A stretch of DNA of 64,000 nucleotides from a virus, in IMG/VR virus record IMGVR_UViG_2513237085_000001, positions 1,496 through 65,495 of that record. One strand, given 5' to 3'. The translations under genes and the position numbers were made by a program. The notes beneath the pieces were generated by a model. The model made no database searches. It was given only the letters and a program-made list of their open reading frames with translations, and was not told the origin of the DNA. Shown here piece after piece: positions 1 through 64,000 of this stretch (its first letter is position 1; each line of letters starts with the position of its first letter).

Positions 1-180
1 CGGCAACGCGCAAGTGATCGACGCTGGCGCGGTGCGCATCTTGTGCCAGAGATGTGGAGTGAGCGTCACGAGCGAGGCAGGACCATTTTTCCGTGACGCT
101 GCCAGACAGCGCGAGCATCAGACCTGGCGGGCGGCGCTTGCCTGGAACGGGGACGCGCAAGACCGCCAGGGTTGACGTCT

Positions 181-510
181 TCAACTGCGCCTCGAAAGCT
201 CCCGCTGGATGCGCAGTTCCTCGCGAATGCGATCAAGTTCGGTGGCCATGAGACCATCGACGCGCGTCCGCTCTCTCGCGATCGCCGTCATCTCTTCGAG
301 ATTTTCGTTCAACCGAAACGCCTGATCCGTCAGACGATTGAGCGCGGTAGGATCGACGATGATCGTCGCGACTTGCGCTGCGGCCGGGCTGTTGATCGGA
401 CCGGTGCGCTCGCCGTTCATCAGTCCAAAGTATCGAGCCGCGAAGATGACGGCCAGGGTGGCGCCGAACACAATGAGAGCCGGCGTCGGGAGGTCAGCCA
501 GTTTTTCCAT
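181..510 (-). CDS. Small membrane protein with coiled-coil C-terminus (holin/lysis-accessory-like)
   Basis: Start moved to MEKLADL (510), overlapping the upstream stop; one hydrophobic segment ALIVFGATLAVIFAARYFG. Confidence 0.65.
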   Translation of the reverse strand: MEKLADLPTPALIVFGATLAVIFAARYFGLMNGERTGPINSPAAAQVATIIVDPTALNRLTDQAFRLNENLEEMTAIARERTRVDGLMATELDRIREELRIQRELSRRS

Positions 511-949
511 TCCGTATTTCTCCCTGGTCATGAGCAGCGCGATGAATATTGACAAGCTCGCCAATTGCGAAAAGTGGATAGATGGCAAGCCAGGTGCTCA
601 TGACATTGGAGGATGCGTAGCAATACGATATGCCGACCCAGATAAGGCAGCCAATGCCTGCTGACGTCTGCCGGATGACAGGCGTAACGTCTTTTCTCGC
701 CCCGTTGACGATCAAGCCACCGATGCGAAGTGCTCCCATAAGGACCATGCCCCATCCGAGCGTTTCATCGTTCCGAAAAACGGCACGGAATCCAATCCAA
801 GCCGGCTGGTCGAAATTGTTTCCGGGAAGCAGTAGGACGAAGCCCCACATGGCTGTGTGGAAGGCCATGAACCACTCCATCATCCGCGGGCCGAAGCGAT
901 GCTGGATGCGTATCCAGATGCCCGGCCCAATATAGGTTGGTGCTGTCAT
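494..949 (-). CDS. Multi-pass membrane protein (holin-like, hypothetical)
   Basis: Start at MTAPTY; 3-4 hydrophobic segments (WFMAFHTAMWGFVLLL, GWGMVLMGALRIGGLIV, AGIGCLIWVGISYCY, WLAIYPLFAIG). Confidence 0.7.
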   Translation of the reverse strand: MTAPTYIGPGIWIRIQHRFGPRMMEWFMAFHTAMWGFVLLLPGNNFDQPAWIGFRAVFRNDETLGWGMVLMGALRIGGLIVNGARKDVTPVIRQTSAGIGCLIWVGISYCYASSNVMSTWLAIYPLFAIGELVNIHRAAHDQGEIRNGKTG

Positions 950-1086
950 CTTAACCCTGTTCGGTAGGTTAGTCGGGCGATTTCTAGGAGATTTCGTCAT
1001 CACATGATGATGAGGCTCCCTGGATCGCGATGGTCAGTACGCCCGATCTGCTTAGAACAGGTCAGGCTCCCGATTGCTTGGTGTCC

Positions 1087-2487
1087 TTAATAATTTAGAG
1101 CTGCCATCTTTTGGCGCACCCACAGCTCGATGTAAGCCATGAGTGGGGCAGTCCAATGCAGAGTGTCCAGCAGCAGGGCGTCTTGAATGACCCGATTTGC
1201 GTACGCCGTAGCGTCGGGGAACGGGCCGCTGGGCGCCTGCAACTCGACGGCCAACTCCATGATGTCAATAAATTTGTTACCATAGGTCGCTAGCAAAGCG
1301 GCGTTTGTTGCGACCTTGCCGTTATAGCCGGCGGTGCCCACTGTTTCATTTTTGGTGCGAACAACGCCAAGGATGATGTATTTCGAGACTGGCTTGTAGG
1401 CCACCATAGAGGCAATGTCGGTTTGTATGTCTGAGCCAGCATCAGGGCCGTTGGTGCCTGCCTCGATGATGCGAATGCGGTCAGTGTACTTGACGTCGGC
1501 GTTTGCGCGAGCGGCGATCTGCGTCGAGGTCTGACCCCCGATGCCCTGGTTCGATACCTTGCGGCCGGTGTTGGTTTGGAGAATTGCTGGCCAGCGTAGG
1601 TTAGAAGCAAGAAACGCGTTCTCTGTGAAGCTGTTACCCCAACATACGACGTTATCGATCTTGGCGTTGATGCGCGGGTCTTTGGCGGCCCACTCGTTGC
1701 CGGAAAACAGATTGGCCTGGAACCCATATTTCCACGCCAGGAAGCCTTCTACCAGTGCCTGCTCATCCAAAGTCAAGGTGCGGCTGTAAGCGCATATCTC
1801 GGAGATTGCGCCATTCCAACGACTCGATGTGTTGTCCGGGTCACCAGCAATGCGCCAGACCCCCATCGCGCCATAAGTCGGCGCGCCATTTGCACCAGAA
1901 CGGGTCTGGCCGTTGACATAGTTGTACGCAAGGGCCGCTTCGCCACGGAGCGTCGTCACGACATTGGTAAGGCTGCTTTCAGGAGCAGCACCGTCGGTGA
2001 TAGCCGTTGAACCTGAGTACTGATAAATACGGCTTGCGACGTTGCCGACGTTTGTCTGCACACCGGTTCTCACGGAACCGGCCAGCGCATTTTGTCCGAG
2101 ATCGAGGAAAGAGGCGACCGCGCCAAGGTCGTTATACCAGACACGAAATAGCGTATATGCCGCCGCCGTGAGAGGGAAGCACTCGGACGAGATGTCCATG
2201 TGGTTCGCCCCGTTGAAATCGAGGGTGTTGAGCGTGCCCATCTGGCGTGTGCCGGTCGATGGGCGGTTGGTGCTGGTCGACGTTGCTTGGCCGCCATACG
2301 AGCCTTTGTTGGTCCACGTATTAACGAGTGCACCGGTCGCTGAGATCGTCGCAGCGTCAGCCGCGTCGAAGTCGATCACCAGTCCCGGAATATCGGTGAG
2401 CGCAGCCATAGCCGGGACGACAGGCGGAACGCCTCCCCCTCCACCCCTCATCAGCGAAACCCGCTGTGGTCCAAGAGCAAGCACCAT
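1087..2487 (-). CDS. Beta-sandwich (LamG/concanavalin-like) plus SGNH/GDSL hydrolase protein, probable virion-associated esterase
   Basis: SGNH blocks: WGNSFT (I), NQGIGG (II), EAGTN (III), DTLH (V). N-terminal region DFDAADAATI...WTNKGS...GAISEICAYSRTLT resembles phage LamG-like domains. Confidence 0.75.
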   Translation of the reverse strand: MVLALGPQRVSLMRGGGGGVPPVVPAMAALTDIPGLVIDFDAADAATISATGALVNTWTNKGSYGGQATSTSTNRPSTGTRQMGTLNTLDFNGANHMDISSECFPLTAAAYTLFRVWYNDLGAVASFLDLGQNALAGSVRTGVQTNVGNVASRIYQYSGSTAITDGAAPESSLTNVVTTLRGEAALAYNYVNGQTRSGANGAPTYGAMGVWRIAGDPDNTSSRWNGAISEICAYSRTLTLDEQALVEGFLAWKYGFQANLFSGNEWAAKDPRINAKIDNVVCWGNSFTENAFLASNLRWPAILQTNTGRKVSNQGIGGQTSTQIAARANADVKYTDRIRIIEAGTNGPDAGSDIQTDIASMVAYKPVSKYIILGVVRTKNETVGTAGYNGKVATNAALLATYGNKFIDIMELAVELQAPSGPFPDATAYANRVIQDALLLDTLHWTAPLMAYIELWVRQKMAALNY

Positions 2488-2886
2488 TTATGCGGCCCCC
2501 GTCACGAACCAAGAGGCATCATCGAGAGTGGCGACCGTGGCCGCCCCGTTTTGGGCGATCGTGGTGCCGCCGACATGCGTCCCGCTCAGTGTTGCTCCGC
2601 CGGCGCCAAGTGGCGTGATGGTCGCGAGGAACCCCGCCGACAAGGCCGGCAGCGTGACGGTGACGGCCGAGGCGTTGGTCAGCAGTATCCACGCTCCCCG
2701 GTGATCATCGGTGAGCGTCAAGGTCGTGTCCGAGACCCGGATGAACCGCGGCGTGAAGATGGTGTCGTAGAGCGAACGCAACTGCTGCCCATCGAGGGCC
2801 GGCGAGCTGCAGAGTTGCTGCAATTGAGCGAAGGATAGGGCGGCCACTGGCGTTGCTCCGATTGAACCGTTCAGATTGAGTTCCAC
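2488..2886 (-). CDS. Tail-fibre-like small beta protein
   Basis: GTG start, stop abuts the next ATG (TAAATG); motif TLTLTDDHRGAWILLTNASAVTVTLP...SWFVTG typical of fibre modules. Confidence 0.55.
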   Translation of the reverse strand: MELNLNGSIGATPVAALSFAQLQQLCSSPALDGQQLRSLYDTIFTPRFIRVSDTTLTLTDDHRGAWILLTNASAVTVTLPALSAGFLATITPLGAGGATLSGTHVGGTTIAQNGAATVATLDDASWFVTGAA

Positions 2887-2953
2887 GCCAGCAGGATCAG
2901 ACCTACCAGCGTGGAGGATGATGTGAGGAAGACGACGAGGCAGAGACGCGTGG

Positions 2954-3331
2954 TCACGAGCCGAGCGGCTTCTTGTTGAAGAATCTGCCGTAGATCACGC
3001 CGACGAAGGAAAGCAGCGGAAGGGCTGCGATGATCGTATTTACGATCGTCTGCTGGGTATCGGCCGAGAACTGGATATTGAAGATCGCCAGCACCCCGGC
3101 GATGAGCGCCAGCATCGAAGACCAGAAGACCTTCGACTTGTAGAACGGGTAGTCGGCGCTCGAATTGATGATCGCCGAAATGACGGGAACGAGCTCCGCC
3201 ATGATTGCGGGGATCGCCTCGACGCTTGCCGGCGTCGAAGGCTTGACGACAGCCGTGGTGACGGCTGCCTCAACCTTGGATGTGAGATTGGCGGCAGCGA
3301 CAGCCGTGCTTGATGGAGCCGAGGTGTCCAT
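2954..3331 (-). CDS. Holin-like protein
   Basis: PFYKSKVFWSSMLALIAGVLAIF followed by a second TM segment and basic C-terminus (RFFNKKP); lies in the endolysin cassette. Confidence 0.7.
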   Translation of the reverse strand: MDTSAPSSTAVAAANLTSKVEAAVTTAVVKPSTPASVEAIPAIMAELVPVISAIINSSADYPFYKSKVFWSSMLALIAGVLAIFNIQFSADTQQTIVNTIIAALPLLSFVGVIYGRFFNKKPLGS

Positions 3332-3336
3332 AGCCG

Positions 3337-3729
3337 TTACCCCGCCTCCGGTATCAAGGCTGGCTGCGATGTCGGCGATGCCGAGGCCGCTGGTTGCGCT
3401 ACTGGCGTCGAGACCGTCGGCGTCGGTGCTGCTTGTGTCAGCTTTTTTTTTGAGGCCAGATAGTTGGCGACGGCGGTCTGATAGGCGGCGTCGATCTCAT
3501 CGCTCAAACTCTCGAGCGTGGCGAGCTGGTCATCGGTCAATGCGCCGCTATTCTGCAGCGCGGTGATGATCGCTTTCACCGAATTGATGATCGGTGTGCT
3601 GAGATTGACCACGAGCGGCACGATCTGCACCAATGCCGCGATGATCTGGTTGACGGCCGTATTGTTCGAGCCGATCTGGGAAAGCAGGCTCTGGATGAGC
3701 TGCAGGACGGTAAGGACGATGGCTTCCAT
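3337..3729 (-). CDS. Lysis-cassette protein, amphipathic helical (possible spanin partner)
   Basis: Between the lipoprotein and holin genes; hydrophobic/amphipathic N-terminus, Pro/Ala-rich tail. Confidence 0.55.
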   Translation of the reverse strand: MEAIVLTVLQLIQSLLSQIGSNNTAVNQIIAALVQIVPLVVNLSTPIINSVKAIITALQNSGALTDDQLATLESLSDEIDAAYQTAVANYLASKKKLTQAAPTPTVSTPVAQPAASASPTSQPALIPEAG

Positions 3730-3745
3730 GGTGGTGGATCTCCGG

Positions 3746-4135
3746 TTACGGGCGTTTGTCGTTGGCTGCGAGGAGGGTCTGGAGCGTCGATGTCGCCGTG
3801 ACCAGGCCGGAATAGAGCCCCTTGTCGCCCAGCGCGCCTGGATGCTCCTTCAAGAAGGAGACCAGCGTCTTCTTGGCGGTGATGCCCTTATCCATGGTCG
3901 GGACGATCTGGTTCTGAATGACATCGTCATTGCAGCCGACCGGCGTCGGATTCGGCGTGCAATAGGTGATGTAGCCAGTGGCCGCCGTCTCGACGACGTT
4001 GAAGGCGTTCACGGCCACATAGACGGACTTTGCCGGCACGGTGGACGTGGTGACGGCGTCATAAGCCGTCTTGACGTTGGCGCACGAGCCGAGCGCAAGG
4101 CACAGGGCTGCGGCGGCGAAACCGATGGATCGCAT
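3746..4135 (-). CDS. Lipoprotein (possible outer-membrane spanin)
   Basis: Signal MRSIGFAAAALCLALGS-C with lipobox LGSC, directly downstream of the endolysin. Confidence 0.7.
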   Translation of the reverse strand: MRSIGFAAAALCLALGSCANVKTAYDAVTTSTVPAKSVYVAVNAFNVVETAATGYITYCTPNPTPVGCNDDVIQNQIVPTMDKGITAKKTLVSFLKEHPGALGDKGLYSGLVTATSTLQTLLAANDKRP

Positions 4136-4161
4136 GGGGATGTCCTTTGGTTGGGGTGGAG

Positions 4162-4794
4162 TTAAGCGGATGCCTTTTTCAGCGCGGCGAGGATCTGCAC
4201 GGCATAGCCGGCTATGGCCTTGGCCTTGTCGGTGCCGTTGACGACGCGCCGCGCCTCGATGAATTCACGCAGGTCTTCGGCATCGCTCTCGTCGATGCCG
4301 TCGATATAGTCGTGCAGATCCTGTCCGGTCCACCAGCCCTCCTTGTTGCCAAGGAACAGCGACATGGCGGAAATGAACGGATCGCCGCGCTTGTCCGGGT
4401 TGGTGACCAGGTCGATCCCCAGTTTGAAGACCTTGTTCAGCCGATCGGAAGCGAACTTGGCGTTGCGACGCCCCGTATTCTGGACGTCGCCTTCGCCGCG
4501 GAATCGGTAACCATCCCCCGGCTGGGTGTTGCCGAGCATCTTTCCAAGCTTCGTTCCCGGCTCGTACTTGTTGAAATATGAGCGAGAGCCAAGCTCCTTG
4601 ATCGGCTGCATCGTCTGCGCCGTCTCATGATACGAGGTGGCCAGATTATAGGCGAGATCAGCAATCGGATCGGCGGAGAAGTACTTTTCCCACACATCAA
4701 GAAGACGGTCCAAGCCATCGATCTGATTCCTGCTGAAACCATGCGGAAAGAGCGCGCCGCCTCGCAGCGCGTCGAAGAATGCTTTACGGTTCAT
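4162..4794 (-). CDS. Endolysin, glycoside hydrolase family 19-like
   Basis: Start moved to MNRKAFF; LAYNLATSYHET (catalytic Glu), GNTQPGDGYRFRG.G..Q.TGR.N motif of GH19 phage lysins. Confidence 0.85.
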   Translation of the reverse strand: MNRKAFFDALRGGALFPHGFSRNQIDGLDRLLDVWEKYFSADPIADLAYNLATSYHETAQTMQPIKELGSRSYFNKYEPGTKLGKMLGNTQPGDGYRFRGEGDVQNTGRRNAKFASDRLNKVFKLGIDLVTNPDKRGDPFISAMSLFLGNKEGWWTGQDLHDYIDGIDESDAEDLREFIEARRVVNGTDKAKAIAGYAVQILAALKKASA

Positions 4795-4881
4795 GGGGGT
4801 GCCTATCAGTGAAAAAGAATGCACGGAAAATAGCGCCGTCCCGTTGGGAGACGTCAGGAATTCACGCTGATTTTGAATATC

Positions 4882-6885
4882 TTATTGTGCCTGCAACAAA
4901 AGCGGCTTGAGGAGATCGACGCCAACAGGGGTCAAGTGATGCGCATCACGATAGATCGACACGCCGTTCTCTTCGTAGATGCAATCTCCGCCTCCTGGGC
5001 AGAGGGCATCAGCAGGATCAAGCAATATTGCCCCAGTCTTCGCTGCCACATCCATCAAAAGAGACCGGATTGGCTGGGTATACGCCAGGTGGTCGCTCAG
5101 CTTCAGTGACAATGGTCCGAGGGCACCCAGCATCTGATTTTTCAGCATGTGCTCCGGGACAGACACTCGATACGCGGGCACGGGAAGCATCAGGTAAACA
5201 TGCTTCCCTCGCGAAGTGAGCTCGCCTATGTCCTTCATCATACGGTCCTGCACGAACGCAAGAGCCTCGTCAGGGTTTCGGAAACGACCACATTCAGCGC
5301 CCCGACAAACAATCGGGGACCTCTTTTCAAACTCGTATCCGTAGTAGTAGCTGACGTTGAACACGTAGTTCATCCATAAGCTTGCCACGATCACCGACTT
5401 CACATCGGGCTCAAGGGCCCGCTTGAAGAATAGATCGCTCAGGCCATTGCACAAATAGTCGGCATCGAATCGCGAGAGACCTCGCACAGGAAGGCAGCCG
5501 CCGCGCGTTGCCCACAGGACCTGCGGCATTTTCCCGTCGTCGACCAGAGACTTCACAGCAGGATACAAATGCTCCGCGTGAGAATCCCCCCAAATCAACA
5601 CCTTCTGATCCGTGGTTTGTCCCGTTGCGCAAAAATTACCAGGCGCGGATTGAAGCGATGCCATCGTGGCACCACACGCTTCAGGGAACGGCCATCCTGT
5701 TCTGGTGGCGTCATTCAGCGCGATCATCTGTCTCGCTTCTGCCGGAAGCCTTACTGGCGCACCGTCGGTCCAGATGATGAGCACGCTGGCGATCATGACG
5801 ACAGCCCAACACCCATAAAGCTGAATGGCTTTGACCGGGTGAGATGCCCCGCCCCGGAACGGCGCCTCGATCAACCGGTAACTCGCCCATGCCGCAGCGA
5901 CCGATAGCGCAATGAGGATCGATTGCGTTATCGGAGTGAACGGCACTTCGAGATATCGCGCGCCGACATAGACCGGCCAGTGCCACAGGTAGAGCGAATA
6001 CGAGATGTTGCCCAAGAATTGGAGCGGAGCGGCCGCTATCCACTGCGATCTTTTCTGTCCACCCATGAACGCAACCGCACCGGCCACAGGCAGAAGCGGC
6101 CATGCGCCGGGGTATGCCAAGCCGTCAGAGTAGGTCACGGCGGAAACAAGGATAGCGACCAAGCCAACCGCGTTCAGCCATCTGATCCGCATGACCCAGC
6201 TTGGGGCAAAGAACAAGAGCCCACCCGCTAGCAGCTCCCATGATCTGGACGGAAGAAGGTAGAAGGCATGCTCTTTGGAAACACCGGTTTCGTAGATTGA
6301 AAATGCCAGAGATGCCAACCCTAAGCATAGGAACAAAACCCTGTTCCCCGCCCCTCTCCTCCAACGGAACGATGCGATCAAGAGCAGCGGGAACAAAAGG
6401 TAGAATTGCCACTCGACGGAAAGCGACCAGGTGTGGAGAAGCCAGTTCGATTGGGTACCGTCAGCAAAATATCCGCTTTCGCCCGCAAAGACGAAATTGG
6501 AATAGAAGCCGATGGCCGATGCGCCATATCTGGCGAGCCGGCTGTAGTCGAGCGGCGTCAAAACGAAGAACCCGATGACGAGGAGAGCGGCCAAGGTCGC
6601 GAACAGCGCCGGGACGATGCGCCGGACGCGGGAGGCGTAAAATCCCGCGATGGAGAAATCGCCCTTGATTTGCCTCCGGTAGATTACCTGCGTCATCAGG
6701 TATCCGGAGATGACGAAAAAGACGTCAACCCCGACGAACCCGCCTTGAAAGAAAGGCACGCGGAAATGATAGAGGACAACCGCCACAACAGCGATCGCCC
6801 GTAGGGCGTTGATATCTTGCCTGAACCGGTCGTTCCGAGCCGATCCGTCGCTCCCAATTTTCTTGGAATTTGATATCAGGTCCAT
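4882..6885 (-). CDS. Acyltransferase-3 plus SGNH domain O-acyltransferase (OafA-like), moron
   Basis: FRQDINALRAIAVVAVVLYH, GGFVGVDVFFVISGYL, LLHTWSLSVEWQFY; periplasmic WGDSHA and DAHH motifs; about 10 TM segments. Confidence 0.93.
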   Translation of the reverse strand: MDLISNSKKIGSDGSARNDRFRQDINALRAIAVVAVVLYHFRVPFFQGGFVGVDVFFVISGYLMTQVIYRRQIKGDFSIAGFYASRVRRIVPALFATLAALLVIGFFVLTPLDYSRLARYGASAIGFYSNFVFAGESGYFADGTQSNWLLHTWSLSVEWQFYLLFPLLLIASFRWRRGAGNRVLFLCLGLASLAFSIYETGVSKEHAFYLLPSRSWELLAGGLLFFAPSWVMRIRWLNAVGLVAILVSAVTYSDGLAYPGAWPLLPVAGAVAFMGGQKRSQWIAAAPLQFLGNISYSLYLWHWPVYVGARYLEVPFTPITQSILIALSVAAAWASYRLIEAPFRGGASHPVKAIQLYGCWAVVMIASVLIIWTDGAPVRLPAEARQMIALNDATRTGWPFPEACGATMASLQSAPGNFCATGQTTDQKVLIWGDSHAEHLYPAVKSLVDDGKMPQVLWATRGGCLPVRGLSRFDADYLCNGLSDLFFKRALEPDVKSVIVASLWMNYVFNVSYYYGYEFEKRSPIVCRGAECGRFRNPDEALAFVQDRMMKDIGELTSRGKHVYLMLPVPAYRVSVPEHMLKNQMLGALGPLSLKLSDHLAYTQPIRSLLMDVAAKTGAILLDPADALCPGGGDCIYEENGVSIYRDAHHLTPVGVDLLKPLLLQAQ

Positions 6886-6951
6886 GATTTTGCCCTTTGA
6901 TAGTCGGGCTACCATCTCTTGATGGCTAGATCAATCTGGACGCGAAAAAAC

Positions 6952-7410
6952 TTATGGTTGAGCGCCAGCCAGTGATGGGATTGTTACGAAAGCTGGAGCC
7001 CGAACGGGACCATAGCAAGTGATCAGCGGCTGATTGCTGCCGTCCAGCTCAATCCTCATCGCGACCGTCCGATCTTGGATCAAATGCAAGGCTCGTATGC
7101 CGGCCCCGTTGAAAGCCCGCGATCCAATCTCTACTGCATTCGGCTTCACACCTAACCGCAAAGTGAACACAGAAGAGGTAGGATTATCCACCACGGAGGT
7201 GCTGCACAGGTCGAACCATGTCAACCCATTATCTGCATTTGGCACGGCTAAGGGACCTGGGGCCAAATCTAGAGCCATAGTGTTATGATCGTCCGTTGGT
7301 TGCATCACACATACGGCCATATGGCTAGGCAGTGTATCCGTGCGCTCGCGAAATCCGAAGGATACGTAGGACCATCTGAGCGCCGCCGATATCGTATCGA
7401 GAAAAGACAT
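6952..7410 (-). CDS. Hypothetical protein (lower GC, moron)
   Basis: Strong RBS AGGAGA before ATG 7410; visibly more AT-rich than its flanks; no motif recognised. Confidence 0.6.
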   Translation of the reverse strand: MSFLDTISAALRWSYVSFGFRERTDTLPSHMAVCVMQPTDDHNTMALDLAPGPLAVPNADNGLTWFDLCSTSVVDNPTSSVFTLRLGVKPNAVEIGSRAFNGAGIRALHLIQDRTVAMRIELDGSNQPLITCYGPVRAPAFVTIPSLAGAQP

Positions 7411-7424
7411 AGATTTCTCCTAGA

Positions 7425-9179
7425 TTAATAACGTGTAGACAGAGACAGATTGTAATAGTTCAGGTCGGCGAACGTGTTCGCGTTCGTATTGTCGCCCTGC
7501 TCCAACGCATTAATCGCGTGATATCCCAAAACCGGACCTGCGTTATAGTTTACGCTCACCATGCTCGAAATCGAGTTTGTGAAGGTGAATGCAGGCGTCT
7601 GGAAAATGGCAAGGGTCGACGATGGAGTGGTTGTGGAATCCAGTCCGACCGATATGGCAAGTCCGCCGTTGGAAACCGCGATCTGCGTTTTGGAGGCGAC
7701 GAAGGCCGTGATGTTGTCCTCGGCAAGCCCCTGTACGAAGGTAATGGCGCAGTTTGCGCTTCCTTGATACTGACGCCACGTCGACGAGGTATACGTGTGC
7801 GATGCTGTGCTCGACAGATTGAAGGCCTGGATCGGTACCCGGTTGTACATGTTCCAGATCGGCAGATTGGTGACGCCGCATGCCGAGGCCGTGGCACTTG
7901 GGATAAAGGAGACGGTCGCTCCGCCTGCATCGGTTCGAATGGTTCCCATGTAGGTTCCAAACGCGGCCGCCGGTCCATTGGTGATCGACGTCGAGTTGGT
8001 GAGGATGCCGCCATTGGCTCGGGACAGCGCGAGAGCACGTGTAGTGGCATTCGTCCAGACCGGCCCGCGGGTCACGCGGCAAGTGCCGCTATCGTTCCAT
8101 GCGAAAAGATCGTAGTTGGATGCCGCCACGGCCGCTGCCGGCGATTTGGTGGCATCGCTCAGCAATTGCGATGTTTCGGCGCAATGGGTCGGCAGAAACT
8201 GCGTGCCGTTCCACAGCAGCAACACGTCGCTCTCATAGGGCGTCGAATAGATTGTGGTGGCCGAGGCCACAGAGCCGGAGAGCACCGGTACACCGGTCGA
8301 AACCGTTAGGCGGTGCCCCATGATGCCGGTCGACGATATCGCCGCCCATGAGGGGTTTGCGCCCACACCATTCGACTGCAGGAAGTTACCGGAAGACGGC
8401 GCGAGAGATGTCCAGCCGCTCGTTCCCCGATACGCAACAGAGCCCCACGTAGAGCCAAGCTGAGTATCGAACAGCGATGTCAACGTATTATCCGCAGGCG
8501 CTGCCGGAGATCCCGTCATATTGCTCTTGACGGTCAAGGTCGCCATGTTCGCGAGCATCGAGTTCGCGACCTGGCTGCTGCCGATCGTCAGCGCCGGATA
8601 GGTTCCGGTGATCACGCCACCCGTCACCACGCCGGCATTTGGCAACTGGGCCGCGGCAAGCGTGCCGGAATTGACCTGAGACGCCGATATGCTCTTGTTC
8701 GTCAAGGTCTGCGTGTCGGTCGTTCCGACAATCGCGCCGGCCGGGAGGGCCTTCCCGCTATCGGAAAGAGCCGTGCCGAGCGTATTCGAAAAGATCGCGA
8801 TATCGCCAATGGTCGATGATCCAGGACCCGTGATCGTGCCGCCGCCAACAGGTCCGAAGGTCGATCCCCCCGCCTGATAATATAGACCGACGCCGGTCAG
8901 CCAAACGTCGCCGTTGCTCGGGACAGTTGGAGCAACGCCGGGAAGGACCTGAAGGCCAGATTGAACGGTGGTGGACGGCGCTATCCGCAAGCGCCCCGTC
9001 ATCGTGCCGCCGGCCTGGTTCAGCGGCGTGAAGCCAAGAACATCCTGCTTCGCCGCGAAATAGCTATTCCACTGCCCCGCCGTCGGAACCTGCCCATATG
9101 TCAGCCCCGGAGACGATTGGGCAAGCGCCAAGGAACTTAGAAACAGCCCCGCGAGAAGTGAGGCGAGAAACTTGATCAT
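7425..9179 (-). CDS. Tail fibre/spike-like protein with N-terminal Sec-type signal peptide
   Basis: True start MIKFLASLLAGLFLSSLALA-Q (the first 75 aa of the ORF track overlap the previous gene); fibre motifs GGTMTG, TDTQTLTNKSI, VANSMLANMA. Confidence 0.75.
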   Translation of the reverse strand: MIKFLASLLAGLFLSSLALAQSSPGLTYGQVPTAGQWNSYFAAKQDVLGFTPLNQAGGTMTGRLRIAPSTTVQSGLQVLPGVAPTVPSNGDVWLTGVGLYYQAGGSTFGPVGGGTITGPGSSTIGDIAIFSNTLGTALSDSGKALPAGAIVGTTDTQTLTNKSISASQVNSGTLAAAQLPNAGVVTGGVITGTYPALTIGSSQVANSMLANMATLTVKSNMTGSPAAPADNTLTSLFDTQLGSTWGSVAYRGTSGWTSLAPSSGNFLQSNGVGANPSWAAISSTGIMGHRLTVSTGVPVLSGSVASATTIYSTPYESDVLLLWNGTQFLPTHCAETSQLLSDATKSPAAAVAASNYDLFAWNDSGTCRVTRGPVWTNATTRALALSRANGGILTNSTSITNGPAAAFGTYMGTIRTDAGGATVSFIPSATASACGVTNLPIWNMYNRVPIQAFNLSSTASHTYTSSTWRQYQGSANCAITFVQGLAEDNITAFVASKTQIAVSNGGLAISVGLDSTTTPSSTLAIFQTPAFTFTNSISSMVSVNYNAGPVLGYHAINALEQGDNTNANTFADLNYYNLSLSTRY

Positions 9180-9204
9180 GATGATGGTTGCCTTTTTATC
9201 CTGA

Positions 9205-10338
9205 TCAGGAGATCGGCGTAATGGAGAGGGAGACGGAGGTTGCCGAGGCCGCGGTAAATCCGGATGCAGCAACGATGTTGGTGACGATCGTGATCTGATC
9301 GCCGGCCAAAACAGTTGCGACCACGGTCGAAGACATCGGGAACGACACCGGCGATGCTTGGCTCGACTGGCTGGTGATGTGGCTGCCGATGATCGGCGTT
9401 GCATTTTTCCGGGTTTCGAGAATTCCCGACGTCCCAGGCGTCCCGGTAAACGTCAGGCCCTCCACGATCGCAGCCGAAATGGCGTAAACGCCGGATCGAG
9501 TGAACGTGAAAACAGACGTCGTGTAAGTGCCGAAATTGGTCGACCCACCTGCGGTGGCAAATAGAACTGTCGTTGGATTGTTGTTCGTCAACGACTGGGT
9601 ATTTCCATTCGTCGAAGAGAACAGCGTTGCCGAGATCGTATTCCCGCCGATCACTCTGACGCTTGTGCCGTCATAGAGCATGGTCAGGAAATCACCTGCC
9701 TGCCAAAATCCCGGGATGATTGGCGCCCCGGACTGATCAACGATGCTCTTTGCACCAAGGCCATTGAGGTTGATCGTCGCCGCGCCGACCGCCGCATTTG
9801 CTGTTTTGACAACGAATTCCATGCCCGTGACATAGGCGGTCGGCACAGGAGAAAGTGTTGCGACCAGAGCCGTAGCCGTCCCGGTGTCGGGCGCATAGGT
9901 GTAGCTGTTGTTGAGGATGGCGGACGATGTCCCGATGACGATCCATCCGGCGCCGCCGGAGTTCGGATTGGTCGTGTTGTCGTCGACGATGCAGAGATAG
10001 ACGACGCCGGCCGTGGTTCCGGCAAGCAAAGTTCCCTTGGGATATCCGCCGATCGCGGTAGAGAAAGCGGAATCGTATTGCGCCAGGCCGCCGGCATTCT
10101 GCCACCGCGTCCACTGTGTGACTTGGTTCAGGATGCCGTTCATGTCCTGCCCGAAGGGAGGAACGCCGCCAGATCCAACCGGAAGGAAGTTAAGCGGCGG
10201 GAACCCGTCCGTCAGAGACGCAGCCCCGTTGGTTATTCCGATCTGCGACGCAACCGGGACCTGATGGATGTAGCCACCCCCAGCACTGTCAGCGAACGGA
10301 ATCGGAAAAGTCTCCGATGGGATATCGGATGCCTTCAT
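9205..10338 (-). CDS. Tail fibre protein (Bcep781-like baseplate-binding N-terminus)
   Basis: GAASLTDGFPPLNF...GGVPPFGQDMNGILNQ...YDSAFSTAIGGYPKG N-terminal motif; follows the DUF2612 gene. Confidence 0.85.
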   Translation of the reverse strand: MKASDIPSETFPIPFADSAGGGYIHQVPVASQIGITNGAASLTDGFPPLNFLPVGSGGVPPFGQDMNGILNQVTQWTRWQNAGGLAQYDSAFSTAIGGYPKGTLLAGTTAGVVYLCIVDDNTTNPNSGGAGWIVIGTSSAILNNSYTYAPDTGTATALVATLSPVPTAYVTGMEFVVKTANAAVGAATINLNGLGAKSIVDQSGAPIIPGFWQAGDFLTMLYDGTSVRVIGGNTISATLFSSTNGNTQSLTNNNPTTVLFATAGGSTNFGTYTTSVFTFTRSGVYAISAAIVEGLTFTGTPGTSGILETRKNATPIIGSHITSQSSQASPVSFPMSSTVVATVLAGDQITIVTNIVAASGFTAASATSVSLSITPIS

Positions 10339-10357
10339 AGGGGTGATCCTTTGATTT

Positions 10358-11107
10358 TTAGAGGATGACGACGGATGCCGCTACGCCGGTCGGCTTCGGC
10401 AAGACGCCTGAATTCTGAACGATTGCGAGCTCCACGGACGAAAGCTGGAACTCAAAAACATACGACATGGTCATCGAGGCGAGCGCAGACCCGCTATAGA
10501 AGGCGGCCTGGTTGAAGCCTTGGGCGTTGACCGATTCCGCGAAGCCGAACCACTCGCCCTGCTGCGATCCTTCCGTGACATATGCATTCCCTCGATTGGG
10601 GAACAGCATCATCAGGATCCGGTTGATCGCCGGAATAGAGCCATTGGTGATGTTCGCCGCGGCCTTGGCGAAGATCAGCGTCCGATAGGCTTCGTCCGAG
10701 AGGGCATAATTGCTCGTCAGCGACGTGCCTGAATAATACGACCCCTGCCCGAAGGTGTAGGAGCCCGGCGTTGCTTCCTCGAAGCCGAACCAGTTGCCGG
10801 CATTGACCTGGAGGACGCGGTTGACGCCGACGATCCTCCCCCACACATCGAGGCCGTACCCTTCAGCCGTATCGAGGTTGAGAACAAAATCGTAGAAGAC
10901 ATCCAGGTTCTGCGTTTGGTCGATATAGGCATCGATATCAAGGATCAGTTGCGTCAGGATGGGCGAGTTCGCATATTGCGAGATCACCGTCTGCCAGACA
11001 TCGAAGCCGGGATAGGTCCCGATCGGACTGACGCCTATTTCAAACTGACCGATGCCGTTCGGAATACCGGCCGGAGGCCTTGGATATGGCGGACCTGTAT
11101 CGACCAT
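10358..11107 (-). CDS. Baseplate wedge protein, DUF2612 family
   Basis: SQYANSPIL, DTAEGYGLDVWGRIVGVNR, LSDEAYRTLIFAKAAANI, VLPKPTGV. Confidence 0.88.
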   Translation of the reverse strand: MVDTGPPYPRPPAGIPNGIGQFEIGVSPIGTYPGFDVWQTVISQYANSPILTQLILDIDAYIDQTQNLDVFYDFVLNLDTAEGYGLDVWGRIVGVNRVLQVNAGNWFGFEEATPGSYTFGQGSYYSGTSLTSNYALSDEAYRTLIFAKAAANITNGSIPAINRILMMLFPNRGNAYVTEGSQQGEWFGFAESVNAQGFNQAAFYSGSALASMTMSYVFEFQLSSVELAIVQNSGVLPKPTGVAASVVIL

Positions 11108-12537
11108 CAGCTCAGCGTCACCACGATGTCATTGGCGGATACCGTTGGCACCTGATCGATCCGAACATCGATATCGAACCGGTTTGCCACGGCGGCTTTC
11201 ATGCTTTCCGAGCCGACGGTCTGGGACGAGGACACCGTATAGGTGCCAGTTCCCCCAGAGCCCGTGCCCAGTGCGGTGATCAAGGTTCCGACGACGAGAT
11301 TGCCTGTCGTGTCGGAAAGCGTCTGTCCGACCGCCAGCGTGCCGGAGGCGATGGCCGAGACAGTCAGCGTCGTTCCTGCTATCGAGCCTGTGAACGCGGC
11401 CGAGGCATTGTTGATCGACCCGATCTCGATCGAGATGATCTGCGCCCATGAACCAAGGGCTGCGACAGGCGCATAGAACCGGCTGGCGTAGAGCGTCGTG
11501 CCGATCTTCGCCCGAGGTCCACCATCGCCGCCGGCAAAAGCGCTGATGATCGCGTTTCTGATCTGCGTCTCAGCATCGGCGGGAACCATCGTGCTGTCGT
11601 TCAGATTGACGGCAAAAAGGATCGGCAGCGGTGCCGGGATCTCAAACGAGACCGAATAGGCCGGATATGGCGGCACATAGCCCGCGCTGGTATCGAGCAC
11701 GGTCACCGTCGTGTTGCCATTGTAGGCGCATCCCGGCGCTTTCCGTGACCATATGGCCTGGGCGACGTCGGCAGCTTCTCCGCCGACCACCGCGACATAG
11801 AGCGAGTTCGCATTGAGCGAGACGCCGCCGATGGTCTGAGGTGAATTGGAATCGTTCTCCGTAACGAAGGCGTCGATCACGTTCGGAACGGCCAGCACAG
11901 CCCCGAGGACGGACGGAAGCGAGCCATTCGAGTTCAGAGCTACCGACGCAGCCCGACGCGTCTCGAACGCCGCCCTGCCCTCCACATTGTTGCCAAGCAC
12001 CCCATCCGAGACGTTGTCGATGGCATCCCATCCAGGAATGCTCCGGTAAATCTGGTTCAGCGTGCCGGCGGGGCACGGGATTGGACCGACGACGGTGCAT
12101 TCGAACGTCAGCGTGATGTTGCCAGTAGCCGGGATCGTGCCCGCTTCAGTGCAGAGATACTGGTTGCCGTCTTCAGCGAGAGCCAACGCGCCGACCGGAA
12201 TGACGACCCCCTCGAGGCCGGTGCATAGCGCTTGCACCACAGTCGGCTGCGCCGGATTGCGCTCGAGGAAATAAATCCGCGCCAATGCATCCTGATAGCG
12301 CCCCGAGGCATAGGCCGGGTCGAACTGCTGCGTCAGGAAGAGAAACGTCTGATTGACGTTGTCGACGACGGCCGCCTCGCTCGATGCCAACTGCCCCTGT
12401 GGCGTGTTCAGCGCCGGGTTGAGATTGCCGCCAAACGCTTCATTGATATCTTCCGTGACGCCATCGAGCACCGTTGTCGCGGACGGAATGATGAAGCCGG
12501 TCAGGCCAAACGACGGCTGAGGAACTGAGGTTGCCAT
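11107..12537 (-). CDS. Baseplate J-like wedge protein with inserted beta module
   Basis: [49 protein letters not shown] motifs; position between gp25-like and DUF2612 genes. Confidence 0.9.
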
Positions 12538-12543
12538 ATGTGA

Positions 12544-12894
12544 TTAGAACCCTGCAGCCGAGACTTGACCGGCATCGTTTTTGATCTGCACCTGACCGCG
12601 GATGGTGCGGTCCTGCCACGATATGATGAACGACTGGGCGTTGGTGACGCCCGGAACCGTCAGAGCAGACGAATTGAAATAGGCCTTGAGCAGTGACAGC
12701 GGCGGTGCATAACCGAGCACCTGCTGGAAATACGGAATGCCGAGGGTCGTATCGTAATAGACCTCGGCTTCGAACGTCCTGATTGCACTGGCTGCATCCT
12801 GGGCCTGCGAATAGGGATCGCTGGCGACTGCGATGTTGCCGGCGGTATCAACCGTCAGATCCCATGAGACCGTATCGAGAAGAAGCGTCTGCAT
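12544..12894 (-). CDS. Baseplate wedge / sheath initiator (gp25-like)
   Basis: LLLDTVSWDLTVD..GNIA, EVYYDTTLGIPY; size and synteny. Confidence 0.8.
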   Translation of the reverse strand: MQTLLLDTVSWDLTVDTAGNIAVASDPYSQAQDAASAIRTFEAEVYYDTTLGIPYFQQVLGYAPPLSLLKAYFNSSALTVPGVTNAQSFIISWQDRTIRGQVQIKNDAGQVSAAGF

Positions 12895-13562
12895 CAGCTT
12901 GCCTTTGGAGGGCCGGAATCATCGGAGCCATGAAGGACGTCGGTGTTGACGTGGTGCACGAGCGAGATGTTTCCCGGGTTTGCGATGACATCGCTGGGCG
13001 CCGTGACCTTTCCTGTTCGGTCGATCAGCACGCCATTGATCAGGATACCCGCTGCCCCGGTGATGATCGTGTTCCCGAACTCATCGGCCAGCGTGATGCC
13101 GGGTCCATTCATGTTGATATATCGGTTCGGCGTCACCGGGTTGAGCATGGCGCCGTGATAGACGCCATCGGCCGGATCATGCATGCGAAACGAGCCGGGG
13201 TTGGATTGGTCCCCTTTATTGGACCTCAGCGCCGACGTATCACGATCGCTGATGACCATGTGCCCGACGTCGCCCACCACAGGGTCCATGATGATGCCGG
13301 CTGCCCCGCCCTGGCTGCGAGAGACAGGAATGCCATAGATGATGCCATGCGGCGTCTGGTTCCCCTGGCCGTCGATCTGCGTGACGACAGGCTGGACATC
13401 GACGGTCGGCGCCGCGCCAACGCCGCCGCCATGCACGGCAATGATCTTGACCGGAATGCCGGTACGAACCTCGCCCATCGCCTGGCGGATGAGGAACTGA
13501 ATGGCATTCGTCTCAGACGTGGAGTCGGTAATGCCGCGTTGCCCGAAATATCCTTCCGTCAT
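12894..13562 (-). CDS. Baseplate central spike (gpV/Gp138-like)
   Basis: Start MTEGYF via ATGA overlap; OB-fold-like TVDVQPVV, DPVVGDVG, RMHDPADG; C-terminal ISLVHHVN metal-tip motif. Confidence 0.85.
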   Translation of the reverse strand: MTEGYFGQRGITDSTSETNAIQFLIRQAMGEVRTGIPVKIIAVHGGGVGAAPTVDVQPVVTQIDGQGNQTPHGIIYGIPVSRSQGGAAGIIMDPVVGDVGHMVISDRDTSALRSNKGDQSNPGSFRMHDPADGVYHGAMLNPVTPNRYINMNGPGITLADEFGNTIITGAAGILINGVLIDRTGKVTAPSDVIANPGNISLVHHVNTDVLHGSDDSGPPKAS

Positions 13563-14422
13563 GGCACCGTCTGCCCGATCTGGACGCCTTCCATCAGCAT
13601 GAACCACTTGCCTTGCGGAACCATCGTTTCAAGCTCGTATTCCAAACGATTGACCTTCCACTTCCCATTGGCCGGGGTGAGATCGCTCTTGACCTCGATC
13701 GAACCGAGATAGGTCACCGACGGGTTGAACAGCGCCTTGACCAGGACGTTTGCCTGATTGAACGCGGGATAGCCGACCATGCCTGTCTGCGGCGAGATGA
13801 GCACCGCCTCGCCTTCCCTGGCCTTGTCCGGCGGCACGATCGCCATGGTGTTGCGCTCGATGATCATGTCGATGCCGGCATGTTTGGCAATCGTCAGGGC
13901 CTGCTGCAGCGCCGTCCCCGCGTAATAGGGATTGGCGAGCTTGGCTGTGACGCCTGCATTCTCAAAGCCGAGCCCCATCTGCTTTGCCAGACCGGACATC
14001 ATCCCAGAGACATCGGCCGAGCCGCGAATGCTGATCGGCGTCACCGGCTTGATGGCATGGAAAGCGCCAGGCCTTGCCGTCACCCGGAAACAGACCTGAG
14101 GCATTGACTGCGCATCGACGAAGGCTGTCACGATTTCGCCGCCGAAGACCAGCGTCATGCCCGTCTCGGTATCGCCGGCCTCGACCGTGATGCTGTTCTG
14201 GTAGATCTTGTAGGACTGCGTCCCCACCGTCGAAAGCTGGTTCATCAGCGAAAGCGGCAGGCCGTAGATCGCTGCTTCCAACCAGCTTTGCGATGCCCCG
14301 CCCGTATTCGTTATATGAGCAGATACGCGCAAGCCACTGATTGTAGCGGTATTTCCTCCACCTTCGAACTTGCCGTTGGCGAGGTTGAATTGGACGTTAA
14401 TTAGTTTTTGCGAAAATGACAT
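13559..14422 (-). CDS. Baseplate hub protein (gp27/gpD-like)
   Basis: ISGLRVSAHI, AAIYGL, LISPQTGMVGYP; synteny. Confidence 0.82.
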   Translation of the reverse strand: MSFSQKLINVQFNLANGKFEGGGNTATISGLRVSAHITNTGGASQSWLEAAIYGLPLSLMNQLSTVGTQSYKIYQNSITVEAGDTETGMTLVFGGEIVTAFVDAQSMPQVCFRVTARPGAFHAIKPVTPISIRGSADVSGMMSGLAKQMGLGFENAGVTAKLANPYYAGTALQQALTIAKHAGIDMIIERNTMAIVPPDKAREGEAVLISPQTGMVGYPAFNQANVLVKALFNPSVTYLGSIEVKSDLTPANGKWKVNRLEYELETMVPQGKWFMLMEGVQIGQTVP

Positions 14423-14477
14423 GCAGAACCATCCGCCCTATCTTGTTTATCGCCCGACAGAGGCGCACATTTGAGGC

Positions 14478-14873
14478 ATGTTCATCGGTCCCCTGCTCAT
14501 CCTGATCGTCGTGGCGATCCTGCTTCCCAAGCTCACCCGTTTCCTGATCGGATGCGCTGCCTTTGGCGTTCTTTTCATGGTCTCCTCGTGCATCGACCAG
14601 GCCCATGCAGGCACAAGCCAGGACATGGAAAACATGATCACGAACGCCTCAGCGTTTGCGAACTGCTCCTATGGCCGAGCCCTCGGAGACAAGGACGCTT
14701 TGCGGCAGATCAAGATGATGGGCGGAGACAGTGCATCAGCGCTGGCCATGAGCTGCGCGCCACTTGTCGAATCCTACGTCCATTTCTGTGTCGCGGCCGG
14801 ATATGCCGAGGAGCATTGTTATGGCGACCTCAAGCTCATGGCCGAGGACGCCCTCACCCGCGTCGGCAACTAA
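14478..14873 (+). CDS. Membrane-anchored Cys-containing protein, antisense moron in the baseplate operon
   Basis: Fills the only gap in the operon; stop overlaps the convergent gene by a few nt; two N-terminal TM segments and several Cys. Confidence 0.7.
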   Translation: MFIGPLLILIVVAILLPKLTRFLIGCAAFGVLFMVSSCIDQAHAGTSQDMENMITNASAFANCSYGRALGDKDALRQIKMMGGDSASALAMSCAPLVESYVHFCVAAGYAEEHCYGDLKLMAEDALTRVGN

Positions 14874-15208
14874 CCCTCGTTCGTCAGAAGCTCATCCGGG
14901 AACAGGTAGGCCAGGCTGAACCGTGTGCCGAGGCCGGAATAATGAGGATCGCTGTAGACCTTCTGCCCGTAGACGATCTCCGGCTGATTATCGATGAAGG
15001 CCAGATCGCCTGAAAACCCGAGATAGAGCGATCGGATGATCCGATTGAGATCCTGGCAGATGACGCCGCCGATGATCAGCACGTTGTTCACCAGCACATC
15101 GATGAATAGGCCGCCGACCGTCTGGTAGACGTTCAACTGCGTCACCTGATCATTGAGCGTCACGGTGACCGTCTGGTTCGGGATCGGCTGGAGCGGAACG
15201 ATCAGCAT
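14870..15208 (-). CDS. Small baseplate protein
   Basis: Start MLIVPLQPIPNQT; GFSGDLAFID...DPHYSGLGTRFSLAY typical of Bcep781-like baseplate genes. Confidence 0.78.
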   Translation of the reverse strand: MLIVPLQPIPNQTVTVTLNDQVTQLNVYQTVGGLFIDVLVNNVLIIGGVICQDLNRIIRSLYLGFSGDLAFIDNQPEIVYGQKVYSDPHYSGLGTRFSLAYLFPDELLTNEG

Positions 15209-15212
15209 TTTA

Positions 15213-15854
15213 TCATCCCGCCTGCCGTCCGCCATGGGACCTTATGGAGCCTGTCTGCGCCTCCTGGAGCGGTGACGCCTGCGTTGCCTGTACCGTGCCG
15301 CCATTGACCTGAGCCGCCGACGTAGGGCTCTGTGTGCTCGACATGGCCGCCGTGGCGGTCTCCCGAACCTCAAGTCCCCAGACGTCGACCGTGAGCAGGC
15401 CAGCACCGTTTCGTGCCGACCTCGAATAATCGTAATGCGTGAGGTTGACGGATGGATAGATCGCGTCCGGCGTCACCACGGTGTAGAGGTTCAGATCGCC
15501 AATGACGGCAGCGATCGAGGCGAGAAAGGCCGTTCTGTTCGCCTCCGATCCGCCAGCGGTGAACCGGAACCGGGCATCGAACGGGATCTGGACCTTGTCA
15601 TAGCTCTGAAATCCCCCGCGCTCGACGGGGAAATCCGATATCGAAAACTGCTGCCGGTAGTCGAAGCTGACCACATTGTCGGACAGGACGACCGGAGCTC
15701 CGCCGGAATAGATGCCCCACGGCTGCTGCAACAAAGCCCCGAGGAAAAGTCCTGCGGCATCCCCCGTCAAGAAGCTCAGCAACTGCCCAGCGCCGGCGGC
15801 AAAGAGCACCGATGGAACACCTGGGACATTCGGAACATTGACTGGAAACGCCAT
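15213..15854 (-). CDS. Tail tube initiator / Dit-like baseplate protein
   Basis: PWGIY, ISDFPVERGGFQSYDKVQIP, YTVVTPDAIY; immediately after the tape measure gene. Confidence 0.78.
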   Translation of the reverse strand: MAFPVNVPNVPGVPSVLFAAGAGQLLSFLTGDAAGLFLGALLQQPWGIYSGGAPVVLSDNVVSFDYRQQFSISDFPVERGGFQSYDKVQIPFDARFRFTAGGSEANRTAFLASIAAVIGDLNLYTVVTPDAIYPSVNLTHYDYSRSARNGAGLLTVDVWGLEVRETATAAMSSTQSPTSAAQVNGGTVQATQASPLQEAQTGSIRSHGGRQAG

Positions 15855-17974
15855 TATCGAGGCCCGTAGTTTGCCGTTGCCGCCAACGTCTGCCGGAACA
15901 GGCTATCGGTGATGCTGCTGGCGATGCCCTTCGAATCCGTGGCGTTCGGCGCGTTGACGTTGATAGTGCCGACATTCATTTCGTTCGAAGAGCTCGACGT
16001 GGTCACGCGATGGTCGTTCTGGATCGAAGAGAGAGCCGACCCAGACAGCACGGAACCGACATAATCGCCGATGCCGCGCATACCGCCGAGCGTGCGGCCG
16101 GTGAAGTTGTCGCGCCCGGTGAGAGAGTTATACCCCTCTGCCCGCTCGTACATGCTGGCGCCGATAGCGCCGTCCGAGGCTGTCTTCGCATTGCGCAGCC
16201 GGTCTCCCGCCTTCCTCTCGGAACCTTTGAGCTCCTCGATGATGTGACTGAGCTGAAGGTCATAGTCCTTCCACGGCGTACCGCTTTGAGCAGACATCTG
16301 CATCAGACGCTGCTTTCGCGACCCCAGCATCTGCGCAATGCCTGTTGCCCCGATCGAGTTGACGGAACCTGGGCCGCCTGAGGCCTCGACGTTCATCCAC
16401 CGCGAGATCAATCCCTTCGCGCCTGCATCGCTGAGCCCCGCCTCTTTCGTCAGGCGCTCATAGGCATGCTGCTGGCGATCCTTCGTCCACCATCCGCGCA
16501 CGCCGGCCGACGGGCCGCTGGCCTTGAGCGGCGAGCTCGAGGAATTGTTTTCGCTGCCCGATGAACTGCCGCCGCCGAAAAAGGAACTGATCGCGTTGCC
16601 GACCTTGCCCCAGAAGCCGCCGCCGCTCGAACCATTGTCGGAGATGACGACGGGCAACGGGTTTCCCTTGGAGACGGGACGGCCGTCGACAATCGAATTC
16701 CCCGCAAGAGCCTCACCATGCAGGCTCGGATCTCTGGTCAGCGCACCATAATCCGGCTGATTTGAAGATGGCCTGTTGTACCAAGCGTTTTTGTCGGCTT
16801 GTTTGATCTTTTCCTGACTTGGTCCTGGTGATGCATCGGTCAGCATGTATGCGGCACCGGCGACTGCAAAGATCTTGCCGAACAGCGCCATGAGACCGCC
16901 GCCACTGGCAGCGCCGCCGGCCGCCGCGCCACCGCCTACGGCAGTCCGCATAGAGGCGATCACGCCAAGTGCCTTGCTCCCTGCCCAAAGCAGGAAAAGC
17001 GCTTCTGTAGCGGTCGTTATTCCACCGATGGCGTCTGCCACCTTGTGAGCGTCTTCGCCGAAGGTTCGAAGCCCGTCTCCGACCGCTGCCCAGTCGATGC
17101 TCTTCAGGTAATCGGCAAAATTCTTGACCGCCTCGACGATGCCGCTCTGCAGCCAGTCGCTGTTCTTCGTGACCCAATCCGTCATCTGCGTGAGCAGCTT
17201 AGACAGTTCGGGACCGAGGGTGCCAAGGATGGTGTTTGCCAGAGCCACAGCTGTCTGCTGAAGGGTCGCCCACTTATCCTGGAGATCCTGTGCCGCCTTG
17301 ATGGCATCCCCGGTCGGCGACAGCTTCTTGATCTGATCAATGTAGGCGCCGATGGCATCGCCATACTTGATCATGACGTTCGCCGTGGCGTCGTCGATGC
17401 CCATCCCCTGGGCGAGGAAATGCGCCTGTGCCGGATCGATGGCCGACATGGCCTTCAGCGCGCCGGCGGTATCCTTCAGGAAGCGATCGACGCCGTGTTC
17501 CGTATCGATGCGCCGGCCGGTCAGGGCCTGGAGCTGCGAGAACTCCTTCGGCAGCATCTGGCCATTGCGATGCAGATCATAGAGAGCCTTGCCGATCCGC
17601 TCGAAGGAGCCTGCCGTTGCCTCGGCAGAGCCGCCCATGCGCTCGGCAGCGTTGCCCCATGCCGCGATGGTCTGGGGCGATTCGTTGAGGTTGCGCGCGA
17701 AGCGACCGAGGGCTGCATCTGCCAGCGTCAGATCCTGGACGAATTCCTTGATGCCGCGTGCGCCGAGAAACACGGCATAGAGCGACAGGACTTCGCGGGT
17801 GACGGACGAAATCGCATTGGCCGTCTTCTTGGCCGAATCCTCGATCTGCTTGCCGGACTTTTCAGCCTGCTGCTGCGTCTTGACGAAGGCGCTGGCGGCT
17901 TCCTTCTGACCCTTGTTGAACTGCGCCGGGTCCAAGCCCAGTGTGATGATGAGGGAATCTACGACAGTCGCCAA
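15854..17974 (-). CDS. Tape measure protein with C-terminal phage-tail-lysozyme-like domain
   Basis: TTG start, MATVVDSLIITLGLD N-terminus, Ala-rich helical body; C-terminal NVEASGG...GATGIAQ...QLSHIIEEL...MYERAE. Confidence 0.9.
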   Translation of the reverse strand: MATVVDSLIITLGLDPAQFNKGQKEAASAFVKTQQQAEKSGKQIEDSAKKTANAISSVTREVLSLYAVFLGARGIKEFVQDLTLADAALGRFARNLNESPQTIAAWGNAAERMGGSAEATAGSFERIGKALYDLHRNGQMLPKEFSQLQALTGRRIDTEHGVDRFLKDTAGALKAMSAIDPAQAHFLAQGMGIDDATANVMIKYGDAIGAYIDQIKKLSPTGDAIKAAQDLQDKWATLQQTAVALANTILGTLGPELSKLLTQMTDWVTKNSDWLQSGIVEAVKNFADYLKSIDWAAVGDGLRTFGEDAHKVADAIGGITTATEALFLLWAGSKALGVIASMRTAVGGGAAAGGAASGGGLMALFGKIFAVAGAAYMLTDASPGPSQEKIKQADKNAWYNRPSSNQPDYGALTRDPSLHGEALAGNSIVDGRPVSKGNPLPVVISDNGSSGGGFWGKVGNAISSFFGGGSSSGSENNSSSSPLKASGPSAGVRGWWTKDRQQHAYERLTKEAGLSDAGAKGLISRWMNVEASGGPGSVNSIGATGIAQMLGSRKQRLMQMSAQSGTPWKDYDLQLSHIIEELKGSERKAGDRLRNAKTASDGAIGASMYERAEGYNSLTGRDNFTGRTLGGMRGIGDYVGSVLSGSALSSIQNDHRVTTSSSSNEMNVGTINVNAPNATDSKGIASSITDSLFRQTLAATANYGPR

Positions 17975-17975
17975 A

Positions 17976-18221
17976 TCATCCCCTCCTCTTCGCTGCTTCT
18001 CTCAAGGTTTGCATGTTGTATCCGTCGACCGTCGCGACCTCGAGAATGTCGTAGACGTCTTCGATCGACAGATGCTCGTCCAAGTCCCTTAGGGCTTGTG
18101 TTTTGTTTTGGGAGATTGAGAGAACCGCACCGATGGTTCGGGGAATGTTGGGATATTCGAGGACGTTGGCGCTTCCTGGGGCGGCGACCCGGTCTGCGTC
18201 GACCCGCTGTCTTGTTGCGAA
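17976..18221 (-). CDS. -1 frame extension of the tail assembly chaperone (G-T type)
   Basis: Frame encodes EYPNIPRTIGAVLS...SIEDVYDILEV, has no RBS-led start and is entered by a -1 slip at GGGTTTT (18221-18227). Confidence 0.75.
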   Translation of the reverse strand, partial: FATRQRVDADRVAAPGSANVLEYPNIPRTIGAVLSISQNKTQALRDLDEHLSIEDVYDILEVATVDGYNMQTLREAAKRRG

Positions 18222-18613
18222 AAACCCATGTGGAGCTTCAGCACCTCGCGGCGTAGTTCGAAACGGGTCTTGATCTCTTCGATATCGTCTTCGATCAGGC
18301 CCCGGACCACGTTCGGATTGCCGCGATCCGGCTTGATGGTGACACACTCCATCATCTCGTCGAGCAACGGCTCGATTTCACCGAAGTTTGCCTTCATCAC
18401 CGCTTCGGCGCCGAGCATGGCGATACCAGCCATCCCGAGACCTTCGGCATTCCCGATATCAGCACCGGACTTCGTGGCGATCATGAGCATACGAACCGCC
18501 CATTTCTCTGCCTGAGACGCTGACATCTCACGAATATGGAAGGTTTTGCCGAAGTCCCGATTGGTCTCCGGCGATCCTTCCGAGATCGTGATATCGATTT
18601 CTTTGCGAGCCAC
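18089..18613 (-). CDS. Tail assembly chaperone
   Basis: GTG start after GAGGTG RBS; between tube and tape measure genes; FHIREMSASQAEKWA, LLDEMMECV, DIEEIKTRFELRREVLKLH. Confidence 0.85.
   Translation of the reverse strand: MARKEIDITISEGSPETNRDFGKTFHIREMSASQAEKWAVRMLMIATKSGADIGNAEGLGMAGIAMLGAEAVMKANFGEIEPLLDEMMECVTIKPDRGNPNVVRGLIEDDIEEIKTRFELRREVLKLHMGFSQQDSGSTQTGSPPQEAPTSSNIPTFPEPSVRFSQSPKTKHKP
18221..18227 (-). promoter_or_regulatory. Programmed -1 frameshift slippery heptamer G GGT TTT
   Basis: Minus strand reads ATG GGT TTT TCG: X XXY YYZ in the correct phase; the -1 frame stays open to 17976. Confidence 0.8.
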
Positions 18614-18624
18614 AAGATCACCTC

Positions 18625-19056
18625 TTAGTTCGGCTGCGGTACGACGCTTTCCCACTGGATCTGGTAAGCGCGGGGCTGGAGCGTCTTTGCAGCACTGGGC
18701 AGCGGCGGATAGCTGATCAGGAAGCCCTTGGTCTGGACGTACTGGAAGCCGATCGAGGGAAGCGTGATGCGCCCCTGCGCGACATAGACGTCCTTCAGCA
18801 GGCGCTGGTTCTGCGCCCATGTGTCGAAAATGACATTGGACGGGGAGTCCGCCTGCAGCGTGAAGGTCTGCGAGACCGCGGTAAAGACGAAGCCGCCGGA
18901 CAGCTTGCCGTCGACGCCCATCGAGGTCTGCGTCACTTCCAGCGTGTCCTGGGTGTAGATGTTGTCCGCAGAGAACCCTTGGATCTGCTGAGGAACATCG
19001 AACAGCCCGGGAATACTGAGCATGACGATCGCATTGGCGGAAGTGATTGTCGCCAT
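18625..19056 (-). CDS. Tail tube protein
   Basis: Directly after the sheath gene; IQGFSADN, SMGVDGKLSGG, TLQADSPS; 143 aa. Confidence 0.85.
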   Translation of the reverse strand: MATITSANAIVMLSIPGLFDVPQQIQGFSADNIYTQDTLEVTQTSMGVDGKLSGGFVFTAVSQTFTLQADSPSNVIFDTWAQNQRLLKDVYVAQGRITLPSIGFQYVQTKGFLISYPPLPSAAKTLQPRAYQIQWESVVPQPN

Positions 19057-19084
19057 GATTGTCTCCTAAATTTTGCGGGAGTGA

Positions 19085-21031
19085 TTACTGAACGAGAACG
19101 CTGCTCAGCGTGATCTGCTGGACGCTCTGGCCGTCGAGGTACCAGAAATTGCACGGCGGCGTCTGCCGGGCCTGCCTGACCTGAGGAGAGGCATCCTTGA
19201 CCTGGAGATACCAGCCCTGGATTTGCAGAACGTCGCTGACCTTGGCGCCGGCCGCCGTGTTGATCTGTGCCGTCTGAAGCGAGGACAGCGTGACCCCAGC
19301 GCGGATGGCGCCAAAGTTCAGGGCGGCGTTGATCGGATCGGCACAGGCCTGCTTGATCAATTCGTATCCGGCCGTGTTGTAGGGTACCGAATTGATGTTC
19401 TGCAGGAGCTCCATCAAGGCCAGCTGAAGCGCGTTGTTGAGCCAGATCTGGTTCATGTAGCTGTCGAGCCACTGGAACTCACCGGAGACGCCGCCTGGCT
19501 GGAATTCCAAGAACTGCTGGTTGGCCGTGGCATAGGCGCCGTAGAAGTTATAGCCGTTGGCGATCAGATTATCCGCCGCAGTGGCGGTCGTCACGCCAGC
19601 GGTAAGGCCATCCTGTCCACGGAAGGCGAAGGTGATGCGCCCATTCGTTGCCTCGAAGTCGATCGAGGCAGCGGTGCCGCAGACGAAGGCCGCGATATCG
19701 ACGCCATTGGTCGGATCGTAGATCGCGCATGTGCCATTCATCTCCGCGGCCTGGATGATGTGGCCAAAGCTGCTGGTCGCATTGTTGCTCTGGGTGGGGG
19801 TGATATCGGCATCCCATGCGATATAGGCGTAGCGCTTGTTTTTGCTATTGGTCCACGATGCGAATGCCTGCTTCTGAACGCTGCCGGAGCCGCCGTCCGG
19901 ATCGAAGATCGTCATGAACGACGCCCAGTTCTGCGTCACCTGCGTGATATTCGTCATGAAGGCCGACGGCGAAGCGGGAGCCGCACCCTGGGACAGGATG
20001 GCACCGGTTGCCGAGGTCAGGAAGATAGGAGCGGCCAGCGTGCCGGTCGGGAACTGGATCGTGGACTGCGCCCCCGTGGAACCGGAAGTGATGATGAAGC
20101 CGCCCGAGACGGAATCGAAGGTCACATTGAGCGCCGACCCTGTCGCCGTCAAAGCCCCGCTGGCAACGGTCTGCGTGGTCTGGACGAAATAGGTGCCGGT
20201 CAGGCCCGTGCCCGTGCCCAGCGCCGTGATCTGCGTGCCTGCCACCGTCGCGCCGCCGCCGATCGTCTGGCCGACGGAGAGCGTGCCCGAGGTCATCGCC
20301 GAAACCGTCAGCGTGCCATAGGTGGCCGAGATCGTCTCGCTGGCGACAACCTGCGTCTGAGACACGGCATACGTGCCGATGCCGCCAGTCGTGCCGGAAA
20401 GCTGGGAATTGATCTGCGTGCCAGCCGTGACGCCGGTGCCCGAGATGATGGCGCCGGGGACCAGCGTGCCGGAGGTCACGGCGGTGACGTACATGACATT
20501 GCCGGAGATCGACGCCGTCACCGATGCCGTTGCCGCGGCGATGGCGCCGGTAAAGCTCGCTGCCGCCGGAAGGCTGGCGTTCAGCGCGGTCTTGATCAGC
20601 GTGGCAGCGGCCGAATAGCTGGTGGCCGACGACAGGATGATGCTTGCGGCGCTGTAGGTATAGCCATCGACGACGATCGACAAAGAGCCGCTGAGGCCCT
20701 GGATCTGAGGAATGGTCAGCGTGTTGACCGGACCGCCGCGCAGATAGGCAGCGACCGCCGCCGGGTTATACTGCGTGAACAGGATATCCGCCGGCTTCTG
20801 CGTCGAGCCGTTGAAGCCGTTGAAGTAGATGTCCGCGATCTCGACTTCCTTGGCCGACGGGCCGAAATAGGTCGAGACCGAAACCCCGTCATTCGGGAAG
20901 GATAGCACCTGCCCCGCCGGAACGCGGGAGTTGTTCGTCAGGATGAGGCCGTTCAGAACGAGCGCATTGCCGCCGGCGTTCAGCACGTTCGGGATTACAT
21001 TCACAAGCGCCGAAGCTGGAATTGTGGTCAA
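19085..21031 (-). CDS. Tail sheath protein, DUF3383 family, with tandem inserted beta modules
   Basis: [59 protein letters not shown]. Confidence 0.92.
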
Positions 21032-21057
21032 GGTCGTCTTCCTTCTGTGAGGACGGA

Positions 21058-21789
21058 TTAGGCGGGGTATGCGGCTTCGACATCGACGACTGCGATATCG
21101 AGCTCGTCTGCGAATTGTTGCGGGACGCCAGACAGGGCCTGGTTGGCCTGCATCACGGCATCGATCACCCAGCGGCTTTCGACCTGCTGGTTTTCATTTT
21201 CGAACGGCAATTGCTTCGGATCGCTCACGTAGAGCGGGACGACATCGAAGCCTGACGTCTTGAAGGCCTGCACCGCGTAGTCGTCGCGGAACAGGGTCGA
21301 GATGGTCTGCGCATTCTCCGCGCCGTTGTCGCCGTGCACGTCGAGTTGCACCGTGACGCGGGTCGGCTGCATCAGGGTTTCGCTGCCAGATGCCATCTTA
21401 CGGCTCGGAACCGCTTGCGCGGCGGAGACGGTATAGGTTCCCACTCCGCCTGTTCCGGTTCCAAGCGCGGTGATGGTGGTCAGTGCAGAGACGCCCACGC
21501 CGAACACGATCTGCCCGATGGCCAATGTCCCGAATTCAACCGCTGTCACCGTCATCACGGTCGCCGCAATTGAGGCGGTGAACGAGACGTCGGCATAGGT
21601 GTCGATATTCGTTGCCAAACGGTTTTGCAGGAACGGCGTCATGATTACGAAATCATCGCCGATCGGTTCGGGTACGCGGTTCTCCTGGCCCTGCACGACT
21701 TCCGTCCCGGCTGGCAGGATCGACAGCAGGAAGGATCGCAGCGCCGTCAGGATATTGGACTGCGTGGGTGACGGTGGCAGCAATGGCAT
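21058..21789 (-). CDS. Tail terminator / neck protein with inserted beta module
   Basis: [46 protein letters not shown]; upstream of the sheath gene. Confidence 0.8.
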
Positions 21790-21795
21790 GATCGA

Positions 21796-22173
21796 TCAAT
21801 CCGTCTGCAGCACCACGGCCGCCTTGCACCAGTCCGGCCACGTTTCCAGCATCTGCACGATCAGCCACTTCCCGACGTTCGGACCGTCCGCGAGCGTGAC
21901 GATATCGCCGCCCTTCTGACGGGCGCGAAGGACTCCATTGAACTCGCCATAGAAATAGATGGCCCGGGCGGCACCATTCATGTTGATGCCCTCCAACTGC
22001 TTCAGGTCCTTGTATGTCAAAGCCTGGACCTGAACTTGACCGGTCACGGTGTTGTGGGTGGGGACACGAGACCCGTCCGGATTGGTCGTATACCCGGTGC
22101 TGACCTGCATTGTGGCAGAGACAAACGGGTTAACCGTGCCAATGGCCGACGCCACAATTCCGTGTAAATTCAT
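21796..22173 (-). CDS. Head closure / head-tail joining protein
   Basis: Start MNLHGIVASAIGTVNP; QVQALT, QKGGDIV, WPDWCK; synteny. Confidence 0.8.
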   Translation of the reverse strand: MNLHGIVASAIGTVNPFVSATMQVSTGYTTNPDGSRVPTHNTVTGQVQVQALTYKDLKQLEGINMNGAARAIYFYGEFNGVLRARQKGGDIVTLADGPNVGKWLIVQMLETWPDWCKAAVVLQTD

Positions 22174-22190
22174 TAGTTTGCCCGCCGAAC

Positions 22191-22703
22191 TTAATTTTGT
22201 TCCACATATAGCGGCGTAGCTCCAGCCGAAGCGATGCAGTTGAGTGCCTGGTTGGGCGCTCCGCCGGTCGTCGGTCCCCACGATGCGCTTTGACCCGGCG
22301 CCAGCATGAACGATGTCGTGCCATTGAGCGTGGCGGCACCAACCCAGGAGCATGCGACGGTCGCCGATGCGGATGTGTTCTGTATTTCCACCCACGCACG
22401 TGGGTTTGCCCCCAGGCAAGCGCCGGAAGTCGCCGCTACGGTGCAGCCTACTACCGTCTTCGCAACGGATGGAATGTTATAGGCGACATTCCACGGGTCC
22501 GTCCCTTGCGTGACGGATGTTGAGCCGCCGGTCGGGCATGGGATCGCCTGGTTGCTGCCGTTGATGCACATAGTGACGACGCCGGAGACGGTTTTCCCAG
22601 GCGTTGCCGTCTGGAACTCGTTTCCGGTGATAATAGCCGTTTGAGCCCAAGCGGCCGTAATTCCGATAAGGAGTATCGCCGCAACAACGTATCTCAGCTT
22701 CAT
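22191..22703 (-). CDS. Secreted Cys-containing protein inserted among neck genes
   Basis: Signal peptide MKLRYVVAAILLIGITAAWA-Q; six Cys; beta-rich composition. Confidence 0.7.
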   Translation of the reverse strand: MKLRYVVAAILLIGITAAWAQTAIITGNEFQTATPGKTVSGVVTMCINGSNQAIPCPTGGSTSVTQGTDPWNVAYNIPSVAKTVVGCTVAATSGACLGANPRAWVEIQNTSASATVACSWVGAATLNGTTSFMLAPGQSASWGPTTGGAPNQALNCIASAGATPLYVEQN

Positions 22704-22715
22704 TTGCTCAATTCC

Positions 22716-23255
22716 TTACGATTTTACTTCGTAATCCACGCTCGACAGGAGCACTCCGGAATCCACCAGTGGTTTCGTGGAGACGCCTTCTGTGCTTTCG
22801 CCGGCCTTCACGCGCCGCGCGGCCTCGCCGACCGTCTTGCCCGTCACAACAAGATCGGGATCTTCGGCGCGCATCTTGCGCAGCATCAGCGTGACCGGGC
22901 TGAGCGGCGGGTTGAACGTGTCGATGATCGACTGCTGCAACTGGCCCTTGATCGCCTCTCCGGTCTGCCCGAGCGTCTTTGCCGCGTCGTAGCCGTTGCT
23001 GACCAGCAGATTGCCGACGGCATCTGGCCATTCCGGGCTCTTGGCGGAAATCATGGTGCGGAAGAACGGACGTGGCGGGATGCCAGCCTTTGGAGCACCG
23101 AACTCCTGGATAGCCGCGATCTCGGGGACCGACTTCCCATCGGGATAGGTCGACCCTTCGAGGAAGCCAATATCCACCGACGATGCCTTCTGGACGTTCT
23201 TGGCGATCTCCGCCAGCGCCGCAGCGAGCTTATCGCCGCCCTTCAGCGTGACCAT
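22716..23255 (-). CDS. Neck / tail completion protein
   Basis: VDIGFLEGSTYPDG, IAAIQEFG, IPPRPFFR, PLSPVT, KPLVDSG. Confidence 0.85.
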   Translation of the reverse strand: MVTLKGGDKLAAALAEIAKNVQKASSVDIGFLEGSTYPDGKSVPEIAAIQEFGAPKAGIPPRPFFRTMISAKSPEWPDAVGNLLVSNGYDAAKTLGQTGEAIKGQLQQSIIDTFNPPLSPVTLMLRKMRAEDPDLVVTGKTVGEAARRVKAGESTEGVSTKPLVDSGVLLSSVDYEVKS

Positions 23256-23728
23256 CAGGCAGCGGCCGGCGGTGGCTCTTCAGGTTCAGGGGCGGCGGCA
23301 GGCGCTTCCTGCTCGGCAGGTGCGTCGGCGACGTCAGCGGCAGGCTCATCTGCGGCCTTCTCTGCCTCTTCTGCGATCGGTGCTTCAGCGATGTCGCCTG
23401 CGTCCTGCGGCGCGTCCTCTGCGGGCGCATCGGCTGCCGGTTGGTCCTGACCGTCTGCATCGCCATCAGGGGCTTCGCCAGGCGTCAGTTCATCCTGCGG
23501 CGCTTCATCGGCTGCGGGAGCATTAGCATCGCCGTCTGCGGGGTCGCCTGAACCTTCGGGCTCCTGCTGAGGCTCCGGGCTGATCGGAGGCTCGCCTTCA
23601 ACCTCGGCCTTCTGCTGCTCCTGGATGTAGGCTTCGTATTGAGCCTGCATTTCGGCCAGCATCGGCTCGAACCGTTCCTTGAACGCCAGCAGCGCGCGGA
23701 TGTGCTTTTCGTGAGCGTCGATATCCAT
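23255..23728 (-). CDS. Acidic low-complexity hypothetical protein
   Basis: Coupled overlaps at both ends; short helical N-terminus then an E/D/P/A-rich tail. Confidence 0.65.
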   Translation of the reverse strand: MDIDAHEKHIRALLAFKERFEPMLAEMQAQYEAYIQEQQKAEVEGEPPISPEPQQEPEGSGDPADGDANAPAADEAPQDELTPGEAPDGDADGQDQPAADAPAEDAPQDAGDIAEAPIAEEAEKAADEPAADVADAPAEQEAPAAAPEPEEPPPAAA

Positions 23729-23934
23729 CAGTTGGCATCCTTTTCGGACGATGCTGCCTCAGCAGCGGCTTTCTTGCTCGAAGTTGGCTGCGGGGCCGGA
23801 TCTGACGAGACTACGTCCTTGGCCTTTTGTTCGGCTTCTAGACGGTCGAGGCGATCATCGACCTCCGCTTTCCATTCGCGGAATTCCTTGCGAAGTTCCT
23901 TGTCCATGTCGGACTCCTTCATTGGTTGAGCCAT
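23728..23934 (-). CDS. Small hypothetical protein
   Basis: Overlaps both neighbours in the operon; charged helix. Confidence 0.55.
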   Translation of the reverse strand: MAQPMKESDMDKELRKEFREWKAEVDDRLDRLEAEQKAKDVVSSDPAPQPTSSKKAAAEAASSEKDAN

Positions 23935-24362
23935 GGGTTGATGCGGCGCCTTGGGCCCGGGATGTACCTCATGGTCCTGTAGGCGGCAGTCGCAGCCCAG
24001 AAGGCCGCGCCAAACGTCGTCTGCAAGAACCAGGCATTGTTCGGCGTCGTCGGGAACTCAGCCGAGACCGAAACGCTGCCTTCGGTGGCGCTGCTGATGC
24101 GCCCCACGATCCCGCTGCCGCCTGCCCCAGTGATGCCGGCGCCGTTCGGACCGAACATCAAGGTGGCGACATGCGCGACCATCAGATTGAGAAGAACGGA
24201 CTGCGTCTCCGCCTTGCTGACCGGTCCGCCGCCATCATTGCGGCAATAGACCTCGGCAATCGGCAGGATAAGATCCGTGACCTGTGTCTGGCTGAGATTG
24301 GGAGAGAACTGCGGAAACGTCGCGGCCCATTGCTGATAGTCGAATGTGACCTGAACGCCCAC
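23919..24362 (-). CDS. Head-tail adaptor, DUF4054 family
   Basis: FDYQQWAATFPQF, LNLMVAH, VGRISSATEGSVSVS, WFLQTTFGAAFWAAT. Confidence 0.88.
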   Translation of the reverse strand: MGVQVTFDYQQWAATFPQFSPNLSQTQVTDLILPIAEVYCRNDGGGPVSKAETQSVLLNLMVAHVATLMFGPNGAGITGAGGSGIVGRISSATEGSVSVSAEFPTTPNNAWFLQTTFGAAFWAATAAYRTMRYIPGPRRRINPWLNQ

Positions 24363-24381
24363 AGCTCTCTCCCTTGCGACT

Positions 24382-24804
24382 TTAAGCGGCGACCTTGGTC
24401 GCGGTCTGGATGCCCTTCGGCAGATTGGCCGGGTTGATCGGCTCCAGGCCGTTGCGGCGGGAAGCGTTCTCGCTGATCATCGATGTGACGGTGTCGATGT
24501 TCTCGCTGGCGAAGATCAGCTTGTTCTTCACCGCGTCGTGATCGGCGTTCTGCTTCATCCACTCGTCGAAGAATTCCTTGTCGACGTTATGGGTAAGCGC
24601 GTATGCGGCGCCCTGAGCGGCTGGCGGCAGATCGATGCGGTACTTTTCGAGGTAGCCCTTGATCGTGATCGTGTTCGATACGGGTTCGGCGCGGTTGACC
24701 GTGCGATAGCCGCCCTGCGTCGGCTCGTTGATTTTCACCATCTTGAAGAGGCGAAGCTCGAGGCCGTGGGGAAGCTTGCAGGCGACGGTGATTTGCTGCG
24801 TCAT
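24382..24804 (-). CDS. Conserved phage protein following the major capsid gene
   Basis: ITVACKLPHGLELRL, LTHNVDKEFFDEWM, NGLEPINP motifs of Bcep781-like phages. Confidence 0.75.
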   Translation of the reverse strand: MTQQITVACKLPHGLELRLFKMVKINEPTQGGYRTVNRAEPVSNTITIKGYLEKYRIDLPPAAQGAAYALTHNVDKEFFDEWMKQNADHDAVKNKLIFASENIDTVTSMISENASRRNGLEPINPANLPKGIQTATKVAA

Positions 24805-24844
24805 TGGATGCTCCGGTTGAAAGTTGAGACGTCGGCGTCACGGG

Positions 24845-24871
24845 AAAGGCAGCCGAGGGAGGTCGGCCGCC
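24845..24871 (-). terminator. Putative intrinsic terminator after the capsid gene
   Basis: GGCGGCCGA-CCUCCC-UCGGCUGCC 9-bp stem followed by UUU (short U tract). Confidence 0.55.
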
Positions 24872-24918
24872 AAATCGTCAAAGGCCCAATTGGGAGCCCG
24901 CCGAGCTTATGCGGCTGA

Positions 24919-26031
24919 TCAGACCCCCAGAAGCTGGGAAATCCCGGCGGGCTGGCGGATGATTGCGCCCCAGGTGCCGGAGGTCATCTTCTTCTTCCAC
25001 GAGGACAGCGCCCGAACGATGGGGTGCGAGCGCAGCTTCTCATTGAAGGAGCAATAACCGACGTCCTGGCCGTCGATGCTGTCGACGATGAGCTGGACGA
25101 GGTTGCCGCCGGCGATACCGACAGGGTTCGTCGCGCTCTGCGCACCGTACTGGACTGCGGAGATCACGCTGAGGTTCGGGAAGTTCTTCTTGAGGAGATC
25201 TTCCACGTTGACGCCGAAGGAGTTCGTCGCGGTCATGGCGACGAGGGATTCCGGCGACAGGGCCAACGTCATCTTGGCATTCTGGTCGATCTGGCCCGGC
25301 TGCTGGGAGATACCCGCCGTCTGGCTGATGATCTTGATCCAGAGAGCCTGGATATCGGCGAAGATCTCGTTCGCCGTGGCGACGATCTGGCCGTTGTTCG
25401 TCCATTTCACGCCACCGTATGCCTTAGTGGCCGGGGTGAGCGGGGCCGAGAGGTTCGGATCGTTCAGGAGACCGTAGTTCTGCAGGCCCTGGACGCCGTA
25501 GAAGTAGGTCTGGTTCAGGAAACGGTTGAGCACGGTGAGACCGGAGGCATCGACTTCACTGACCCAGTTGACACGGCCAAGGCCAGCCCGCTCGACTTCC
25601 AGCTCACCGTATTCGGAGATGGTCTGGAAGAGATAGGACTGGCGCTGCGGCCAGTTCATGTTGGCGCCGGCATGGCCGTTTTCGTTGTAGTCGCCATAGG
25701 ACGACACTTCGCCGGTCGACTCGATGACCGGGAACATTGCCGTCTGATCGACCCAGGAGCCCTTGCGGGTTTCACCGAAGATCTCGGCCGCACGGGTCGG
25801 CGCGAAGACGACGCGATAGACGTCGGGATCGATGAGGGTGGTGAGGAACGCCGGAATACCGGTGTTCGCCGTTGTTGAAAGCGCCGGCTGGGCGTCCATG
25901 GCCATGTAGTTGACCTTGGCGTCAGTCCAGGCATAGGCCTTGACGTCGGGGAGGTAGATGCCGCGCTCCTCGAACATGGGGCGATCTGCATTCCAGGCAG
26001 CGGCAGCCTGATGATAGTCATGAAAGTCCAT
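24919..26031 (-). CDS. Major capsid protein, DUF2184 family
   Basis: Start MDFHDY after GGAGA RBS; AMDAQP, FGETRKGSW, GEVSSYGDY, RQSYLFQT, NYGLLNDPNL, KMTSGTWGAIIRQP. Confidence 0.93.
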   Translation of the reverse strand: MDFHDYHQAAAAWNADRPMFEERGIYLPDVKAYAWTDAKVNYMAMDAQPALSTTANTGIPAFLTTLIDPDVYRVVFAPTRAAEIFGETRKGSWVDQTAMFPVIESTGEVSSYGDYNENGHAGANMNWPQRQSYLFQTISEYGELEVERAGLGRVNWVSEVDASGLTVLNRFLNQTYFYGVQGLQNYGLLNDPNLSAPLTPATKAYGGVKWTNNGQIVATANEIFADIQALWIKIISQTAGISQQPGQIDQNAKMTLALSPESLVAMTATNSFGVNVEDLLKKNFPNLSVISAVQYGAQSATNPVGIAGGNLVQLIVDSIDGQDVGYCSFNEKLRSHPIVRALSSWKKKMTSGTWGAIIRQPAGISQLLGV

Positions 26032-26107
26032 TTTGCATCTCCAATCAGGAAGCCGCCGGTCGCGACATGCAGCCGGCGCTTTAAGGTTCATGAGGTGGAA
26101 GGGATGA

Positions 26108-27052
26108 TCAGCCCTGTGCGCGAGAGCTCATCTTGACGAGTTCGCCGGGAAGACCGGACGAGCGGCAGAACCACTTGGTTTCGACCCCAGTGGCGCCCGT
26201 GATCGCAGTGGATGCGACGACGGTGTTGTTGTTGACGATGTACGTGCCAGCGCCACCGGTGCCGGTGCCGAGGGCAGTGATCGCAGTCCCAGCAACGACG
26301 TTGGTGCCGCTGAGGGTCTGGCCGACGCCGAACGTGCCGGCAACGGTGCCGCCGACGGTCAGAATGCCGTAGGTGCCGCTGATGGCGGTGGAGGCGACCG
26401 TCTGTTCCGGGATGGAGACAGAATAGGTACCGATGCCACCGGCCGTGCCCGACAACTGGCTGACGATCTGCGTACCGGTTGCAACACCGGTGCCGGAGAT
26501 GGTCGTGCCGGGATAGACGGTACCGGAGCCGACCGCGGTGACGGTCAGGACGTTGCCAGCAATCGAACCGGTGACGGACGATGTGCCGGCTGCGATCGAC
26601 GAAGCCGAACCGGAGGCCGTGCCAGCAGCGCTGCCGGCGGCGGCGAACGAGATCTTGCCATCGGCGAAGGCGACGAACGCCTTCATGCCGGGGACAGCCT
26701 GGGTGGAACCATTGTTCTTGACCCAGAAGTCACCGGCGTCGAACAGGGTGATCGGGAAGCCCGCGGGAACGAGCATCGTCGATTCCTGCAGATAAGTCAG
26801 GATCAGGCCCTGCTGTTCGCGGTGCACGAAGCCCGTCGGAGCGCCGGAACCGAAGCTGTTGACCACCGCAGGAGCGCCGTCAGCATCGATATAGCTGGAC
26901 GATGCCCATGCGAAGCGGCCGACAATGACGCCGGCAGCGCCGCAGACGAGACCGCCAGGACCGGCTAGGACCGTGGCGCGCGGATTGGTGCTGGCGAAGT
27001 CACCCTCCACCGCGGGAGCGGGCTGGTAGCCCACCTGTGTCTGGAAGCCCAT
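26108..27052 (-). CDS. Head decoration/cement protein with tandem inserted beta modules
   Basis: Start MGFQTQV; PAVEGDFASTNP, GFVHREQQGLI, GDFWVKN, ETKWF; upstream of the capsid gene. Confidence 0.85.
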   Translation of the reverse strand: MGFQTQVGYQPAPAVEGDFASTNPRATVLAGPGGLVCGAAGVIVGRFAWASSSYIDADGAPAVVNSFGSGAPTGFVHREQQGLILTYLQESTMLVPAGFPITLFDAGDFWVKNNGSTQAVPGMKAFVAFADGKISFAAAGSAAGTASGSASSIAAGTSSVTGSIAGNVLTVTAVGSGTVYPGTTISGTGVATGTQIVSQLSGTAGGIGTYSVSIPEQTVASTAISGTYGILTVGGTVAGTFGVGQTLSGTNVVAGTAITALGTGTGGAGTYIVNNNTVVASTAITGATGVETKWFCRSSGLPGELVKMSSRAQG

Positions 27053-27068
27053 AGGGATTCTCCTCAAT

Positions 27069-27092
27069 AAAAAAGACCGCTTGCTGGCAGCC
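27069..27092 (-). terminator. Putative intrinsic terminator after the DUF2213 gene
   Basis: GGCUGC-CAGCAA-GCGGUC stem-loop followed by UUUUUUAUU. Confidence 0.65.
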
Positions 27093-27120
27093 TATCTGGT
27101 TGAACTGATGATCCCGGCGC

Positions 27121-29109
27121 TTAGAGCGTCTTGACCTGGTGGGACTTCGCTTCCGGATACCGGTCGAAGAACGAGGTGACGGCCTTGGCGTCCATGGTGA
27201 CGCTGGACTGCCGAACCGGATTGGCGCCGGGGAGCGGCTGCGTCTTCAGGATCGCCTTGAAGGCCGAGGGGTGAACGCCGGTGACATCGATGTTCAGGCA
27301 CTTGAGGGCGGCGCCATAGACGTCGGCGGCGCTGTCACATGCGATCGAGATCGACCCGACGTAGGGACGGACGTCTTCCTTGGCGGTATCGATCTCGCGA
27401 CCGATCTTGCGCTCATTGGCGACGGCGGCCCTGATCGCCGCATCCATGGCACCCTTGCTGACCATGTCCTTCTTCTCCTCGTCTTCGGCTTCGCGCTTCT
27501 TGCGCTCGTCCTCGTCATCATCATCGTCGTTGTCTTCGTCCATGGCCGACTGGCCACTCATGAGGGCCTGGCATTCGGCCATTTCCTCATCGGAGAGCTT
27601 GGACTTCAGGATTTCCATGAGGCAGGCTGTGGGGTCTGCATCGACACCTGTCTTGCCAGCAGCTGGCGTGCCGCTGTTCGGATCCATGTCGTCTTCGGCC
27701 GCCTCGACGGTCTTCAGCGTGTCGAGGAGATCGATCACGTCCTCGATGTCGGCGTCCTGGGCGAGCTTGCCGGTGACGGCCTTCTTCAGATCGGCCGCGA
27801 TGGTGGCCGGAACGTAATTCTTCGCCGTGACGTCCTTGAGGACCGCCGCAACGTCGATCTTCGCGTCCTGGGCGATTTTCGGACGCAGGTATGCGAGGAT
27901 TGCGCCATGGGCAACCGAGGCCTTGCGCGATAGGACAATGGACTTCGATGCCATGTCGTTGGTCTCCTGTGAGTGGATTGCTTCATCGCCGACAACAACG
28001 TCTGGCCCGGCGCGGCCTTCCTTCACGAGGGCAACATGGTTTCCCTCGATATTTCGCATCACCCCGTCGTAGGCTTCGCCATTGGCTCGACCCGGGGTCA
28101 TGTCTGCGTCGTACCGATAGCCGCAGGAGATTTCCTTCTGCTCATTGGCTTCGATCAGCTTGATGGCTTCGCCGTCCCAGATGTTGAGCGGCGCTTTCAG
28201 GTAAGGAGCCTTGAATTCGACACTGCTGCCGATCGAGCCGACCACCACCTCACGCGGGTGATCGCTGGAATTGATCGGCTTGTGGATGAGCATCAGCGGC
28301 TTGCCCGCGAAGCTCTGGGCTGCTTTGGCCAGTTCCTTCGGATCACGGTAGAGATGATAGACCCGCTCGCCATCGAGCCCGAGGGCCTGGTAGTTCGGGA
28401 TCTCCTTGCCGTAATAGGGGCAGATGTTCGCCTTGCTGATCGGCGTTGTCTCGACAAACATGTGACCGTCGGCGTCAATCCTGCGAACCGTGTCCCGGTC
28501 CATGGCGATCGAATCCATCGCCGAAGCGGTCTCGTCTTCCTCGGAGCTGAGCCAGTTGACCAGGCCGATCTTGAACATCGCCCAGTCTTCCGGTGTTTCG
28601 AGGCCTTCAATGCCAAGCCGATCCTTGATCGTGCTTTCCACCGCCGGATGAAGCGGACCCGGCAGTTGATTGAACGGCGACCAGGCATAGCCGCTGTGCT
28701 CTTCGTTGAGCGTCGGGACGAACTTCTCCGGGACCGGCTGGGCGAAGGTGTGAAACGCCATCTTGTTCGGCGTCACCCGGCTGTCGATCAGCTTCGGCCG
28801 AGAGGCGCTTTCCGGGACAGAGCCCATCTCCTCGGTCGCCTCGCGATCGGCGGTCTGTTCAGGCGTCTCGCCTTCTTCGCCCTTGCCACCTGGAAGCGCC
28901 CAGTGGCCGGCGTAGTTCTTTTCCGTCGACGAGCGCCGCAGGAGCAGCACATCACCGTCGGGAGCAATGTAAAGCGTTCCAGCTGCGTGGCCCGCCGTCG
29001 CATCCGAGGCGACGAACTCCTCGCCTACCTTCTTCGGGATACCGAGCGTGCTCTTGCCTTCTGCCGCTGCAAACATCGCGCGCCTCTGGGCCTCACTTGT
29101 CGCCGGCAT
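27121..29109 (-). CDS. Nudix hydrolase - DUF2213 (prohead protease/scaffold) fusion
   Basis: Exact Nudix box GGKGEEGETPEQTADREATEEMG; DUF2213 motifs TPISKANICPYYG, SFAGKPL, EISCGY, NHVALVKEGRAGPDV. Confidence 0.9.
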   Translation of the reverse strand: MPATSEAQRRAMFAAAEGKSTLGIPKKVGEEFVASDATAGHAAGTLYIAPDGDVLLLRRSSTEKNYAGHWALPGGKGEEGETPEQTADREATEEMGSVPESASRPKLIDSRVTPNKMAFHTFAQPVPEKFVPTLNEEHSGYAWSPFNQLPGPLHPAVESTIKDRLGIEGLETPEDWAMFKIGLVNWLSSEEDETASAMDSIAMDRDTVRRIDADGHMFVETTPISKANICPYYGKEIPNYQALGLDGERVYHLYRDPKELAKAAQSFAGKPLMLIHKPINSSDHPREVVVGSIGSSVEFKAPYLKAPLNIWDGEAIKLIEANEQKEISCGYRYDADMTPGRANGEAYDGVMRNIEGNHVALVKEGRAGPDVVVGDEAIHSQETNDMASKSIVLSRKASVAHGAILAYLRPKIAQDAKIDVAAVLKDVTAKNYVPATIAADLKKAVTGKLAQDADIEDVIDLLDTLKTVEAAEDDMDPNSGTPAAGKTGVDADPTACLMEILKSKLSDEEMAECQALMSGQSAMDEDNDDDDDEDERKKREAEDEEKKDMVSKGAMDAAIRAAVANERKIGREIDTAKEDVRPYVGSISIACDSAADVYGAALKCLNIDVTGVHPSAFKAILKTQPLPGANPVRQSSVTMDAKAVTSFFDRYPEAKSHQVKTL

Positions 29110-29533
29110 CGTTCAAATCCATCTCGTAGACGATGGCGACTGGTCGACGACCCAGCTTGGTCATCACAGCCTGCATGTCGTTGTTGTTGAAAGCGGTAGA
29201 GCCGGTAATGCGGACCACGTTCTTCTCGGCCGCGATCTCTTTGAGCTTGCCGATCAGTTGCCGATAGATGCCTTTGCGCCGATGTTCAGGATCTACCCAT
29301 CCGGTGTAGATGAATATCGACTGGTTATATTCGAGGGTGTCGTAGCTGATGATCCCGACTATTTTCCCTTGGATGCGGGCAACTACTGCCGCATGCGAAT
29401 AATGGACGCCATCAGCGCTATGGAATGATGAAAACCCTACATCTGGGAGAGCGAGCCGAACTTCGTATAGCTTTCGAACGATCTCACCGTGTCCGCCGAT
29501 CTTGGCAAACGTCTCGATAGCGACATCAGTCAT
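29093..29533 (-). CDS. GNAT-family N-acetyltransferase
   Basis: Acetyl-CoA motif A WVDPEHRRKGIYRQL; IVGII strand; C-terminal NNNDMQAVMTKLG. Confidence 0.85.
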   Translation of the reverse strand: MTDVAIETFAKIGGHGEIVRKLYEVRLALPDVGFSSFHSADGVHYSHAAVVARIQGKIVGIISYDTLEYNQSIFIYTGWVDPEHRRKGIYRQLIGKLKEIAAEKNVVRITGSTAFNNNDMQAVMTKLGRRPVAIVYEMDLNDAGDK

Positions 29534-29745
29534 CGATCGACCATGGGCTCTGGCATTTCGTCTATGATCGGGACTTCAAGCCAGTACCCGCGACGTGGTC
29601 CGCAGCTTGCCTCCCACAATTGCAAAAGCTTGATATCGCTTCCGTTCTTGAACAGGCGTAGGCGACCGGTCGGGATAGGCTGCACCCCAAGGAGCCTTTC
29701 GGCAGCAAGAATGTCGGATTCGTCGGTCGGGCTAAACTTCGTCAA
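29530..29745 (-). CDS. Small hypothetical protein (71 aa)
   Basis: TTG start after AAGGA RBS; stop overlaps the GNAT start (ATGA). Confidence 0.55.
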   Translation of the reverse strand: MTKFSPTDESDILAAERLLGVQPIPTGRLRLFKNGSDIKLLQLWEASCGPRRGYWLEVPIIDEMPEPMVDR

Positions 29746-29977
29746 CGTGATCTTCCTTATGGCTGAACCAGCCGCCGCCGCGGCCCGGATTCGTCTCGTC
29801 GTATCCGAGGCGATCGTCTTTCCTGAGCTCGGCCTCGACCGTGGCGATCTGCTCTGCCTGAGACGCTCCGGCGACGATATTCCCCACATTGGTGAACGCG
29901 TGCCAGATCATACCGGCCGTGCGGGGTCCATGACCCGCCACCATGTCGTGGGCGAAGTCTTGAAGATGCGATGGCAT
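29732..29977 (-). CDS. Small hypothetical protein (81 aa)
   Basis: Follows the MuF gene after 17 bp and overlaps the next gene. Confidence 0.5.
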   Translation of the reverse strand: MPSHLQDFAHDMVAGHGPRTAGMIWHAFTNVGNIVAGASQAEQIATVEAELRKDDRLGYDETNPGRGGGWFSHKEDHVDEV

Positions 29978-29994
29978 CGTTCACTCCTGATTTT

Positions 29995-30816
29995 TCAGCT
30001 AAAGCCCTTGATGACAGGGCGGCCTACGCATCTGCAGTGGATGAGTTCGCCCGGCTGGATTTTCTGTCCAACCGCGGGATCGAACCATCCCTCGCTGATG
30101 GTGTAGCGCGTCTTCTCTCGACCGGCCTTCAGATGCGACGGCCTCGACTCTCGTCCGCCACCGCTATGCACCCACACCGCCTCGGTCAATCCGAGCTCGA
30201 CCTGGCGGGCTCTGTTGAAGGCGGCGGTGGCCTTATTGTTCTGGTCCTTGCTGATCAGGGCCGCGCGGCGCCGTGTGACGCCAAGCCGCTCCTGCAGATC
30301 CTTCGACACCTGCCCGAGATCGCGCCCGCTCTGGACGCCTCTCATGACGATCCCTTCTACCTGCTCCAGGTATTGGGCCGGGATGGATTTGATCAGCGCC
30401 ACGTTCTGGTGAACCGTCGCATCCATTATGTCCCGCATGGCCGGAGTGATCTGGAAGCTGACGGTCCAGCCGCCATCCTTCAGGATCTTCTTCATCACCG
30501 CCGTCGACCGCGTCTCGACCGATTGAGCGAAATACTCCGCCATCTTGGTCGACATGCTATCGAAGCGCTTCAGCCAGCGGGACGAGAGCTCCTTCATCGA
30601 GCGGCGCAGCGCATCGGCCGGCGTCTCGTCCTGGGCTATCCTCGGCTCGTTCTGGCGATAGGTAGCGGTCAGCCAGTAGACGACGCTGTCGTGCATGTCC
30701 TGGATGAGCGCATCGAGACGGCGCTGGTATTCAGCGGCTATTCCCGCATTCGGGTGAACGGGCCTCAGGATCGTTTCCGTGGCCTTCGGCGTCTTCCGCC
30801 TCAACTTGCTCGCCAA
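29995..30816 (-). CDS. MuF / SPP1 gp7-like head morphogenesis protein
   Basis: QNVALIKSIP, RRRAALISKDQNNKA, WVHSGGG...RPSH, QPGELIHCRC. Confidence 0.92.
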   Translation of the reverse strand: MASKLRRKTPKATETILRPVHPNAGIAAEYQRRLDALIQDMHDSVVYWLTATYRQNEPRIAQDETPADALRRSMKELSSRWLKRFDSMSTKMAEYFAQSVETRSTAVMKKILKDGGWTVSFQITPAMRDIMDATVHQNVALIKSIPAQYLEQVEGIVMRGVQSGRDLGQVSKDLQERLGVTRRRAALISKDQNNKATAAFNRARQVELGLTEAVWVHSGGGRESRPSHLKAGREKTRYTISEGWFDPAVGQKIQPGELIHCRCVGRPVIKGFS

Positions 30817-30906
30817 CCGCGCCCTCCGGCTTCTCTAGGCTCTCCGGCAGTTCATCGCGCAGCTTTGGCTGCCGTGCATTGATGACGTCCCAGAGGTCGA
30901 GTTTGA

Positions 30907-32520
30907 TCACGCTGCTTCAGCTTTCCCGAAAAGGCGATTGGAGGCACTGTCGTCTTTATCCTCTTCGCCAATCCCGGGCAATGGGTGGCCGCCCTTCGGG
31001 GCTAGGCCATTCTCTTCCTCGTCCAGCAGATCCGGCACTTCCTCGACGTCGATCGAGGCATAATCCGAGCCTGGATCGTTCGCCACGCGCTTGCGGGATT
31101 CGTCCGGCGACAGCACGCCGGTATCGATCAGGATCTGATCTGTCTCGGCCTTCAGCTTCTCAACCTCGGCTTCGCTCTTTTCGTCGAGCGAGAACAGCGG
31201 CTTGAACTTGAAATCGATGGCCGGATCGACCTCGCCCCAGAGCGAAATCATGATCAGGCCCATCAGGCGCCGGATCGGATGGCGATACAGGTGCTCCTGA
31301 TAGGCATGGATGTAATCGTAGAACACCCGCATCTGATCTTCGCTCGAGGCGTTCAGGCCCGCCGGCTGGATGCCCAGCAGCTTGACCGTCGGGATATGCG
31401 AGACAGAGGCCATGTGCTCCTGTGCCTGGGCTTGCAGCTCAGACAGACCGGAGAGAGACACCGAGACGTTCTGAAACTCCTCGCTGTCCTTGTCGATGAT
31501 CATCAGCCCGCGGTTATCCCGCAGGTTATTGAAGAGCTCGGCACGCTTGAACAGCTGCTGCCCGTCGGCCTGCAAGGACTCCCCGAGGTTGGTGCTGAGC
31601 ACGAAAACCGAGAAGGCCGAAATGATGTCGTTGACCGACTGCCGCGTCTGCAGCCAGTTGTCCACGTAGGGCTTTGCCATCTGGGACAGCGACAGGCCGC
31701 CGAAGGAATAGGTCGGCTTGAGCAGATCCGGGACTTCCCGGCCGATCAAGGTGATGAGCCGCGACGAGTTGACGATCTTTGCCTGCACATACCAGCTGCC
31801 CGGCCGGTACCAGTCGGCTTTCAGCGGGTCGTTCGAGTTGTAGCTCGTCGGATAGCACCACACGGCCTCGACGGTGCGCAGCGCTTCGATCTTCTTCTTG
31901 CTCAGCTTGGTCTTGCTGATTGCGTCCCAGCCATCGCCGATCGGCAACTGCAATTCGGCGGGATTGTCGGTATCCCCTGTGTCGATATAGATATGGCCGC
32001 GACCGAAGAAACCATCCTGTTCCGTGGCTCTGGCGAACATGCCGGCCACGTCGAGGCGCTTGAACTCTTCTTCCAGTTCATTGATCCGATCGGCCTTCTC
32101 ATCGTCATCGTCGGCGCTGGATGTGAACTCGATCCACTCCCGCGTCATTTCCGTCGCGATGGTTTCCGAGATCACCCGATATTCGGGGCGCTGCGCCAAC
32201 TCCGACAGATAGGCATAGCCGAGGAAGGTGATGCCCTCGGTCCAGAAACCGTCGGCGGCGAATCCATTGGCCCATGCGTTGGTCCCGGCAAGAGATGAAT
32301 CCATCGCCATGCCGCTGTCGCCCTCAGGCAGCACACCGGGAGGCGGAGACGGCATCGAGAACACCGGGACACGGACGTACGAATCCGGATTGATCCTGGA
32401 CGACATCAGCGCGCCGTCAGGCACCTTGATGGGTTTTGGCTTGTCAGCCACCGGCGGAGCTTGGACCGCAGTCTCCTGCGTCTTCTGCCGGCGGAGGCCA
32501 AACCAATCGCGAATACCCAT
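30907..32520 (-). CDS. Portal protein, DUF1073 (anti-CBASS Acb1-associated portal-like) family
   Basis: FLGYAYLSELAQRPEYR, FFGRG, YSFGGLSLSQ, LSGLSELQAQ, IPTVKLLGIQPAGLNAS; directly after terL. Confidence 0.9.
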   Translation of the reverse strand: MGIRDWFGLRRQKTQETAVQAPPVADKPKPIKVPDGALMSSRINPDSYVRVPVFSMPSPPPGVLPEGDSGMAMDSSLAGTNAWANGFAADGFWTEGITFLGYAYLSELAQRPEYRVISETIATEMTREWIEFTSSADDDDEKADRINELEEEFKRLDVAGMFARATEQDGFFGRGHIYIDTGDTDNPAELQLPIGDGWDAISKTKLSKKKIEALRTVEAVWCYPTSYNSNDPLKADWYRPGSWYVQAKIVNSSRLITLIGREVPDLLKPTYSFGGLSLSQMAKPYVDNWLQTRQSVNDIISAFSVFVLSTNLGESLQADGQQLFKRAELFNNLRDNRGLMIIDKDSEEFQNVSVSLSGLSELQAQAQEHMASVSHIPTVKLLGIQPAGLNASSEDQMRVFYDYIHAYQEHLYRHPIRRLMGLIMISLWGEVDPAIDFKFKPLFSLDEKSEAEVEKLKAETDQILIDTGVLSPDESRKRVANDPGSDYASIDVEEVPDLLDEEENGLAPKGGHPLPGIGEEDKDDSASNRLFGKAEAA

Positions 32521-32523
32521 AAA

Positions 32524-33981
32524 TTACCTCATTCCCGATCGCTGGAGCACAGCATCGCTGATGACCATGACGCGAGAGAGTTGAACGTTGTCGGCAGCGA
32601 TCACGGCGTCCGCCAGGTTATGCGACTTCACTCCCAGGTCTTTTTTCAGTTTCACCTTGGGAACGACCCGCTTCTTGCCTTCGCTCTCCACCCACCACGG
32701 TACACATAGCTCGGTGAATAGAGCATCGAGCTTTGCGGCCCCGATCCCAGACGAGAACGAAAGAACATCCTCAGCCCTGATAGGTTGGCCCCTGGTGACG
32801 GCATTGAACGTCAGCATCGCCCGTCGTGCAGTATTCGCCCAGGCCTGCGCCTTGCGGTTCAGGTATTCGTCCTTATTCAGCGGGCTTTTGCTGTTGTAAG
32901 GGTCGCTAGCCTTGTCCGGTTCGAGAACAGCTCCGCCGGCATGAAAGGCGTAGTGGTTAACCCGGGCCCGGTTTTCCTTGTTCTGCTCGTCGATATATCC
33001 ACCAACGAATGCGCCGACGCCGATCGTATCGTACGACACAGTTGCGCCAATGGCCTTCGCCTTGGCCCACACCTTTTTGGCGTTCTGAACGAGCTCATCC
33101 TTGCCAGACGACCAATCATCGACCTCGGCGAAGATGCCGCCGACCTTGTCGGCCGTCGCGCATTTGTCCTCGCCATCGTCGGCAGGGTCGAACCCGATAA
33201 TATTCCGCCCGGTCAGGCTGATATTCAGCGTCACATGAGCGTCTATGCAGGCATCGAGCCAGCGGCGCTTGAAGATCGAAAGCTCGCTGTCGCCGAGTGG
33301 TATGCCACCATAGACGTGTTCGAACGTCTCCGGGTTGCGCTCCCGCATCGCGGCGATATCACGCAACGCTTTCTGCGAGAGGAATGGATTCTCGGTGTAA
33401 TCGATCTTCCGAACCACGCAGTGCGGCGGCACGTTGATGACGAAGTTCTTCCAGACGTAATCAGTTACGAGCTTCGGATTGAAGAGCAGGATCGCGAGGC
33501 TGTCTTCCTTGCGGATCGTCGGCCCGATGACCGTCCACTGATCCTCGGTCAGCTTCTCCGCTTCTTCGACCCAGAGGATATCGACGTCGGACGTGCCCTT
33601 GATGTCTTCTAAATTTCGCTCAATGCCGTAGAAGATGAATTCCGACCCCGTCACCTTGTGGATGATGGTGGTCTTCTGAACGTCGTACTGGTCGCCGAGA
33701 CCGAGATGAGCGATCGCCCATTTCAGTTCCGTGTAGACCGAATCCTGAATGCGGTTCTGGAAGCGACGGATGCAAAGTACCCGCATCCTGACGCCGACAT
33801 GGTTGACCAACCGAACCAACTGGCAGGCCGTGTCTCGCGTCTTTGAGCTGGAGCGACCGCCGTGAAGGACCGCGATGTCCGCCTGCCCGAGGAAAACCTG
33901 CTCCCAAAAATCATGAAGGGCGGGGTTGGTGAGATATGTGGTGGCGTCTAGCTCTTCTCGCTGCGCAGCACTTCCCGCCAT
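32524..33981 (-). CDS. terL: Terminase large subunit (PBSX-type)
   Basis: Walker A LHGGRSSSKT, Walker B ILWVEEAE, nuclease GFDPAD and SHNLADA. Confidence 0.95.
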   Translation of the reverse strand: MAGSAAQREELDATTYLTNPALHDFWEQVFLGQADIAVLHGGRSSSKTRDTACQLVRLVNHVGVRMRVLCIRRFQNRIQDSVYTELKWAIAHLGLGDQYDVQKTTIIHKVTGSEFIFYGIERNLEDIKGTSDVDILWVEEAEKLTEDQWTVIGPTIRKEDSLAILLFNPKLVTDYVWKNFVINVPPHCVVRKIDYTENPFLSQKALRDIAAMRERNPETFEHVYGGIPLGDSELSIFKRRWLDACIDAHVTLNISLTGRNIIGFDPADDGEDKCATADKVGGIFAEVDDWSSGKDELVQNAKKVWAKAKAIGATVSYDTIGVGAFVGGYIDEQNKENRARVNHYAFHAGGAVLEPDKASDPYNSKSPLNKDEYLNRKAQAWANTARRAMLTFNAVTRGQPIRAEDVLSFSSGIGAAKLDALFTELCVPWWVESEGKKRVVPKVKLKKDLGVKSHNLADAVIAADNVQLSRVMVISDAVLQRSGMR

Positions 33982-34559
33982 GTTCTCGTCTCGGTCTGGA
34001 TCGGCGCGCCGTCCTTGCCTGTGTGCTCGTGCCGCTCGATGAACATGCCGAGGTGCTTGCCAATGTCGACGAGCGCGCCCTTCTTGTCGTGAAGCTTCAG
34101 CTTAATGCCGCCGGTCGAGTTCTGGCTGATCTCGGCGATTGCCGCCGCCGTCTCGTCGTCGATGTCATCGCTGGAAACGAGCTGCACGTTGTTGGTGACG
34201 ACATTCTTGATCACCAGGACATCACCGCCGTCGGGGTTGTCTTCCTCAGTGACCAGCGTGCCTTGCCACTTGATGGCCTTGCGGATGTCGGAGAACCCGA
34301 TCTTGGCCAGTTCCTCCAAAACGCGCTCTTTCGTGATGGCGAGCTTTTCGATGGCCTTTTCGGTGGCTTTCCGCTCTACCGTCTGCTCCCATTCCAAAAG
34401 CTCGGAGACGCGTTGTCTGATGTTGTCTTTCTGCTGTAAGCGAGAGGCATTTCCGCGGTCTGGTTTGAAGCCAGCGGCCGCATATGCGTCATCTGCTGTA
34501 TTGCCTTTGGAGAGGGCCTGAGCGAACTTCTCGTGCCGGGCGTTTTTTAGGACTGGCAT
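33948..34559 (-). CDS. terS: Terminase small subunit
   Basis: LKNARHEKFAQAL...AYAAAGF...NASRL N-terminus; KLKLHDKKGALVDIGKHLGMF; EHTGKDGAPI. Confidence 0.92.
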   Translation of the reverse strand: MPVLKNARHEKFAQALSKGNTADDAYAAAGFKPDRGNASRLQQKDNIRQRVSELLEWEQTVERKATEKAIEKLAITKERVLEELAKIGFSDIRKAIKWQGTLVTEEDNPDGGDVLVIKNVVTNNVQLVSSDDIDDETAAAIAEISQNSTGGIKLKLHDKKGALVDIGKHLGMFIERHEHTGKDGAPIQTETRTWREVLRSEKS

Positions 34560-34580
34560 CGATCAACCTTGGGGGATTGA

Positions 34581-34778
34581 ATGGAAACCGAAGACGACTT
34601 GCTTATGCGCGAGATCAACGCTTTCGCGGATCGAGCGGAAGAGAACAAGCATTCGCATGCTGACATGCGCGCTATCGCACTTACGTTGCACGCGCATTTC
34701 CCGCACCGGTCGGTCGACGAGATTGAGGACAAAGCTAAAGACGTCTGGCGCACGAGAGGTCTATTTTGGCTCAGCTGA
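34581..34778 (+). CDS. Small hypothetical protein, antisense to the late operon
   Basis: Fills the gap between terS and the DUF3309 gene; plausible globular 65 aa. Confidence 0.55.
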   Translation: METEDDLLMREINAFADRAEENKHSHADMRAIALTLHAHFPHRSVDEIEDKAKDVWRTRGLFWLS

Positions 34779-34782
34779 CAGG

Positions 34783-34938
34783 TCAGATGCGCCCGATCAG
34801 GATCAGCACGATCACGATGATGAGCACGAGGCCGAGACCGCCGGATGGCGCGTAGCCCCATGATTGGGCATGAGGCCAGCTCGGGAATGCGCCGATAAGC
34901 AGCAGAATCAGCACGATTAGCAAAATGGTTCCAAGCAT
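34783..34938 (-). CDS. DUF3309 family small membrane protein
   Basis: MLGTILLIVLILLLIGAFPSWPHAQSWGYAPSGGLGLVLIIVIVLILIGRI matches the family pattern. Confidence 0.88.
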   Translation of the reverse strand: MLGTILLIVLILLLIGAFPSWPHAQSWGYAPSGGLGLVLIIVIVLILIGRI

Positions 34939-35005
34939 CGGCCTATCCTTAGAATGACGCTTGATACTCATCGGCGGCGCCGGAGCATTTCGCGATATGA
35001 ATTTT

Positions 35006-35128
35006 CTACAGCGCCCGCCAAAGATCGCGGCCCGGAGGCTGATAGCTGACGCAGCCGATCAGGGCGCCGACCATGCAGGCGATCGCCACCGCGAAGAGGA
35101 AGGCAATGATGAAGCGCCGGGCTGTCAT
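35006..35128 (-). CDS. 40-aa lipoprotein (not in ORF track)
   Basis: MTARRFIIAFLFAVAIACMVGALIG-CVSYQPPGRDLWRAL; ATGA overlap with the upstream stop; lipobox LIGC. Confidence 0.6.
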   Translation of the reverse strand: MTARRFIIAFLFAVAIACMVGALIGCVSYQPPGRDLWRAL

Positions 35129-35562
35129 GCGGCGCGCGATGCGAAGAAAGGCAGCCGGTAGAAATAGCCGGGGGCACCAATGTTGATCTTCTTCGCGTTG
35201 AGGAGCTCGATGAATCGTGTTTGCTCATCGTCGCTCAGGTGCTGGAAGTAGAACTTGGCGTGGCTTATGTCCCGCGTCACCCAATGGGTGCAATCGTCGG
35301 GGCCAGTGCACTTGGCATCGCGAGGGCAGTTCCGGTAGGTCTGTTTAAACCCCTCCCCGCCTTTGTTCTCGACGTAGACCTTGTAGGACTTGTCCGTCGG
35401 TCCGAGTTCGACATCGCCAGCTTCGAGGCGGCACATGAATGTTTTCTCATTCAGGCTTCCGCAGTAAGAGCAGGTGCCATCCTCGCGCCAAGTGTCTTTT
35501 GTGTGAGCCGCAAAAGCAGGTACGCCTTCGGCGCGCCGGGGGCAGAGAAACTCTTCCGACAT
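35125..35562 (-). CDS. Cys-rich hypothetical phage protein
   Basis: CSYCGS, CPRDAKC..DC; GGAGA RBS. Confidence 0.7.
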   Translation of the reverse strand: MSEEFLCPRRAEGVPAFAAHTKDTWREDGTCSYCGSLNEKTFMCRLEAGDVELGPTDKSYKVYVENKGGEGFKQTYRNCPRDAKCTGPDDCTHWVTRDISHAKFYFQHLSDDEQTRFIELLNAKKINIGAPGYFYRLPFFASRAA

Positions 35563-35627
35563 CAGCGATCTCCAGAGATGTTGATTTCTTCGCCCTCGGG
35601 TGAGGAAGCAGAAATGAACATCGGGAC

Positions 35628-35656
35628 AAAAAGAGCCGGGACATCGCCCAGCTCTT
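35628..35656 (-). terminator. Strong intrinsic terminator ahead of the late operon
   Basis: AAGAGCUGGG-CGAUGU-CCCGGCUCUU 10-bp stem, with the U run continuing (UUUUU). Confidence 0.8.
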
Positions 35657-35678
35657 CAAAATGATCTTCAGCTATTTG

Positions 35679-35936
35679 TCAGCAGGCGCGCCATCGATGC
35701 GCGAGGCTGAGGCCGTGAGTGTCATAGCTTTCGCGATAGACCGGCTTCAGGTCGGCGATCTGGCGGAATGCTGCGACACCGATCTCGTGCGCCGAACGCC
35801 AAGCGTAGGGGGCAGCGACGAGCATCACCGCCCGGAAGAACGCATCCAGAGCGCTGTAGAGGGTGATGAAGACGGGAGAGACGTAGTTGGCGATCACCGA
35901 AATGATGGTCGCAAAGGTCAGACTGCGATAAGCCAT
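35679..35936 (-). CDS. Hypothetical 85-aa hydrophobic protein
   Basis: RBS GAGGAAAG 5' of ATG; followed by the terminator. Confidence 0.6.
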   Translation of the reverse strand: MAYRSLTFATIISVIANYVSPVFITLYSALDAFFRAVMLVAAPYAWRSAHEIGVAAFRQIADLKPVYRESYDTHGLSLAHRWRAC

Positions 35937-35939
35937 GCT

Positions 35940-36515
35940 CTTTCCTCATGAGAATGTTGTGGAGGCTTGCGGACCTCCGCCTCTCGTGTTCGCCCCGAGA
36001 GCTTACGGCGGGCTTGGGTGCTCTGGTGCCTCGCGCTAGCGGTTGGCTTTCCGCTGCACTTCCTTCCGGCTTCATGGCGCACCGGCGATCGGCTCTTGGG
36101 AAACGGGGCCAGGCACTTTGTGCCGCCTTTGCCACGGAAGCGGCCGGTCATCAGCCGGCTTGCCCTTGGCCCCTCTTGGGTTGGAAAGACGCCGGGGAGG
36201 CCGAAGCCTCACGCGAAAACGCGCTCCCGAACGATTTATGAATTGATGCCCTAGTCGGACCCTTTCGGGTGAGGCTCTCACAAGGACTTTGCGCCACCAT
36301 TAACCGACTGTCAGGGTATCGACGGTTTCTCCGTCACGGCATCCCAGCTGGTTTCGGCCTCGTGGACCGCAACCCTTGGCGTGAGTGCGCGCCTGATCTG
36401 AATTTAAGACAGCGTTCTTTTTGTGCGATTGGCGGTGATAACCAATCCGGGGCCCGGCGAGTATTCCCTCTCAGAGAGGTCCGCGATCAGAACAGCCCAA
36501 ATCACCTTGGGCTGG
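35940..36515 (-). ncRNA. Putative large structured non-coding RNA / late-operon leader (family unassigned)
   Basis: About 580 nt with no credible ORF; more than 15 hand-verified helices including nested long-range pairs and UUCG/GAAA loops. Confidence 0.72.
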
Positions 36516-36518
36516 ATA

Positions 36519-37205
36519 TTACGCAACACGATCTATGGTTTCAAGCCCCTCATATGCCTCTAATTGCTCCAATTGCAGCAGCATCCCCATGACTTTGCTC
36601 TGCATCTCGGGTTTCATGTCCTTGATGGTGAGAAGAGCCTGGTCCTTGAGGTTGATCCGGTTGCCTCTGCCCTTCGGCAGGATCTTGCGGAGATTGCCGC
36701 GAAGCTGCATGACCTGGCCGGACGTCTCTGTCTGGATTCGGGTGATGCGCTCGCGGCGGAATTCCTGCCGGCGCGATAGCTCCTCGGCTGCGATGACAGC
36801 GAGATCGTCTCCGCTGAATCGGATCGGCCCGAACTCGGAACGAAGAAAGCAGACCACACCCTCGACGTCGCGCACCTTCTCGAAGTTCAGGTTTTCGAGG
36901 TTCACGAAGGCATAGCCGACCAGCAGCGGCAACCGGCGCTGGATGACCTTCCGGGTGCGGTGGTGAATGCTCTCGTACCAATAGGCCGGCATGTAGACGC
37001 TGATACCCTCGTTGCGGAGGTTGCGCTCGATGATGCTCTCTCCGACACGATGGACAGGTGCATCGGCGACATGACTGGCCATCCGCTGAGTACCGGGCGC
37101 TGTGCGGATAGCGTACCAGTCACGCCCTTTCAGACGCTTCCGTCTTTGCTCGATGATCTCGTTGAAATCCCGAGTGTCCTGTTCCTTCAGCTTCATCGCC
37201 GCCAT
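36519..37205 (-). CDS. NusG-family (NGN domain) transcription antiterminator, lacking a recognisable KOW domain
   Basis: WYAIRTAPG, GISVYMP, PLLVGYAFVNL, VRDVEGVVCFL, GPIRF; sits at the lambda-Q position upstream of the terminase genes. Confidence 0.88.
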   Translation of the reverse strand: MAAMKLKEQDTRDFNEIIEQRRKRLKGRDWYAIRTAPGTQRMASHVADAPVHRVGESIIERNLRNEGISVYMPAYWYESIHHRTRKVIQRRLPLLVGYAFVNLENLNFEKVRDVEGVVCFLRSEFGPIRFSGDDLAVIAAEELSRRQEFRRERITRIQTETSGQVMQLRGNLRKILPKGRGNRINLKDQALLTIKDMKPEMQSKVMGMLLQLEQLEAYEGLETIDRVA

Positions 37206-37237
37206 TTTCATTCCCTCTGTTTCGAGCCGCCGCTCGG

Positions 37238-37879
37238 TTATGCTGTGATTGTGAAAACTCTTTCCGGTTTTCCCGGAACATCGTCGTCGAAGACCGCGAT
37301 CGCCAGCTTGCCAGTCCAGACCGCCCCAGTGTCGAGATTGCACCGACCTTCCAAGATGATCGGACCGTCTTCGAATGGGGTATGGCCGTGAACGACGTAT
37401 CCCTCAGGATGGCTGAGGTCGCGGTGCTTGGTGCCCCGATACCAGAGCAGCATTGCTTCCGTCTGGTCGGCCATAGTCTTTGTGGGATCAACTCCGGCAT
37501 GAACGAAAATTCGCTCGCCATCCGAATGATACTGCGGCAAGGATTCCGCCCAGGTAATATATTCATCCGGCACAACACCGCCGAACGAAATCAAGGTCTC
37601 GCGTCCTCCGTTGCCGAGCCACCACGGCATATCCGCTTGCCCGCGGATGCACGCCACCATCATGTCTTCGTGGTTGCCTTTAAGGCATATCCAGCGCCAA
37701 CGATCATCCGTCGGGCCATGCATCAGACGATCCATCACTTGCTTCGAGGTTGGACCGCGATCGATATAGTCGCCGGTGAAGACGACTGTACCGCCGCTCT
37801 GGTTTGCCTCGATGCGCTCAAGAGCGGCATGCAGCAGATCGTACCTACCGTGAATATCTGCGATGACGTAGGTCTTCAT
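37238..37879 (-). CDS. Metallophosphoesterase (phage Ser/Thr phosphatase, NinI-like)
   Basis: ADIHG, GDYIDRG, GNHE, VHAG, HGHT, DTGA. Confidence 0.92.
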   Translation of the reverse strand: MKTYVIADIHGRYDLLHAALERIEANQSGGTVVFTGDYIDRGPTSKQVMDRLMHGPTDDRWRWICLKGNHEDMMVACIRGQADMPWWLGNGGRETLISFGGVVPDEYITWAESLPQYHSDGERIFVHAGVDPTKTMADQTEAMLLWYRGTKHRDLSHPEGYVVHGHTPFEDGPIILEGRCNLDTGAVWTGKLAIAVFDDDVPGKPERVFTITA

Positions 37880-38340
37880 CGTGCTGCCTCCATGATAGCC
37901 TCAGCAGCCGCAGCCGCCTTCTTCGGATTGTGATATCCGCGCTGAAGCTTTCCGGTGTATCCGCAGGCATCGCACATCGGATCGCTGCTGCCCGGATTGT
38001 TCCCGGCGACACACGCCTTGATGTACCTGGCCTTGCGGGTCTCGTAAGAACCGCAGACGCAGCGCACGACCCACTTCTGGCCGTTGCCGGTGATCTCGGC
38101 AGCGACACCCATCACCGTCAGCCGTCCGAGCCTTGCGCCCGTCAGATCGACGTAGTCGGGCCTCGACAGCTCGTTTTCCGTCGGGCGCCGGACGGCAAGC
38201 GGATCGGCGGAGTGGATCTTGGTGGCCTGGTTTGGCTCCCAATCGAAATGCTCTCCCCTTGCCGCTACCCGGCCGGCGACCTTGTCGCTCGGATAGAGCG
38301 GAGCGACGGCATCGAAATCAATTTTCGCTAGACGGGTCAT
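37876..38340 (-). CDS. Hypothetical Zn-binding protein
   Basis: DLTGARLGRLTV...WVVRCVCG and CDAC motifs; ATGA coupling. Confidence 0.7.
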   Translation of the reverse strand: MTRLAKIDFDAVAPLYPSDKVAGRVAARGEHFDWEPNQATKIHSADPLAVRRPTENELSRPDYVDLTGARLGRLTVMGVAAEITGNGQKWVVRCVCGSYETRKARYIKACVAGNNPGSSDPMCDACGYTGKLQRGYHNPKKAAAAAEAIMEAAR

Positions 38341-38828
38341 GCGGCAGCACTCCTTGCCATCTCGCGCTCAATCGCGTCTCTGGACGATGCGAAATCCTTG
38401 TGCACGATCCCGAACCCTCCCTCCTCGCGCCAAGCGGCAATGTTCCGCTCGAAGTCGTCGACTAGAATGTCGCCACGCGAATGCATGAACAGCGGCTTAT
38501 TGCGTCCACCCATGACCGGCAGGATGTGGCAGCTGGCGGATAGATGCTCTCGCACCCATTCCCGCTTCTGGCGGGCAACGTGAGGGTAATTCGACTTGGG
38601 GCACGCCGTCAGGATGATCGGGTCAAGCCATGAGATGCGGTCGAAGAATTCCTTGGCGCCGGCAAATATCGGCATGTCACGGAAATAGCTCGGGTGAGCG
38701 TTGATCGTCGACCACATCTCGTCATCGGCCAGGCCGCGATGGTCGAGCCCGAAGGTCGCCGGGAAATGGGCGTCGAAATTTGCCATGACGCCATCAAGGT
38801 CGAGATATAGGCGAGGTCTCTTGCTCAT
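38337..38828 (-). CDS. HAD-family 5'(3')-deoxyribonucleotidase-like protein
   Basis: YLDLDGV (DxD), ILTA, ILVDD...N...W...GG.GI.H. Confidence 0.85.
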   Translation of the reverse strand: MSKRPRLYLDLDGVMANFDAHFPATFGLDHRGLADDEMWSTINAHPSYFRDMPIFAGAKEFFDRISWLDPIILTACPKSNYPHVARQKREWVREHLSASCHILPVMGGRNKPLFMHSRGDILVDDFERNIAAWREEGGFGIVHKDFASSRDAIEREMARSAAA

Positions 38829-39424
38829 GCTGCACCCCTATCTGCTTTGACCTTCCGAACGGCATGGAGGATGGTTGTGTGATCGCGGCAGAAGAGCTTG
38901 CCTATGCTGGGCAGAGACAGGTCCTTGCGCTCGTCATAGACGGCTTCCATGCATGCCTGCCGTGGTCCGATCAGTTCACGGGTGCGGCGAACGCTTTTGA
39001 CATCCGACCAGGTCACGCCGGGAAACCCCTTCAGCACCTCCGCAACGATCTCGGGAACTGTCCGGCGGCGGTCCGTCACCTCCTCGCCATCGTCATTGAT
39101 CGACTTGATCAATTCAGCCTGGGAGAGGATGCGAGCGCGCGCATCCGCCAGATCAAGCTCGAGCCGATCAGCTCTCTGTTCGGTCTCGCGGAGATGCGGT
39201 TCGCGTTCCGCCACGAACCTGAGGCTGGATTGCGCCTTCGCGAGAGCCTTCTGCAACAGAGAAACCTCCTGCCGCAACTCGCTGATGGTCAGCGCATCAG
39301 CGGCCGCCTGGCTAACAACGATCGGCTTTTTCTCGCCTCGTGCTATCCGACTGCGGACATCGGCGTAATGCTGGGCCTGTGTATGCAACGCGTCATTGGC
39401 GAACTCTGTAGCGGCGACACTCAT
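38825..39424 (-). CDS. DnaA C-terminal HTH-domain protein
   Basis: Start MSVAATE via ATGA overlap; C-terminal VKSVRRTRELIGPRQ...LSLPSIGKLFCRDHTTILHAVRKV. Confidence 0.85.
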   Translation of the reverse strand: MSVAATEFANDALHTQAQHYADVRSRIARGEKKPIVVSQAAADALTISELRQEVSLLQKALAKAQSSLRFVAEREPHLRETEQRADRLELDLADARARILSQAELIKSINDDGEEVTDRRRTVPEIVAEVLKGFPGVTWSDVKSVRRTRELIGPRQACMEAVYDERKDLSLPSIGKLFCRDHTTILHAVRKVKADRGAA

Positions 39425-40191
39425 CTGAAACTCCGTTCTGCTCGCGCCATTTCGGCGGCTAGGTACTCTTCTCGGGACTGAAAATTCTGGAGATGGGCCA
39501 AGCTGTTTCCGCTCGGCCTTGTAGCCTGCGGCTTGTCGGGCGGCTTTGCCGGCTGGTCTTTCCATCGGTCTTCGGAGAGCCACGTCGCCGGATTGCACCA
39601 CTGGCGATCGTCGGTCTTGGCAGCGTATTCCCTAGCACCGCCGATGATCTCGCCGACGGTGGCGCGGCCCATGGCTTTGGAGAAGGCCTTCCGAGCCGCA
39701 GGCTCACCGACCTTGTTTGGATAGGCTTCCCAGAATTCATCGAAATCGGGCGCGCGCGCGTCTTCCGAACGAAGTGAGGACTGGCTTCTGGCTTCTGGCT
39801 TCTGGGCTTTATCATCCCCGTTAAGCTGGGGGTTAACCCCCGCCTTAAGAGTAGGATTGCCACCCTTGCGACCGTTGGCCTTATCCTGTTCGGCTTTTTC
39901 GACGTCGCGCATCATGCGCCGGCTGAAGATCGTGCCGTCTGGCTCGCGACTGAAAACTCCAGCCTCTTCAAGTTCTTGAAGCAATGCCCCTATATTTGAG
40001 CATCCTGCCAGGATCGCCAGTTGCTTATCGGATACGGCCTTGCCGTTCACCCTGAGCGTTCCCCGCGGATTCGCCTCATGCATTAAGCAGAGCATCTCGA
40101 TCCAGAGCCCACGCGCGGCGATGGAGCACATGCGCAGTGAAGGATCTGCGCGCCAGTCGGAAGGGAAGAATTTTAACCAAGGCGCGCTCAT
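39421..40191 (-). CDS. Phage replication initiator (YdaU/DUF1376-like)
   Basis: PWLKFFPSDWRAD...ARGLWIEML; FDEFWEAYP.KVG...A.KAF; internal iterons. Confidence 0.85.
   Translation of the reverse strand: MSAPWLKFFPSDWRADPSLRMCSIAARGLWIEMLCLMHEANPRGTLRVNGKAVSDKQLAILAGCSNIGALLQELEEAGVFSREPDGTIFSRRMMRDVEKAEQDKANGRKGGNPTLKAGVNPQLNGDDKAQKPEARSQSSLRSEDARAPDFDEFWEAYPNKVGEPAARKAFSKAMGRATVGEIIGGAREYAAKTDDRQWCNPATWLSEDRWKDQPAKPPDKPQATRPSGNSLAHLQNFQSREEYLAAEMARAERSFR
39781..39841. repeat. Putative replication-origin iterons and palindrome
   Basis: CTGGCTT x3 tandem (39781-39801) plus a partial copy; perfect 14-bp palindrome GGGGGTTAACCCCC (39828-39841). Confidence 0.65.
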
Positions 40192-40637
40192 GCTGATCTC
40201 TCGAAAAGAAGCTTATCCTGCGTGGGGTGGCGATCGACGCGCGGGCGAGACGGAGCGCTCCACGAGCGTCCTTTGACTTCGCCGATCTGGCGCCAGCCGG
40301 CGGCCTTCAACGTCGTTCCCGGCTCGCTGGCAAGGATGTAGGTTCCGATCCGACGATAACCGAGGGCGAATCCAGCCCGCGCAGCTGCGCCGTAGAGGAA
40401 CGAGCAAGCGTTCTTCGTGCCGTCCGTGGCGAGGCGCGTCACCTCGAGCGTCCAGCCGTTGTCGCGGACGCGGGAGACCGGGCGGCCGACAATGACCACA
40501 CCGACGATATCGTTGTCCTTCACGCAGCCGAGGCTGAATTTGTGGCCGACGACAGGCGGGTGATGCCGATGGAAGAACGACACCCAGTCGTTGGCGCTCT
40601 CCAGATCCATTGGCACGACGAACAATTCTTTGCTCAT
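40188..40637 (-). CDS. XF1762-family protein (GNAT-like fold)
   Basis: HRHHPPVVGHKFSLG, VGRPVSR, LEVTRLATDGTKNACSFLYGAA, TYILASEPGTTLKAAGW. Confidence 0.8.
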   Translation of the reverse strand: MSKELFVVPMDLESANDWVSFFHRHHPPVVGHKFSLGCVKDNDIVGVVIVGRPVSRVRDNGWTLEVTRLATDGTKNACSFLYGAAARAGFALGYRRIGTYILASEPGTTLKAAGWRQIGEVKGRSWSAPSRPRVDRHPTQDKLLFERSA

Positions 40638-41002
40638 GCGGCATCCCTCACCGTCACCGTGCAGGGAACACCCTCTTCCACCCATCTCGCATTGATGGCG
40701 ACGACCTGGCTATCGTCGTCGATCGTCTTCGTTGAGGTGAGCAAATCCAGAAGTGCTTTCAGGATGTTGTCCAAGTCCCTGCGCTTGCTGGCTGGGCGAT
40801 AAGCAGCAACATGGACCTCGACTGGACCGAGAAAGCACATGTGAGAGCCAAGGCGGTTTCGTTGAGCGATCAGCATCCAGCCGGCTTCAAATGCCCACTG
40901 ACGAGCTTCCTTCGTCTTCACGCGGCCTTTGCCTGGAAGGTTCGAATACATTTTGTTTACCGACGGCGGCATTGGAAGTTCGAAGGAGACAACACGCGTC
41001 AT
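40634..41002 (-). CDS. rusA: Holliday junction resolvase RusA
   Basis: LPMPPSVN, RRDLDNILKALLDLL, IDDDSQV. Confidence 0.9.
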   Translation of the reverse strand: MTRVVSFELPMPPSVNKMYSNLPGKGRVKTKEARQWAFEAGWMLIAQRNRLGSHMCFLGPVEVHVAAYRPASKRRDLDNILKALLDLLTSTKTIDDDSQVVAINARWVEEGVPCTVTVRDAA

Positions 41003-41793
41003 GCGTTCTTCCTCTTCGGAAGTTCGATCCCGGTTTCATTCAAAACTTTTCGGATGCGATTTCCTGTGTCCTCGATCATCTGCAGCATCGAGACCGGGCT
41101 CGACCAGCTCTCATGGAGGCCCAGCTTTGCGGCCACGGCGACAGCCTTGCAGAGGCTATCAATGTCCCAACTGTTAAGCTCGTGGCCGTATTGAGCTTCC
41201 ATCGCATGCAGGAGCTTCAAAGCTGCGTCCCGGCTGCCAGCGCGGCGCGCGACCTCTGCCTCAATCTGGTTCTTGCGATCCTTGTCCCAGCGCTCACGAG
41301 CTTCGTTCACGGCCTGGGCGATAGCCGCGACGTCACGCTCGCCGGCTCGGCGCACCACAGATGCAACGAAAGCTGGCGTGAGCGGTCTGGCTTCCAGCAT
41401 TGGAGCTTGGCGCGCCTTGCGGATCGCGCCGTCTTTGAACCAGTAAATGCCCCAGGTGGCCGGAACCTCGTCGGGCTTTACCATATTGGCCGGACACACG
41501 AGTGACCACCGATGGCAATACTGCATGATCGGCATAGCCTTTTCCGGATTCTTCATCTCGTTGAGGAAGTCCGACCTGCTGACCTTCACCTCGAAGCCGT
41601 GGATCTCATGTCCCGTTGAGGGCCAAACGCCCATGGCAACCGCATCGGCATAGCTTTTGATGCCGTAGCCAGTCGCGTTCGAAACCTCGAAGAATGTCTG
41701 GAAGGCCGGCGGAGCGAAAAGGCTCGCGATCGCGGCTTTGACGTCCTTCGAGCTGACGTTTTTCGTGGTCTCGATATTGAGCGTGTCTGTCAT
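40999..41793 (-). CDS. MmcB-like PD-(D/E)XK nuclease
   Basis: FFEV, YADAVAMG, HGFEVKVSRSDFLNE, VPATWGI. Confidence 0.75.
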   Translation of the reverse strand: MTDTLNIETTKNVSSKDVKAAIASLFAPPAFQTFFEVSNATGYGIKSYADAVAMGVWPSTGHEIHGFEVKVSRSDFLNEMKNPEKAMPIMQYCHRWSLVCPANMVKPDEVPATWGIYWFKDGAIRKARQAPMLEARPLTPAFVASVVRRAGERDVAAIAQAVNEARERWDKDRKNQIEAEVARRAGSRDAALKLLHAMEAQYGHELNSWDIDSLCKAVAVAAKLGLHESWSSPVSMLQMIEDTGNRIRKVLNETGIELPKRKNA

Positions 41794-41945
41794 GCGCGCC
41801 TCCGGCTACGCTGGACGCGCTGCTGGTGCCGGCGCTCCATCGCTTCGTTGATGAGGCGATCGGCCTCAGATGGCGTGATGCCGAGGGCTTCGGCGATACG
41901 CTCGACGTCGGGTCCGTGGAGGGCGTAGGCTTCGAGGAAGGTCAT
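41790..41945 (-). CDS. Small HTH-like protein (51 aa, not in ORF track)
   Basis: MTFLEAYALHGPDVERIAEALGITPSEADRLI...; ATGA overlaps at both ends. Confidence 0.6.
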   Translation of the reverse strand: MTFLEAYALHGPDVERIAEALGITPSEADRLINEAMERRHQQRVQRSRRRA

Positions 41946-43081
41946 GCTGCCTCCTCTTCATCTTCAACTGGGGTCGGTGCGCCGGCGATCCGCCGCTGGG
42001 CAATGTCGGCATATTCCGGCTTCAGCTCGATCAGCGCGCTACGATAGCCATGTTGCTCAGCGACCACCGCCACCGTCCCTGACCCGCCGAAAGGGTCAAG
42101 CACGACGCCTGGGACGCGATCGAAGGTCTCGCAGATCGGGCCGCAGCCTTCAGCAGCACCGCAGCAACCGCACACCGTCTTAGGTGTCCCGGCCAAGATG
42201 CAGCGGCGGGCGAGCTCGCGTGGGAATGTCGCGAAGTGAGCGCCTCGGTAACCTTCGATGTTGAAGGTCCAGACGTTCCTGCCATTGCGGAGATCAGGCA
42301 CATAGGTCTCGACCCATGTCCCTTCCCGGTTCTGGCCCGCCGTGCTGCCCTTGGCCGGCTTGCACTGGCCATCCTTGCGGCGAGCATGAGCATTCCCGGT
42401 CGTCGGCTCTTTCAGAGATTCGGCGTCGAAAAAGTAACGCTCGCTCTTCGTCAGCAGCCAGATCTTCTCGTGTACGGCCGCCGGCCGGTCGTCGATGGAC
42501 TCGGGCTTCGGATTAGTCTTGTTCCAGATGATCTCGGAACGAACCCACCAACCGTCATCCTGCAACGCGATCGCCAGCCGGTTCGGGATCATGCATAGGT
42601 CCTTCGGCTTCATGAAGCCGCCGGCGACAACGCGGCCGCCGCTCTCTATGTGTGATTGGCGATCGCCAGACGAGAATGCTCCCCTCGCCTTCGAATGGTT
42701 CGGGTCGTAGACCGGCCCGACGGTTGAGAACGGCTTATCTCTGAAGGTCCGATCGTCGCTACCGTCGGCCTTGTAAGCAGCCGCAGATTTTCCGTTCGGC
42801 TGGGCGGCGTAGCAATCGCCGTAATTCATCCAGGCAGTGCCATGAGCTTTCAGGATGCGGCGGACCTCGCGGAAGACGTTGACCATGACATCGAGGTGCT
42901 CGCCGAGCGTCGGCTCAAGCCCGATCTGGCCGGCTACGCCGTAATCGCGAAGGCCCCAGTAGGGAGGAGACGTCACGACACAGTCGACCGAGTTCGCAGG
43001 CATGGAGCGCATAGCCTCGATGCAATCGCCAACATAGATCTTGCAGCGGCCGTCGAGGATGGAACGGGTTTCTATGGTCAC
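41942..43081 (-). CDS. DNA methyltransferase (beta class, N4-C/N6-A)
   Basis: VVTSPPY catalytic motif, HFATFP, VLDPFGGSGT SAM motif. Confidence 0.92.
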   Translation of the reverse strand: MTIETRSILDGRCKIYVGDCIEAMRSMPANSVDCVVTSPPYWGLRDYGVAGQIGLEPTLGEHLDVMVNVFREVRRILKAHGTAWMNYGDCYAAQPNGKSAAAYKADGSDDRTFRDKPFSTVGPVYDPNHSKARGAFSSGDRQSHIESGGRVVAGGFMKPKDLCMIPNRLAIALQDDGWWVRSEIIWNKTNPKPESIDDRPAAVHEKIWLLTKSERYFFDAESLKEPTTGNAHARRKDGQCKPAKGSTAGQNREGTWVETYVPDLRNGRNVWTFNIEGYRGAHFATFPRELARRCILAGTPKTVCGCCGAAEGCGPICETFDRVPGVVLDPFGGSGTVAVVAEQHGYRSALIELKPEYADIAQRRIAGAPTPVEDEEEAA

Positions 43082-44457
43082 CAGACCTTCCTCCCGCTCT
43101 TCCAGACTTTCAGCGTGATCGTGTTGACGTTTGTCCCCACGCTCGCGAAGGAATTCATAGGGTTGTCAGAGAACACGCCGTTGAGCTTGGCGATGTGATC
43201 GCGGAAAGCGATGGCCTTACGGGTTTCGGCGAACTCGGTGTGGGCCGACATGATCGCGACCATCAGACCATCATCTTTGAGGAACTTGAGGGCGTGCATG
43301 ACGTGGTCGATATCGCGCTCGCGATCGAACGGCGGGTTCATGATGACGCGGTCGTAGAGGCCGGTCGCCGACGGATTGATCGCGAGGAAGTCTGCGCAGA
43401 TCACGCGGCCGTAGCTGCCAGCCGCTCTCAGATTATTCGCCAGGTCTGGTTGGCATTCGATGCAGTCAACAACGGTGCTCTCCCGCCGAGCTCGCTTGGA
43501 AAGTTGCCCCGTGCCGGCAGATGGCTCCAGAACGCGAAGGGTGCCCTCGCGGTGATAGAGGCTGGCGACGTCGATCGTGCGCTCTGCGAGACTGTCGGGC
43601 GTCGGGAAAAAGCCGAAATTCTTCGCCATCTCCCTTTTGGGATCATGTAGGCCGCCGTCATCCTCATGCTGGCGCTCTTCCGGGATTACCTCACCGTAGT
43701 ATTCGCCGATCATGCGGTTCGCCTTGGCGACCAGGTCGTCACGTTTGAACCACAGATGAGCGTTGCCGTTCTTGAATATCCGGACGGTATAGAACTCGCT
43801 ATGCACCTCCGTCTGCCGGGCACCGCGACCATCGAGGCGGCGCGCGTTGTCCAACTCGCCCACGATGCCGGCGTAGTCTGCGACTGGCTTTCGCCCATCG
43901 AGGATGAGAAAGGTGCGCTCGATGTCCTGCAAGGTGGACCGATGGTCACGGTGATAGTTCCACCAGCCGTCGACACCGAACATATTGTTGAGGATGACGC
44001 GGCTGCCGATCTTCCAGCCCGAATGCGAGCGGAAGCGCCGATCGAGGTTAGAAAACATCTCCGCGATGCCGCGCCGGAAGATCATCCCTGCTTCAGCCGC
44101 GAAGTGCTCGATCGTGGCGTAGGCATTCTCCTCGGTGAATTCGGGGGCGTCGGTCATGAGCTGCTGGCGCAACTCGTCCTTCGCCTTCTTGTCCATGAGA
44201 TGGTTGAGCTCGGTCGAGTGAATGACCGAGTCCCAGACGCGACCGTCGATATAGTGGCGGTCGGTCAGGTCCTTGACCTCCCTAGTTGAGAACAGGCCGG
44301 CCGCGAATGGCGCTGCCACCTTGAGCATCGCGACGGCTTCATCCATCTGCTCTTTGGCTTCAGCTTCGGCCGCCCTCGCCCGCTGGAAAGCGGAAAGAGC
44401 TGCGTCACGGTGTCGGGCAATCTCGGCGATCGAAGCGCGGGTGATAAGCTGGTTCAT
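43078..44457 (-). CDS. DUF4942 domain plus N6-adenine methyltransferase
   Basis: RVLEPSAGTG, VIMNPPF, FRSH..WKIGSRVIL, FKNGNAHLWF. Confidence 0.88.
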   Translation of the reverse strand: MNQLITRASIAEIARHRDAALSAFQRARAAEAEAKEQMDEAVAMLKVAAPFAAGLFSTREVKDLTDRHYIDGRVWDSVIHSTELNHLMDKKAKDELRQQLMTDAPEFTEENAYATIEHFAAEAGMIFRRGIAEMFSNLDRRFRSHSGWKIGSRVILNNMFGVDGWWNYHRDHRSTLQDIERTFLILDGRKPVADYAGIVGELDNARRLDGRGARQTEVHSEFYTVRIFKNGNAHLWFKRDDLVAKANRMIGEYYGEVIPEERQHEDDGGLHDPKREMAKNFGFFPTPDSLAERTIDVASLYHREGTLRVLEPSAGTGQLSKRARRESTVVDCIECQPDLANNLRAAGSYGRVICADFLAINPSATGLYDRVIMNPPFDRERDIDHVMHALKFLKDDGLMVAIMSAHTEFAETRKAIAFRDHIAKLNGVFSDNPMNSFASVGTNVNTITLKVWKSGRKVW

Positions 44458-44654
44458 GCCACGCTCTCCCGACGCTCAAGCGCCTTCACATATGCCGCCT
44501 TGATCTCCTCAAAGCGGGCGATGTCGTATTCCTTGGTTTCGATCTCGTGCTGAGGACGAGGACGCTTTGAGCCCTTGCCGTGGTCGTCGAGCCAGGCCAT
44601 GGCGGAGGCGATGCGGCGATCGAGCCAGGCAATCATCTCGGAGGGTTCGGTCAT
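44454..44654 (-). CDS. Small hypothetical protein
   Basis: ATGA coupling at both ends. Confidence 0.6.
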   Translation of the reverse strand: MTEPSEMIAWLDRRIASAMAWLDDHGKGSKRPRPQHEIETKEYDIARFEEIKAAYVKALERRESVA

Positions 44655-45526
44655 CGGCGCGTCCTCCAAACTTCATCGGGGTCGATGCCGTCCGCTGCCA
44701 TCTGCTCAAGCGCTGTAGCTTGGCGAGCGTCATGGTTGGCCCAATGCTCGGCGTGCTTCTCCGGTCCCCATTGAGCCCACACGTCTGCACGATCGTACTT
44801 GTCGGCGAATTCTTTCGACTGCCGCCACTGCAGGGCATAGGTCGGCCAAGCCCGAGTGAGGGTGACCTTCTTCTTGCCGCCCTCCGTCAGTTGGCCCGTA
44901 CAGACGCGGGCGATCCAGCTTTTGCAGTCGACCTTGGCCGCTGCGATGACGTAATCATGCGGGCAGACTTGAAACGATCTGAAGCCGGTCTCCGAGAAAA
45001 ACGGCTTATCCCACTCAATGATCCGAGCATCACCGCCGCAGATGCCGAACATGCCAGCGTAGCTGAAATCCACGCGGCATCCGGCGATCTCAAGCTCAAA
45101 GCGACCCTTCTGGCCGAAGAGAGGGGCTGCACCATCGTCGGCCTTCATGGAATCCATCAGCCATGTCCATGCCGCGTGAAGGCAATCAAACCGCTCGTTT
45201 CCGCGCGGCGGCCCGCTTCGCTCTCCTTCTTCCGTCGTCATGCCGAAGGCGTGCTCGCCGATCGCGCGCAGCCGATTGGCAGCGCCGACCATGCCGTCAT
45301 AGTCAGCAGATCGAACGGCGGCGTCATAACCTGTTAGTTCGGCCCATGCCCGATTGAGGATGCCCGCATCATCCGACGGCAGACTCGATCGGTACGCCAT
45401 GCGCGCCAGTCGGTTGTCGCGCTGCTCGATGTCCCAAGCGGAGAGCTTAACTTTGGCTGCCACTGGGGGCTTCACAGGAACCGGCGGCGTTACCATGAGA
45501 TCGAATAGTGAGAGCTGCTGCATCAT
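44651..45526 (-). CDS. Hypothetical phage protein
   Basis: 291-aa ORF in the operon, coupled stop. Confidence 0.7.
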   Translation of the reverse strand: MMQQLSLFDLMVTPPVPVKPPVAAKVKLSAWDIEQRDNRLARMAYRSSLPSDDAGILNRAWAELTGYDAAVRSADYDGMVGAANRLRAIGEHAFGMTTEEGERSGPPRGNERFDCLHAAWTWLMDSMKADDGAAPLFGQKGRFELEIAGCRVDFSYAGMFGICGGDARIIEWDKPFFSETGFRSFQVCPHDYVIAAAKVDCKSWIARVCTGQLTEGGKKKVTLTRAWPTYALQWRQSKEFADKYDRADVWAQWGPEKHAEHWANHDARQATALEQMAADGIDPDEVWRTRR

Positions 45527-45530
45527 GTCA

Positions 45531-46748
45531 TCACATCAACAATGGCTGGACAGATCCGTCGGCGAAGACGGCATCCATTGGCGTGTCAGCCGTCGGCTCA
45601 TCGCCGCCCCAGCCGTTCGGCCAGGTTCCGAGTGCGATCAGCTCGCGAATGCGGTTCTCTTCCTCGGCATTGATGAGATCGACGTGCGGTCGGCCTAGGC
45701 GGGCCGCATCAAGGTTGATCTCGGATTGAATGGAGAGGATGCGGTCGAGCGCCATCAGGCGGGCGTCGAAAGTGAGCGGTCCCATGCGCTGCTTGTTCTT
45801 GGCCGTGGCGATATCGCCATTCTCGTCAATGCCAGTTTTCTTCAGGCGATGGCGAGGCTCGCGCAGTTCGCGATAAAGGGGCTTGAGGCCGAGCAGCGGC
45901 GAGATATACGACCAGAACGGAACGCGGATCACAGTTTCTAGGCCAAGATCGCGGGCGGCAAGCGGGCAACCGTTGCAGCCTGTGCGGGCGTTGATCTCCT
46001 GCGCCTCGTCACCGCCGTAGGCATCGACCACAGCTACCGTGTCCCAGGCTCCGTACTCTTCCATCCGCGCATAGATCTTGAGCCAGTCGAAGACGTTGCA
46101 GACCCGCCAGTGCAGGATAGGCGCCAGCGTGGCGATCCGGCCCTTAATGCCCTTCGCCTCAGGCACGACCTGCTGATACCAGCCCTGCCCGCACTCAGCG
46201 CCGTCCTTTCCGCACGACATTGCGATGCGCCCGTCGCGTATCGCGCTCTCGCCCTGGCGCACACCGGTGATCATAAGTACCGACCCGTCGAGCTCGTCGA
46301 TGCGGCGCTCTAAGGCAGCCGTCATCGGATCGACTTTGATCTGACGGGTGCACCAACGGAAGGTGTTGTTGTTCGGAGGCGGGACGCCGCGGCCGAGCAT
46401 ATAGACGAGGAAACGCTGATCCATTGGAGCACATACGGTCTCGCAATGGATGCCGCGAGCCCGGAGGCGATCGAGGAGACGAGCTGCTGCGATCGACAGC
46501 GGCGGAAGCTCCATCCGCGTGTCGGCATACAGAACCGAGATCGACCTCGGCGCCGGCAGCCGACCGGCGTCGATCAGGTGGATGATGACCGTCAACGCGG
46601 CGGTGCTGTCCTTACCGCCGGAGAACGCAAACACCCAATGATCGTGCGTCGGCCCATAGGCCTGCATCGATTGTAGCGTCATCTCGACGGCTTCGTCGTA
46701 AACGAGGCGCTTGGCACCTTCGAAGAGGGTCGGCTGATGGACGCTCAT
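45531..46748 (-). CDS. PAPS-reductase family (DndC-like) protein
   Basis: Start MSVHQP; PP-loop FSGGKDS, RWCT..IKVDP, ITGVRQGES..RD, RTGCNGCP. Confidence 0.85.
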   Translation of the reverse strand: MSVHQPTLFEGAKRLVYDEAVEMTLQSMQAYGPTHDHWVFAFSGGKDSTAALTVIIHLIDAGRLPAPRSISVLYADTRMELPPLSIAAARLLDRLRARGIHCETVCAPMDQRFLVYMLGRGVPPPNNNTFRWCTRQIKVDPMTAALERRIDELDGSVLMITGVRQGESAIRDGRIAMSCGKDGAECGQGWYQQVVPEAKGIKGRIATLAPILHWRVCNVFDWLKIYARMEEYGAWDTVAVVDAYGGDEAQEINARTGCNGCPLAARDLGLETVIRVPFWSYISPLLGLKPLYRELREPRHRLKKTGIDENGDIATAKNKQRMGPLTFDARLMALDRILSIQSEINLDAARLGRPHVDLINAEEENRIRELIALGTWPNGWGGDEPTADTPMDAVFADGSVQPLLM

Positions 46749-46802
46749 TGCTTGTCCTCGTCCTTCAACTCCGGGCAAACCCACTCGGCAAGGCCGGCAG
46801 CC

Positions 46803-47195
46803 TTATCCCGGAGCCACATCGCGATCGCGTGCCGCCGATCGAAGCTGAGCCATCTGACGAAGACGCTCGGTTTTGGCTTTGTATTCGGCATGGCTGTCCC
46901 TCGCGTTTCTCAGTGCTTCCGCCGTCTCGTAGAGCTCCACCATCTGGAAGTGCCTTACGGTCCGGCTTTCGTTGTTCCACCACCCCCGCAGGCGGCGTTC
47001 CGTCCATTGATTTTCTGGGTCTTCGTGGTGGGGAAAGCGCTTCCGCAGCTCTTTGCAGGCGGTGCGGAACATGTCGCCGATATGGCGCCTCGCTCCGATC
47101 TCCTCGACCAAGAAATTTGCTGTTGCTACATCGTCCATACGCCTACTCACGCCCTGTTTTGGGTTCCCCGAATTTCCGGGTGACTTTTCCGGCAT
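46803..47195 (-). CDS. Hypothetical regulator (cII-position protein)
   Basis: WTERRLRGWW HTH-like segment; position downstream of cro. Confidence 0.55.
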   Translation of the reverse strand: MPEKSPGNSGNPKQGVSRRMDDVATANFLVEEIGARRHIGDMFRTACKELRKRFPHHEDPENQWTERRLRGWWNNESRTVRHFQMVELYETAEALRNARDSHAEYKAKTERLRQMAQLRSAARDRDVAPG

Positions 47196-47243
47196 TTCCT
47201 TTTTCTCCTGTGCGATCTTCGCCCTTGTTCAGAGGAGCTACAG

Positions 47244-47528
47244 ATGCGCAGGACCGATGCTGAAAACGACAAAGGAGAAAGCCTTGCAGGGCCTTCGCCC
47301 TTTGTCGCCGGCCCGCCGTCTGGGCATGCCGTCATTCCATTTCGCAGAGCCGACACTTCCGCCGCGTTAGTCGGGTCTGCTGCAGGTGGCGATCCGCCGT
47401 CGCCACCTGCTAATTTCGAAAGCCTGGGTTCCGCCACTCAAGCCGTCGTCATGCGACTGGCGAATAAACGGATCCGAATAAGGGTTGCTGGTCCAGGCGC
47501 TCGGGAGAATGACCTGGACCAGCTGTGA
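47244..47528 (+). CDS. Possible antisense small protein
   Basis: GAGGAG 6 nt before the ATG; fills a gap in the minus-strand operon; low-complexity product. Confidence 0.3.
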   Translation: MRRTDAENDKGESLAGPSPFVAGPPSGHAVIPFRRADTSAALVGSAAGGDPPSPPANFESLGSATQAVVMRLANKRIRIRVAGPGARENDLDQL

Positions 47529-47549
47529 CGAGCCTGGGGGGTGAGCTCA

Positions 47550-47708
47550 TCAATTCGAATTCGCGGGGTATCGGCTCCTGTAGCGTTCAACTTCCTCTTC
47601 CCTGCTGATGCTGCCGGAGTTGCGCGCCATGGCGAGAGCCAATGCGGTGCAGAGTAAGAAGGCGCCGATGATGAGCACCACACCGAGATGACCGAGAAAC
47701 GCGCTCAT
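47550..47708 (-). CDS. Small membrane protein (52 aa, not in ORF track)
   Basis: MSAFLGHLGVVLIIGAFLLCTALALAM...; ATGA overlap. Confidence 0.55.
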   Translation of the reverse strand: MSAFLGHLGVVLIIGAFLLCTALALAMARNSGSISREEEVERYRSRYPANSN

Positions 47709-47881
47709 GCCGCCCTCTCCCTAACTTCCGTTGGGTTTATCGCCGCGTCACAGCGTTCGCAGTGGCGCTCAATGATCTCGGGTATCGAGAGGACGCGGTC
47801 GCATGTCGGGCAGCAGTGAAACGTCGCGAAACGAACGTTCTGCTTCTGAATTCGGCGTGCCGCATCGATGGCGACTGTCAT
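47705..47881 (-). CDS. Small zinc-ribbon protein (58 aa, not in ORF track)
   Basis: CPTC...CERC; ATGA overlaps at both ends. Confidence 0.6.
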   Translation of the reverse strand: MTVAIDAARRIQKQNVRFATFHCCPTCDRVLSIPEIIERHCERCDAAINPTEVRERAA

Positions 47882-48198
47882 GGACGTGCCTCCAAAAATT
47901 CGTGTTTGGTGATCATGAAAGGCTGATGGCCGTGGGCGACGAGAACCTCGTCGATCGCCTTGATCGCGGCGGTCCTGGTAAGGCGTTTCGGTCGGCCCTT
48001 CTCACCAATCTTGCGGACGATGTAGAAGGACTTGTCAATCTTCACCTCGTAACCAAAGGCCTGAAGAAGATCTCTCAGGTAGCTCCAATCGCTGGTAAAT
48101 CCGCGTTTAAACTCTCGAACCGCGCCGCCGCTTGCGGTGAAGTCGATGATCATGGCCGTAAGCTCGGATCGGGATTTGATGTACGGGGCCGTGATCAT
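47878..48198 (-). CDS. Hypothetical protein
   Basis: Coupled ORF, 106 aa. Confidence 0.6.
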
Positions 48199-49466
48199 GC
48201 TGCCACCACCTCGTCAGAGGTCGGCGCGAGATGAAATGCTGCCCAGATATCGTCGGAACGGTGCGGGACGACCTTCGCCAAGGCGGTCGCAATCTTGTGC
48301 TCCTGCTGTGGCGTCCAGTCGCGCGACGAGCGCTGCCAGCGGATCACATCAAGCAGAACATCATCACCACTGTAACTCATCACCGGATATTCGATGCCGA
48401 GCGATCTGGCTGCGTTGTAGCGGTTCCAACCGTCGACGATGACGTCTCCCATGCGGACGATCGGTTCCAGCACGCCATTCAAAGCGATATCGCCAGCGAG
48501 GCACTGATATGCGGTCTTCGAAAGTTCCGGGAAGCAGTGGGCATACGACAGGGCCTTCATCGGCATGCGTGGGCACGCTTCGAAGATGACGGCCGGATCG
48601 GATTCGACGAGCGATCCGGCCTGATATGTTGCGGCTTCACTCTGAGCGTTTACATGACCGCCTCCTGCGTTGGCGTCGACGCTGCCTGTAGTGGCCTCTT
48701 CAGCCTGTGGGCTTACGCGCTCGACGCTGGGGGCCTCGGCTTCACCATGAGCGGCCGGAGCGATGGGGTCGGCGGGATGGATCGCTATCTCGTCCTGCAT
48801 CCCGCCGGAGGCTCCAGCTTCTGGCGCCTCCCTGTCCGATCTGTTTTCAGTCTCGGGCCGGCCCAGAAAGGCTATACCGGGGCGAGAAATAGCAGCATCG
48901 GTTTTGGAATTGGCGGGGAGGTCAGCCGAAACCGCCTCCCCTTCGTGGCGGCCCTCACGACCCGCAAGCAACTCGCTCCCTATGCCGGCTGGGGAAGGCT
49001 TGTCTTGCGGAACTGCCTTCGAGCATGGCTTGTCGTTTTCCGAGGGCCTCGGTGCATTCTGTTCTTCCGCATCTTCTCGGGCGATCATGATGTCGACAGC
49101 AGCGATCAGCGCCTTGCGGCCGATCTCGGTCTGCATGCCGGTAACGATGGTCTGGGCGAGCTTGGGATCAATGATCTCGCCCGTTTCTGGATGATGCGGC
49201 TCTTCGAAGAGATCGGGCTGCGCGAGCATGCCGAGGGCGTGGAGATAGGTGTCGAGCACCGCCTCCTCCTCCATGCGCTGCTGCTCGTCCTTCTTCCGAA
49301 GAGCGATGACACGCTTCATGATGACGGTATCGAAGCCCATGCCTTTCGCTTCGCCGTACACATCCTTGATGTCGTCGGCGATGGTCTTCTTTTCTTCTTC
49401 GAGGCGCTCGATGCGCTCGATGAAGGCACGGAGCTGGTCGCGGGCTACGCCGTGTGCGTCGGTCAT
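48195..49466 (-). CDS. GapR-like (DUF2312) domain fused to a ParB/Srx-like domain
   Basis: N-terminal [36 protein letters not shown]...YLHALGM; C-terminal FPEL...[12 protein letters not shown]...[10 protein letters not shown]. Confidence 0.85.
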
Positions 49467-49469
49467 TGT

Positions 49470-49733
49470 TCAACCCTCGGATTCGCGGATGCCACTAAGG
49501 TCCATCGCCAGTCCGCCCGGCGTCATCCTCATGCGGCGATTGTTGAGATACCGCTCGACGAGCCCGGCCTCTTCCAGCCTGCTCCAAGTCAAGCGCATGA
49601 CCGGCGCGCGCTGTCCGGCAGCAACGAAAACCTGATTGCGATCGAAGACACCGTCTCCGCCGCGATTTCGAAGCCACTTGAGAGCGGATTGCTGCGCATC
49701 GGTGATGGCGATGGTCTGGACGGCGGCGGTCAT
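49470..49733 (-). CDS. Small winged-helix-like hypothetical protein
   Basis: TWSRLEEAGLVER...MRMTPGG pattern; coupled start. Confidence 0.55.
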   Translation of the reverse strand: MTAAVQTIAITDAQQSALKWLRNRGGDGVFDRNQVFVAAGQRAPVMRLTWSRLEEAGLVERYLNNRRMRMTPGGLAMDLSGIRESEG

Positions 49734-50239
49734 GCTGCCACCTGCAATGTCTGGCGGTGTAGCTCGGCAATGAAAGCCGGGAGGAGATCATCGCGCAGCA
49801 GCCTATGGAAGATCACGCGCGCCGAGATGCCGAAACCGTCGCGCGACTGGTATCTGACCGCCTGCTCAAAGGTGAGAAAGCTATTGTATCCGAGAGCTGA
49901 GAAGCACTTGTCTCGCCCGCCGAACTCTTCCACCAGCGCGGGCAGGTCATACCTTGGAGCATCGCCCATCTGCTCAGGAACCCAAGCAGGCCGGGCTTCC
50001 AATGCACCCAGAATGAACTTCCAAATTGGCGCGCATGACATGAACCAATCGCGATCAATTCGAATGGGGTTGAAACAATTATGAAGAACGGCCTCGCCCA
50101 ACAGGGACCCTTCGATCTCGAGAACGACTTCAACGCCGCCCGGGAGCCAAGTACCAAGCGTGCGACGGCGAGCATCGACGTTCTTGGAGGAGCCAATGCG
50201 GATAGGGCCGCCGTTTTTAGGCTGGGCAAAGTAGATCAT
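49730..50239 (-). CDS. GIY-YIG-like T5orf172/MUG113 domain protein
   Basis: IYFAQ...IRIGSSKNVDARR...EAVLHNCF...RIDRDWF. Confidence 0.78.
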   Translation of the reverse strand: MIYFAQPKNGGPIRIGSSKNVDARRRTLGTWLPGGVEVVLEIEGSLLGEAVLHNCFNPIRIDRDWFMSCAPIWKFILGALEARPAWVPEQMGDAPRYDLPALVEEFGGRDKCFSALGYNSFLTFEQAVRYQSRDGFGISARVIFHRLLRDDLLPAFIAELHRQTLQVAA

Positions 50240-50436
50240 GCTGCGACCCCGGTCGGATATGCTTCCATCGCAGCCAAGATCCGCTGGCGAGTTTGCGTGC
50301 GCGGCTCGCGACCGTCCCGCAGCTGGAAGACGAACAGCGGATCGCCGGCGAACTGCTTGCCGAACTGGGTAGGCGTCATTGCCTGTTCGGCGATGAAGCT
50401 CTCCACCTTGGCCTTGAATGCGTCGATCTCTGTCAC
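50236..50436 (-). CDS. cro: Cro-like HTH protein
   Basis: 66 aa, divergent from cI; MTPTQFGKQFAGDPLFVFQLRDGREPR HTH. Confidence 0.8.
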   Translation of the reverse strand: MTEIDAFKAKVESFIAEQAMTPTQFGKQFAGDPLFVFQLRDGREPRTQTRQRILAAMEAYPTGVAA

Positions 50437-50445
50437 TGCCAGACT

Positions 50446-50531
50446 TCCTACTAGGACTATTCCTATTACGATAGGTACATTCCTATTAGATTGCTGTCAA
50501 TTCCTATGGCAGTGATTTTTTATGGATAGGA
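50446..50531. promoter_or_regulatory. oR/pR region with repeated CCTA/TAGG operator half-sites
   Basis: Multiple TTCCTAT/ATAGG half-sites (TCCTA-C-TAGGA, CCTAT-TACG-ATAGG); TTGACA on the minus strand at 50500-50495. Confidence 0.75.
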
Positions 50532-51202
50532 TTCGAAAACTCATCGAGGGTCGTCGCCTCGAAAGAAACCTGGATTACAAGGAGCTTTCCGAGGCGCTCG
50601 GGAAGAACCACGCCTATGTGCAGCAATACATAAAGCGCGGGATACCGAGCGAGTTGAAGGAAAAGGATCTCCGCAAGCTCGCTGAACTGCTCGATCTTGA
50701 GGACGAGTTGTTAGGGTCGCCCTCCTCGGCGCCGGACAAGGAAGAGGGTGAAGGCAACATCGACGAGATTGACGTGACGGCTGGCCTCGGCGGAGGTGGC
50801 CTTTCCATTATCGAGAACACGACCAGAAACGGCATAACCTTCCACAAGGAAGCCGTTCGAGACGTCTGGCGCCTGCCGGAATGGATGCTCAGCCGCTTCA
50901 ACGCGAGGCCGCAGCATATAAAAGCGTTCCCGTCACAAGGGGATTCGATGCTACCGACGATCGACGACGGAGACGTAGTCTTCGTCGACACTCGCCACCG
51001 CGTCCCCTCACCGCCTGGCATCTATGCCCTGGCCGACGAATTCGGCGGCGTCGTCGTCAAGCGCCTCGAGGTGGTATCGAGGCCGGGCGACGAGATCATC
51101 ACCGTTCAGGTTTCCTCAGACAACCCGCGCCACACGACCCGGACGCTGACGATCGATGAAATCCAGATTATCGGTCGCTATATCGGCCGCTTCACGATTT
51201 GA
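50522..51202 (+). CDS. cI: CI-like repressor (HTH plus S24 autopeptidase)
   Basis: HTH YKELSEALGKNHAYVQQYI; cleavage site TAGLG; catalytic GDSMLP and VVKRL. Confidence 0.93.
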   Translation: MDRIRKLIEGRRLERNLDYKELSEALGKNHAYVQQYIKRGIPSELKEKDLRKLAELLDLEDELLGSPSSAPDKEEGEGNIDEIDVTAGLGGGGLSIIENTTRNGITFHKEAVRDVWRLPEWMLSRFNARPQHIKAFPSQGDSMLPTIDDGDVVFVDTRHRVPSPPGIYALADEFGGVVVKRLEVVSRPGDEIITVQVSSDNPRHTTRTLTIDEIQIIGRYIGRFTI

Positions 51203-51548
51203 GAAATCGCTCTTCGCGCGTCCGGATATCGGCCACGACGATCCCGACCACCGCCTCGCAGAATTGCCGCCTCGCCAGGCGGTGCCGAGCATAGTGCGGG
51301 TTTTCTCGCGTTAAAAGCAACTCGCCCGCCGGTCCGAGAGTGTTCGAAACCCTGAACAGCTCTATTCCGAGCCCCACATCCACCAGATAAATTCCCTCCC
51401 CCTCATAACTGGTCACTGGAGCAGCCAGGACATAATCCCGGCCGCCGCGGAGTTCCGGCTCCATCCCGTCACCAACGACAGGATGAACGCGGAACCGTCC
51501 AGATAAAACGTCTTCTGAAGATGTGAGGGAGGAAAACAAATCAGTCAT
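51192..51548 (-). CDS. Stand-alone S24-like domain, catalytic residues missing
   Basis: VVGDGMEP (Ser to Gly), GEGIYLV, IELFRV where KR is expected, RENPHY; convergent with cI and overlapping its stop. Confidence 0.7.
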   Translation of the reverse strand: MTDLFSSLTSSEDVLSGRFRVHPVVGDGMEPELRGGRDYVLAAPVTSYEGEGIYLVDVGLGIELFRVSNTLGPAGELLLTRENPHYARHRLARRQFCEAVVGIVVADIRTREERFLKS

Positions 51549-51670
51549 TTCTCTGCTCCATGGCACTTGGCAGTGCTCTTTTAAGTATGAAGAAACGAAC
51601 ATAACGCCGTCTGCGTGTATGGCCACTGGCCAATATTTATTTGGTTAAGCGCGCCTTGTATGCGTTTTGC

Positions 51671-51949
51671 ATGAGCGATCAGAGCCCCAGCCGTCTTCTA
51701 AACAAAATCATTATTCGCGTCCCCGACGGCATGCGCGACCGGATCAAGCGCGTCGCCGATTCTAACAACCGGTCCGTGAACGCTGAATTGCTTGTTCTCC
51801 TTGATCGCACTTACCCAGACGAAACCAAGCTCGACGAACACCTGCAGGATATCGCCGAGCTCGTGGGCAAACTTCCGGCTGAAAAAAGAGCGCACGTTTG
51901 GCGCACTGTATTCGACAGGCTAGTTGCGTTGCGAAATGAGACAACCTAG
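51671..51949 (+). CDS. Arc-family ribbon-helix-helix protein
   Basis: KIIIRVPDGMRDRIKRVADSNNRSVNAELLVLL. Confidence 0.88.
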   Translation: MSDQSPSRLLNKIIIRVPDGMRDRIKRVADSNNRSVNAELLVLLDRTYPDETKLDEHLQDIAELVGKLPAEKRAHVWRTVFDRLVALRNETT

Positions 51950-51983
51950 CCCCTGTTGCTGATCTAAAGATACTCCCCCTTTT

Positions 51984-52019
51984 AGCGCCGGTCGGATCAT
52001 CCCGCCGGCGCTTTTCTTT
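51984..52019 (+). terminator. Intrinsic terminator after the Arc gene
   Basis: AGCGCCGG...CCGGCGCT 8-bp stem followed by TTTCTTT. Confidence 0.75.
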
Positions 52020-52031
52020 GCCCAAAATAAA

Positions 52032-52102
52032 ATTCCTACCGCAATAGGCTAATTCCTATTTTTCCTATTGACAGCAAAATAGGAATTTTCCTATAGTCCT
52101 AT
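52032..52102 (+). promoter_or_regulatory. oL/pL promoter with operators
   Basis: TTGACA (52068-52073), 18-bp spacer, TATAGT (52092-52097); TTCCTAT...ATAGGAA inverted repeats straddle the -35; ATAGGAA-TT-TTCCTAT palindrome. Confidence 0.82.
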
Positions 52103-52134
52103 CCATCAACGAAACGCCACGGCGCGAGGATGGA

Positions 52135-52368
52135 ATGACCGAGCAGAAGAAAATTCGAGCGATCCTTGGCGACGAGCCTCACCGTGATGGCGAATACCCG
52201 ATGGCTCATATTGTCGGCTTTTCCGGCGTCACGCGCATCGAAGAAGATACCGAGAACCTTGGTAGCTACGGCATCCACTGGTTCTTCGTCTACGCCGGTG
52301 ACGATCTGCTCTATCGGGTCAACGCCCTGTCTGTCGCATCTGTCGAACTTTTCAAGGCGGGTGCGTGA
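52135..52368 (+). CDS. Hypothetical protein (first pL gene)
   Basis: GAGGATGG RBS; coupled stop. Confidence 0.65.
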   Translation: MTEQKKIRAILGDEPHRDGEYPMAHIVGFSGVTRIEEDTENLGSYGIHWFFVYAGDDLLYRVNALSVASVELFKAGA

Positions 52369-52625
52369 TGCAGCACATTCGCTCCATAGAAACTGAACAG
52401 TCCAAGCGCGATGCCCGCTGGAATGCAGCCCGCACCATCGCTGACTGCAACGCCTACATGGCGATCGAGGCTCAGTCTCACGCCCGCCTCGCCGCTCCTT
52501 TCATCGAAAGCAACATGTGGCGCGGCCCGAACTGGCTGCGTGGCGTAACGGCGGCCCGTTCGGAGCGCTACCGCTACGCCCGCGAGATCATGAACATCCG
52601 GGATGAGGATCAGCTCTATGCGTAA
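52365..52625 (+). CDS. Hypothetical protein, paralogue A (ends DQLYA)
   Basis: C-terminus shared with the next gene. Confidence 0.65.
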   Translation: MMQHIRSIETEQSKRDARWNAARTIADCNAYMAIEAQSHARLAAPFIESNMWRGPNWLRGVTAARSERYRYAREIMNIRDEDQLYA

Positions 52626-52827
52626 CAATGCTGAACGTCTCGCTGCTCTCCATCAGCTCAGCGCCGCCGAAGAGGCTGGCAATGTTCGCTATGGGATCAG
52701 CGTTCACCCGGCGATTGTCGTCGCCATCAAAGATCGCATCGCCGGACACCAGCACTGGGCATCGCGCTACGCCGCCTATGCCCGTGAGCAGATGGGCATT
52801 TCCGATGGGGATCAGCTCTATGCGTGA
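52618..52827 (+). CDS. Hypothetical protein, paralogue B (ends DQLYA)
   Basis: Start within ATGCGTAA overlap; C-terminus shared with the previous gene. Confidence 0.6.
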   Translation: MRNNAERLAALHQLSAAEEAGNVRYGISVHPAIVVAIKDRIAGHQHWASRYAAYAREQMGISDGDQLYA

Positions 52828-53050
52828 CGACCTCTCGGATATCCAGATCCGCCTCGCTGACATCAACCGTCGCGCCGCCCCTGTTCTCGAAGGGCACGCC
52901 CGCCTTACCGGCGCGGTCAACAAGGCCGTCACCCTTGTCCTCACCATTGCTGCCGTCGGCTTGCTGACGGTCGTATCCCTCATGCCCACCGAGCAACAGC
53001 TCAAATCCCACGCGCTCGACAATCAGGAGCAGATTACATGGCAGAAGTGA
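52820..53050 (+). CDS. Small membrane protein
   Basis: Start MRDDLSD within ATGCGTGA overlap; one TM segment. Confidence 0.6.
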   Translation: MRDDLSDIQIRLADINRRAAPVLEGHARLTGAVNKAVTLVLTIAAVGLLTVVSLMPTEQQLKSHALDNQEQITWQK

Positions 53051-54051
53051 ACGTTTGGCTTTGGTGGCAAAATGCCCTCGCCGGCACCATCGGCCCGATC
53101 CACGATGGCGATCCTCAGCAGGGCTATTATCGCACCCGCTTCAAGGACAAGCCGTGGGAGCCGGTCGCAATCTGGTTCGAAGACGGCAAATGGCACGCCA
53201 TGCGCGGCGAACGCGCCATCGACGCATCGGACATCTGGACCTGGTGCTGCCGGAACCCGATCACCTACGAAGCCTACACCAAGGCGATCGAGGGCGGCGG
53301 CTGGGACGATGAGCCCGAACCGTCCATCGGCCACAACCAACCCGCCGATCTCGATCCCTACGAGGCGCTGCTTCACGAGTTTGCTTCCGAAAAGGAGCAG
53401 GCCGAGGCGTTCATGAAGAAACCGATCACGACGCAGGCAGAGGCCGATCGCGCTGCGATCTGGTCGAAGCGGCTCTCGACGATCGCGAAGAAGGCGACCG
53501 ACCTGCACAAGGTCGAAAAGCAGCCGCATCTCGATGCCGGCCGCAACGTCGACAACAAGTGGCGCGAGCTCAAGGAAGAGCCGGACGCGATCAGCAAGAA
53601 GCTGAAGCGCCACATGGACGCCTTCCTGCAGGAGGAAGCCCGCAAGGAGCGCGAGCGCCAGGCGGCAGCTCGGGCGGAAGCGGACCGCATCCAGCGCGAG
53701 GCCGATGCGGCTCGTGTCGCGGCAGAGAAAGCCGCGGCGAAGAACGACAACGACGCGGCTGCCATCGCGGCGCAGAACAACGCGATCGCTGAGGCTGAGC
53801 GTCTTGCCCAGCAGGCAGCGGCGGCCGAGCGCGATGCTCAGGCCCGCAATGCGTCGGCCGGCCGCACCGGCGCCAAGGTCTCTCTCCGCACCTTCGTCTT
53901 TGCCGAGGTCACCGATTTCGACGCGCTGCTCATGGCGCTGAAGGATCGTCCCGAAATCAAGGAAGTCGTCGACACGCTCGCAAACCGGGCCGCGCGCTCC
54001 GGTGTCGAGCTGGCAGGCATGGCGATCCGTTCAGAACAGAGGGCGGCATGA
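53038..54051 (+). CDS. Conserved coiled-coil phage protein of the recombination module
   Basis: WWQNALAG...GDPQQGYYR; long Ala/Glu/Arg helix. Confidence 0.75.
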   Translation: MAEVNVWLWWQNALAGTIGPIHDGDPQQGYYRTRFKDKPWEPVAIWFEDGKWHAMRGERAIDASDIWTWCCRNPITYEAYTKAIEGGGWDDEPEPSIGHNQPADLDPYEALLHEFASEKEQAEAFMKKPITTQAEADRAAIWSKRLSTIAKKATDLHKVEKQPHLDAGRNVDNKWRELKEEPDAISKKLKRHMDAFLQEEARKERERQAAARAEADRIQREADAARVAAEKAAAKNDNDAAAIAAQNNAIAEAERLAQQAAAAERDAQARNASAGRTGAKVSLRTFVFAEVTDFDALLMALKDRPEIKEVVDTLANRAARSGVELAGMAIRSEQRAA

Positions 54052-54380
54052 TGACCGAGGCAACCACCCGCACGATCGTCGCCGTCCAGTTTTCTTGGGA
54101 GAAAAGCGACAAATCCTACGACTACTTCGCGGATTTCCCCGTCGAGGTCGGTCAGCGCATCTATGTGCCGACCAAACGCGGCGAGGCGAAGGTCAAGATC
54201 GTTGAGATCAAGACCGAATCCGAAATGGCTTCGGTTGCCGCCCTTCGCCCGGTCGAAGACCTCCGCACCGACGAAGAGCGTGCGGCCAAATACCCCAATG
54301 GACAGCGCAAGTACTCGGAAGATCGGACGTTGCTCGATGAAAAGGGCAACCGATCGATCTTCGATGACGTAGATCGATAG
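54048..54380 (+). CDS. Hypothetical protein
   Basis: Coupled ORF; SH3-like KSYDY..D..VEVG..IYVPT. Confidence 0.6.
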   Translation: MMTEATTRTIVAVQFSWEKSDKSYDYFADFPVEVGQRIYVPTKRGEAKVKIVEIKTESEMASVAALRPVEDLRTDEERAAKYPNGQRKYSEDRTLLDEKGNRSIFDDVDR

Positions 54381-54389
54381 GAGAGCCCA

Positions 54390-55442
54390 ATGAACGCCCC
54401 GGTGAATTCCGAAACACGTATGCCTGCCCTTATGGTCGGCGGCTCTGTCAATGCCATCATTCCTCAGTCGATCGAGGAGATGTGGCGCGTCGCCAAAATG
54501 GTAGTCGTAGGCGGCTTGGCGCCTAAGGCGCTTGTCGGCAAGAAGGCAGGCGATGAGGCGATTAGTTCTGTCGCCATCGCCATTATGGCTGGGGCGGAAC
54601 TCGGGCTGCCCCCTATGGTCGCCCTGCGCAGTTTTACGGTGATCGGCGGTCGACCGGCGCTTTACGGCGATGGCATCATCAATGTGGCTCGCCGTTCCCG
54701 AAAGGCCGCGAACATCAGCACAGGGTACATGGCGAGCGCTACCAACAAAGCCATGCTCGAACTTGGCGTGCCGAAATGGAAAATCGACCTGCTTGAGACG
54801 AGCGATGAACGATCCTTCGGCTGGTGCAAAGCTAAGCGTTCCGATACTGGCGAAGAGAAGATCGAGATATTTTCGATAGCCGACGCCAAACGGGCAGCGC
54901 TCTGGGATGAGCGCCCAACGGTGAAGAAGCAGGATTGGAATACGAAGGCATGGAGCGACGTTCCGAACGAGTCGCCATGGTTTCGTTATCCGCAGCGCAT
55001 GTGCGCCTGGCGTGCTGCTGGTTACAACCTCCGCGAACTATTCGCCGATGTTCTCGGTGGCATCACTGACGAATTTGAAGCTCGCGAGATTGCTGGTGAA
55101 TTCGGCATGCGCGACATCACGCCGCCAGCTGAATCGGTCGAAGCCAAGCCCACACCGCCGAAGCCTCCAAAGCCGCCTGCCCCGCCGTCCGCCAAGACGA
55201 TCGACGCCGACCCGGTGCCGGAGCAGCCGGCCGGCGAGAGCGAGTTCGCGCTCGGCGATTATCTCGACGAGATCGAGACGGCGTTGGCCGGCGCGAAGGA
55301 CGAGGCCGACGTCGAAGAGATCTGGAACGACTTCGACGCACCGGCAGTGCTTGAGACGGAAGGCCACGACGACATGATCGAGGCGGCTTTTGCCATCAAG
55401 ACGCGCCGCCTCGCGCAGCTGTCGACGTTGAATGGAGGCTGA
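54390..55442 (+). CDS. RecT-like single-strand annealing protein
   Basis: IMAGAELGLPPMVALRSFTVIGGRPALYGD; FSIADAKRAALW; WFRYPQRMCAWRA...LRELFADVLGG. Confidence 0.8.
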   Translation: MNAPVNSETRMPALMVGGSVNAIIPQSIEEMWRVAKMVVVGGLAPKALVGKKAGDEAISSVAIAIMAGAELGLPPMVALRSFTVIGGRPALYGDGIINVARRSRKAANISTGYMASATNKAMLELGVPKWKIDLLETSDERSFGWCKAKRSDTGEEKIEIFSIADAKRAALWDERPTVKKQDWNTKAWSDVPNESPWFRYPQRMCAWRAAGYNLRELFADVLGGITDEFEAREIAGEFGMRDITPPAESVEAKPTPPKPPKPPAPPSAKTIDADPVPEQPAGESEFALGDYLDEIETALAGAKDEADVEEIWNDFDAPAVLETEGHDDMIEAAFAIKTRRLAQLSTLNGG

Positions 55443-55443
55443 C

Positions 55444-55767
55444 ATGGGCGTTTACCGCACCGACTATCTCATGTGGGCCGTGGACGTTGGCGCCAAGGCT
55501 TTCGACTGGGAAAAGCATCAGGCCGAAGGCGAAGGTCAACCGAACAGGCGCTTCGACGTCGTCTACGACGGGATGTCAGGCCAGTATTGCATGGCAGGCA
55601 AAACGCTTGCTGTCAGCGGCTCCGATGATGGTTTCAGCCCGACGAAGATCGACCCGGCAGATATTGGCGTAGACCTCGACGAGTTGGCGCGGAAGGTTTC
55701 AGAGGCCTTTGATCGACCGCTGACCGCAGCCGATTTCTCGCTCGTTCTGTTCTCCGATTACGGTTGA
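55444..55767 (+). CDS. Hypothetical protein
   Basis: GGAGG RBS; VVYDGMSGQYCMAG. Confidence 0.65.
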   Translation: MGVYRTDYLMWAVDVGAKAFDWEKHQAEGEGQPNRRFDVVYDGMSGQYCMAGKTLAVSGSDDGFSPTKIDPADIGVDLDELARKVSEAFDRPLTAADFSLVLFSDYG

Positions 55768-55775
55768 GGTGAGCT

Positions 55776-56231
55776 ATGTCCACCAACAACCGCATCGTCG
55801 ACACCGAGCAGGCCCGCGAGATGCTGGTCAAGTACATCATGGGCAAGACGATGCCCTTCACCTGCAGCATCACCGACGGCAGGCACCGGACCAGCGACCA
55901 GAACAAGCTTCAGCGCCTGTGGGTGATGGAGGTCTCCGCCCAGCTCGGCGACCAGTCCCCGGAAGAGGTCCGCGGATACTGCAAGCTCCATTTCGGCGTG
56001 CCGATCCTTCGGAACGAGAACGACGTGTTCAAGGCTGAATATGACGCCGTGATCATGCCGCTCCCCTACGAGCACAAGCTCAAGCTGATGATGGTGCCGT
56101 TCGACTTTGGCGTTACGCGCCTGATGACGACGCGCCAGAAGACGATCTTTCTCGACACGGTCCACCGGCATTATTCCGAGCAGGGCCTGATCCTCACCAA
56201 TCCAGAAGATTTGAAGCGGAGAGCGGCATGA
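55776..56231 (+). CDS. NinB-like recombination protein
   Basis: RTSDQNKL..LW..EVS; TRLMTTRQKTIFLD...EQGL.L. Confidence 0.7.
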   Translation: MSTNNRIVDTEQAREMLVKYIMGKTMPFTCSITDGRHRTSDQNKLQRLWVMEVSAQLGDQSPEEVRGYCKLHFGVPILRNENDVFKAEYDAVIMPLPYEHKLKLMMVPFDFGVTRLMTTRQKTIFLDTVHRHYSEQGLILTNPEDLKRRAA

Positions 56232-56446
56232 AGACGCGCGTGACCTTTGAAGTCGATCGCAATGAGCTTTTCGACATGCTCAAGAAATTGAATGGCGATT
56301 TCTCGTCCCTTGGTGTGCGCTTGGTAGAGCAGCTTCTGCAGCAGGAGACCAGCTTCATCGATGCTATAGGCATGGCCGTCTACGGCGTCTCGGTTGCCTC
56401 GCGCGATGATGTCATTGCTGAAGAAGCCGCAGGCGGTGCAGCATGA
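56228..56446 (+). CDS. Hypothetical protein
   Basis: ATGA coupling. Confidence 0.55.
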   Translation: MKTRVTFEVDRNELFDMLKKLNGDFSSLGVRLVEQLLQQETSFIDAIGMAVYGVSVASRDDVIAEEAAGGAA

Positions 56447-56778
56447 CCGAGAACAAACGCCTATTGCCCGGCAGCCTGTCCGACGAGGATGCTCTGACCT
56501 GCGGCGACCCGATCACGGCCTTGATAGCCCGGCTTTCAGTTTCCAGCGTGCATGAAAGCCTGGTCGAATTCGTCAATGCCGAAATGAATCGGCCGGGCGC
56601 GAAGGTCGACACCATCACGATCGGGCTGGCCGCATACATGATGCAGATGCATGCGAGCTTCGTTGCTTATTTTCTCGATGCGGAGATGGCTGATGCAGTC
56701 GTCGCTCAGTTCCAGGCGGTCTTTGATCGCACCTATCGCGAGCACTTCGTCGACAGCGCGAAGGAGTTGGCGGCATGA
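56443..56778 (+). CDS. Hypothetical protein
   Basis: ATGA coupling. Confidence 0.6.
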   Translation: MTENKRLLPGSLSDEDALTCGDPITALIARLSVSSVHESLVEFVNAEMNRPGAKVDTITIGLAAYMMQMHASFVAYFLDAEMADAVVAQFQAVFDRTYREHFVDSAKELAA

Positions 56779-57155
56779 GCGCCATTTCCGAACTCGCGAA
56801 CGTCGTCTCGAAAATAGCAAATCTGTCGAGCACGGAAACCAATTACCACGGCATCGGCGAAGCCAGATACATGCCGTTCAAAATGTCATGGGCAGCGCAG
56901 CGCATCCGGTTCACGGCAGACAACGGTTATGGCAAGCCGGAACCGGAATCTGAGGCAATAGCATTGGAGATGCATAAGCGTCTCACTGCTGAATATCAGG
57001 CGAAGGCTGAAGCCGCGATGCGTGACCGCCTCCGAGCGATATCGCGCGAGCTTGAGGCCTTGCGTGCCATCCTTCCGTCTCTTGCTGCCAAGGCGGCCGT
57101 AGAGGCCGGGGTTATCGCTCGCCAGTGCGAGACAGAGGCCGGAGGTGCAGCATGA
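56775..57155 (+). CDS. Hypothetical coiled-coil protein
   Basis: ATGA coupling. Confidence 0.6.
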   Translation: MSAISELANVVSKIANLSSTETNYHGIGEARYMPFKMSWAAQRIRFTADNGYGKPEPESEAIALEMHKRLTAEYQAKAEAAMRDRLRAISRELEALRAILPSLAAKAAVEAGVIARQCETEAGGAA

Positions 57156-57376
57156 CGTGCACCTGCATCCAAACCGTCAATGAAAAGCTTGCTGAGCGGA
57201 ACACTCGGCTGATGATCCCGATCATCCTTCGGTTCAAGGGCGAGGAAAAGTCTCCTGACCGTCTGATGATCGTCACCGAACAGATCGAAACCGGTCGCGG
57301 CAAGGCGAAGGCCACCGGCGTGTTTGCCTCCTTCTGCCCGTTCTGCGGCGTGAAGTATGGGGAGGATGCAGCATGA
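57152..57376 (+). CDS. Small Zn-finger protein
   Basis: MTCTC...FCPFCG. Confidence 0.65.
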   Translation: MTCTCIQTVNEKLAERNTRLMIPIILRFKGEEKSPDRLMIVTEQIETGRGKAKATGVFASFCPFCGVKYGEDAA

Positions 57377-57615
57377 CCACCTTCACCGCCGACATGCTCA
57401 AAGAGCTTGCCTACTTCTTCACCAACACCGATCGGTCGATGCTGGAAGCGAAAGGCCTTATCCAGCCTGGCAAGTCCGGCGACGACCGCTGGAAGCGGTT
57501 CAACCACAACTTCGATATCTTCATTCTGAAGCTGTCGGACGAAGATCGCGCCGTTCTGGCGGCGATGGCAACGGACTATGCGAAGTCGTTCGAGCCGGAA
57601 GGCGGTGCGGCATGA
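57373..57615 (+). CDS. Hypothetical protein
   Basis: ATGA coupling. Confidence 0.6.
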   Translation: MTTFTADMLKELAYFFTNTDRSMLEAKGLIQPGKSGDDRWKRFNHNFDIFILKLSDEDRAVLAAMATDYAKSFEPEGGAA

Positions 57616-58040
57616 GCGAAGCTCTCGAACTGTTCGTGCCACGTGACATAGGCCCGGAGCATTGCTCGCGGTGGTCTGGAATCCCGCAGTCTGGTCTAAC
57701 CGACTTTCACCGGGTCTCGATCGAGATCATCTGCCGCGCTTTTCGGTGTGGCCCGTGGAATGTGCCAACGACATGGAGCCGTATGAAATTGGGCGGCGGC
57801 GGTTGGCCCATGTTCAAGGTCAGCGTCCGAGCTTCTGGCTTGGCAACGTTCGATTTTGATCAACTCACCCGCCTCGTCGTCGGTGCTCACGACAACTGCA
57901 TCCGACTTGAAGTATCGCCTAGCGGTCCCCGCATGCTGATGCTGAGAATGTGGCCGCGCCAAAAGCGATCGGGGCAAATGCACGAGCGCCATCCAACGAT
58001 CGAGGAAGCGATCTCGGACTTCCGAAGGATGTCAGCATGA
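57612..58040 (+). CDS. Conserved hypothetical phage protein
   Basis: LATFDFDQLTRLVVGAHDNCIRLEV...HPTIEEAI. Confidence 0.7.
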   Translation: MSEALELFVPRDIGPEHCSRWSGIPQSGLTDFHRVSIEIICRAFRCGPWNVPTTWSRMKLGGGGWPMFKVSVRASGLATFDFDQLTRLVVGAHDNCIRLEVSPSGPRMLMLRMWPRQKRSGQMHERHPTIEEAISDFRRMSA

Positions 58041-58396
58041 CCGGACCCTTCCTCATCTGCGACCTGCGCACCGAATGGAACTGGCGTCCATACGTTACCT
58101 TCTGGCGCCCGAATAACGCCAACTATGCCTATCCGCTCGCGTGGGCAGGAGACTATACCGAAGACGAGGTCATGAAGGGCGGGAGCTACTACACGACCGT
58201 CGAAGGGATCATTCTGATCCGATTTCCCATCTTGCGATCGCTTGTCGAGCCGATGGCTGTCGCGCCGGATCATGGGATGATCGATGGCGATACCGGCCCG
58301 GTCATTCGCAACAATCCCGAAAACTGCGCGAAGTTGAGAGAGCTTGCTTTTCAGCCGGCGCTCTTGGCCTTCGCTCACGAAATGGCAGGTGCCTGA
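58037..58396 (+). CDS. Conserved hypothetical phage protein
   Basis: TFWRPNNANYAYPLAWAGDY; coupled. Confidence 0.65.
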   Translation: MTGPFLICDLRTEWNWRPYVTFWRPNNANYAYPLAWAGDYTEDEVMKGGSYYTTVEGIILIRFPILRSLVEPMAVAPDHGMIDGDTGPVIRNNPENCAKLRELAFQPALLAFAHEMAGA

Positions 58397-59265
58397 TGGC
58401 TGAGAACTCTGCGATCTCATGGACGCGCCACACTTGGAACCCCGTCATAGGATGCTCAAAGGTCTCGCCGGCGTGCGACGGATGTTATGCCGAGGCGATG
58501 ATGGACAAGCGCTATCACAAGGTCGAGTGGGGAGCCCCGGGGCAAGGAACCGGCACTCGCGTCAAAACATCTGCCTCAACGTGGGCAATGCCCTTCAAAT
58601 GGCAGCGCCAAGCCGAAAAGGATGGCGATCGGCCGTTCGTGTTCTGCGCCTCGCTTGCTGACGTCTTCGATAACCAGTGGGAACCGCAGTGGCGCGCCGA
58701 CGCCTTCGAGGTCATGCGGAAGACGCCCCGCCTCGTTTATCTGCTTCTGACCAAGCGTCCGCAGAACATCGTGAAGATGGCCGATGCGGCCGGCGGACTT
58801 CCAGAAAACGCCGCCCTGGGCGCAACCTGCGAGGATCAGGCGCGCGCCGACAAAAACCTGCCGGCGCTTCAAGTCGCCAAGGTCGAGTTGTCGCCGCTGT
58901 TTACGTTCGGATCATTCGAGCCGCTGATCAGCGACATCATCGTGCCTCCCGTCTTCATGCCCGATTGGGTGATCACCGGCGGAGAGACGGACCAGGGCGA
59001 CCACAAGGCGCGACCGACGCATCCGGACTGGTTTCGAAGCCTTCGTGATCAAGCGGCGGCCTGTGGTGCTGTCTATCACCATAAGCAGAATGGCGAGTTT
59101 TTGGACTTCGACCATATCGGGATGGCTTGGAACGATCTGCCGAATTCAATTCGAGAGAAGCAGCAATTCATCAACGGCAAAGCCATGGTCAAGGTCGGGA
59201 AGAAGCGCTCCGGTCGCATGCTCGACGGCGTCACCCATGACGCGTTTCCAGAGGTGACCGCATGA
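58396..59265 (+). CDS. Gp37Gp68 / DUF5131 radical-SAM-like protein
   Basis: SAISWTRHTWNPVIGCSKVSPACDGCYAE, VFCASLAD, LLLTKRPQN, SFEPL, WVITGGE. Confidence 0.9.
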   Translation: MAENSAISWTRHTWNPVIGCSKVSPACDGCYAEAMMDKRYHKVEWGAPGQGTGTRVKTSASTWAMPFKWQRQAEKDGDRPFVFCASLADVFDNQWEPQWRADAFEVMRKTPRLVYLLLTKRPQNIVKMADAAGGLPENAALGATCEDQARADKNLPALQVAKVELSPLFTFGSFEPLISDIIVPPVFMPDWVITGGETDQGDHKARPTHPDWFRSLRDQAAACGAVYHHKQNGEFLDFDHIGMAWNDLPNSIREKQQFINGKAMVKVGKKRSGRMLDGVTHDAFPEVTA

Positions 59266-59921
59266 CCGAGATCGATGTCAACTGCCAGTTCGTTTCCGTC
59301 AAGATTACCGGAAAACACGACCCGCGGAAGCCGGTCCCGCTCCGCCTGAAGAAGGATGCCCGCAACCCGAACCTCTGGGCGACGGCCGACGGCAAGCGCG
59401 TCTTCAACTCCGAGGAATGGGCTGCCAAGGCCATGGAGATGGAAACGCCGGAATATCAGGAAGCCCGCCGCAAGCGCATAGAGGCATCGCGTCTCGCCCG
59501 CGCCGAGGTGGTCGCCGGCTATGGCGGATGGGTGACAACGACCGGCGACGAGGATGATTACGCCCAGGACGTGGCCGAGCTACTGGAAAAGCATGGCGAC
59601 AGGCTTTCGTGGGGCGGCGTGCCGGATGATGAGATCCCCTCGCAACTACCGGCGTGGGCCTTCTGCTGCCGCGAAGACGGATTTGATTTCGACCTCGAAT
59701 CCGCTCTCGACAGCTATCTCGACGACAACCACCATGAAGACGCCCGCGACTGGCTGGTGGATGCCAATGAGCTTTGGGATTTCTGGACGGCCTGGTCCGC
59801 CAAGCAATCCCAGATGAAAAGCTATTTCATCGACACGCAGCGGATCGTCGTCATCGATCGCCCTCGATATGAGACAGAGCTTGCTGCTGCCCAAGAGTAT
59901 CTCGCGGGGTTGCCAGCATGA
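59262..59921 (+). CDS. Hypothetical protein
   Basis: 219-aa coupled ORF. Confidence 0.65.
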   Translation: MTEIDVNCQFVSVKITGKHDPRKPVPLRLKKDARNPNLWATADGKRVFNSEEWAAKAMEMETPEYQEARRKRIEASRLARAEVVAGYGGWVTTTGDEDDYAQDVAELLEKHGDRLSWGGVPDDEIPSQLPAWAFCCREDGFDFDLESALDSYLDDNHHEDARDWLVDANELWDFWTAWSAKQSQMKSYFIDTQRIVVIDRPRYETELAAAQEYLAGLPA

Positions 59922-60325
59922 GCACCCGTCAGCAACGCCGCGCCGCCCGCTCTTTCGAACGCCGGGGCCTGAAAGGTGACTGGGGCCTTTGGCGCATCAC
60001 CGATCTGCCCGACGGCATTCCCGGCGGTGGTGGCTGGAACAAGGAAGTCCGCAGCGTGCGGTCCAACAACCTTTATGTCGTGCTCGTCCGTCCCTTCGTC
60101 GACGAGCAGGGCAACGAGGTAATCCATCTCGCCATCCGCACGGCCTCGCAGCTTGAGCCGCCGTGGCGCGACATGCAGCGCATCAAGAACGAAATCTGCG
60201 GGGAAGAGGCAACGGCCGTCCAGGTCATGCCGCCGGCATCCGAGTTGATCGACGAGGCCGACATGTATCACATGTGGGTGCTGTCGAGCCGCCTTCCCTT
60301 CACCTTGGCAAGGAGAGCAGCATGA
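59918..60325 (+). CDS. Conserved hypothetical phage protein
   Basis: PWRDMQRIKNEICGEEATAVQVMPP..ELIDEADMYHMW. Confidence 0.72.
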   Translation: MSTRQQRRAARSFERRGLKGDWGLWRITDLPDGIPGGGGWNKEVRSVRSNNLYVVLVRPFVDEQGNEVIHLAIRTASQLEPPWRDMQRIKNEICGEEATAVQVMPPASELIDEADMYHMWVLSSRLPFTLARRAA

Positions 60326-60972
60326 CTGATCGGCCCATCCTCTTCAGCGGCTCCATGATCCGCTCCAACCGTCGAGGCCTGAAGACCAACACCCGCCGGA
60401 AGCTGAAGCCTCAGCCGAAAGTGCTGAAGAACGGCAGTTGGTATAGGCCATTCCCGCAAGAGCCTTCCAATTGGCAATATGCCTTGGGTGGCATCATTCA
60501 TGCGTACGCCCAAGTGCGCATTGTAGAGGGCGATCGCCTTTGGGTCCGCGAGACTTGGTCGCATACCGGGGATCATGTGTTCTCGATCTCGGAAGCGCGT
60601 AGATGCCCTTTCGGCCACGCAATCTACCAAGCCGACGAGAACCAGGAATATCCGCACGCCAAGTTCTGGCCTTCGATCCATATGCCGCGCGAGTTCTCTC
60701 GCATGACGCTGATTGTCACCGGCGTCAAGATCGAACGGCTCAAGGACATTAGCCGAGAAGATGCCATCGCCGAAGGGCTTGAGTGGGTGGCGCCGACCTA
60801 TGGCATCCCCGGCATTGCTTCTACTTGGCACGGCGACCCGCGCGAAAGCTACTTCGCCCTCTGGGATCACATCAACGGCGCCGGCGCATCTGCGAAAAAT
60901 CCTTGGGTGATCGCTTATTCCTATTCCGTCCATCACTGCAACATCGACGCCATGTCGAAGGAGGCAGCATGA
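60322..60972 (+). CDS. ASCH/PUA-like domain protein
   Basis: RPILFSGSMI...KTNTRR; GDRLWVRET; PSIHMPREFSR; NPWVIAY. Confidence 0.78.
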   Translation: MTDRPILFSGSMIRSNRRGLKTNTRRKLKPQPKVLKNGSWYRPFPQEPSNWQYALGGIIHAYAQVRIVEGDRLWVRETWSHTGDHVFSISEARRCPFGHAIYQADENQEYPHAKFWPSIHMPREFSRMTLIVTGVKIERLKDISREDAIAEGLEWVAPTYGIPGIASTWHGDPRESYFALWDHINGAGASAKNPWVIAYSYSVHHCNIDAMSKEAA

Positions 60973-61469
60973 CGATCTTTCGAAAGTGCCACCCTTGCGC
61001 GCTGCGCGAAGGTTGCGAGATCAAGGCCAAGTTGGCCGATGCCATCAAAGGCCATGGCGTCTCGTCGATCATGCATCGCTGCAAGTCGTTCCAGCCCGAA
61101 TTCACGTCTGGCGATAACGTCATGGTTCGAACCTTCAACGGTGAGCACGATCCGTATGGCAGCGGTGATGGCATCTCTGACTTTGTCGAGTTTCCAGCTC
61201 ACTTCGTTCAGTACAGCGACGATCTGAGCCGAGCGATCGTCTTCATCGCCCCCGGCACCAAGAGCGAGTGCGAGGAATACGAATTCCAGCCGACCAACGG
61301 CAAGGATGGGTTCTGCAGGGTCTCATACACCCCGATACGGCAAAACCCCGTCAGCGGCACGGCCAAGGGCATCATCGCTCGACGTGAAGGCAAAACCGCC
61401 ATTGAAAATTGCTGCGGCCGACCACTCGGTACGGCCTGCAAGGAGTGCATCGAATGGAGGCATTCGTGA
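60969..61469 (+). CDS. Cys-rich hypothetical protein
   Basis: CHPC...C; coupled at both ends. Confidence 0.6.
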   Translation: MTIFRKCHPCALREGCEIKAKLADAIKGHGVSSIMHRCKSFQPEFTSGDNVMVRTFNGEHDPYGSGDGISDFVEFPAHFVQYSDDLSRAIVFIAPGTKSECEEYEFQPTNGKDGFCRVSYTPIRQNPVSGTAKGIIARREGKTAIENCCGRPLGTACKECIEWRHS

Positions 61470-61654
61470 GAACCGCAGCCGACTACCTTCGCAAGCATCC
61501 TAGCGCCCGGCCCAGCACCATCGCGTTCATCGATCGCCGGAACGCTGTCGTCGAGCAGCTCAAGCGAGAGCTTGAAGCAGCCGAGGCGGCAAAACGGCCG
61601 ACGCGCAAGTCCATCATCGGCCTATTCATGCCATGGTTCCGGAGGCGAGCATGA
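61466..61654 (+). CDS. Small hypothetical protein
   Basis: GTGA overlap start. Confidence 0.55.
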   Translation: MRTAADYLRKHPSARPSTIAFIDRRNAVVEQLKRELEAAEAAKRPTRKSIIGLFMPWFRRRA

Positions 61655-61863
61655 AGCACCCGAATCCGGTCAATCTCCAAGCAAGCGCCGAAGTGCGCAA
61701 GGCAGGATGGCAGGCGGAAACCCGCGATGCGGACGGCCACCTATGCCGAACCCACGTGCCGTTCGAGACCGATGAGGAAATCGTATGGCTCGTGCGGGAG
61801 GCGCTTGAGCACGGCGAAACCGTCACTATTTGGCCGATCGCGCGCAAGGGAGGTGCCGAATGA
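61651..61863 (+). CDS. Small hypothetical protein
   Basis: ATGA coupling. Confidence 0.55.
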   Translation: MKHPNPVNLQASAEVRKAGWQAETRDADGHLCRTHVPFETDEEIVWLVREALEHGETVTIWPIARKGGAE

Positions 61864-62090
61864 TTCACCTCCACAATATCCAGAGCTATCGCGGCGGCGA
61901 TCCGGCGCCCAAAGGCTATCTTGAATGGCACGAATGGGCGCGCGTCCAGCTTCGCGCCGGACTTCGCCAGGCGAAGTGCCCGAAGTGCGGCCGCTATAAA
62001 TTCCCGCAGGAACTCAGCGGTGAGCATGAGCGCGGAAAGCTGATCTGCAACGATTGCTTCATGAGCGGAGGCGCCGATGCGAGCCGTTGA
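61860..62090 (+). CDS. Small Zn-finger protein
   Basis: CPKC...CNDC. Confidence 0.6.
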   Translation: MIHLHNIQSYRGGDPAPKGYLEWHEWARVQLRAGLRQAKCPKCGRYKFPQELSGEHERGKLICNDCFMSGGADASR

Positions 62091-62424
62091 TGAATGGATC
62101 GGCAAACACGACGATTCCGCCGTCCCGCCCCGCGTGCGGCTGCGGGTTTTCGAGAAGTTCAACGGCATCTGCCAGTTGTCTGGCCGTAAGATTTTGGCCG
62201 GAGACGCGTGGGATCTCGATCACATCAAGGCCATATGGCGCGGCGGCGAGCATCGCGAGGGCAATCTTCACCCCGTGTTGAAGGAGCCTCATCGCGTGAA
62301 ATCGGCCGAGGAGCAGACGGAGCAGGCCAAGGCCGACCGCACCCGCAAAAAGCACCTCGGCATCTGGCCGAAGTCGAAAGCGAAGATCCGCGGTGGCGGC
62401 TTTCGCAAAACGAGGGACGTTTGA
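62077..62424 (+). CDS. HNH endonuclease
   Basis: CQLSG, WDLDHIKAIWRGGEHREGNLHPV...H. Confidence 0.85.
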   Translation: MRAVDEWIGKHDDSAVPPRVRLRVFEKFNGICQLSGRKILAGDAWDLDHIKAIWRGGEHREGNLHPVLKEPHRVKSAEEQTEQAKADRTRKKHLGIWPKSKAKIRGGGFRKTRDV

Positions 62425-62747
62425 TGACGAGCATAACGCTTTGGAAGCCGGAATCCGATGTCATCGTGCATCAGGCGCTCGGCAAGTCAGGTGAAGAGGC
62501 AAGCGAACTGGCGAAGATCCTGTTCCGCTGCGTCATCCAGGGCCTTGACGCCAGTGACCCAGGCACCGGCAAGCCGAACCGCGAGGCGCTTTGGGAAGAG
62601 ATTGCCGATGTTGAAGCGGCGCTCCAGTGGCTACGCGAAGTCATCGACGACGAATTCGACTGTGACCGCGCCGATCGGAAGCTGAACGGATTCCGCCGCT
62701 GGCAAAAGATGCTCGAGGCTGATGCGAGACAGGGAGAGCCGGCATGA
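62424..62747 (+). CDS. MazG-like NTP pyrophosphohydrolase
   Basis: GEEASEL...EEIADV acidic motif. Confidence 0.7.
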   Translation: MTSITLWKPESDVIVHQALGKSGEEASELAKILFRCVIQGLDASDPGTGKPNREALWEEIADVEAALQWLREVIDDEFDCDRADRKLNGFRRWQKMLEADARQGEPA

Positions 62748-63253
62748 CCGATCTACTCATGACGCGCCGCGTGGTGTTTTCGGAATGCAGACTGTTCCGC
62801 TACCTCCTTGAGCACGACTTCGGCGGCACCGGCCCCGTGATCTCTCTCGGTATGGTCAACCCAGCTGAAGCCGACGACGAGAAGAACGACCATACCATGA
62901 CGAAGGTGGACGGGTTTGCAATTCGCCTCGGAGCCAGCAAGGTCAAGGTCTGGAACAAGTATGCGTTCATCGACAAGGACGTGAAGGCGCTTCGAACAGC
63001 CTCCGATCCAGTTGGGCCGGAGAACGACGACTATATCGCTCAGGCGATCCGTGACGCCGATATTCACATCGTCGCGTGGGGACCGCTCGCCAAGCTCCCG
63101 CGCCCTCTACGCAGCCGTTGGCGCGGCGTCGTTGACGTTCTCGATCGCGCTGGCGCCCGGCCGATGTGTTGGGGCACGGCCGGCGACGGGCAGCCACGCC
63201 ATCCGCTCATGATCGCCTATGCGACACCTCTCGTCCCTTGGAGCGCACCATGA
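62744..63253 (+). CDS. DUF1643 family protein
   Basis: SECRLFRY.L, MVNP..AD...DHT, VAWG, GQPRHPL. Confidence 0.85.
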   Translation: MTDLLMTRRVVFSECRLFRYLLEHDFGGTGPVISLGMVNPAEADDEKNDHTMTKVDGFAIRLGASKVKVWNKYAFIDKDVKALRTASDPVGPENDDYIAQAIRDADIHIVAWGPLAKLPRPLRSRWRGVVDVLDRAGARPMCWGTAGDGQPRHPLMIAYATPLVPWSAP

Positions 63254-63405
63254 GCAACGAACATCAGCGAGGCGTCGAGGCGGTGAAGGAACGGGAAGAG
63301 AAGCCGGTTTGCCGCCATGTCCACGATCACGTCGTCTGCGCCGGTCGCGGGGCAGCTTTCAACGTTTACCGATGCCGATATTGCGGCGATGAGGAGTGGC
63401 TTTGA
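63250..63405 (+). CDS. Small Cys/His-rich protein
   Basis: CRHVH...CRYC; coupled. Confidence 0.5.
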   Translation: MSNEHQRGVEAVKEREEKPVCRHVHDHVVCAGRGAAFNVYRCRYCGDEEWL

Positions 63406-64000
63406 TGGCTATCAGCTTGAATGATGTTCAGCGCGGCTACGAACGGTGGGCCGCCAAGCCGCATAACGCGAAGTGGGTTCGGAAGATCGATCACACCCCG
63501 ATCGCTAACGATATCGTTGTCAACATCTTCGAGGCGTTGAAGGACGATCCCGCCATTTCAGCCAAGGGTCTGGTGTGGGTGGAGCACCGCGATTCTTTCC
63601 CGGCCCCTCACTGGAGTGCTCTAACACCGTTCGGTTTTTATGACATCGAAGAGATTTCGGCCAGCGATGGCCCTGCATATGAGGTTCGGCTTCACGCTCA
63701 TCACCTTATAGCAATCACGGATGGCCTGGACGAGGCCAAGGCCGCCGCCCAATCCGATTACGAGCGCCGCATCCTGTCCGCCCTCACCCTCAAGGACGAT
63801 CCCGGCAACGGAGGGGATGGGGGAGCCGAGAGGTTGCGGGAGGCGCTGACCGAGGCTGAGGAAACGCTAAGGCTCGTCGAACATCCGGCATTTCCTGACC
63901 CGGAATACCACCAGCAGGTGAAGGACCTTGGCAACCGGATCGGCTTTGGCGCGCTCATGTCAACCGCTTCCGCTGCGTGGCGGGAAATCCTTGCAGAGAA
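63405..64000 (+). CDS. Hypothetical protein, truncated by window end
   Basis: TGATG overlap; open to base 64000; contains LDEAKAAAQSDYERRILSAL. Confidence 0.65.
   Translation, partial: MAISLNDVQRGYERWAAKPHNAKWVRKIDHTPIANDIVVNIFEALKDDPAISAKGLVWVEHRDSFPAPHWSALTPFGFYDIEEISASDGPAYEVRLHAHHLIAITDGLDEAKAAAQSDYERRILSALTLKDDPGNGGDGGAERLREALTEAEETLRLVEHPAFPDPEYHQQVKDLGNRIGFGALMSTASAAWREILAE

Follow-up and report, generated by a model that had tools for sequence, protein, structure and literature searches.

Results

Gene content of the locus and domain architecture of the fusion

The analyzed window, a 64-kb stretch of a 69-kb rhizobial provirus, contains an uninterrupted open reading frame (ORF; 27121-29109, minus strand) that has a MuF-like gene to one side and the genes for the cement and major capsid proteins to the other. 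The source record is rated as a complete provirus. The surrounding head genes, with one motif each in the capsid and portal proteins, are as follows.

24919..26091 (-), major capsid protein (phrog_264)
25894-25902 (-), capsid A64-M-D66 motif, where a variable N-terminal stretch gives way to the conserved body
26108..27067 (-), cement/minor capsid protein (PF23982, PF22758)
27121..29109 (-), whole fusion ORF, 662 aa plus stop: N-terminal motif, Nudix, linker, DUF2213 protease and scaffold
29093..29533 (-), GNAT acetyltransferase gene (Pfam); its stop overlaps the fusion start by 17 nt
29530..29889 (-), 119-aa ORF without a family match, in the same variable slot as the GNAT gene
29995..30816 (-), MuF/SPP1 gp7-like head morphogenesis protein (phrog_324 positions 58-320 of 624; TIGR01641)
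30907..32520 (-), portal protein (Pfam)
32299-32307 (-), portal A72-M-D74 motif, preceding the conserved core

What occupies the slot separating the MuF-like gene from the protease gene varies strongly. Both of its occupants here were rejected as conserved partners of the fusion gene: look-alikes of the GNAT gene, which represents variable cargo, were found in one of 164 related loci and those of the 119-aa ORF in none. The MuF-like protein itself carries no C-terminal effector extension.

Within the single ORF, Pfam matches to NUDIX (PF00293; residues 42-156, E 1.7e-17, 64.1 bits versus a cutoff of 21.1) and DUF2213 (PF09979; residues 209-376, E 5e-50, 170 bits versus a cutoff of 22) confirmed what a sequence-only reading of this DNA had proposed, namely, a Nudix hydrolase fused N-terminally to the prohead protease/scaffold. 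Among PHROG profiles, phrog_2229 matched residues 197-656 (1.4e-123) and phrog_3778, which covers the Nudix part together with the protease, matched residues 65-651. The distribution of the fusion, which that reading had put forward as a check, agreed: among the 120 best-matching database homologues, 119 carry both Pfam domains, and the protease follows in the same chain in 121 of the best 150 cluster representatives of the Nudix clade. The fusion is, therefore, not an assembly or reading artefact. Its product is a head-assembly polyprotein, the full-length chain of which comprises an N-terminal motif, a Nudix domain, a linker, an assemblin-like serine protease and a scaffold, with the following features.

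29002..29109 (-), N-terminal motif, aa 1-36 (conservation; predicted helix-loop-helix)
28615..28989 (-), Nudix fold, aa 41-165 (PF00293; AF2 pLDDT >90; Foldseek)
28819..28887 (-), Nudix box, aa 75-97 (no variation at the catalytic positions among 80 relatives)
28498..28614 (-), linker, aa 166-204, with a helix at 173-188 followed by disorder at 192-200 (AF2 pLDDT <50 at 192-200)
28513-28521 (-), candidate maturation cleavage site A197-x-D199 (linker conservation)
28498-28506 (-), candidate maturation cleavage site A202-x-D204 (linker conservation)
27982..28497 (-), DUF2213 head-maturation protease, aa 205-376 (Pfam; fold; invariant residues)
28282-28284 (-), protease H276, invariant
28126-28128 (-), protease S328, invariant
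28036-28038 (-), protease H358, invariant
27952..27968 (-), internal start of the nested scaffold: AGGAG at 27964-27968, 9-nt spacer, ATG of M386 at 27952-27954
27121..27954 (-), scaffold part, aa 386-662, helical; phrog_2229 reaches residue 656

The Nudix domain and its N-terminal motif

The intact Nudix box, initially placed at about 28820-28890, maps to nt 28819-28887 and follows the consensus GX5EX7REUXEEXGU as G75-x5-E81-x7-R89-E90-A-x-E93-E94-x-G96-S97, with A91 and S97 at the U positions. Residues E81, R89, E90, E93 and E94, together with E137, H154 and P155, are invariant across 80 relatives. Of 121 homologues, 109 conformed to the strict box and 120 to a loose version of it. When the whole model was searched with Foldseek, all top matches were Nudix enzymes (E 5.6e-8 and weaker), and the best PDB and NCBIfam matches of the domain were MutT, NudG, NudI and BdRppH. 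The closest sequences and structures are, thus, small MutT/NudG/NudI/RppH-like enzymes rather than ADP-ribose pyrophosphatases. T4 NudE matched phrog_1185 (4.7e-74) and the fusion Nudix phrog_1198 (4.9e-21), with weak reciprocal matches of ~1e-7, and a BLASTP alignment of the two covered 58 aa around the box. A conserved T113-P114 sits ~15-17 residues past the Nudix box; we take a proline at this position to be a mark of ADP-ribose pyrophosphatases. The nearest relatives do not support an ADP-ribose-specific reading of the domain, which may nonetheless be correct, and the substrates suggested earlier (ADP-ribose, NAD, Ap4A and (p)ppGpp-type signals) found no support as given, the closest relatives being MutT/NudG/NudI/RppH-like.

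The small N-terminal domain beginning MPATSEAQRRAM... that had been noticed ahead of the Nudix fold proved real and conserved. Many homologues begin with it, and at least 90 of the best 150 cluster representatives of the Nudix clade have it; in nine related clusters, it is also embedded within the scaffold part. Its pattern reads S-x-x-Q-x-x-A-M-x-A-A-A-x-G-x-S-x-L-G-I-P-x-x-V-G-x-E-F, followed further on by D36, and AF2 places helices at residues 6-16 and 26-33 (pLDDT 74-85). A Pfam search with the motif returned no family at E<=10, the suspected assignment to DUF3008 included. No second copy was found in the 64-kb window.

The DUF2213 protease and nested scaffold

Affiliation with DUF2213/COG3566 agrees with both the profile match and the gene position between the portal/MuF-like and capsid genes. 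No variation was seen at H276, S328 or H358 among 61 diverse sequences, Nudix-less relatives included, and these candidates for a catalytic His-Ser-His/acid triad occur in the same order as in assemblin. As the whole-model Foldseek search had returned Nudix matches only, the protease domain was modeled alone (pLDDT 92). VIA-align gave a Z score of 10.4 with T4 gp21 (5jbl; rmsd 3.0, 129 aligned), 9.6 with the varicella-zoster virus (VZV) protease (1vzv) and 6.9 with 8j3s, compared to values of 5.3 or lower for unrelated folds. Foldseek ranked herpesvirus proteases first to seventh and T4 gp21 eighth, with weak E values of 1e-3 to 1e-2. The modeled fold is, by these comparisons, of the T4 gp21/herpes assemblin type.

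M386 is at least 90% conserved amid an otherwise variable linker. Preceded by AGGAG, this internal start is positioned such that the scaffold could be made alone. In the scaffold, residues 520-549 form an acidic disordered tract, and A-x-D is conserved at 413, 450, 522, 554, 590 and 638.

An A-x-D motif common to capsid, portal, scaffold and linker

The A-x-D motif, often in the form AMD, recurs at the capsid propeptide boundary, the portal N-terminus, in the scaffold and in the Nudix-protease linker. Portal, fusion and capsid proteins together contain six AMD copies versus 0.36 expected, a number reached in none of 20,000 shuffles. AMD is conserved across 126 capsid proteins and 113 portals, with the A and D columns of the portal motif ~90% conserved. 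In the linker, conservation amounts to 88% for A197, 96% for D199, 99% for A202 and 100% for D204. The fusion sites at 197, 522 and 638 fall within AF2-disordered segments, and the folded Nudix has a single conserved A-x-D, located in a high-confidence turn (A-P-D-G). Multi-cargo relatives carry A-x-D in every interdomain linker, sometimes as an AMDAQ identical to the capsid-protein site.

From this conservation and positioning, we infer A-x-D to be a cleavage motif, and its occurrence in the linker leads us to predict release of a Nudix domain of ~18 kDa. In Nudix-less proteases, A202-x-D204 recurs as the conserved edge at the N-terminus, so that its role may be structural instead of that of a cleavage site.

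Distribution and alternative cargo

At 50% identity clustering, the Nudix clade comprises 145 clusters at E<=1e-30 and 1100 at E<=1e-10. It is nearly confined to head-module fusions, in which the domain is located at the protease N-terminus, at the portal C-terminus or in a separate gene. The portal form accounted for one of the best 150 cluster representatives and is exemplified by Bcep781 gp17; in Bm1, the Nudix has a gene of its own, with the MuF-like gene on one side and the protease gene on the other. In related proteins, an ADP-ribosyltransferase, a zeta-toxin kinase or a PBECR1 RNase replaces the Nudix at the same position, and LPD3 is also carried by relatives. The architecture, with invariant active-site residues, is retained in alpha- and beta-proteobacterial prophages as well as in isolated phages. 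Among 162 related loci, DUF2213 was Nudix-less in 104 and fused in 54, values that do not represent a frequency because the search patterns contained a Nudix peptide. BcepB1A and Shewanella phage vB_Sb_QDWS are cultivable relatives.

Comparison with known systems

A literature survey on Nudix domains, either as part of virion proteomes or in fusion with maturation proteases, returned only PMC9503650, PMC5512222 and a passing remark on Pfam architectures in PMC8770471. Main-text passages of the first describe phage Nudix domains fused to MuF, portal or capsid-processing serine peptidase domains as probably packaged and injected (Iyer et al. 2022, Viruses 14:1977, PMC9503650). They place the head-fused enzymes in the clade of T4 NudE (ADP-ribose/FAD/Ap3A), with NAD/ADP-ribose targets. 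For the fusion Nudix studied here, such a placement is neither favored nor disfavored by the profile matches, phrog_1198 as opposed to the phrog_1185 of NudE with weak reciprocal matches; its closest solved relatives are MutT/NudG/NudI/RppH-like. The cleavage motif, the N-terminal motif and the nested scaffold receive no mention in these passages. As a prediction, the idea of a virion-delivered Nudix is, thus, already in print (PMC9503650, PMC5512222). The layout is common, and with this fusion, an architecture already catalogued (Pfam, phrog_3778) and interpreted in print gains one more member; new here are the A-x-D motif common to capsid, portal, scaffold and linker, the other cargo domains found in the Nudix position of related proteins and the MutT/NudG/RppH-like affinity of the Nudix.

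The closest parallel in organization is the head maturation protease gp26 (COG3566) of BcepB1A, which has the same order of Nudix, DUF2213 and scaffold, is accompanied by an annotated nested scaffold gene (gp25) as here and likewise lies with it between a MuF-like gene and the capsid genes. It also carries an A-x-D pair ahead of the protease and an AMDAA ahead of the scaffold C-terminal region. However, the two proteins share only ~32% identity and differ in their short N-terminal motif, and BcepB1A is a virulent Burkholderia myovirus, whereas the fusion studied here resides in a rhizobial prophage.

In polyvalent proteins, effectors precede an assemblin-like peptidase, by which they are proposed to be processed as the virion assembles (Iyer et al. 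2017, PMC5512222). The ADP-ribosyltransferase, zeta-toxin kinase, PBECR1 and LPD3 carried by relatives of the fusion resemble this arrangement; polyvalent proteins end in the peptidase, whereas the fusion has a single cargo domain and a scaffold after the peptidase.

The Pseudomonas phage Pa193 (Pbunavirus) encodes a DUF2213 'scaffolding protein', gp24, that is homologous to the protease-scaffold (E 7.7e-12). It was detected by LC-MS in mature virions, with residues 286-326 bound to the capsid interior and a fragment under the five-fold vertices. The first 93 residues of the Pa193 portal are missing, and in E217, the first visible residue of the capsid protein is 66, which lies two residues past its own AMD; disorder instead of cleavage could account for these missing N-termini. 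Neither Pa193 gp24 nor its E217 counterpart carries a Nudix or other N-terminal cargo. The proteome of Agrobacterium phage 7-7-1 was discarded as a comparator since this phage uses an HK97-type protease.

Phage T4 loads its head in a related manner. Its internal proteins and Alt enter the prohead with the core, gp21 removes a targeting sequence at L/I-x-E and the proteins are injected with the DNA. The likeness is one of outline, comprising a gp21-fold protease and a short x-acidic motif, while cleavage and injection are presumed for the fusion. T4 targeting uses a peptide of ~10 aa, whereas the cargo here is covalently fused to the protease-scaffold, and the motif is A-x-D instead of L/I-x-E.

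Discussion

Our data suggest that the fusion probably serves to load the Nudix into the capsid. That fusion to a head-assembly protein would package the enzyme into proheads, as the sequence-only reading had argued, gains support from comparison: the clade is fused to head proteins, effectors occupy the same place and the linker contains a candidate site. In the scenario we favor, the full-length form would be a minor product, as for lambda C/Nu3 and BcepB1A gp26/gp25, and would enter the procapsid by co-assembly via its scaffold part, so that tens of Nudix copies might be carried inside. During maturation, the protease would cut small-x-Asp (A-x-D) sites at the capsid propeptide boundary, the portal N-terminus and many places in the scaffold, as well as at A197-x-D199, A202-x-D204 and possibly D36. 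This would fragment the scaffold and liberate a folded ~18-kDa Nudix within the head. More tentatively, the freed enzyme may be retained in the virion, exit together with the DNA and hydrolyze a host nucleotide pyrophosphate compound at an early stage of the next infection; the sequence-only reading had proposed that it could act against host defense. Sequence does not reveal the substrates of Nudix enzymes, but going by its closest relatives, the substrate might be of the NTP, NpnN, alarmone or 5'-triphosphate-RNA type rather than ADP-ribose. Against this sequence of events stands its cost in space, since 18-kDa domains in numbers of tens to hundreds would take up packaging volume in a head filled with DNA. 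Taken as a whole, from packaging via the scaffold to hydrolysis in the new host, we consider it the best explanation, with the chances of its being right or wrong evenly balanced.

Alternatively, the Nudix could act late, in the producing cell or procapsid, and be degraded or expelled with the scaffold, with the fusion providing only co-expression and dosage. There, its task might be to eliminate a nucleotide signal or toxic nucleotide that builds up in response to the appearance of head proteins, or to clean the pool around packaging. The fusion gene is indeed a late head gene, and destruction or expulsion is the usual fate of prohead proteases and scaffolds, as has been established for both T4 gp21/gp22 and HK97 gp4. 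The same Nudix also exists in solo and split forms, so covalent attachment is not obligatory. However, such late action leaves unexplained why the domain is also fused to the C-terminus of the portal, which stays in the virion, and why injected-type effectors (ADP-ribosyltransferase, zeta-toxin kinase and PBECR1) occur at the same position. Moreover, the folded Nudix lacks an exposed conserved A-x-D, whereas the scaffold has at least six. We regard this possibility as rather unlikely.

The constant placement of the Nudix directly N-terminal to the protease would also fit a regulatory or structural appendage without a host target, either a nucleotide sensor that times activation or extra scaffold mass, and NrtR-type regulators, according to passages of PMC9503650, use Nudix folds as ligand sensors. 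Sensors often lose catalytic residues, however, and all of them are invariant here. Most DUF2213 proteases function without a Nudix (104 of 162 loci, identified with search patterns that included a Nudix peptide), unrelated enzymes can replace it and the domain can move to the portal, making such a role very improbable. That the fusion is a neutral or decaying gene-order accident in a defective prophage, as the provirus state and the highly variable MuF-like/protease slot might suggest, is scarcely credible given the complete provirus rating, the architecture and invariant active site kept across alpha- and beta-proteobacterial prophages and phages, and close relatives among which no frameshifts or lost catalytic residues were seen.

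Returning to a Nudix packaged in the head and injected, a broader joint reading can be formulated that we consider quite unlikely in its entirety. DUF2213-type phages would use a cargo grammar, in which the helix-loop-helix module and A-x-D sites mark proteins for head loading and release, and a head-specific MutT/NudG-like Nudix delivered with the DNA would destroy an NTP-derived immune molecule, such as chain-terminating nucleotides, alarmones or a pyrophosphate-containing signal, and not ADP-ribose as the literature assumes. The predicted A-x-D sites and ~18-kDa product place the idea of virion delivery within direct reach of mass spectrometry on virions of cultivable relatives. If the enzyme travels in the virion, it would represent a widespread pre-made countermeasure that acts before any phage gene expression, and the identity of its substrate would indicate a nucleotide signal or toxin of the host that is important in the first minutes of infection.

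Head module and domain organization of the fusion protein

The provirus is 68,880 bases long and rated complete in IMG/VR, most of it lies within the window, and the proteins most similar to its own are from Rhizobium and Mesorhizobium. Its head module comprises the following genes.

32524-33981, minus strand, large terminase
30907-32520, minus strand, portal
29995-30816, minus strand, MuF/SPP1 gp7-like protein
29530-29889, minus strand, 119-aa ORF without a family match
29093-29533, minus strand, GNAT acetyltransferase
27121-29109, minus strand, Nudix-DUF2213-scaffold fusion
26108-27067, minus strand, cement protein
24919-26091, minus strand, major capsid protein

About 20 N-terminal residues of the capsid protein ORF correspond to gaps in 80-90% of 126 homologues, so that the real start is probably the second methionine (M21, about nt 26031). 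The MuF-like protein aligns with phrog_324, a profile of 624 positions, over positions 58-320 only and thus lacks the C-terminal extension present in many family members; in the literature, this extension is often an effector domain.

The fusion ORF is unbroken and encodes 662 aa, with Pfam matches to NUDIX (aa 42-156) and DUF2213 (aa 209-376) each far over its cutoff. The fusion of a Nudix hydrolase to a prohead protease and scaffold, proposed in the sequence-only reading, is therefore real, and the Nudix box (G75-S97, nt 28819-28887) lies where that reading had placed it. An alignment of 80 family sequences and an AlphaFold2 model (mean pLDDT 84) divide the protein into five parts. The first, aa 1-36, is a conserved motif with a predicted helix-loop-helix and no match in a Pfam search. 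It is followed by a compact Nudix fold (aa 41-165), in which E81, R89, E90, E93, E94, E137, H154 and P155 are invariant across the alignment, suggesting an active enzyme kept by selection, and by a linker with a helix (173-188) and a disordered stretch (192-200).

The DUF2213 domain (aa 205-376), modeled alone with a pLDDT of 92, aligns with the T4 prohead protease gp21 (Z 10.4, rmsd 3.0, 129 aligned residues) and the varicella-zoster protease (Z 9.6), compared to 5.3 or less for unrelated folds. Foldseek placed herpesvirus proteases at ranks 1-7 and gp21 at rank 8, with weak E-values. H276, S328 and H358 stay invariant after addition of Nudix-less relatives from distant bacteria, and their order is the His-Ser-His of assemblin.

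The remaining part (aa 386-662) is a scaffold of helices that also contains a disordered acidic tract. Conservation of M386 reaches at least 90% although the surrounding linker varies, and AGGAG stands 9 nt upstream of its ATG, so translation probably also begins at this internal site and yields the scaffold alone. The same arrangement is annotated in Burkholderia phage BcepB1A, with gp25 inside gp26. No strong ribosome-binding site precedes the full-length start, and the end of the GNAT gene overlaps it by 17 nt. Given the nested scaffold start, the full-length, Nudix-bearing chain is likely the minor product.

A candidate processing motif shared by head proteins

The fusion contains four A-M-D tripeptides (197, 202, 522 and 554) and one T-M-D (638); the portal (72) and the capsid protein (64) each have a single A-M-D. 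The three proteins together hold six A-M-D copies where 0.36 would be expected, and a count of six was reached in no shuffle out of 20,000. Among 126 capsid protein relatives, the motif marks the junction of a variable N-terminal stretch and the conserved body; among 113 portals, it is N-terminal to the conserved core. A-x-D is the conserved form in the fusion family, at 197, 202, 413, 450, 522, 554, 590 and 638, with 197, 522 and 638 in disordered segments of the model. The folded Nudix domain contains a single conserved A-x-D, within a confident turn. Relatives with multiple cargo domains carry A-x-D in every inter-domain linker, in two cases as AMDAQ, identical to the capsid protein site. 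Indirect experimental clues come from the Pbunavirus relatives: the E217 capsid protein becomes visible only at residue 66, two residues past its AMD, and the first 93 residues of the Pa193 portal are missing from map and LC-MS data alike.

By analogy to T4 gp21, which cuts at L/I-x-Glu, we infer that the DUF2213 protease cuts at small-x-Asp. Cleavage at the candidate site would free the Nudix domain as a ~18-kDa product (residues 37 or 1 to 199). A202-x-D204 may instead be structural, because it also forms the N-terminal edge of Nudix-less proteases. One related protein (P0066) has the same octapeptide, EHAEDSEF, at residues 197 and 334, on either side of the insert that separates Nudix from ADP-ribosyltransferase, which looks like a linker or cleavage site duplicated on insertion of the extra domain.

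Distribution of the Nudix domain and its N-terminal motif

A search with fusion residues 1-200 against 1.84 billion cluster representatives returned 145 clusters at E<=1e-30 and 1,100 at E<=1e-10. Among the best 150 representatives, 121 continue downstream into the protease within a single chain, another is a portal-Nudix protein, and the remainder are short or have other or unrecognized partners. In isolated phages, the Nudix-protease fusion is seen as gp26 of BcepB1A and gp44 of Shewanella phage vB_Sb_QDWS. The Nudix domain occupies the portal C terminus in gp17 of Bcep781, Bcep43 and BcepNY3, and in Bm1 and BCSR129 it is encoded on its own, by a gene located between those for the MuF-like protein and the protease. 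An ADP-ribosyltransferase or a zeta-toxin kinase separates Nudix from protease in some relatives; others have an ADP-ribosyltransferase ahead of Nudix or a PBECR1 RNase in its place, as in an Oligella sp. locus (L037:6410-8104), where the RNase sits on the N terminus of the DUF2213 protease. In a Bilophila locus (L039), DUF2213 is followed by LPD3. These sequence relationships indicate that the Nudix domain is probably a head passenger. Mature Pa193 virions contain the DUF2213 homologue gp24, of which a fragment binds the capsid interior, suggesting by analogy that pieces of a DUF2213 polyprotein can stay inside. Jumbo phages resembling 121Q, PBECO4 and PA5oct (records H55-H100) carry a stand-alone MutT/Nudix gene related at 31-37% identity, in many cases adjoining an annotated tail sheath or tail sheath stabilizer gene; judged by gene position, this is a further tie of Nudix genes to virion modules.

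The N-terminal motif (29002-29109, minus strand; 34 aa, S-x-x-Q-x-x-A-M-x-A-A-A-x-G-x-S-x-L-G-I-P-x-x-V-G-x-E-F) also accompanies Nudix in solo forms. In nine clusters (P0126, P0129, P0131, P0153, P0169-P0171, P0176 and P0192), it lies inside the scaffold, ~100 aa past the protease, rather than at the N terminus. This relocation points to a mobile module of head polyproteins, and its presence with solo Nudix and in scaffolds suggests a procapsid-related role, perhaps, speculatively, docking.

The MuF-like and protease genes overlap in some loci and lie up to 6.3 kb apart in others (L005-L164). Elsewhere, this interval holds Macro, ADP-ribosyltransferase, N6-methylase, topoisomerase IB, GNAT and HNH genes, as well as ORFs of up to 1,283 aa without a Pfam match. 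In the window (29093-29889, minus strand), it contains the GNAT gene and the unmatched 119-aa ORF; both are variable slot cargo and were rejected as partners of the Nudix domain.

Sequence affinities of the Nudix domain and relation to previous work

The nearest sequences and structures of the Nudix domain are small MutT/NudG/NudI/NUDT15/RppH/Ap-n-A-type enzymes, its H-W-x-L-P-G-G-K context resembles that of such enzymes and no ADP-ribose pyrophosphatases were among the top sequence or structure matches. Iyer et al. 2022 (PMC9503650) assign Nudix domains fused to head proteins to the clade of T4 NudE; T4 NudE and the Nudix domain studied here fall into different PHROGs, with weak reciprocal matches, so this domain may or may not belong to that clade. 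The ADP-ribose, NAD, Ap4A or (p)ppGpp-type signals listed in the sequence-only reading are possibilities, not a result.

The fusion is genuine and well formed and belongs to a known, common architecture: phrog_3778 covers Nudix, protease and scaffold, PMC8770471 notes the Pfam architecture DUF2213+NUDIX and Iyer et al. 2017 (PMC5512222) described phage polyvalent effectors with assemblin-like peptidases C-terminal to them. The packaging and injection hypothesis is likewise already in print, in the 2022 study. Loading of the Nudix domain into the head and its release constitute a reasonable, though not original, reading to which we give about an even chance; injection and an anti-defense role are less likely. 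To this architecture, our analysis makes modest additions: a shared A-x-D motif with predicted products, a traveling N-terminal module, a nested scaffold start and affinities that are MutT-like rather than ADP-ribose-like.

What the first reader, a model, noticed from the sequence alone, without database searches (positions are those of the whole stretch)
35940..36515. About 580-nt ornate structured RNA between the NusG-like gene and the late operon: top candidate for a new system
Read on the minus strand, the region is almost fully foldable. Hairpins: CAGCCCAA/UUGGGCUG (36493-36514); GAGGC-UUCG-GCCUC (36197-36210); GACGG-AGAAA-CCGUC (36321-36335); CC-GAAA-GG; GCCGG-CUGAUGA-CCGGC (36143-36159); GGCAC/GUGCC; AGCGG/CCGCU; CUCUCG/CGAGAG; GGAGG/CCUCC. 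Nested long-range helices close multibranch domains: CUGAUC/GAUCAG (36485-90 with 36393-98), GAUGCC/GGCAUC (36338-43 with 36245-50) enclosing AGUCGG/CCGACU, CGGG/CCCG, GGGGCCA/UGGCCCC (36167-73 with 36105-11) and GGUGC/GCACC. I could not assign it to a known family. Hypothesis 1: a cis-acting antitermination RNA loading the adjacent NusG paralogue (conceptually like put, EAR or LoaP leaders, but larger). Hypothesis 2: a large phage ncRNA of the GOLLD/ROOL kind in an alphaproteobacterial phage.
Basis: partly seen in the sequence, partly recalled or inferred. Interest (0 to 1): 0.88.

Follow-up and report, generated by a model that had tools for sequence, protein, structure and literature searches.

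The report
Three-module phage late-operon RNA leader
The 580-base gap between a rhizobial prophage's NusG-like regulator gene and its packaging genes is not one giant RNA: it is an untranslated leader built from three separately inherited pieces, namely a promoter-proximal control element tied to the regulator gene and two structured RNA motifs that match no Rfam 15 family and sit where related phages carry a tRNA gene.

Summary
It is not a single "ornate" RNA. The whole-region fold is barely better than shuffles (z -1.7), and relatives show three independently assorting modules.

- **Module A (36518-36400).** It holds a sigma-70-like promoter, GTGATTT, a covarying hairpin and GGGAAUACUCG. It follows NusG-like genes in 60 of 80 related viral loci. 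It is the likely loading site of the NusG paralogue.
- **Motif B (36237-36342).** This is a ~100-nt three-way junction with two pseudoknots. I found 25 copies (23 distinct); 97.6% of cells pair, and 10 pairs carry compensatory changes against 1-3 in slid controls. It occurs in 3 of 80 NusG loci, and in other loci it lies behind other regulator-position genes.
- **Module C (35946-36181).** This is a ~235-nt multi-stem RNA with about 11 copies and 10 covarying pairs. In relatives it abuts tRNA-Met.

Neither B nor C matches Rfam 15. In 29 of 60 relatives scanned the same slot holds a tRNA, almost always tRNA-Met.

My best reading is that a long untranslated late leader, read by NusG-paralogue-modified polymerase through a terminator at 35632-35655, carries RNA cargo of unknown function. 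Transcription was not shown.

The parts
36519..37343 (-). NusG-like gene (phage 'transcription antiterminator'); the true start may be internal (about 37205)
   Evidence: Pfam NusG NGN domain, E 2.7e-8. PHROG phrog_25909 'transcription antiterminator', E 5e-57.
36516..36544 (-). Sigma-70-like promoter, TTGAAA-17-TAATAT, overlapping the NusG stop codon. Inferred late promoter, with a start near 36509.
   Evidence: Promoter scan: 1 site found against 0.3 expected. Both hexamers are kept in close relatives. Similar hexamers precede GTGATTT in distant NusG loci. Promoter activity is not shown.
36458..36505 (-). Core of module A: GTGATTT (36499-36505), GTTCTGATCGCGGACC, hairpin CCUCU-CUG-AGAGG (36467-36479) and GGGAAUACUCG (36458-36468). 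Candidate loading or pause site for the NusG paralogue.
   Evidence: GTGATTT lies within -40..+120 of the NusG stop in 60 of 80 loci; the background is 0.046 per 160 nt. The composite element is found in 61 loci, with 24 distinct hairpin segments that nearly all keep a CC...GG-closed stem. Compensatory CCCAU/AUGGG in L006 and L007.
36400..36518 (-). Module A as a whole: the block inherited together with the NusG gene
   Evidence: 93-98% identical in L002, L004, L005 and L009-L012. Homology ends at about 36400.
36237..36342 (-). Motif B: a 5' hairpin (GACGG-AGAAA-CCGUC, 36321-36335) followed by a three-way junction closed by GUCGG/CCGAC (about 36254-36308), with a 3' tail UAGGGCA that pairs with a hairpin loop. 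A structured RNA family that matches nothing in Rfam 15.
   Evidence: Covariance model R1 scores 95.8 bits, E 2.7e-23. 25 copies, 23 distinct; 97.6% of cells paired; 10 pairs with changes on both sides against 1-3 in slid controls. Fold z -2.63. No Rfam match.
36188..36242 (-). Spacer with hairpin GAGGC-UUCG-GCCUC (36197-36210), inherited together with motif B in some relatives
   Evidence: Shared with L022 (R. leguminosarum Tri-43), where the loop differs. A metagenome contig in X4 covers 36188-36497 with 8 differences and diverges at 36188.
35946..36181 (-). Module C: a ~235-nt multi-stem RNA. The 5' domain is closed by GGGGCCA/UGGCCCC and carries two hairpins. The 3' domain is strongly conserved and ends in GGAGG...CCUCC, just before the ribosome-binding site.
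   Evidence: Covariance model R2 scores 202.7 bits. 8 aligned copies; 95.7% of cells paired; 10 covarying pairs against 0-3 in slid controls. It directly follows tRNA-Met in L039-L043, L006 and L008. Only the 5' domain is present in L012.
35679..35936 (-). First ORF after the leader (85 aa, hydrophobic small protein)
   Evidence: ORF list. GC3 of 0.75-0.82. A homologous ORF follows motif B in L017 (cluster C95).
35628..35655 (-). Intrinsic terminator-like hairpin AGAGCUGGG-CGAUGU-CCCGGCUCU followed by UUUU, between the 85-aa ORF and the remaining late genes
   Evidence: My own hairpin/U-run scan, dG -14.7 kcal/mol. Comparable terminators lie between motif B and the terminase genes in 11 of 19 loci.
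32524..34559 (-). Small and large terminase subunit genes (downstream late operon)
   Evidence: Pfam Terminase_2, E 6e-16, and Terminase_3, E 1e-36.

Best explanation
The interval is the untranslated 5' leader of the prophage's late (packaging) operon. It is a mosaic of three independent modules, not one RNA.

Shown:
- Module A is inherited with NusG-like genes across distant lineages.
- Motif B (~100 nt; a three-way junction with two pseudoknots) is a conserved RNA structure on the late-gene strand. It has its own distribution and no Rfam match.
- Module C (~235 nt) is likewise a conserved RNA structure on the late-gene strand, with a separate distribution and no Rfam match.
- B and C occupy the slot that holds a tRNA, almost always tRNA-Met, in about half of the related phages scanned.
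- A terminator-like hairpin lies between the leader and the terminase genes.

Inferred mechanism:
- Host RNA polymerase starts at the promoter that overlaps the NusG stop codon.
- At the conserved initial transcribed element (GTGATTT, hairpin, GGGAAUACUCG) it is joined by the phage NusG paralogue. The paralogue makes it resistant to Rho and to intrinsic terminators.
- This lets the polymerase cross a long, untranslated, highly structured leader and the terminator at 35632-35655 and reach the terminase and virion genes.
- B and C are autonomous RNA cargo riding in that protected leader, as tRNA-Met does in relatives. They are most likely released or kept as stable structured RNAs. Their molecular role is unknown.
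For: Mosaic structure:
- BLAST against relatives splits the region at about 36400 and about 36185.
- A metagenome contig breaks at 36188.

Module A:
- Promoter-like site.
- Conserved block in close relatives, with a compensated hairpin.
- The same layout follows NusG genes of 31-40% identity.
- GTGATTT within -40..+120 of the NusG stop in 60 of 80 loci, against 0.046 expected.
- 24 hairpin variants that keep the stem.

Motif B:
- 25 copies.
- Covariation in 6 of 7 helices. This includes helices 2, 4 and 6 (the two pseudoknots and the 2-bp helix), which were not in the covariance model.
- Tetraloop swaps UUCG/GAAA/GAGA/AAAA.
- An invariant G-U pair fixes the strand.

Module C:
-.

Optional cargo:
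- B in 3 of 80 and C in 3-5 of 80 NusG loci.
- A tRNA on the same strand in 29 of 60 loci, tRNA-Met in 27 of them.
- C abuts the tRNA 3' end. It is followed by a terminator in L042 and by a tRNA in L046.

Terminators:
- Downstream of B in 11 of 19 loci.

Non-coding:
-.
Against: - No transcription data. No run on record as RNA holds the motif-B stretch. The only confirmed RNA-Seq run (X19) gave one contig over module A and the NusG 3' end. A 227-nt, depth-79 contig spanning 36294-36484 comes from a library whose RNA nature is only guessed.
- The promoter, the transcription start and NusG loading are inferred from sequence alone.
- Motif B keeps a strictly fixed position and orientation, between a regulator-position gene and the leader terminator, in all copies. 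This fits a cis-acting role at least as well as 'cargo'.
- Diversity within B is modest: two main clades plus outliers. Several covarying cells therefore reflect few events.
- Module C folds no better than shuffles (z -0.64), and its 3' half is nearly invariant, so it is structurally untested.
Confidence: 0.6

Rival explanations
1. Motif B, alone or with the hairpin/GGAAUGCGAGG box found beside it in relatives, is itself a cis-acting processive-antitermination RNA. It would act like put or EAR, or as a protein-binding nut-like site, and would let polymerase pass the leader terminator whichever regulator gene lies upstream.
For: - B always lies on the late strand, 0-550 nt after the regulator-position gene.
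- It lies upstream of an intrinsic terminator in 11 of 19 loci.
- This position is kept although the upstream gene belongs to at least four families and the terminase to several.
- Long invariant unpaired stretches suggest a binding surface.
- A conserved hairpin-plus-box accompanies B in 16 of 24 loci.
Against: - Near-identical NusG/module-A phages do without B.
- The window copy lacks the 5' pseudoknot and the accompanying box.
- tRNA genes share the same positional bias.
- No similarity to EAR or any other Rfam cis-regulator.
Confidence: 0.15
2. Motif B is a riboswitch-like sensor: an aptamer closed by a pseudoknot. It would gate late-gene expression in response to a small molecule or a host state.
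For: - A compact three-way junction.
- Near-invariant junction nucleotides.
- A loop-to-tail pseudoknot and a 5' pseudoknot supported by compensatory changes.
- Leader position upstream of terminators.
Against: - There is no consistent expression platform. The 3' flanks differ completely between lineages, and the distance to the terminator or ribosome-binding site ranges from 150 to 700 nt.
- The narrow, phage-only distribution gives no metabolic gene association.
Confidence: 0.08
3. B and/or C are RNA-stability or processing elements of the late mRNA. They could block exonucleases (rhizobia have RNase J), act as RNase E/P/Z processing signals, or be a self-cleaving ribozyme.
For: - The three-way junction plus loop-to-3'-tail pseudoknot of B resembles exonuclease-resistant RNAs. 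This comparison comes from my own knowledge, not from a test.
- C abuts the tRNA 3' end, where RNase Z or RNase P act.
Against: - No match to any ribozyme family in Rfam.
- In the window B is about 170 nt from the predicted 5' end, and in different loci it is followed by unrelated sequence.
Confidence: 0.07
4. One ~580-nt ornate RNA of the GOLLD/ROOL kind.
For: - Many hairpins, a prophage location, and tRNA adjacency of module C in relatives.
Against: - Three modules with separate distributions.
- The inter-module helices are not conserved.
- Whole-region z is only -1.71.
- No GOLLD or ROOL match.
Confidence: 0.03
5. Conservation reflects recent common descent or a DNA-level site (a packaging or recombination site), not RNA structure.
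For: - Very high primary-sequence identity in the cores of B and C.
- Position just upstream of the terminase genes, where cos/pac sites often lie.
Against: - Compensatory changes in 10 pairs each.
- G-U pairs that would be A-C on the other strand.
- Tetraloop swaps and stem-preserving indels.
- Flanking DNA is unrelated between carriers.
Confidence: 0.05

Closest known systems
Lambda Q / PR'-qut-tR' late control module, and RfaH-ops / LoaP-leader recruitment of specialised NusG paralogues
   Same: - The regulator gene lies immediately upstream of a promoter.
- A conserved promoter-proximal element follows.
- Then comes an untranslated leader, a terminator and the late genes.
- The regulator has a NusG NGN domain.
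   Different: - The protein is NusG-like, not Q-like.
- The element (GTGATTT, hairpin, GGGAAUACUCG) does not resemble ops: there is no GGCGGTAGNNTG near the region.
- Loading, pausing and antitermination are untested.
HK022 put RNA and Bacillus EAR (cis-acting processive antitermination RNAs)
   Same: Motif B is a compact structured RNA in the leader of a long operon, upstream of terminators.
   Different: - No Rfam EAR match.
- B is a pseudoknotted three-way junction, not put's two stem-loops (my own knowledge of put).
- B is dispensable in sister phages with the same regulator.
Phage tRNA-cluster stable RNAs (T4 species 1/2, rnaC and rnaD) and tRNA-adjacent prophage ncRNAs such as GOLLD and ROOL
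   Same: - Module C sits directly after a phage tRNA-Met, or before a tRNA, and can end at its own terminator.
- B and C occupy the tRNA slot.
- Function unknown.
   Different: - No sequence or structure match to GOLLD or ROOL.
- Sizes are 100 and 235 nt, against about 600-800 nt.
- The comparison with the T4 RNAs rests on my own knowledge, not on a test.
Pseudoknotted riboswitch aptamers (orphan riboswitch candidates)
   Same: Motif B has a three-way junction, invariant junction nucleotides and two covariation-supported pseudoknots.
   Different: No conserved expression platform and no gene-function association. No ligand is known.

Membership tests
Any Rfam 15 family | Covariance-model match at or near the gathering score | tested here: not met
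   No hits at gathering score over the whole window. No hits at E<=10 on 35700-36800 or on a full motif-B copy in L016. Only chance hits on the opposite strand (16 and 13 bits) on the phiLM21 copy of module C.
GOLLD / ROOL large phage ncRNAs | One conserved RNA unit of about 500 nt or more, inherited as a whole | tested here: not met
   Relatives share only 36518-36400, or 36310-36188, or 36181-35946, never the whole region.
GOLLD / ROOL large phage ncRNAs | Prophage location, frequently next to tRNA genes | tested here: met
   Module C directly follows tRNA-Met in L006, L008 and L039-L043 and precedes a tRNA in L046. The window itself has no tRNA. A positional resemblance only.
Recruitment element of a specialised NusG paralogue (RfaH-ops / LoaP-leader type) | Co-occurs with the paralogue gene or its regulon across lineages | tested here: met
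   Met for module A only: 60 of 80 NusG loci, against 0.046 expected. Not met for motif B (3 of 80) or module C (3-5 of 80).
Recruitment element of a specialised NusG paralogue (RfaH-ops / LoaP-leader type) | ops consensus GGCGGTAGNNTG in the leader | tested here: not met
   With up to 1 mismatch the only match in the window is at 61496, far from the leader.
Recruitment element of a specialised NusG paralogue (RfaH-ops / LoaP-leader type) | The paralogue binds the element and confers terminator read-through | not testable with these tools
   Needs EMSA, in vitro transcription or reporters.
Cis-acting antitermination RNA (put / EAR) | Lies between the promoter and the first terminator of a long operon | tested here: met
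   Motif B lies downstream of the predicted promoter. It lies upstream of a terminator-like hairpin in the window and in 10 other loci. Promoters are predicted only.
Cis-acting antitermination RNA (put / EAR) | Family sequence and structure (EAR model; put's two stem-loops) | tested here: not met
   No EAR hit. B's consensus is a three-way junction with pseudoknots. I did not check whether Rfam holds a put model, so the put comparison rests on my own knowledge.
Riboswitch | Conserved aptamer-like core with tertiary pairing | tested here: met
   Motif B: near-invariant junctions, and two pseudoknots with compensatory changes.
Riboswitch | Adjacent, conserved expression platform (a terminator, or ribosome-binding-site sequestration overlapping the aptamer's 3' side) | tested here: not met
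   The 3' flanks are unrelated between lineages. Terminators lie 150-700 nt away or are absent.
tRNA / tRNA-like gene | Cloverleaf detected by ARAGORN | tested here: not met
   No tRNA or tmRNA in the window.

The most novel reading that the evidence does not exclude
Motif B is a new class of pseudoknotted regulatory RNA that senses a ligand or a protein in the late leader of rhizobial phages. Alone or with the neighbouring hairpin/GGAAUGCGAGG box, it decides whether polymerase passes the leader terminator. That would make it an RNA-level switch for the timing of phage late gene expression, working independently of which regulator protein the phage encodes.
Probability: 0.15. Interest if true: 0.8.

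Novelty: new variant of a known kind. Interest (0 to 1): 0.55.

Why it matters
Three things would follow if this holds.

- **A testable cis element for phage NusG paralogues.** It pinpoints a conserved promoter-proximal element for a widespread family of phage NusG-like 'antiterminators' in rhizobial prophages. Their recruitment signal is uncharacterised as far as I know. It could be tested as a Q-like, NusG-based late switch.
- **Two new structured RNA families.** Motif B is ~100 nt, with two pseudoknots and 25 copies. Module C is ~235 nt and linked to tRNA genes. Neither is in Rfam 15. Motif B shows the kind of sequence and structure conservation usually seen in riboswitches, ribozymes or protein-binding RNAs.
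- **A general layout.** An antitermination-protected, untranslated late leader would serve as a slot for RNA cargo (tRNA-Met, B, C). This parallels why rRNA and tRNA operons need antitermination.

The distribution is narrow. It covers Rhizobiaceae and Phyllobacterium prophages: 3 of 151 Rhizobiaceae species genomes, and none of 150 further genomes sampled from the order. The functions are unknown. The interest is therefore moderate rather than high.

Tried and rejected
- **Rfam.** Whole window at gathering score, and three focused E<=10 scans, found nothing real.
- **Protein-coding reading.** The ORFs in the interval are Arg-rich junk without GC3 periodicity.
- **High-copy rhizobial intergenic repeat (RIME-like).** Rejected. 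The motif-B core pattern hits only 2 of 185,579 species genomes, and B has one strong copy per carrier genome.
- **NusG relatives in genome contigs.** The protein query found none.
- **Module C in 401 Rhizobiaceae genomes by BLAST.** No hits.
- **Motif B in 150 further genomes of the order.** No hits.
- **Named phage genomes.** Only phiLM21 (module C) and the RHph phages (module A) match. No named phage carries B.
- **Expression.** No run on record as RNA holds the motif-B stretch; the one confirmed RNA-Seq run (X19) covers only module A and the NusG 3' end. The laid contigs show DNA-level presence plus one ambiguous short high-depth contig.
- **SRP-like similarity.** GGUGGCGC in B and CCGGAAGGAAG in C resemble SRP RNA by eye. 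I rejected this because no SRP model hits and the pairing context differs.
- **Hammerhead reading of CUGAUGA (36143-36159).** Rejected. It is a hairpin loop that is replaced by GGAGC or UGAGU in relatives, and there is no hammerhead hit.
- **The hairpin/GGAAUGCGAGG box in the window.** Absent.
- **Literature.** A 2025 comparative paper on phiLM21-like prophages mentions the tRNA-Met genes but no ncRNA and no NusG (PMC12429752).
Full report
**Setting**

The window is an IMG/VR provirus of 68.9 kb, related to Sinorhizobium phage phiLM21 and the Rhizobium RHph phages. On the minus strand the order is as follows.
- A NusG-like gene at 36519-37343 (Pfam NGN domain E 2.7e-8; PHROG 'transcription antiterminator' E 5e-57).
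- The 580-nt interval under study.
- An 85-aa ORF at 35679-35936.
- Small ORFs, then the small and large terminase genes.

**The observation**

The interval is non-coding. Its ORFs translate to Arg-rich junk. Third-position GC stays at 0.5-0.7, against 0.8-0.9 in both neighbouring genes.

Thermodynamically the region is not exceptional. The minimum free energy is -230.9 kcal/mol against -219.0 +/- 6.9 for dinucleotide shuffles. That gives z -1.71, with 4 of 100 shuffles folding as well. The plus strand gives z -0.89. No Rfam 15 family matches, either at gathering score over the window or at E<=10 over 35700-36800.

**The region is a mosaic**

I compared the region by BLAST with nine IMG/VR relatives that carry the same NusG gene, and with two isolated phages. 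The comparison splits it into three parts.
- 36518-36400 is 93-98% identical in most close NusG relatives. L006-L008 share only the first ~65 nt, at 83-87%.
- 36181-35958 matches L006 and L008 (77%) and phiLM21 (84%).
- The middle part matches none of them.

A search of plasmids found a 65-nt match to the middle part in a Rhizobium megaplasmid. That match seeded the discovery of motif B. A metagenome contig in run X4 covers 36188-36497 with 8 differences and then diverges exactly at 36188. The three pieces therefore assort independently. I call them A, B and C.

**Module A (36518-36400)**

A sigma-70-like promoter, TTGAAA-17-TAATAT, lies at 36544-36516 and overlaps the NusG stop codon. Downstream of it, all close relatives keep three elements.
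- GTGATTT (36499-36505), followed by GTTCTGATCGCGGACC.
- A short hairpin, CCUCU-CUG-AGAGG (36467-36479), which is CCCAU-CUG-AUGGG in L006 and L007.
- GGGAAUACUCG.

The same layout follows the NusG-like genes of phiLM21 (40% amino-acid identity) and of L020 and L021 (31%).

I then collected 80 viral loci with a profile of NusG-like proteins. GTGATTT lies within -40..+120 of the NusG stop in 60 of them. The background expectation is 0.046 per 160 nt. In 61 loci the composite element is present. Its hairpin occurs in 24 distinct versions, nearly all of which keep a CC...GG-closed stem of variable length.

What is shown is tight co-inheritance of this element with the regulator gene. That it is the late promoter and the paralogue's loading or pause site is inferred. 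It is not an ops site.

It carries uncompensated substitutions in L004 and L012 and is disrupted in L006 and L007.

**Motif B (36237-36342)**

Exact-pattern scans and a covariance model (R1) found 25 copies, 23 of them distinct. They fall into these groups.
- 14 IMG/VR viral contigs (15 loci; L021 and the metagenome locus L054 are the same contig).
- Five further metagenome contigs (six loci).
- Two Rhizobium megaplasmids.
- R. leguminosarum Tri-43, Phyllobacterium leguminum, and two further Rhizobiaceae genomes.
- A 26th, divergent copy in L116.

The motif occurs in 3 of 151 Rhizobiaceae species genomes. It was found in none of 150 further genomes sampled from the order. No named phage genome carries it.

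The consensus structure has four parts.
- A 5' hairpin whose loop pairs downstream, forming pseudoknot S2.
- A linker, GAAGAUAG.
- A three-way junction closed by GUCGG/CCGAC. Its first arm is GG-CGCAA...UUGUG-AGAG-CC. Its second arm is a short tetraloop hairpin.
- A 3' tail, UAG(G/C)GCA, that pairs with the first arm's loop.

On the 23 distinct sequences, 97.6% of cells form standard pairs, against 27-40% when the partners are slid. Ten pairs show changes on both sides, against 1-3 in the slid controls. No shuffle out of 500 reaches the observed covariation score.

Examples of compensatory change:
- GGCG/CGCC, GCUG/CAGC and GGAG/CUCC in the 5' hairpin.
- ACGGC/GCCGU and ACAAC/GUUGU in pseudoknot S2.
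- G-C to C-G in the closing stem.
- G-C to U-A in L028.
- C59-G93 to G59-C93 in the loop-tail pairing.
- The second arm swaps UUCG, GAAA, GAGA and AAAA loops.

Helices 2, 4 and 6 (the two pseudoknots and the 2-bp helix) were not part of the model used to align the sequences. An invariant G-U pair and many U-G pairs fix the strand as that of the late genes.

The window copy, like the L116 copy, has the 5' hairpin but lacks the S2 pseudoknot. It folds with z -2.63.

One caveat applies. Diversity is modest (two main clades plus outliers), so several covarying cells derive from few events.

**Module C (35946-36181)**

A pattern scan and model R2 found about eleven copies: the window, phiLM21, L039, L040, L041, L042 (which is L006/L008), L044, L046, a truncated copy in L047, and L090. 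L012 carries a 5'-domain-only copy and L061 a partial copy, each directly after its tRNA-Met.

Eight aligned copies give 95.7% paired cells and 10 covarying pairs, against 0-3 in slid controls. Most of the covariation is in the 5' domain. The 3' domain is almost invariant, so its structure is untested.

Indels of 1-2 nt rule out coding. The fold z is only -0.64.

The contexts of C vary.
- It begins 2-4 nt after the CCA end of a tRNA-Met gene in L006, L008 and L039-L043.
- It is followed by an intrinsic terminator in L042.
- It is followed by a tRNA in L046.
- It is followed by a ribosome-binding site and a small ORF in the window, phiLM21, L039, L041 and L044.

It was not found by BLAST in 401 Rhizobiaceae genomes.

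**Context of B and of the slot**

In all loci with enough flank, B lies on the late strand. It sits 0-550 nt downstream of a gene in the 'regulator position' and upstream of small ORFs and the terminase genes. The upstream gene varies.
- NusG-like in the window, L020, L021 and L116.
- DUF6362 / phrog_6836 proteins in L015, L017 and L018, and in L027, L032 and L037 by clustering with L015.
- phrog_15385 or phrog_21451 proteins in other loci.

Conversely, among the 80 NusG loci, B occurs in 3 and C in 3-5. A tRNA gene lies on the late strand in 29 of 60 loci scanned, and in 27 of them it is tRNA-Met(CAU). Sister phages with 82-93% identical NusG proteins lack B entirely. B and C are therefore optional occupants of a leader slot that usually carries a tRNA. 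They are not obligate partners of the NusG paralogue.

Intrinsic terminators lie between B and the terminase genes in 11 of 19 loci. In the window the terminator follows the 85-aa ORF (hairpin 35655-35632, then UUUU).

**How it most likely works**

Shown: the mosaic anatomy; the link between module A and NusG; the two conserved RNA structures on the late strand; the equivalence of the slot to a tRNA slot; and the leader terminators.

Inferred: transcription starts at the promoter overlapping the NusG stop. The paralogue engages polymerase at module A. The modified polymerase resists Rho and hairpin terminators. It therefore traverses a leader of about 570 nt that is untranslated and highly structured, passes the terminator, and reaches the packaging genes. 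The logic parallels lambda Q at PR'-qut-tR' and RfaH or LoaP at their leaders (established knowledge of those systems). B and C ride in this protected leader as RNA cargo, like tRNA-Met, and are probably stable RNAs.

The rival readings are that B is itself an antitermination RNA, a riboswitch-like sensor, or a stability or processing element. None is excluded. The strictly fixed position of B is the main argument for a cis role.

**Expression**

No run on record as RNA holds the motif-B stretch. The only confirmed RNA-Seq run (X19, a root metatranscriptome) gave one contig over module A and the NusG 3' end (36395-36545). One 227-nt contig at depth 79, from a library whose RNA nature is only guessed, spans 36294-36484 and continues into a divergent B core. 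This is a hint, not evidence. Transcription remains the key untested assumption.

**Comparison and novelty**

Neither B nor C belongs to any Rfam 15 family. The GOLLD/ROOL reading fails on unit size and on co-inheritance. The put/EAR reading fails on structure, though not on position. The riboswitch reading meets the aptamer-like criterion but not the expression-platform criterion. Module A works like a recruitment site for a specialised NusG paralogue but is not ops.

A recent comparative study of phiLM21-like prophages notes the tRNA-Met genes but reports no ncRNA (PMC12429752).

I rate this as a new variant of a known kind: a phage late-control leader with new structured RNA families. Interest is moderate, 0.55. 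It would be higher if B proves to be regulatory.

Noticed in passing
L030:1155-1189, L031, L035, L036, L038 (upstream of motif B); L016, L020, L021 (about +100 to +160 downstream of motif B): A second conserved element lies next to motif B on the same strand in 16 of 24 loci. It consists of the hairpin GAGGC-AAC-GCCUC (with G-U and compensated variants), then AAC, then the box GGAAUGCGAGG. It looks like a nut or rrn-type hairpin-plus-box site. It is absent from the window.
   Followed up: partly
L027, L029, L031, L034, L038: 10-80 nt after motif B; L029 about +90 to +260: In one clade motif B is followed by a conserved long hairpin, CCCUCAUG...CAUGAGGG. It is also followed by long-range arms, AUCAGAACGG...CCGUUCUGAU. 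In L029 these arms enclose a tRNA-like gene with a long insertion. These may be further structured RNA modules in the same leader slot.
   Followed up: no
L015:2199-2828(-), L018:8262-8963(+), L016:3923-4795(-), L022:351-923(+): In other phages the gene position held by the NusG paralogue is filled by DUF6362 / phrog_6836, phrog_15385 or phrog_21451 proteins of unknown function. They are candidates for alternative late regulators.
   Followed up: partly
L055-L134 (80 viral loci), 100-1300 nt after the NusG-like gene: A tRNA gene on the late strand lies in the leader of 29 of 60 NusG-bearing phage loci scanned. It is tRNA-Met(CAU) in 27 of them; the other two carry only tRNA-Thr or tRNA-Asn, and one of the 27 also carries tRNA-Gly and tRNA-Thr.
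   Followed up: partly
window 36294-36484 (run X17): A 227-nt contig at depth 79, from a library of uncertain type, matches module A's 3' part through the first half of motif B. It then continues into a divergent B core (GGAUGUAAAGGCCUCGUGAGGUCC...). That core resembles the L116 variant and extends the GG/CC helix by compensating changes.
   Followed up: no
L013:2467-2568 and L014:1467-1568 (Rhizobium sp. T1470 and T136 megaplasmids): These motif-B copies lie about 80 nt upstream of a 126-aa hydrophilic ORF and away from any terminase gene. Neighbouring ORFs are shared with the phage loci L017 and L022. This is probably a prophage remnant, but it is the one context in which B is not in a late-operon leader.
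   Followed up: partly
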